NCBI GenBank assembly: GCA_965612795.1
Contig: CBFDTI010000020.1
Coordinates: forward strand, 1 to 19,324
Direction: 5' to 3'
Origin: an uncultured bacterium
GTDB lineage: Bacteria; Hydrothermota; UBA3073; NMUJ01
DNA: 19,324 bases
The notes under the pieces are model-generated. The model was not told the origin of the DNA, made no database searches, and saw only the letters and a list, made by a program, of their open reading frames with translations. The position numbers and the translations under genes were made by a program. How positions within the stretch are numbered: the first letter of the stretch is position 1; each line of letters starts with the position of its first letter. Of the stretch, positions 1 through 19,324 are shown piece by piece.

Positions 1-408
1 GTCACGAAATAGTTTGATGTGGTTCGCAGCCCCCTGTGCGGCAGGGTTAAGCTGTATGTTTAGGGTAAACTCTCCTGCACCTACCACAAGGTCGTAACGT
101 GCCCAGTATAGGATGATACCATTTACATCCTTGGCTACAATGTAGAGGACCACCGCTATATCCTTGGGCAAGGTTACGGTGAAAGTTACAGATACATCGG
201 TTGCACCAACTTCTTTGGTGTAACGTAATGTGTCGATATCCTCACCGGTGATCTCAAGTACAACTGTGTGGATGTAAGGACGTGCACCACCCTCGGGCAA
301 CTGTATAGTGATCGTGTAAGTGCCTTCGTTTTTAGTTATCTTGCACCCAGTAATAAGTACGGTAAGAGCGGTACCCACTATCATTAAATATGAAAGAAAA
401 CGACCCAT
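1..408 (-). CDS. Putative lipoprotein, 3'-truncated by the window edge; not in the ORF track
   Basis: Hand translation from ATG at 408: MGRFLSYLMIVGTALTVLITGC-KITKNEGTYTITIQLPEGGARPYIHTVVLEITG..., open for 136 codons to position 1. Basic N-terminus, hydrophobic stretch and lipobox-like ITGC. AAGGAGG Shine-Dalgarno at 419-413. Confidence 0.8.
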   Translation of the reverse strand, partial: MGRFLSYLMIVGTALTVLITGCKITKNEGTYTITIQLPEGGARPYIHTVVLEITGEDIDTLRYTKEVGATDVSVTFTVTLPKDIAVVLYIVAKDVNGIILYWARYDLVVGAGEFTLNIQLNPAAQGAANHIKLFRD

Positions 409-425
409 TATACCTCCTTCTTAAT

Positions 426-508
426 AAAATAAATGAGAGGGTAAAAAGTCAACCGTTAAACCCTCTTATACATAACGGTGGTTGACATTTTGGATTAAAC
501 ATTATCAT
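426..508. promoter_or_regulatory. Divergent sigma70-like promoter pair between the lipoprotein gene and the fusA paralog
   Basis: Plus strand: TTGACA 482-487 and TATCAT 503-508. Minus strand: TTGACT 452-447 and TATTTT 431-426. The two -35 boxes lie in an imperfect inverted repeat (gtcaaccgtta 448-458 / taacggtggttgac 473-486). Confidence 0.5.
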
Positions 509-530
509 CTTCCAGATATTAGGAGGAATT

Positions 531-2501
531 ATGACAGATGTAGGTAAAAAGGGGTTACGTAATGTAGCATTGGTGGGTCAGAGTGGTGCTGGTAAGACAT
601 CGTTGGGTGAGTCTATGTTATACAAAGCTAAGGTGACCACACGTAAGGGTGATGTCGCCAAGGGTACGTCGGTACTGGATCATAATCCTGAGGAGATAGA
701 ACGTAAGATATCGATATATCTATCGATTGCGTATCTGGGGTGGAATGGTAAGCTTATAAACCTCATAGATACACCAGGTTATGTGGATTTTTGGGGTGAG
801 ACACTCTCCGGTATCCGGGCTACTGATAATGTGATATTTGTGTTGGATGCAACCACACCTATCGCCTATAGTACAGAGGAGGCATGGGAAGTGGTGCAAA
901 AATATAAGCTACCATCCATAATATTTGTTAACAAAATAGCGACCGAGCATGCAAATTTCGACCAGATATTGGAACAGGCAAAGGAGTTATTCGGCAACAA
1001 GGTAGCCCCTATATACTATCCAGACGGTGTGGGTAAGGAGTTTCGTGGGTTGAAATCTGCGTTAGTGGAGGATTCACCCTATTATGAACAGCTTATGGAG
1101 AGTGTTGCCGAAAGTACGGACGAACTTACCGAAAAGTATTTAACTGAAGGTACATTATCTCACGAAGATATCCGTAAAGGGTTACGTGAGGGTATAAAAG
1201 CTGGTACGATAATACCGATGTTGGTGGGTGAAGCTCTACAGGATGTAGGGACGGAAGAGTTGCTCAACTTCATAGCTGAGTACTTACCTGCACCTGATGA
1301 GCTACATTCTGATGATGGGTTATATGCGTTTGTGTTTAAGTCACGATATGATCCGAAATTCGGCATGTTACGTTATGTGCGTGTATTTTCGGGTACATTA
1401 GAGGCAGGTAGTGAGGTGTTCAACCTTACACAGAAGCAACCCGAAAAGATCAACCAGATATACTTGGTACAGGGTAAAGAGCGTAAGGAGGTGGACCAAC
1501 TTACGCATGGTGGGATAGGGGCGCTTGTTAAGTTGAAGGTGACAAAAACCGGTGATACCTTAGCAAGTGATTCAAGTAAAGAGCCATTACCTGCGATCGA
1601 GTATCCTACTCCATACGCAGCGATTGCGATACAACCACGTACGAGCCAAGACGAGGAACGTATATCAACCGGCCTGGGTAGGCTTAACGAGGCAGATCCG
1701 TCATTCCAAACCTATTATGATGTAGAAACACGTCAACGTATAATTAAAGGGATAGGTGAATTGCATCTGAACGTGATATTGTCCGAACTCAAACGTAACT
1801 TTAACGTTGAAGTGAAAACCGAACGTCCGAAGATACATTATCGTGAGACAATAACGAAGGTGGTAGAGGTACAAGGTAAATACAAGAAACAGACCGGTGG
1901 TCGTGGTCAATATGGGGATTGTTGGGTAAGATTTGAACCTCTACCACGTGGACAGGGGTTTGAGTTTGTCGATAAAATTGTAGGCGGTCGTATACCGGCG
2001 AAGTTCATACCAGCGGTAGAAGAGGGTATAAAGGAGCAGATGCAGAAGGGGTTGTTGGCAGGGTACCCAATGACCGACATGCGTGCAGTACTTTATGATG
2101 GTAGCTTCCATCCAGTGGACTCGTCTGATATCGCATTTAAAGTGGCGGGTGGGCTTGCATTACGTAACGCTAAGGATAAGTTGGGGTTAGTGATACTCGA
2201 ACCTATACTGAAGGTCACAGTGATCGTACCTGAGGAGTACCTTGGTGATGTGATGGGTGATATTAATGCACGACGTGGTAAGATATTAGGTGTAGAACCT
2301 GCAGGTAAAGGAAAGTATCAGAAGATAAATGCGTTGATACCGGAAGCTGAAATGTATGGGTTTGGTTCATCGTTACGTGCGATGACACAGGGGCGTGCAT
2401 CATTCACACAAGAATTTGCACATTACGATGTGGTGCCACCACAAATACAGGAGAAAATAGTAGCAGAGGCACAACGTGAGCATGAAGAAAAGGGGTCGTG
2501 A
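531..2501 (+). CDS. fusA: Elongation factor G paralog (EF-G2/EF-G II type)
   Basis: G1 GQSGAGKT, G2 EEIERKISI, G3 DTPGY, GIGELHL, domain IV KKQTGGRGQYG and DGSFHPVDSSD, domain V LEPILKVTV...LRAMTQGRA. GHxxxGKT/DTPGH divergence and location outside the str operon indicate the EF-G2 class. AGGAGG SD at 521-526. Confidence 0.93.
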   Translation: MTDVGKKGLRNVALVGQSGAGKTSLGESMLYKAKVTTRKGDVAKGTSVLDHNPEEIERKISIYLSIAYLGWNGKLINLIDTPGYVDFWGETLSGIRATDNVIFVLDATTPIAYSTEEAWEVVQKYKLPSIIFVNKIATEHANFDQILEQAKELFGNKVAPIYYPDGVGKEFRGLKSALVEDSPYYEQLMESVAESTDELTEKYLTEGTLSHEDIRKGLREGIKAGTIIPMLVGEALQDVGTEELLNFIAEYLPAPDELHSDDGLYAFVFKSRYDPKFGMLRYVRVFSGTLEAGSEVFNLTQKQPEKINQIYLVQGKERKEVDQLTHGGIGALVKLKVTKTGDTLASDSSKEPLPAIEYPTPYAAIAIQPRTSQDEERISTGLGRLNEADPSFQTYYDVETRQRIIKGIGELHLNVILSELKRNFNVEVKTERPKIHYRETITKVVEVQGKYKKQTGGRGQYGDCWVRFEPLPRGQGFEFVDKIVGGRIPAKFIPAVEEGIKEQMQKGLLAGYPMTDMRAVLYDGSFHPVDSSDIAFKVAGGLALRNAKDKLGLVILEPILKVTVIVPEEYLGDVMGDINARRGKILGVEPAGKGKYQKINALIPEAEMYGFGSSLRAMTQGRASFTQEFAHYDVVPPQIQEKIVAEAQREHEEKGS

Positions 2502-3940
2502 TGCCATATAATTTAAGGAAAATTGACGATTATAGGTATATGATACCTAAAACCGGTGGTATGCGGGTGCCGGGGTTGATATATGCGAGCCCTAAGTTGT
2601 TACATCATATAGAGAGTGAGCGTACACCGGAACAGGTGATGAATGTGGCACATCTGCCTGGTATTGTTAAGTATTCGTTAGCTATGCCGGATATACATTG
2701 GGGATATGGGTTCCCCATAGGTGGGGTAGCAGCTATGGACACAGAGACAGGTGTGATATCACCAGGTGGTGTAGGTTACGATATCAACTGTGGTGTACGT
2801 GTGTTACGAAGTAGCCTCAGATTAAGAGATGTACAGCCGAGGCTCGATAGATTGTTGGCTAAAATCTACGAAAACATTCCGTGTGGGGTAGGTGAAAAAG
2901 GTAAATTACGGGTATCGGAACGTGAACTACGTGAGGTAATGGTTGAGGGTGCTAAATGGATGATAAAACATGGGTTGGGCAAACCCGAAGATATTGAACG
3001 TATCGAGGAAAACGGTGCAATCGCGGGTGCAAACCCGGACAAGGTATCACGTCGTGCGATAGAGCGTGGTAGGCCGCAACTTGGTACACTGGGGGCGGGT
3101 AACCACTTTCTGGAGATACAGGTGGTGGAGCAGATCTTCGACCCCAGTGTGGCTGAAGTTTTTGGTCTTGAGAAAGGTATGGTCACCGTGATGATACATA
3201 CAGGGTCGAGAGGGTTTGGACATCAGATCTGTGACGATTATGTACGTGTGATGGGTAGCGCTATGCAACGCTATGGTATAAGGGTGCCAGATCGTGAGCT
3301 TGCATGTGTACCGTTTAAGTCAACTGAAGGGCAAAGCTACTTTGGTGCTATGGCAGCGGCGGCCAATTTCGCATGGGCTAACCGACAAGCTATCACACAT
3401 TGGGTACGTGAAGCATTTGCAGAGGTGTTTGGTGAATCACCGGAATCGCTGGGGTTGGAAGTAATCTACGACGTAGCTCATAATATTGCGAAGATTGAAG
3501 AACATGAAGTAGATGGCAAGAAGATGAAACTCATAGTACATAGGAAGGGAGCGACAAGGGCGTTCGCGGCTGGTCATCCGCAGATACCCCAAGTGTATCG
3601 TGATGTTGGCCAACCTGTACTCATACCGGGTGATATGGGGACAGCTTCGTATATACTGGTGGGTACTGAGAAAGCGATGCAGGAGACGTTTGGTAGCACA
3701 TGTCATGGTGCGGGTAGGGTGATGTCACGGCATGAAGCCAAACGTCGTATTAGAGGTGAAGAGGTAGAACGGAGATTGGCCACCAAAGGTATTAAAGTAA
3801 GAGCTAAATCTTATAAAACATTGAGTGAAGAGACGCCCGAAGCCTACAAAGATATTGAGGCAGTGGTGGAAGCTGTTCACAACGCGGGTATATCACGTAA
3901 GATAGCACGTATGAGGCCAATAGGTGTGGTGAAAGGTTAA
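2501..3940 (+). CDS. rtcB: RtcB RNA ligase, long ~480-aa archaeal/eukaryote-like form
   Basis: MPDIHWGYGFPIGGV, GVGYDINCGVR, GTLGAGNHFLE, HTGSRGFGH, HNIAK, HRKGAT, PGDMG, STCHGAGR. ATG at 2501 overlaps the fusA stop (TGATG). The ORF track starts one codon earlier at GTG 2498. Confidence 0.96.
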   Translation: MPYNLRKIDDYRYMIPKTGGMRVPGLIYASPKLLHHIESERTPEQVMNVAHLPGIVKYSLAMPDIHWGYGFPIGGVAAMDTETGVISPGGVGYDINCGVRVLRSSLRLRDVQPRLDRLLAKIYENIPCGVGEKGKLRVSERELREVMVEGAKWMIKHGLGKPEDIERIEENGAIAGANPDKVSRRAIERGRPQLGTLGAGNHFLEIQVVEQIFDPSVAEVFGLEKGMVTVMIHTGSRGFGHQICDDYVRVMGSAMQRYGIRVPDRELACVPFKSTEGQSYFGAMAAAANFAWANRQAITHWVREAFAEVFGESPESLGLEVIYDVAHNIAKIEEHEVDGKKMKLIVHRKGATRAFAAGHPQIPQVYRDVGQPVLIPGDMGTASYILVGTEKAMQETFGSTCHGAGRVMSRHEAKRRIRGEEVERRLATKGIKVRAKSYKTLSEETPEAYKDIEAVVEAVHNAGISRKIARMRPIGVVKG

Positions 3941-3946
3941 CCCTTT

Positions 3947-4603
3947 ATGTCGATCTTGTTTGGCCCGTCACTGCTATCGGCGGATTTCTCCCGACTTAAA
4001 GAGGAAATCAGGCAGGTCGAACGTGGTGGGGCGGACTTTTTGCATCTCGACGTCATGGATGGCCATTTTGTACCTAATATCACGTTTGGGCCAATGATTG
4101 TTGAGGCAATAAGGAAGTTAACATCATTACCGTTGGATGTACACTTGATGATAGCACAGCCTGATAAGTATTGGATGCGGTTTAAAGTTGCGGGCGCTGA
4201 TTGGATAAGCTTACATGTAGAGACAGGTGTGACACCAGAGCTTATCAATGAGATGAGGAAGGAGGTTAAAACCGGTATAGCAATCAACCCCAATACTCCG
4301 TTGGAGGTGGTGGAGCCTTACATTGATGAAGTGGATTTCGTGCTGGTGATGACTGTCAATCCAGGGTTCGGTGGGCAGCGGTTTATTTCAACCCCATTAC
4401 AGAAGGTGAAGGAATTGAGCCAGCGTGGGGTGAAGGTTGAGGTCGATGGCGGTATAGATGAGGAGACCATCCACCATGTGTTGGAAGCAGGTGCCTCACT
4501 CATAGTGAGTGGTTCTTCCGTATTCAAAAGAGGTAACCCCTATGCACGTACCGTGTTTTTCAAAAGCATCATACAGAAGTTTGAAGCTTCGCGAGGTGGT
4601 TGA
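3947..4603 (+). CDS. rpe: Ribulose-phosphate 3-epimerase
   Basis: PSLLSADF, HLDVMDGHFVPNITFG, DVHLM, VMTVNPGFGGQ, VDGG motifs; starts 6 bp after the rtcB stop. Confidence 0.96.
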   Translation: MSILFGPSLLSADFSRLKEEIRQVERGGADFLHLDVMDGHFVPNITFGPMIVEAIRKLTSLPLDVHLMIAQPDKYWMRFKVAGADWISLHVETGVTPELINEMRKEVKTGIAINPNTPLEVVEPYIDEVDFVLVMTVNPGFGGQRFISTPLQKVKELSQRGVKVEVDGGIDEETIHHVLEAGASLIVSGSSVFKRGNPYARTVFFKSIIQKFEASRGG

Positions 4604-4626
4604 CCTTCCAATGGGTGTTTTAAATT
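4600..4626 (+). promoter_or_regulatory. Putative promoter for the 603-aa secreted protein
   Basis: TTGACC 4600-4605 (overlapping the rpe stop), 15 bp, TAAATT 4621-4626; GGAGG SD at 4634-4638. Confidence 0.4.
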
Positions 4627-4642
4627 TTAGTCTGGAGGTGAA

Positions 4643-6454
4643 ATGCGTTACGTGAGCTTAATAGTGGTGATAGGTTTAATGATGGGTTCATTACAAGCTC
4701 GTAATTTAGACAAGGTACCCCCATGTGAGAAGGTGGCGTATCCATTGGACTGGAAACGTCACACTATTGGTAAGCTATGGTTGGTGCTCACCAACATGGG
4801 TACAATAGGTGGTGCATGGGAGGCAGGCTATTCAGGATTACATGCGGAGTTTCCGCCAGGTTCGTTGGAAGAACACCTATGTGGTGCTGGTGTATGGATA
4901 GGCGCTATAGTTGAGGGTGAACCCTATGTTACCACAGGTTATGAGGGATGGGAAGGTCCATGGTTTGAATGTTATCCCACACAAAACGAATGGGATACAA
5001 TGTGGGTGGTGGAAACCGCTGACACGTTCTACGATATACCATACTGGACACCTTATGTTAAGGTATCGGCACAGGATTTTGTTGCCCGTTACTTTGACAA
5101 TACGAGGCTTGATATACCGTATCATCATCCATTGAATATCGAGATCATACAGCGTAGTTACTCGTGGGGTTATGGCTTCCTGCAGGATTTCATATATGTG
5201 GATTATAAGATAATAAATCTAAACGAAACTGATACACTACATCAAGCATATGTGGGATTTTTTGTCGATGGTGACGTGGGTAGGTTTACGGATCCAGCCG
5301 CAGGTGAACCTCATATTTGGGAGGACGATTTTACGTGGTTTGACCCCGACCGTATGATGGCTGTGATACAGGATGCACCCGGTGGGCCTGATGGTGATGC
5401 ATTGAGTCCGCTCGGCATAAGGATAATACAGACACCGGGTGATATGTCACAACTGCAGATGTCATTCCACTGGTATAGGGGTGAGGAATCGCCTCGGACT
5501 GATCGTGAGAGATACGATACGCTATCAAGCGGCGGGATAATGCCAAACCAGACACCTGAAGAGGCGATGGATACGAGGTTCCTGTTTGGGTTTGGGCCGT
5601 TTGAGATATTGCCGGGTGATACACTGCCGTTGACTGTAGCTGTACTATGTGGTGATGGTTTGAACGATTTCCTAAGTAATGCGGATTGGGCTGAAAGCCT
5701 TTACGTGTGGAACTTCCATGTACCGTTGCCACCACCGCCACCTAAGGTTACGGCATACCCAGAAGATAGGGCAGTACATCTTGTGTGGGATGATACACCT
5801 GAAAGTTACTACGATCCGTGGCGGTTGGATGGCAATAACTATCCATTTGAGGGATATAGGGTTTACAAAAGTACTTCAGGGGTGGGAGGTCCATGGACGT
5901 TGATATTTGAATGCGATCGTGCTGATAACCGATGGGGGTTCAATGTGGGGTTGACACACGAATTTTGGGATTATGGGTTACCCAATTGCATGCCGGTTTA
6001 TTATAGTGTTACGGCGTTTGCTGCACCGGATACGGTGTTCCAGCTGGAGGAGTTTCTCGAAAGCGCAGTGGAACAGAACATCATAGAGGTGCTGCCGGGG
6101 CCACCAGCTGATACCACTGGCAAGGAGAAGGTGATGATCATACCCAACCCATATCGTGGAGATTTTGACTATACATCCATAGGGTGGGAGTATCCACGAC
6201 CTGGCCTTGCATGGACTGAAGAGGATCGGCGTATTGTATTTATGAACCTGCCGCCACATTGTAAGATAAGGATTTACACGTTGGGTGGCGATCTGGTGCG
6301 AGAAATAGAGCACAACGATCCGGTGGTGGGTTGGGAGAGCTGGGATCTGCTTTCGAGTGAGCACCAAGCTATCGCACCTGGCATATATATCTATAGTGTA
6401 GAGAACCTCGATACCGGTGATGTACAGGTGGGTAAGTTTGTTGTGATAAAATAG
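4643..6454 (+). CDS. Secreted protein with FN3-like domain and C-terminal FlgD-Ig/T9SS-CTD-like sorting domain; function unknown
   Basis: Signal peptide MRYVSLIVVIGLMMGSLQA; Pro linker and FN3-like segment (PPPPPKVTAYPEDRAVHLVWD...FEGYRVYKS...YYSVTAF); C-terminus IIPNPY...IVFMNLP..CKIRIYTLGGDLVREI...WDL...APGIYIYSVE...GKFVVIK. Acidic and aromatic-rich. Confidence 0.8.
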   Translation: MRYVSLIVVIGLMMGSLQARNLDKVPPCEKVAYPLDWKRHTIGKLWLVLTNMGTIGGAWEAGYSGLHAEFPPGSLEEHLCGAGVWIGAIVEGEPYVTTGYEGWEGPWFECYPTQNEWDTMWVVETADTFYDIPYWTPYVKVSAQDFVARYFDNTRLDIPYHHPLNIEIIQRSYSWGYGFLQDFIYVDYKIINLNETDTLHQAYVGFFVDGDVGRFTDPAAGEPHIWEDDFTWFDPDRMMAVIQDAPGGPDGDALSPLGIRIIQTPGDMSQLQMSFHWYRGEESPRTDRERYDTLSSGGIMPNQTPEEAMDTRFLFGFGPFEILPGDTLPLTVAVLCGDGLNDFLSNADWAESLYVWNFHVPLPPPPPKVTAYPEDRAVHLVWDDTPESYYDPWRLDGNNYPFEGYRVYKSTSGVGGPWTLIFECDRADNRWGFNVGLTHEFWDYGLPNCMPVYYSVTAFAAPDTVFQLEEFLESAVEQNIIEVLPGPPADTTGKEKVMIIPNPYRGDFDYTSIGWEYPRPGLAWTEEDRRIVFMNLPPHCKIRIYTLGGDLVREIEHNDPVVGWESWDLLSSEHQAIAPGIYIYSVENLDTGDVQVGKFVVIK

Positions 6455-6506
6455 TATTCTCGCTACTTTGCAGATATAATGGCGAGGCTTTGATAAGTGT
6501 ATGAAG

Positions 6507-7115
6507 CTATTCTACTATAGTAATAGCGAAGGCAAATTTTGATCCTGCTGCACCAAGGTCTTCGTACTCCTCTGAGGTGATCAAACAGGACATACGGGTT
6601 ATGGATAGGTCAACCCAAATATTAGATGACAATATATAAGATAAACCGATCCCTGCATCTAAGCCAAAACCGAACCCATTTATACTCTTTTTACCATCTA
6701 CGGGTGATTCCCAACTTGTGATAAAATATGGGAGATCAAAGCCTAACCTAAGATAAGGTGATAGAGGTAATTTATGTATCTTTATCCTTAATTTCCCATA
6801 GGCGATGGTTGGTATAACTTTGAAAGTTACTGAATTATCCATCCCAGTGGCCTTGGCTTGCCAATACCCAGCTTCAACACTGTAGTTCCAGTTTAAGGTA
6901 CCTAAATTACCCAACCCCGTGCTTTTCCAGGTCTGTTCTACCTCGATATCGAAAGCTATGCCAGTTCCGAACTTTGCATCAGTACCGCAGTTTGCGGTGA
7001 TAAAGTCATCCGAGGGTGTATCCAATGAAAGCATGCCCACCCTTACTGCCAAACCTATACTATTAGCTGTTCCACAAATAAAAGCTCCTAGTACTAATAA
7101 ATAAAAATACCTCAT
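6507..7115 (-). CDS. Exported protein, probable small (about 8-stranded) outer-membrane beta-barrel
   Basis: Signal peptide MRYFYLLVLGAFICGTANS; alternating amphipathic strands (YSVEAGYWQ, SPYLRLGFD, GFGFGLDAGIGLSY, IWVDLSIT); AGGAGG SD at 7125-7120. Confidence 0.65.
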   Translation of the reverse strand: MRYFYLLVLGAFICGTANSIGLAVRVGMLSLDTPSDDFITANCGTDAKFGTGIAFDIEVEQTWKSTGLGNLGTLNWNYSVEAGYWQAKATGMDNSVTFKVIPTIAYGKLRIKIHKLPLSPYLRLGFDLPYFITSWESPVDGKKSINGFGFGLDAGIGLSYILSSNIWVDLSITRMSCLITSEEYEDLGAAGSKFAFAITIVE

Positions 7116-7140
7116 AATACCTCCTAATCACCATCTGTTT

Positions 7141-7248
7141 AAACTAAGGGTGAATAAAAGCTTGTCAAGTACTCCACGATTAGATATTGCTGTCTTAATA
7201 TGCAAAAAGATAATGAATCTATTGACCAACCCACCCGCTTCATATTTT
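7141..7248. promoter_or_regulatory. Divergent promoter region between the beta-barrel gene and the TPR gene
   Basis: Minus strand: TTGACA 7168-7163, 16 bp, TAGTTT 7146-7141. Plus strand: TTGACC 7222-7227, 15 bp, TATTTT 7243-7248. Confidence 0.4.
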
Positions 7249-7258
7249 TATTTTGAGG

Positions 7259-7933
7259 ATGGCAAAAAAGAAGAAAAAGAAGCTCACCCGCAAAGAGTTA
7301 AAACGCGATGTATTTACAGAAACACTTATTAACTACTGGGTGAAGGTTAAGCATACACCTTCGCTGTTGGTGTACCCTATACTTGGGATAGTGGCAGTTA
7401 TAGCGTTAGGTATATACTTGCAGAGGGCTAAGCAACACCGTATATCGCAAGCTTATACGTTATATTTCAATGGCCAATATTACTATATGTCCAACGATTT
7501 CGATAATGCTGAATCACAATGGAAAAGATTGATCGATACCTATCCAAACCATACGATTGCACAACGTGCTATGTACTTTTTGGGTAACATAGCCTATTTT
7601 CGTGGTAAGTACGAAGAGGCATGCACCTACTACGAGGAGCTGCTACAAAAATGTAAAGATAAAGAACTACGTGCATCCGCTATGATGGGGATAGCGGATT
7701 GCTATCTTGCGGAGAACGATCCGATCAGTGCGAAGGAGAAATACCTCGAACTTGTGGATAAATACCCCGAAAGTGTACTGGCACCATGCGCACTTTATCG
7801 AGCAGCTCTATGTGTAGCTGATACTAACGAAAGGAACCACATTTTACGTCGACTTTTGGAGGAGTACCCCAGAAGCAACTATGCGAAACTTATACGTGCA
7901 CGCTATCCGGTTTTGGGTTTGAGTAAGGAATAG
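7259..7933 (+). CDS. Membrane-anchored tetratricopeptide-repeat protein (YfgM/CpoB/BamD-like)
   Basis: Basic N-terminus MAKKKKKKLTRKELKRD, one TM helix (LLVYPILGIVAVIALGIYL), TPR repeats (AMYFLGNIAYFRGKYEEACTYYEELL; LVDKYPES; LLEEYPRS). ATG 7259 preferred over TTG 7253. Confidence 0.82.
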   Translation: MAKKKKKKLTRKELKRDVFTETLINYWVKVKHTPSLLVYPILGIVAVIALGIYLQRAKQHRISQAYTLYFNGQYYYMSNDFDNAESQWKRLIDTYPNHTIAQRAMYFLGNIAYFRGKYEEACTYYEELLQKCKDKELRASAMMGIADCYLAENDPISAKEKYLELVDKYPESVLAPCALYRAALCVADTNERNHILRRLLEEYPRSNYAKLIRARYPVLGLSKE

Positions 7934-8250
7934 ATTTTCTCCAGTGCAGCACGTTCTTTACGTTTGGCGTCCGCATAATCCTTAAGTGCAGCCATAAGGT
8001 CGGGCGTCTCCTCCCAGAGTATGTCTATGCTATCGGTACGTTTGGGTTCTTCACCCTTAAGTAACCAATCAATGGATACACCACCCAGCTCACTTATCTT
8101 GATGAGCATATCGTACGGAGGTAACCTCCTATTTTCGTAATTCCAAACCGCTTGTACTGTGCAGCCAAGTTTTTCGGCAAACTCACGTAGGGTGAACCCT
8201 AATTTTTCGCGTACTTGACGTATACGTTTATGGATGGCAGATTTGTCCAT
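7903..8250 (-). CDS. XRE/Cro-CI family helix-turn-helix transcriptional regulator
   Basis: RIRQVREKLGFTLREFAEKLGCTVQAVWNYENRRLP...ISELGGVSIDWLLKGE is an HTH_3 signature, followed by a short helical C-terminus. Confidence 0.9.
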   Translation of the reverse strand: MDKSAIHKRIRQVREKLGFTLREFAEKLGCTVQAVWNYENRRLPPYDMLIKISELGGVSIDWLLKGEEPKRTDSIDILWEETPDLMAALKDYADAKRKERAALEKIYSLLKPKTG

Positions 8251-8273
8251 TATTTAATAATCCACTAAAAATA

Positions 8274-9605
8274 TCAACTGTCAATATTGTCATGGGTAGG
8301 TTCAACGAGGTCGGACCAAAACTTTCGGATACCGTTTGCTATGATGGAGGCGATTCGACGTTGATATGATGTGTCTTCTACTTTGCTGTAGGGGTGCCAT
8401 ACACCTGGCACTATATATGCACGAGGGCCAAACATCTGTATTATCGGGTATTTTGAGCATTCGTGTAACCCAAGATCCTTCATGTTAAGTTCCGTAACAA
8501 GAGAATCTTTCAACAACTTTGCAAGCTGTTTACCATCTTCGTTGAGATAATAGTAGAAACCTGCGACACCATCCTCAACGAGTGTGGGCTCGAAATGCGA
8601 TACCATCACCACAATATTGGGTGAGCTACGAAATATCTTATCCACTCTATACGTGTCAGTTTGGGTATCGAGCATCGAACTCCACGTGAGTTCAGCTGCC
8701 ACCCCCTTTATTCTCAAACATCCCTTTATATATCTCGCTAATCGTAGGTTTAGCGGGTCAGCTGGTAACGGATCGATCATAACCTTTGGATAGCATGGCT
8801 TTATGTCTAAAGGGTAAGGTTTACCTGCTGGTACATCACAGGATTTGACCTCTATGTTACCACCCTTTGTACGTACTTTTACTGTGAGGTTGGATCTGCG
8901 TTGTGGGTATGGTACCAGTATTCTTCCGTTACAATATCTATAGCCGTAAGGTTTGCCGTCTATGAATACTTCAATTGTGACGGGATCGATGTTGTCACCT
9001 GTCACTTCTATATACCTAGCCTGTGGTGTTATCTGAAGGTTGGCCTTACCAGCTACAAGATAGTTGATGATCGCCTCGGCATATGCGGAAGCTTCACGCT
9101 CAAGGTATTCTTTACGTCTGAGCTTATGCTCGTTTTCTGGGTTGGATATATACGAGGCTTCACCCAACACGGCAGGTTCGACGTTTTCGCGCATCACCCT
9201 ATAGGTAGATGGTAGTGGAGGTAACGTTTCCAACCCTATATGCCTACGGAATGCGAGGTATAGATGAGTGGCCAGATCCTCAGAGGGGGTTTCACCTTCC
9301 CATGGGTAGTATATTTCGGTACGGTTGATTGCGGGGTTCCTTTCTGCGTTGGCATTGTGATGTATTGATACGAAAATATCTGCATTAACCTGTTTGGCGA
9401 TCGCTACACGGCGGTCGAGTGGCACATCGTAATCGCCATCACGTGTGAGGATTACTTTAATACCTCGGGATTCGAGTTTCGACTTCACCAGCAATGCCAC
9501 ATGAAGGTTGACGGATTTCTCTTCGAGCCCGGTCGGGCCTACAGCTCCTTTGGATGCACCACCATGACCAGGATCCAAGACCACAGTTTTACCTTCTATG
9601 CTCAT
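8274..9605 (-). CDS. N-acetylmuramoyl-L-alanine amidase (Amidase_3) with a degenerate second amidase-like domain
   Basis: VVLDPGHGG, EKSVNL, LTRDGD, FVSIHHNA, AVLGEASYISN give all Zn and catalytic residues in the N-domain. Start overlaps the folD end by 17 bp. Confidence 0.9.
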   Translation of the reverse strand: MSIEGKTVVLDPGHGGASKGAVGPTGLEEKSVNLHVALLVKSKLESRGIKVILTRDGDYDVPLDRRVAIAKQVNADIFVSIHHNANAERNPAINRTEIYYPWEGETPSEDLATHLYLAFRRHIGLETLPPLPSTYRVMRENVEPAVLGEASYISNPENEHKLRRKEYLEREASAYAEAIINYLVAGKANLQITPQARYIEVTGDNIDPVTIEVFIDGKPYGYRYCNGRILVPYPQRRSNLTVKVRTKGGNIEVKSCDVPAGKPYPLDIKPCYPKVMIDPLPADPLNLRLARYIKGCLRIKGVAAELTWSSMLDTQTDTYRVDKIFRSSPNIVVMVSHFEPTLVEDGVAGFYYYLNEDGKQLAKLLKDSLVTELNMKDLGLHECSKYPIIQMFGPRAYIVPGVWHPYSKVEDTSYQRRIASIIANGIRKFWSDLVEPTHDNIDS

Positions 9606-10428
9606 AGGATTTTACTAGGTTATACATAAGGTAGTGGGTGGTAACTTTACCTACACCACCAGGTACTGGTGTTATGTAGCTTGCGAGCGGGCGCACTTCG
9701 TCAAACTTTACATCACCAACCAGCTTACCAGCGACTACGTTGATACCGACATCGATAACTATCGTGCCACGCTTTACGTGCTCTTTACCGATAAGGTGTG
9801 GTTTACCAACAGCTACTATGAGTATATCGGCTTCACGGGTAATATCGGTGAGTTGCTCCGTTTTTGAGTGACACACAGTTACGGTGGCATCTATCCCCTT
9901 TTGTAGTAATAACATTGCCAGTGGCTTACCAACGACGAGGCTCCTACCTATGATAACGGCACGTTTACCGGTGAGCGGTACCCCTATGAACTGCAGTATC
10001 TCCCATACACTACCTACGGTGGAGGGTAAAACCCGTGGCCGCCCCTCCATCAACAAGCCCAGATTGTATGGGTGCATACAATCTACATCCTTAGTTGGTG
10101 ATATGGTTTCAACAAGTACAGTGCGGTCGATTCCCTTTGGTAGCGGTTCACCTATAAGTATGCCACCTATATCGTTGTCGTTGTTGAGCTGCTCGATTGC
10201 GTGCTTCACGGTTTCGGTATCAGTAACATCCCAGGTTAGCTCGATAACCTCTATCCCATACTTTTGGGCTACCTTTTTGATACTTCTGAAGTATGAACGT
10301 ATGCCAGGGTCGTCACCTACCATAAGGGTTGCGAGTTTGGGTGTAAAATTGAGCCCCTCCATACGTTGTGTGATACGTGGTATAAGTTGTTTTACCACCT
10401 GGTCACCGGTCACCACTGTAGTGTTCAT
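9589..10428 (-). CDS. folD: Methylenetetrahydrofolate dehydrogenase (FolD family)
   Basis: KLATLMVGDDP, PLPKGID, KDVD, IIGRSLVVGKPLAMLL, ATVTVCHSKT, VIDVGIN, LVGDV, ITPVPGGVG. ATGA overlap with the upstream helicase at 10425-10428. Confidence 0.95.
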   Translation of the reverse strand: MNTTVVTGDQVVKQLIPRITQRMEGLNFTPKLATLMVGDDPGIRSYFRSIKKVAQKYGIEVIELTWDVTDTETVKHAIEQLNNDNDIGGILIGEPLPKGIDRTVLVETISPTKDVDCMHPYNLGLLMEGRPRVLPSTVGSVWEILQFIGVPLTGKRAVIIGRSLVVGKPLAMLLLQKGIDATVTVCHSKTEQLTDITREADILIVAVGKPHLIGKEHVKRGTIVIDVGINVVAGKLVGDVKFDEVRPLASYITPVPGGVGKVTTHYLMYNLVKSYEHRR

Positions 10429-13304
10429 CCCCTGTATTTACAATACCTTCGGTAAGGACAATGATCACACGCCATATATTGTGGGGTAGGGTCGAACTCA
10501 CCCTTACGTATTTTATCCCATACCTCTTTGATAACCTCAACAGCTTTGGTTTTGCTATCCTCGATCTTTTTTAAACTCGCTTCCACCCCGGTATCGACGA
10601 ACTTCAACATCACCTTATTTGGTAGCACGCCAAACCTTTCGTAAAATGCAAGCACATATATGGGTAATTGCCAGTTTTCGCGTAACTTGCGTTTGGCGGT
10701 CTCCTCATCCCTTACATCACCTGTTTTGTAATCGATGATCACACCACCATCATTGTGCCAATCGATACGATCCCACCTACCGTTTATCAGGATACCCTCG
10801 ACAGTTACACGAAAGTCTTCTTCAATAAATACCGGTGGGGGTGCATCCTTCTCCTCTTCCATGAATCGCAACAGTACCGACTTACCGTGCTCAAACCGCA
10901 TACGCTCATGTTCGGGGCTGTGAAAGTATCCCTTACGTGCACGCCAGACGGATTCAAATACGTTGAACACATCCTCTAACTCCGGTATTATACGTTTCTT
11001 TTTGAACCTTAGGTAGTAAGCTATAGCTTCGTGTATGGCTTCACCATAGACAAGGTTGTGATCGGGTTCAGGTGGTAACTTCAAAACATACCTGAAGTAG
11101 TAACGACGTGGACATAATTTATAATCCCCTATCTGGGCTGCGGATAGGAATTTGGGTAGCTTCACCTGTATGAGCGGTACCCCTGATAGCGGTTCGTAAT
11201 GGCTGACTATGTCTTCATCTGCGGTGTAAGAGGCTTCTAATACATCTGGGGGGAGGTCGAGCGCCTCCATAACGAAGGGGCTCACCTTCTTTTGGCGTCT
11301 CCTATCTTTATATTTGCGGGGCCATGTCATTATTAACTTATCCATAGCGCGTGTCATACCGACATAAAATAGGCGACGCTCCTCTTCGAGTTCGTCACTC
11401 ACGATGATCTCCTCTTTTAACAGTGCATCGGGTACCTCTGCGAAACGGCGCCTCTTACGACCGGGGAAGACTTCATCCACAAGTGCGGGCATTATCACTA
11501 CCTTGAATTCGAGACCTTTCGCTTTGTGTAAAGTGAGTATGTTTACAGCATCTTCTTCGAAGTCGGGTTCAGGTAATGGTGGGTTCTCACCCATATCACG
11601 GAGTTTATCGATCCTATCCACCAGATAAAATGCACGTGTGTCACCTGTGTCACGGCCCATGCTTTCGAGTAGCTTCAGGAACGCCATGATGTTGTTCATG
11701 CTTTGTATCATTTGAGGTGTAGGGTTGCGTTCGACACGCTCAAACCAGCCACTCGATTTGAGAAATTGATAGATCGCAAACGGAGCTGGCTCCTTAACAG
11801 CGAGGTCAAGGAATAGCTTAATATCGTTGTGTATTTTCTTGATGATGGATTTGGTGGCTGTGTTTAAGGGTTCGAGGTTATCGATATCATTTAGTGCATC
11901 AAGTTTGGATTCACCTTCGTAGCTGTTTAGGTGAGCCATAACGGTGGCGATTTCGGTACCTGATATGTTGTCACTTAGCTCGTATATTGGTGATGTCAGT
12001 ATCGCGTAGATAGCACCTACATCAGCTGGTGAGTGTGTTAGCCGCATCAGGTTGATAAGGGTTTTGATTTCAGGTTGATCGAACAGCCCCTCACTACCTG
12101 TGAAGTGATACAGTATACCGCGGTTGTTGAGCACGTTTATGATATCTTCGGCGGATTCGTTCCTACGTACGAGTATGGCTATATCCTTGTAGTTGTAAGT
12201 GCCGGAGTTGACCAGCTGCTGTATGAGCTCAACTATGTACTCAGCTTCTGCACTTGAGGTTGGGAAAAAGTGATACTCTATGCTGTTGGGAAGGTCGTCA
12301 CGTATGCTGTTGATATGTTTATCGATGTCGGGGTAGATGGATTCGAGTCGCTTCTGGTTGTTGCGTATCAATCTACACGCAGCATCTAATATGGTAGGGG
12401 TGGAGCGATAGTTTTGACGTAATACAACCTTTTTAGCATCGGGAAACTCTTTGCTGAAAGTAAGTATGTTGCTGATAGCGGCACCCCTGAACTTATATAT
12501 GCTTTGGTCGTCATCACCTACAACCATGATGTTGCGATGACCTGCTACTATTAATTTAAGTAGCTGCCACTGTGCGAAATTGGTATCCTGAAATTCATCA
12601 ACAAGCACAAACCTGTAGCGGGATTGGAACTCTCTAAGCACATCCGGGTATTGGCGGAACAGTTTTAACGGCAGTGATATAAGGTGCTGTATATCCACAT
12701 AGCTGTGTTGAAGTAATAAGGTTTCGTATTTTTCGTAGAAATGTGCGAGCTCAAGGTGTTTTTCGCGTTCGGGGTCGTCGGGTGGTAGGTTTTCTGCGTA
12801 GGTGAGGTACTCCTCTGGGGTGATATCTTCGTCCTTCAACCGCGATATATAATCTATAAGGTCACGTAAGTAGTGGGTGGGCCGGCTCAATGGTCTGAAC
12901 CTTTGAAGTGGTAGCTCGAACAGGTGGTCGCTCAAAAATAGTGCAACCTCATATTCGTTCAATACCCTGAAATTGGGGTCTATGCCCAGCTCCCATGCAT
13001 AATCACGGAGGATGAGCTCGCCAAATGAATGGAAGGTCGAAATTGTTGTCTCTACATAGCCGTATGGGACAAGCTGATCGACACGGGTGGTCATCTCCTC
13101 AGCTGCTTTGTCTGTGAATGTGGTTGCCAGTATTTCACGTGGATGTGCGGTACCTGTGTTTATGAGGTATGCAATCCTGTATGTGATGACACGTGTTTTA
13201 CCGGTACCGGCACCAGCGATCACGATTATGGGGCCCTCCGTATGGGTGACGGCTACACGTTGGTCGGGGTTGAGTTCATTAAGTAGCTGGGTTACGTTTT
13301 GCAT
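10425..13304 (-). CDS. UvrD/PcrA-family SF1 helicase fused to a C-terminal PD-(D/E)XK (RecB/AddB-type) nuclease; AdnA/AdnB-like
   Basis: LNPDQ, AGAGTGKT, TFTDKAAEEM, STFHSF, VDEFQDTN, VGDDDQSIYKFRGA, NYRST, LTLHKAKGLEF, EERRLFYVGMTRA; then LSAAQIGDYKLCPRRY, GRWDRID, IIDYKTG, QLPIY, CDHCPYRRYC (four Cys). Confidence 0.93.
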   Translation of the reverse strand: MQNVTQLLNELNPDQRVAVTHTEGPIIVIAGAGTGKTRVITYRIAYLINTGTAHPREILATTFTDKAAEEMTTRVDQLVPYGYVETTISTFHSFGELILRDYAWELGIDPNFRVLNEYEVALFLSDHLFELPLQRFRPLSRPTHYLRDLIDYISRLKDEDITPEEYLTYAENLPPDDPEREKHLELAHFYEKYETLLLQHSYVDIQHLISLPLKLFRQYPDVLREFQSRYRFVLVDEFQDTNFAQWQLLKLIVAGHRNIMVVGDDDQSIYKFRGAAISNILTFSKEFPDAKKVVLRQNYRSTPTILDAACRLIRNNQKRLESIYPDIDKHINSIRDDLPNSIEYHFFPTSSAEAEYIVELIQQLVNSGTYNYKDIAILVRRNESAEDIINVLNNRGILYHFTGSEGLFDQPEIKTLINLMRLTHSPADVGAIYAILTSPIYELSDNISGTEIATVMAHLNSYEGESKLDALNDIDNLEPLNTATKSIIKKIHNDIKLFLDLAVKEPAPFAIYQFLKSSGWFERVERNPTPQMIQSMNNIMAFLKLLESMGRDTGDTRAFYLVDRIDKLRDMGENPPLPEPDFEEDAVNILTLHKAKGLEFKVVIMPALVDEVFPGRKRRRFAEVPDALLKEEIIVSDELEEERRLFYVGMTRAMDKLIMTWPRKYKDRRRQKKVSPFVMEALDLPPDVLEASYTADEDIVSHYEPLSGVPLIQVKLPKFLSAAQIGDYKLCPRRYYFRYVLKLPPEPDHNLVYGEAIHEAIAYYLRFKKKRIIPELEDVFNVFESVWRARKGYFHSPEHERMRFEHGKSVLLRFMEEEKDAPPPVFIEEDFRVTVEGILINGRWDRIDWHNDGGVIIDYKTGDVRDEETAKRKLRENWQLPIYVLAFYERFGVLPNKVMLKFVDTGVEASLKKIEDSKTKAVEVIKEVWDKIRKGEFDPTPQYMACDHCPYRRYCKYRG

Positions 13305-13337
13305 TTTTCAATCTGCATTTTGCATCCTGCATTGAGC
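13292..13337 (-). repeat. Heptamer-periodic repeat arm C (direct copy of 13766-13811); contains the helicase-nuclease start codon
   Basis: ttacgttttgcatttttcaatctgcattttgcatcctgcattgagc; 42/46 identical to 13766-13811 by manual alignment. Confidence 0.9.
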
Positions 13338-13383
13338 GAAAGCGTCTATATGGTGCTGTGGCGTTCCTTCGTGAATACAACAT

Positions 13384-13418
13384 TGCAAAATGAAGATTGC
13401 AAAGTGCAAATTGCAAAA
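13384..13418 (+). repeat. Heptamer tandem repeat arm B, inverted relative to arms A and C, abutting the four-helix-bundle stop codon
   Basis: tgcaaaa-tgaagat-tgcaaag-tgcaaat-tgcaaaa (5 x 7 bp). Positions 13384-13416 match the reverse complement of each of the other two arms at 27/33. Confidence 0.9.
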
Positions 13419-13778
13419 TCATTTTCCCCCTCCTTTCGCAGTGATAACGGATTTTGCAACAATTTTGATCAATTCGTTAGCTTCAGCCAATAACGGTTGT
13501 AACTCCTTGCTAGAAATTAAGTCGCTTCTCTCCACCAACTTCAGCCAATATAAAGACTCTCGTAATTCCTTCAAGACGAGTTGCATCTTATGTATAAAAT
13601 CGGCTTTACTTTCTGCTCCACATGCTTCTTCATAATTTGCTCCAGAAGACGAAGCAGCTCGCATTAGCTGATTTGCTATGTACCGTCCCACAGCGGTTCT
13701 TTTAAGTCTAACTGTCAATTTAATGCTACTTACTGCGAACTCTAATAGCCGTTCTGATAAATCGCTTACATTTTGCAT
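13419..13778 (-). CDS. Four-helix-bundle protein (23S rRNA intervening-sequence protein / bAvd-like family)
   Basis: DLSERLLEFAVSSIKL...IANQLMRAASSSGANYEEA...ESKADFIHKMQLVLKELRESLYWLKLV...LLAEANELIKIVAKSVITAK matches the family pattern QLxRxxxSxGANYxEA..S..DFxxK..IxxKExxExxYWL. Confidence 0.92.
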   Translation of the reverse strand: MQNVSDLSERLLEFAVSSIKLTVRLKRTAVGRYIANQLMRAASSSGANYEEACGAESKADFIHKMQLVLKELRESLYWLKLVERSDLISSKELQPLLAEANELIKIVAKSVITAKGGGK

Positions 13779-13811
13779 TTCTCAATCTGCATTTTGCATT
13801 CTACATTGAGC
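13766..13811 (-). repeat. Heptamer-periodic repeat arm A; contains the four-helix-bundle start codon
   Basis: ttacattttgcatttctcaatctgcattttgcattctacattgagc; direct repeat of 13292-13337, 474 bp away. Confidence 0.9.
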
Positions 13812-13823
13812 CATTGCGCTTAA

Positions 13824-13985
13824 CTATCGGATGATGGCTAATTTGCTAAATTTTTCCTTACCGTCGGGTGTCACTATCTGGTAGATGTAGAGGCTGGTGA
13901 TTTTACCGGTGATACCAGCATAGAGTGATACGATCACCAAAAGAGATAAGAGGGTTAATACGAGAGGTCGTATTTTGCTTACCAT
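13824..13985 (-). pseudogene. 53-aa chimeric mini-ORF, probable in-frame deletion remnant (signal peptide and TonB-dependent-receptor-like N-terminus fused to a CTD-like C-terminus)
   Basis: MVSKIRPLVLTLLSLLVIVSLYA-GITGKIT|SLYIYQIVTPDGKEKFSKLAIIR*. The tail aligns by eye with GIYIYSVENLDTGDVQVGKFVVIK* at the end of the 4643-6454 protein. Upstream TTGTCT(14024-14019)-16bp-TAATAT(14002-13997). Confidence 0.6.
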
Positions 13986-14058
13986 TCTGATATTTAATAT
14001 TAACGTGTTTGGGGGGATAGACAACCTCCAAATAAGGTAGATCGATTACATTGGGTGC

Positions 14059-14087
14059 TTGACTTGGTATCGTCACTCTTATATATT
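14059..14087 (+). promoter_or_regulatory. Sigma70-like promoter of tRNA-Met/tyrS
   Basis: TTGACT 14059-14064, 17 bp, TATATT 14082-14087 (or TATATA at 15 bp), ending 7 bp before the tRNA 5' end. Confidence 0.65.
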
Positions 14088-14094
14088 TAATAAC

Positions 14095-14167
14095 GGCGGC
14101 GTAGCTCAGTTGGTAGAGCAGCGGAATCATAATCCGCGTGTCGGGGGTTCGAGGCCCTCCGCCGCCA
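14095..14167 (+). tRNA. tRNA-Met(CAT), elongator type; CCA not encoded
   Basis: Cloverleaf: acceptor GGCGGCG/CGCCGCC, D arm GCTC/GAGC, anticodon stem GCGGA/TCCGC with CAT at 14128-14130, T arm GGGGG-TTCGAGG-CCCTC, discriminator A. Paired G1-C72 and absence of the GGG/CCC anticodon stem exclude an initiator. Ile2 cannot be fully excluded. Confidence 0.93.
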
Positions 14168-14181
14168 TTCCCATGAATTGT

Positions 14182-15384
14182 ATGGATGTATGGGATAAGA
14201 TTGTGGCACACACGGAGGAGATCATTTTACCTGAGGAGCTCAAGGAGCGGCTTGCACGTGATAAACCACTACGTATAAAGTTGGGTATCGATCCCACTGC
14301 ACCTGACGTACATCTGGGGTGGGCAACAGTATTGTGGAAGTTGCGTCAATTTCAGGAGTTAGGTCATACAGCTGTGTTGATTGTGGGCGACTTTACTGCT
14401 AAGATAGGTGACCCGTCAGGGCAGTCGAAGACCAGACCGCAGTTGAGTGATGAGCAGATTATGGAGAACATGAGACATTACCAGGAGCAGATATTTAAAA
14501 TATTGATACCTGAGTATACGGAGTTCAGATACAACAGTGAATGGCTGTCACAGATGAGGTTGGACGACCTGATAAAGCTTGCATCTAAGGTGACAGTGGC
14601 ACAGTTGCTGGTGAGGGAGGACTTTAACACACGCTACAAGGAGGGTAACCCCATAGCGTTACATGAGTTCCTGTATCCAGTGATACAGGGGTATGATTCG
14701 GTGATGGTGAAAGCGGATGTGGAGATTGGTGGTAGGGATCAGAAGTTCAATTTCCTGTTGGCACGTGAGTTACAGCGATACTATGGGCAGGAGCCGGAGG
14801 TGTTGGTGTTGATGCCGTTACTGTTGGGTACGGATGGTGTACGTAAGATGAGCCAGAGCTTGGGTAATTACATAGGGATAAGCGAGCCGCCGGATGAGAT
14901 GTATGGTAAGATAATGTCGATACCGGATGAACTTATACCACATTATTATGAGCTGGTGTTACGTTATCCGAAAGATGAGGTTAACAAAATAGCGGGGGCG
15001 ATCAAATCGGGTGAGGTTAACCCACGTGATTTGAAGGCTAAGCTGGCGTGGGAGGTGGTTAAGTTATACCACTCAGAAGATGCAGCTGATAAAGCAGCGG
15101 ATAGGTTCGACCGCATATTCAGTAAGCGTGAGCTACCGGAGGAGATGCCCACCTTTAAGCTACCCGCACGTAAGATGCGTATTGTGGATATAATCCACGA
15201 GATAGGGTATAGTGGGTCGAAGAGCGAAGCTAAGCGGTTGATACGTCAGGGTGGGGTTAAGGTCAACGGTAAGGTGGTGGATGATGTGGAGCAGGAGATA
15301 GATCTACAATCCGGTGTTGTGGTGAAGGTAGGTAAACGCAAGTTTGCACGTGTGGTGTATGGGGGAGATACTACCAGTAGATAA
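14182..15384 (+). CDS. tyrS: Tyrosine--tRNA ligase
   Basis: IKLGIDPTAPDVHLGW, IVGDFTAKIGDPSG, EFLYPVIQGYD, EIGGRDQKFN, KMSQSLGNYI, C-terminal S4 domain (SKSEAKRLIRQGGV...KVGKRKF). Start is ATG 14182 or 14173; the ORF-track start at 14059 runs through the tRNA. Confidence 0.95.
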   Translation: MDVWDKIVAHTEEIILPEELKERLARDKPLRIKLGIDPTAPDVHLGWATVLWKLRQFQELGHTAVLIVGDFTAKIGDPSGQSKTRPQLSDEQIMENMRHYQEQIFKILIPEYTEFRYNSEWLSQMRLDDLIKLASKVTVAQLLVREDFNTRYKEGNPIALHEFLYPVIQGYDSVMVKADVEIGGRDQKFNFLLARELQRYYGQEPEVLVLMPLLLGTDGVRKMSQSLGNYIGISEPPDEMYGKIMSIPDELIPHYYELVLRYPKDEVNKIAGAIKSGEVNPRDLKAKLAWEVVKLYHSEDAADKAADRFDRIFSKRELPEEMPTFKLPARKMRIVDIIHEIGYSGSKSEAKRLIRQGGVKVNGKVVDDVEQEIDLQSGVVVKVGKRKFARVVYGGDTTSR

Positions 15385-16261
15385 GCAAGACGTTGATGAG
15401 ATAACACGTCTGTTGAGGGATACCCTCGTATTTGACGAAATTAGCATACCGTTGGTATACGAGAAGATATGGGGTGATAAGGATTATCAGCCTGACCTTA
15501 CGCTCAAGTACGTGGAGGCTGGTGGAATTGTTGGTATGATAATGGGTGTGAAGCGTGACACGAAGGGATATGTGAAGTTGATAGCAGTGGCACCAGAGTA
15601 TCGGAATAGGGGGATAGGTACGCAGTTGCTGGAGAGGGTTGAACATGGGTTGGCTGGGGTGGATGAGATAAGGGTTGTGGGTAGTCCACCCAACTACCTC
15701 GCGCCGGGGGTTGATCCACGATATACCGAAGCTTATGTGTTCTTTAAGCGACATGGGTATGAGGTATGTGGTGAAGCTTGCAATATGGAAGTAGTGCTTA
15801 CACCTGATGTTGTACGGTATGACCATATGCTGGAGGGGTTAAGGGCCAAGAATATAAGTGTGAGGCGTGCTGATAGAAACATAAGTGATACGATACGTGA
15901 GTTTATCGATACACACTTTAAAGGATGGTGGCCAGAAGTGGAGGTGGGGTTGAGTAACGACCCGCCTACGGTGTTTGTTGCGGAACGGGATAACCAAATA
16001 GTGGGGTTTGCTGCACACAAGACGAATAATAAAGTGTTGCCATGGTTTGGCCCTATGGGTGTGGATTCGAATTTCAGAGGTATGGGGATAGGTGAGGCGC
16101 TACTCAGGTGTACGCTTGCGGATATGTACGATATGGGGTATAAAAAGGCGATCATTGCATGGGTGGGACCGATCGAGTTCTATTACAGGACGGTAGGTGC
16201 TAAGGTTACGAGGGTTTTTTGGCTGATGTGCAAGCGGATGGATGGTCGAGCTGACGCATGA
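15359..16261 (+). CDS. Tandem (two-domain) GNAT N-acetyltransferase
   Basis: Two acetyl-CoA motif-A copies: [17 protein letters not shown] and [17 protein letters not shown], with later FFKRHGY and [11 protein letters not shown] 15359 overlaps the tyrS end. Confidence 0.88.
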
Positions 16262-17312
16262 GGTCAGCCTTACGTAGGGCGTCGATGATGGGGTCGAGGT
16301 TACCCTCCAGTATCTCATCTAACTGGTAAAGTGTAAGCCCTATCCTGTGATCGGTTACGCGGTTCTGTGGGAAATTATACGTGCGGATCTTTTCGCTGCG
16401 TTCACCTTCACCTATCTGTTGTTTGCGTTCACGTTGTAGTTGGGTGTCGCGTTCCTTACGCATGCGTTCGAGTAGCTTTGCACGCAACACGGCGAGTGCA
16501 CGCATGCGGTTTTGGTATTGGGAACGCTGTTCCTGTGAGGTGACCACTATACCGGTAGGTATATGGGTTATCCTGACGGCGGTGGCAACCTTGTTCACGT
16601 TTTGGCCACCGGGGCCAGAGGCGTAGAAGAACTCCAGCTTTATGTCTTTTGGATCTATGCGGACTTCGATTTCGTCAGCTTCGGGTAGTACAGCTACTGT
16701 CACAGTGGATGTATGGATACGGCCACCGGATTCGGTCACCGGTATGCGTTGTACACGATGTACACCGCTTTCGTAGCGTAGGTGCTGGTAGACGTCTTTA
16801 CCTTTGACGGCAAAGATGACCTGTTTGTAGCCACCGAGGTCACTCTTGTGTTCGTCGATGAGCTCGAGTTGCCACCCCTTCTGTTCGATATAACGTGCAT
16901 ACATGCGGAATAGGTCGCGTGCAAATAGGGCGGCTTCTTCACCACCGGCGGCGGCACGTAGCTCCATGATGACGTTGCGGTCACTGTACTTGTCACGTGG
17001 TGCAAGTGCAGCAAGAAGCTTGTGCTCGACTTGCTTGAGTTCGGTGGATTTCTCCGATAACTCCTGGCGTGCTAACTCGATAAGCTCGTCATCGTCGGAG
17101 GTATCGATTATCGTTTGTGCTTCGTTGAGAGCAGACTGTAGTGCTTGGTAGCGTTCGTATAGGTGTAGGATTTCGGTGATACGATCGTACTCACGTGAAA
17201 GCTGTATGAGACGGTCGCGGTCGCTTAGGATTTCGTGTGAATTGAGGCGTTCCTCCAGCTCCTTTTTGCGTAACTTGAGGTTCTCCAAACGGTCAATCCA
17301 CACCTTATCCAT
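16206..17312 (-). CDS. prfA: Peptide chain release factor 1
   Basis: [37 protein letters not shown] (RF1-specific PxT), [31 protein letters not shown]. Confidence 0.97.
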
Positions 17313-17429
17313 TTTATCATTGTAATATAACCCAATACGGTGATAAGCAATATGTGGTGGACGAGATCGGAATACGTGTTATACTGGTTGATAAGGATAT
17401 GCTCGGGGTTATTTTAAAGAGGGAAAGGT

Positions 17430-19255
17430 ATGGATCCACTAAGTATACCGGATCTTGTGGATAATAAACGGGTTACTGGGGTGACCTTACGTGACGTGAT
17501 TGTCAGAATCTTGGAACAAAGTTCTAATCCTTCGCTTTTCGTGGCAACTGCTTATTTTAATTTAGAGGCGCTCAATAGTTTATCGACTGTTTTAGATAAA
17601 GTATCGGAATTGCGACTTTTAATAGGTAAGGAACAAGATCAGGCTTTTGTACTTACTGAACGTCTACAGCGAGAGCTTGAAGATAAAGCAACACGAGGTG
17701 ATCTGTCCATACTTCCTGAACTTCAAAGATGGCGTGATTTTCTTCGACAAGATAAGGTACATATACGCTACTACACGGGCGGATTTTTACATGGGAAGGC
17801 GTACCTTATAAGCGGTGTACCCGTAGCTGGATACATTGGTATTGTGGGGTCGTCCAATTTCACTGGTGCGGGGCTGGAGACAAACTTGGAGCTTAACGCT
17901 GTTCTTAAACAAACCACGGCTGTGGAGGAGCTTTTGCGATGGTTTGAAAATCTCTGGGCTGAGTCTGAGGACTACAAGGAAACGCTTCTTGATATGCTGG
18001 ATAATTTCACGCACACCTATACTCCATATGAAATTTACATCAAAGTACTTTATGAAGCGTTCAAGGATCGGTTACAGGCAGATTTAAGCGAACAAGAGGA
18101 GAAACCTTCACCAATTGCATTGGCGGATTTTCAGCATGATGGTTACTTTGCTGCTAAGGAGATTCTTGAGCATTATGGTGGTGTAATTCTTGCAGATTCA
18201 GTAGGATTGGGTAAGACATATCTGGCGTTACGCCTGTTGGATGATTATGCGTATCAAATGCGGGAAACTGCCCTGGTGATATGTCCTGCTGCTCTAAGAG
18301 ATACACTCTGGAAGCCACTCTTAGAAATGCATGCTATACCACATCATATAGAGTCTATGGAACGTATTAGTCAAAGTGATTTTAATATCGAAGAGTTTTC
18401 TGAATATAAAATTATCGTTGTTGATGAATCACATAATTTCCGTAACCCTAATGCTAATCGGTGGCGTAATCTGTTTAGGTTATTGACGGAAGGAGATCAA
18501 ACAAAGAAGGTGATATTCCTTACGGCTACGCCGATTAATAATACAATTTTTGATTTATACCATCAGCTTCGGCTTATTGCACGGGATGAGCTTGACTTTT
18601 TTGCTGATGCTGGTATACCAAATCTTTTAGGTTATTTTCGGCGTGCGGAGGAGAACAAAGACGCACTATATGAGGTATTAGAAGCGATTGCTGTACGACG
18701 TAGCCGCCCCTTTATACGTAAAAATTACCCTAACGCTCAGATTGATGGACAAGTGTTACGATTCCCGAAACGAGAGTTGCATACGGTTCATTATAAATTG
18801 GAACGAAGTTATGGGAAGGCTCTTTATGCTAAAGTGGCGGAGGCGATTGAGAACCTAATACTTGCACCATATCAGGTGGATACATTTCGTAAAGAGGTTA
18901 AATATATACGGCAGTTAAGTCTGTTTGATATGTTCCCGTCTATGGCTAAAATTAAAGGAAGAGAGTTACCACTTATTAAACGATTAATACAACAAGGGTG
19001 GAGTAAAGAAGAGGTACAGGATTTTGTGATGACAATTGGACGACAGACTGCACTTGCTCATATTATGCGAGTGCTCTATCTTAAGCGACTCGAATCTTCG
19101 GTAGAAGCATTACGTATATCGTTGCGACGGCAGCTTGATTTTCAACGTGCATTTTTAAAGGCGATGGAAAGAGGTAAACTGTTAGATAGTAAATCTTATC
19201 GGAAATGGTTACAGATGGAATCAGCGGACGATCAGGCTGAAGGTGAACCTAATTT
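17430..19255 (+). CDS. PLD-family nuclease domain fused to SNF2-like SF2 helicase; 3'-truncated
   Basis: VATAYF, FLHGKAYL...VGSSNFT..GLETNLELN (PLD); LADFQ, ILADSVGLGKT, VICPAAL, VVDESHNFRN, FLTATPINN, KRLESS. No helicase C-domain before the adapter. The ORF-track tail CLLYTSPSPRD* is translated adapter. Confidence 0.88.
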
Positions 19256-19324
19256 CTGTCTCTTATACACATCTCCGAGCCCACGAGACTAGGCATGATC
19301 TCGTATGCCGTCTTCTGCTTGAAA
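19256..19324 (+). other. Illumina Nextera adapter read-through (artefact)
   Basis: Tn5 mosaic end CTGTCTCTTATACACATCT 19256-19274, CCGAGCCCACGAGAC 19275-19289, i7 index TAGGCATG 19290-19297, P7 complement ATCTCGTATGCCGTCTTCTGCTTG 19298-19321, then AAA. Confidence 0.99.

Follow-up and report, generated by a model that had tools for sequence, protein, structure and literature searches.

The locus lies on the minus strand of the window (the whole stretch of 19,324 nt that was analysed) and consists of a decayed upstream ORF, a gene for a four-helix-bundle protein, three repeat arms and a helicase-nuclease gene (Table 1). All features named in the original prediction were recovered in their places. 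A recount of arms A (13766–13811) and C (13292–13337) gives the claimed 42 identical positions of 46, and the direct repeat widens to 53 nt with 87% identity (13766–13818 and 13292–13344). Arm B consists of three 14-nt tandem units. Of the 33 positions in its segment 13384–13416, 27 can form Watson-Crick pairs with A, and 27 with C, again as claimed, and on the minus-strand RNA there are extra G-U pairs, two for B with A and one for B with C. The arm repeat is more than chance, since under the criterion applied there is no other TGCAAA cluster of the arm type in the 1.42-Mb genome. Both proteins begin with MQNV and neither start is preceded by an SD-like motif, which also agrees with the prediction. 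Of the 810 long ORFs of this genome, 291 have an SD-like 4-mer upstream, with 96 in a control window.

Table 1. Coordinates of features at the locus
Feature	Position	Strand	Remarks
Remnant of large upstream ORF, 3' end, ~25 codons	13824..13900	-	ORF intact in relatives
Cassette left end and arm A	13766..13823	-	~five TGCAAAA-type heptamers; holds the four-helix-bundle ATG (13778-13776)
Four-helix-bundle gene, 119 aa	13419..13778	-	PF05635 / S23p / Avd-like; family HMM match
Arm B, right inverted heptamer array	13379..13422	-	Begins at the stop codon TGA (13421-13419)
Spacer	13345..13378	-	Truncated 'tail' hairpin segment; complete elements have this segment after arm B
Arm C	13292..13344	-	Left end plus arm of a gutted (MITE-like) second copy; helicase ATG (13304-13302) lies within it
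Putative deletion junction	13292..13296	-	Between 13296 and 13295; ambiguous over GTAA 13295-13292
Helicase-nuclease gene, 959 aa	10425..13304	-	UvrD-helicase, UvrD_C and PDDEXK_1 domains; C-terminal PD-(D/E)XK nuclease

The cassette starts directly after the TAG codon (13826–13824) of the decayed upstream ORF. Homology to cassettes in other contexts begins at 13818–13827, and the left flank is GTTA in five of the nine contexts listed. The start codon of the upstream remnant is ATA in the window, and approximately 6 kb have been deleted upstream in this genome, with a junction near 13893–13900.

The four-helix-bundle ORF matches PF05635, a family called Avd-like (PMC10053308), with an E value of 1.8e-16 and 60.7 bits against a cut-off of 33.8 (profile positions 9–104 of 106). 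An AF2 model of the protein has a pLDDT of 92.9 and displays four helices, with TM scores of 0.80–0.90 to 2rld, 0.78–0.85 to 2gsc and 0.77/0.82 to Avd (4dwl); a structure search with the model also matches the DGR RNP entries 8ub7, 8ube and 8ubb. By sequence the protein matches 2rld (E 6e-22) and the S23p branch, not Avd. The HMM and fold matches bear out the kinship to IVS-encoded proteins and to Avd that the original prediction names for this protein. The 2rld structure has five chains, and a Xanthomonas PF05635 protein is described as a homopentameric ring (PMC4990558). The cassette arms are probably bound by the cassette's own protein, in pentameric form. The dN/dS ratio is 0.05–0.25 for the four-helix-bundle gene (8 usable pairs) and 0.054 for the helicase gene in comparison with its closest relative, locus L121 (924 codons). 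These codon comparisons show purifying selection on both genes.

Related cassettes and gutted copies

The cassette is a selfish element of ~470–590 nt, with the four-helix-bundle gene (PF05635, Avd-like) as its single gene. Homologous loci were fetched in 160 cases, 153 of them usable, and in 146 of the 153 the inverted arms outscore all 20 shuffles (median 18.5 vs 7.7). The heptamer varies by lineage; the upstream and downstream arms remain complementary. Across the family the median arm length is 34 nt, and arm B begins a median of 8 nt past the stop codon. The tail segment after arm B is also found in loci L120, L122/L032, L123 and L121, and it lies between tandem copies in two genomes of the same genus (G002:C20 and G001:C80). 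Cassettes with 83–94% nt identity are present in at least seven different flanks. Proteins with 75–94% identity are encoded on long contigs labelled Marinimicrobia and Methanophagales by their sources. The word depth of the arms in X1 is ~18,000 vs 40–118 for the flanks.

Gutted copies with the same stub-to-arm junction occur at approximately nine loci in G001 and G002. Six of these sites are empty in the genome analysed here, and represent three clean insertions and three messy replacements. At the three clean sites the insert has TTA on either side and the empty site has a single TTA, except that one left copy is GTA. The complete element in L120 has a GTTA flank on both sides. The paired TTA may represent a genuine duplication, or the element may bring one copy with it. 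The genome analysed here has one short copy (C12:20139–20239) and one solo arm (C53:722–762). At the level of sequence comparison, the gutted copies are shown to be mobile.

The full cassette encodes the 119-aa protein only and is without a recognisable transposase. A profile search of the three genomes gave no match to the transposase families PF01609, PF13359 and PF00665. One Y1 transposase (a PF01797 match in G001:C34) has its own palindromes, which are unrelated to the element. RNase III (PF14622, PF00636) has no match in this 99.5%-complete genome; it is found in none of the three genomes of the genus and in 7 of 26 relatives. Excision of the IVS type by RNase III was judged by the presence of the enzyme alone.

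Origin of arm C and of the helicase start

Locus L121 is orthologous to the window locus, with a helicase gene that is 94% identical at the nt level over 996 nt. Its order is arm-ORF-arm-spacer-arm-stub-arm-leader-ATGGAT. The second copy in L121 is complete as a hairpin element and consists of an arm, an ORF stub of 45 nt and a right arm of its own, and the helicase gene has its own leader and a start, MDVTQLL, outside any arm. An alignment of the two loci displays a single 99-nt gap with GTAA at both edges. The window lacks the ORF stub and the second right arm, and also the native leader of the helicase, with its GGAG 13 nt upstream of the ATG, and the native ATG GAT; helicase homology begins at 13295. 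Because an ORF stub and a right arm of its own follow arm C in L121, arm C belongs to a separate element copy. By this alignment, arm C is the left arm of a downstream tandem copy that has been gutted and no third leg of a designed switch, and the first three codons of the helicase (MQN) are element-derived.

The ancestral state, kept in L121, would have had the second copy complete as a hairpin and the helicase with a leader and a start codon of its own. In the window lineage, 99 nt between two GTAA microhomologies would have been deleted, and with them the stub, the second right arm, the leader and the ATG. The ATG of the gutted copy would thereby have come to stand in frame with helicase codon 3, as in MQNVTQLL. 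The direction, a deletion rather than an insertion, was inferred from the commoner form and from a single distant orthologue, not from a rooted analysis. That orthologue (L005) also starts with MD, and among the 13 full-length members listed from a 32-member helicase cluster, 10 begin with MD[VI]T and three with MQNV. The native-leader form is also present in X2, at a depth of 25.5. Protein P0244 (MQNV) differs from the MD-form P0243 by one residue. The MQNV helicases fall in two separately supported clades, which could reflect recombination of the 5' end instead of two separate deletions. It is likely that A and B represent the ends of the cassette, that C is a leftover of a second copy, and that the 99-nt deletion moved the helicase start into this leftover.

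The assignment of the helicase start to the ATG inside arm C is upheld: it is the first start that follows a stop in the same frame, and the alignment with orthologues begins at residue 5–6. The helicase is presumably still made from this captured start. Contigs from RNA libraries extend over parts of the four-helix-bundle ORF and of the helicase gene at a depth of only 2–8, which is not proof of transcription.

Pairing of the arms in RNA and alternative readings

The original prediction proposed that B pairs either with A, so that the four-helix-bundle gene is looped out and the helicase start is free, or with C, so that the start is buried. Stable alternative helices do exist, with duplex energies of -30.8 kcal/mol for A:B and -29.4 kcal/mol for B:C. 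The local B:C hairpin has an energy of -36.4 kcal/mol and a z of -2.56, and 2 of 200 shuffles are equally good. When C is blocked, B pairs with A (23 pairs) and the helicase AUG is freed. In cis, however, B:C is ahead by 13 kcal/mol, and the ensemble contains 25.1 expected B-C pairs vs 0.08 B-A pairs; the three bases of the helicase AUG are unpaired with probabilities of 0.96, 0.03 and 0.00. Thus the two helices and the predicted burial of the AUG by B:C are retained from this scheme, but not a balanced choice between them.

The B:C hairpin is presumably a by-product that may lower helicase translation. One may tentatively extend this to an incidental attenuation, a possibility to which we give somewhat less than even weight, in which an accidental layout lets the B:C hairpin sequester the captured AUG and, with the SD-like GGAG lost, would make the helicase a hypomorph in this lineage. 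The mostly paired AUG of the modelled ensemble points this way, as does the absence from the window of the GGAG seen in L121, in a genome that does use SD-like motifs. The loss of ~6 kb just upstream in this 1.42-Mb genome fits ongoing reductive evolution. However, the arm-embedded, SD-less context is translatable, since the four-helix-bundle family normally initiates there, and the chimeric allele persists on three contigs and in two clades with its ORF intact.

A dedicated RNA switch, in which terminating ribosomes or the protein would flip B between A and C and so control the helicase-folD-amidase run, is improbable. It would draw on the stability of both duplexes, the z value of the B:C hairpin, the release of the AUG when C is blocked, and the position of the four-helix-bundle stop codon within arm B. 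The occurrence of the arm-embedded start in two clades could also mean that this start is favoured. The layout, however, is a deletion product that is missing in the closest relative, of 130 related cassettes only five, each a tandem element, have a third arm, and the native start is retained in most of the listed helicases. The dominance of B:C in cis argues against a switch, as does the lack of a detected RNase III. There is likewise no sense-strand excess of G-U in the arm mismatches (109 G-U vs 116 A-C in 126 arm pairs, p = 0.69), and a search against Rfam gives no family on the arms, with a tRNA as the only match at E ≤ 1 in 13000–14300.

It is very improbable that A and C are attL/attR-like sites, or target-site duplications, left by a single integration of the cassette at the helicase start. 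The 53-nt direct repeat does flank the gene, arm B and the spacer, as such a reading would have it. But arm C in L121 is followed by its own stub and right arm as a separate element copy, the clean insertions elsewhere are flanked by TTA only, and in G002:C20 the order is reversed, a gutted copy preceding a full one with the same spacer between them. Least probable of all is an assembly artefact in which repeated arms falsely joined the cassette and the helicase gene in the MAG contig: the arms are massively repeated in communities, contigs often terminate at them, X1 record 1 stops exactly at 13295 and sister-genome contigs break at the locus, but an independent metagenome contig (X2 record 21) spans 13234–13326 with 0 differences, the MQNVTQLL start recurs in two more database proteins, encoded on contigs of 29 kb and 36 kb, and the fusion is in frame.

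Comparison with known systems

For more than 30 years, neither a function nor a mechanism of mobility has been described for PF05635 proteins and rRNA IVSs (PMC4990558). The locus gives several handles on this family: sites that can be compared exactly in occupied and empty form within one genus, the TTA flank, complete ends of the element with the tail hairpin, gutted derivatives, and a host in which neither RNase III nor common DDE transposases are detected. A full-text literature search found no paper on such cassettes outside rRNA, and among its results heptamers are mentioned only in the Coxiella IVS paper (PMC4990558). A more far-reaching reading, which we consider rather unlikely in its full extent, is that the cassette is an autonomous mobile element of an undescribed kind. 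An Avd-like pentamer would read the ~five heptamers of each arm and act in trans to insert full as well as gutted copies at TTA sites, in different bacterial phyla and also in archaea, with no known transposase and, in this host, with no RNase III. Decaying copies would rewrite the starts of host genes, recurrently at one helicase, and leave its initiation codon in a helix that the cassette protein could bind.

The cassette has the design of the ORF-bearing 23S rRNA IVSs of Coxiella burnetii and Leptospira, which are described as ~430 nt long, with terminal inverted repeats that form a stem around a PF05635 ORF, a variable number of tandem heptamers directly before the ATG, a poor SD and a mobility that has long been suspected (PMC4990558). 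The cassette in the window resembles the ORF-bearing IVSs in its ORF family, inverted arms, heptamers before the ATG and SD-less start. It differs in its position, with a decayed ORF on one side and the helicase gene on the other instead of rRNA helix 25 or 45 around it (no rRNA is found by Rfam in 13000–14300), and in having arms that are entire heptamer arrays at either end. The 23S IVSs are excised by RNase III, whereas no RNase III is detected in this host, and the ORF is under purifying selection, whereas the Coxiella ORF is described as decaying.

The gutted copies resemble MITEs in that both ends are kept, a common deletion junction is found at several loci, presence and absence vary within the genus, and the TTA flank is short. 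Unlike a MITE, their full-length partner encodes a helical-bundle protein and no recognisable transposase. The likeness to Avd, the DGR accessory protein, is in the four-helix-bundle fold. The sequence match to 2rld and the S23p branch set the protein apart from the Avd/DGR context, and there is no reverse transcriptase or other DGR part among the 17 window ORFs scanned.

Insertion sequences and other mobile elements can donate gene starts or promoters to their hosts as a general phenomenon. The helicase gene is similar in that its 5' end, including the start codon, would come from mobile-element sequence; the replacement of the start codon and leader of a conserved helicase-nuclease gene by a decayed copy would be a clean natural case of start-codon capture. 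It differs in that the donor is a decayed hairpin cassette, a microhomology deletion would have replaced an existing start, and the result is found in two clades.

Heptamer arms and the four-helix-bundle cassette

The helicase that starts in arm C is of the UvrD type, is 959 aa in length and has a PD-(D/E)XK nuclease domain. The original prediction had placed three heptamer arms on the minus strand in the order A, B and C, with the helicase ATG inside arm C, and this arrangement is confirmed. Arms A and C are identical at 42/46 positions, as had been claimed. The claimed complementarity of arm B is also present, at 27/33 positions with A and 27/33 with C, with two additional G-U pairs for A and one for C. 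A scan of the 1.42-Mb genome shows no heptamer clusters elsewhere under the scan criterion, but the same scan missed two copies in this genome (G000), a solo arm at G000:C53:722–762 and a short gene-less hairpin copy at G000:C12:20139–20239.

Positions of features in the window
Feature	Position	Strand	Remarks
Arm A	13811–13766	−	heptamer array, first in transcript order
Four-helix-bundle ORF	13778–13419	−	after start of arm A
Arm B	13422–13379	−	after four-helix-bundle ORF, then spacer
Arm C	13344–13292	−	after spacer; holds helicase ATG (13304)
tRNA-Met (CAT)	14095–14167	+	upstream of tyrS
603-aa ORF	4643–6454	+	no Pfam match
PLD-like nuclease fused to SNF2/DEAD helicase	17430–19292	+	contig end

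A word-indexed search with the four-helix-bundle protein yields 1,629 relatives at E ≤ 0.001. The 160 loci retrieved consist of 80 genomic and 80 metagenomic sequences, 153 of which are usable for the arm test. The upstream flank is the reverse complement of the downstream flank in 146 of these 153, which exceeds all 20 shuffles, and the median inverted-arm score is 18.5 for the loci vs. 7.7 for shuffles. The heptamer sequence varies by lineage, yet complementarity between both sides is kept. The median arm is 34 nt long, equal to about five heptamers, and the median distance from the stop codon to the start of arm B is 8 nt. The last in-frame ATG is inside arm A or within 10 nt of it in 68/118 loci, and the N-terminal extensions of many relatives represent translated arm sequence. 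The sense-strand upstream arm is purine-rich in 101/132 loci, and of the 104 loci in which the two flanking genes are callable, 72 have both co-directional. At the level of sequence, these comparisons identify arms A and B as the termini of a cassette that accompanies the four-helix-bundle gene family.

The gene is under purifying selection, with dN/dS values of 0.05–0.25 in the 8 usable pairs of 16. The pairs left out have too few changes (L121), indels (L125, L135) or saturation (L033, L035), or are mis-registered in the ungapped comparison (L138, L143, L150). The predicted fold of the protein matches 2rld and 2gsc and, more distantly, Avd. The cassette protein would bind the cassette arms.

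Origin of arm C and the captured helicase start

L121, the corresponding locus of a close relative, encodes a helicase with 94% identity to that of the window (996 nt aligned) and shares the end of the upstream ORF. The order in L121 is arm, ORF, arm, window-type spacer, second left arm, a 45-nt ORF stub and second right arm, followed by a 16-nt leader; the helicase comes next, starting with ATG GAT (MDVTQLLSELNPDQR). A pairwise alignment of the window with L121 shows one 99-nt gap in the window with GTAA at both edges. This single gap implies that the stub and the second right arm have been deleted from the window, as have the native helicase leader and its ATG. The ATG of the gutted copy, i.e., a MITE-like cassette that keeps both arms but has lost most of the ORF, is joined in frame to helicase codon 3. 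The two proteins do begin with MQNV, as originally claimed, because the helicase now starts from the ATG of the gutted copy. Parsimony favors a deletion rather than an insertion for the 99-nt change, and the MD helicase start is probably the ancestral form since the distant orthologue L005 likewise starts with MD. The aligned loci show a tandem gutted copy, a microhomology deletion and a captured start. Misassembly does not account for the junction: sequencing run X2 includes a contig that covers 13234–13326 with 0 differences, and the native-leader form is present in the same run.

The 90% cluster of the helicase has 32 members; cluster members carry the source name candidate division WOR-3. 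Among the 13 full-length members of the 15 listed, ten start with MD[VI]TQLL and three with MQNVTQLL. The MQNV forms are in two separately supported clades of the tree, and one MQNV member and an MD form differ at just one residue; the fusion therefore arose twice or spread through recombination. Substitution rates in the helicase (dN/dS 0.054, dS 0.215 over 924 codons) show strong constraint. It would still be translated from an SD-less, A-rich context, as the cassette gene itself is. A candidate solo arm before the helicase in G001:C117, a contig of a same-genus genome, was rejected: the contig ends 20 nt past the arm, and these 20 nt match a four-helix-bundle stub no worse than they match the helicase.

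Approximately 6 kb with a large ORF is deleted in the window's genome relative to G001 (window 13824–14094; G001:C117, L112, L115), with the junction near 13893–13900 at a short common stretch. In the upstream ORF remnant the start codon reads ATA and the SD-like GGGAGG reads GGTAAG. The large upstream ORF of L121 (979+ aa) has no Pfam match; it may resemble a secretion-tail domain. The listed start of the tyrS ORF at 14059 (TTG) overlaps the tRNA-Met gene and is spurious. The approximately 80% matches of 14095–14167 to many sister-genome contigs are due to tRNA-Met there.

Mobility of the cassette

Gutted copies with one common internal junction (arm, ~45 nt of ORF, arm), together with a shorter type, are found at about nine loci in two same-genus genomes. 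Six of these loci have matching empty sites in the window's genome. Three of the six are clean, with TTA on either side of the insert and a single TTA in the empty site; the other three comparisons represent replacements of 10–70 nt. L201 (G001:C49) is rearranged relative to the window's genome and provides no clean site. L120, a complete element from a different context, consists of the left end, the arms and ORF, and a ~110-nt "tail" hairpin, with GTTA on both sides. Cassettes that are 83–94% identical in DNA occupy at least seven different flanks, and proteins 75–94% identical are on long contigs with the source names Marinimicrobia and Methanophagales. Word depth in sequencing run X1 is near 18,000 for the arms vs. 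40–118 for the flanks. Mobility of the copies is what these sequence comparisons show.

The tail may belong to the cassette or may be an independent small palindromic element. Its hairpin, which bears an outer inverted motif, is found after arm B in L120, L122/L032, L123, L130 and L133 (compare window 13345–13383), and the window spacer is the initial part of an L120-type tail. L131 is without a tail at the site common to L130 and L133.

The cassette ORF (13419–13778) differs from L121:3001–3360 at only 4/357 positions (one synonymous, three non-synonymous), and the arms and spacer diverge more. Near identity of the ORF next to a helicase with the dS given earlier suggests recent homogenisation by gene conversion, or transfer, of the cassette ORF alone. 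At the same locus in G002, positions 1–420 of G002:C20 (L114) have the reversed order of gutted copy, same spacer and full cassette, a possible sign of unequal exchange among tandem units.

No transposase of families PF01609, PF13359 or PF00665 is found in the three genomes; all genomes compared are MAGs, and as G001 (87%) and G002 (66%) are incomplete, this does not prove that DDE transposases are absent. G001:C34:382–1104 (L208) encodes an IS200/RAYT-like Y1 transposase of 240 aa with an identical small palindrome on either side, and this ORF is absent from the window's genome. This single Y1 transposase of G001 is regarded as unrelated to the cassette: it has its own REP-like palindromes, and neither heptamer arms nor the tail motif occur within 3 kb.

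RNA pairing of the arms and related systems

Folding shows that B:C forms a local hairpin of −36.4 kcal/mol (z = −2.56). As duplexes, A:B and B:C are both stable and equivalent (−30.8 vs. −29.4 kcal/mol). The original prediction of a mutually exclusive switch thus stands as to the alternative stable helices, but in cis B:C dominates, with an MFE of −134.6 vs. −121.6 when C is blocked, and 25.1 expected pairs for B:C vs. 0.08. The captured helicase AUG is paired in the structure ensemble, and the window lacks the native GGAG; SD-like motifs are enriched genome-wide (291 vs. 96 of 810). The paired AUG and the GGAG loss may be an incidental cost to the helicase, and B:C pairing would be a by-product that may lower helicase output.

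A kinetic, co-transcriptional switch between A:B and B:C is conceivable, but nothing comparative supports a designed version. The layout is absent from the nearest relative, and a third arm is present in 5 of 130 cassettes, each a tandem copy. Mismatches over 126 arm pairs show no bias (109 G-U vs. 116 A-C), a weak test because the tandem-repeat arms align ambiguously. A search of 13000–14300 against Rfam at E ≤ 1 matches tRNA-Met alone and not the arms. Scanning for promoters and terminators gives two promoter-like sites, not above shuffles (mean 2.7), and no nameable helicase promoter. Contigs from the RNA libraries X18 and X19 have a depth of 2–8 and none bridges an arm; such contigs do not demonstrate transcription.

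The literature search turned up no account of cassettes like this one located between protein genes. The closest described system is the ORF-bearing 23S rRNA IVS, whose ORF belongs to the same protein family and which likewise has terminal inverted repeats, with heptamers ahead of the ATG (PMC4990558). Unlike the cassette, it lies within rRNA and undergoes processing by RNase III, which excises 23S rRNA IVSs (PMC4990558). Neither Pfam model of RNase III matches the 99.5%-complete window genome, the enzyme is not detected in the genus either, and just 7 of the 26 relatives searched have a match. The gutted copies behave as MITEs but without a known transposase. To these systems the window adds start-codon capture and its recurrence, TTA flanks with empty sites, and a host in which RNase III is not detected.
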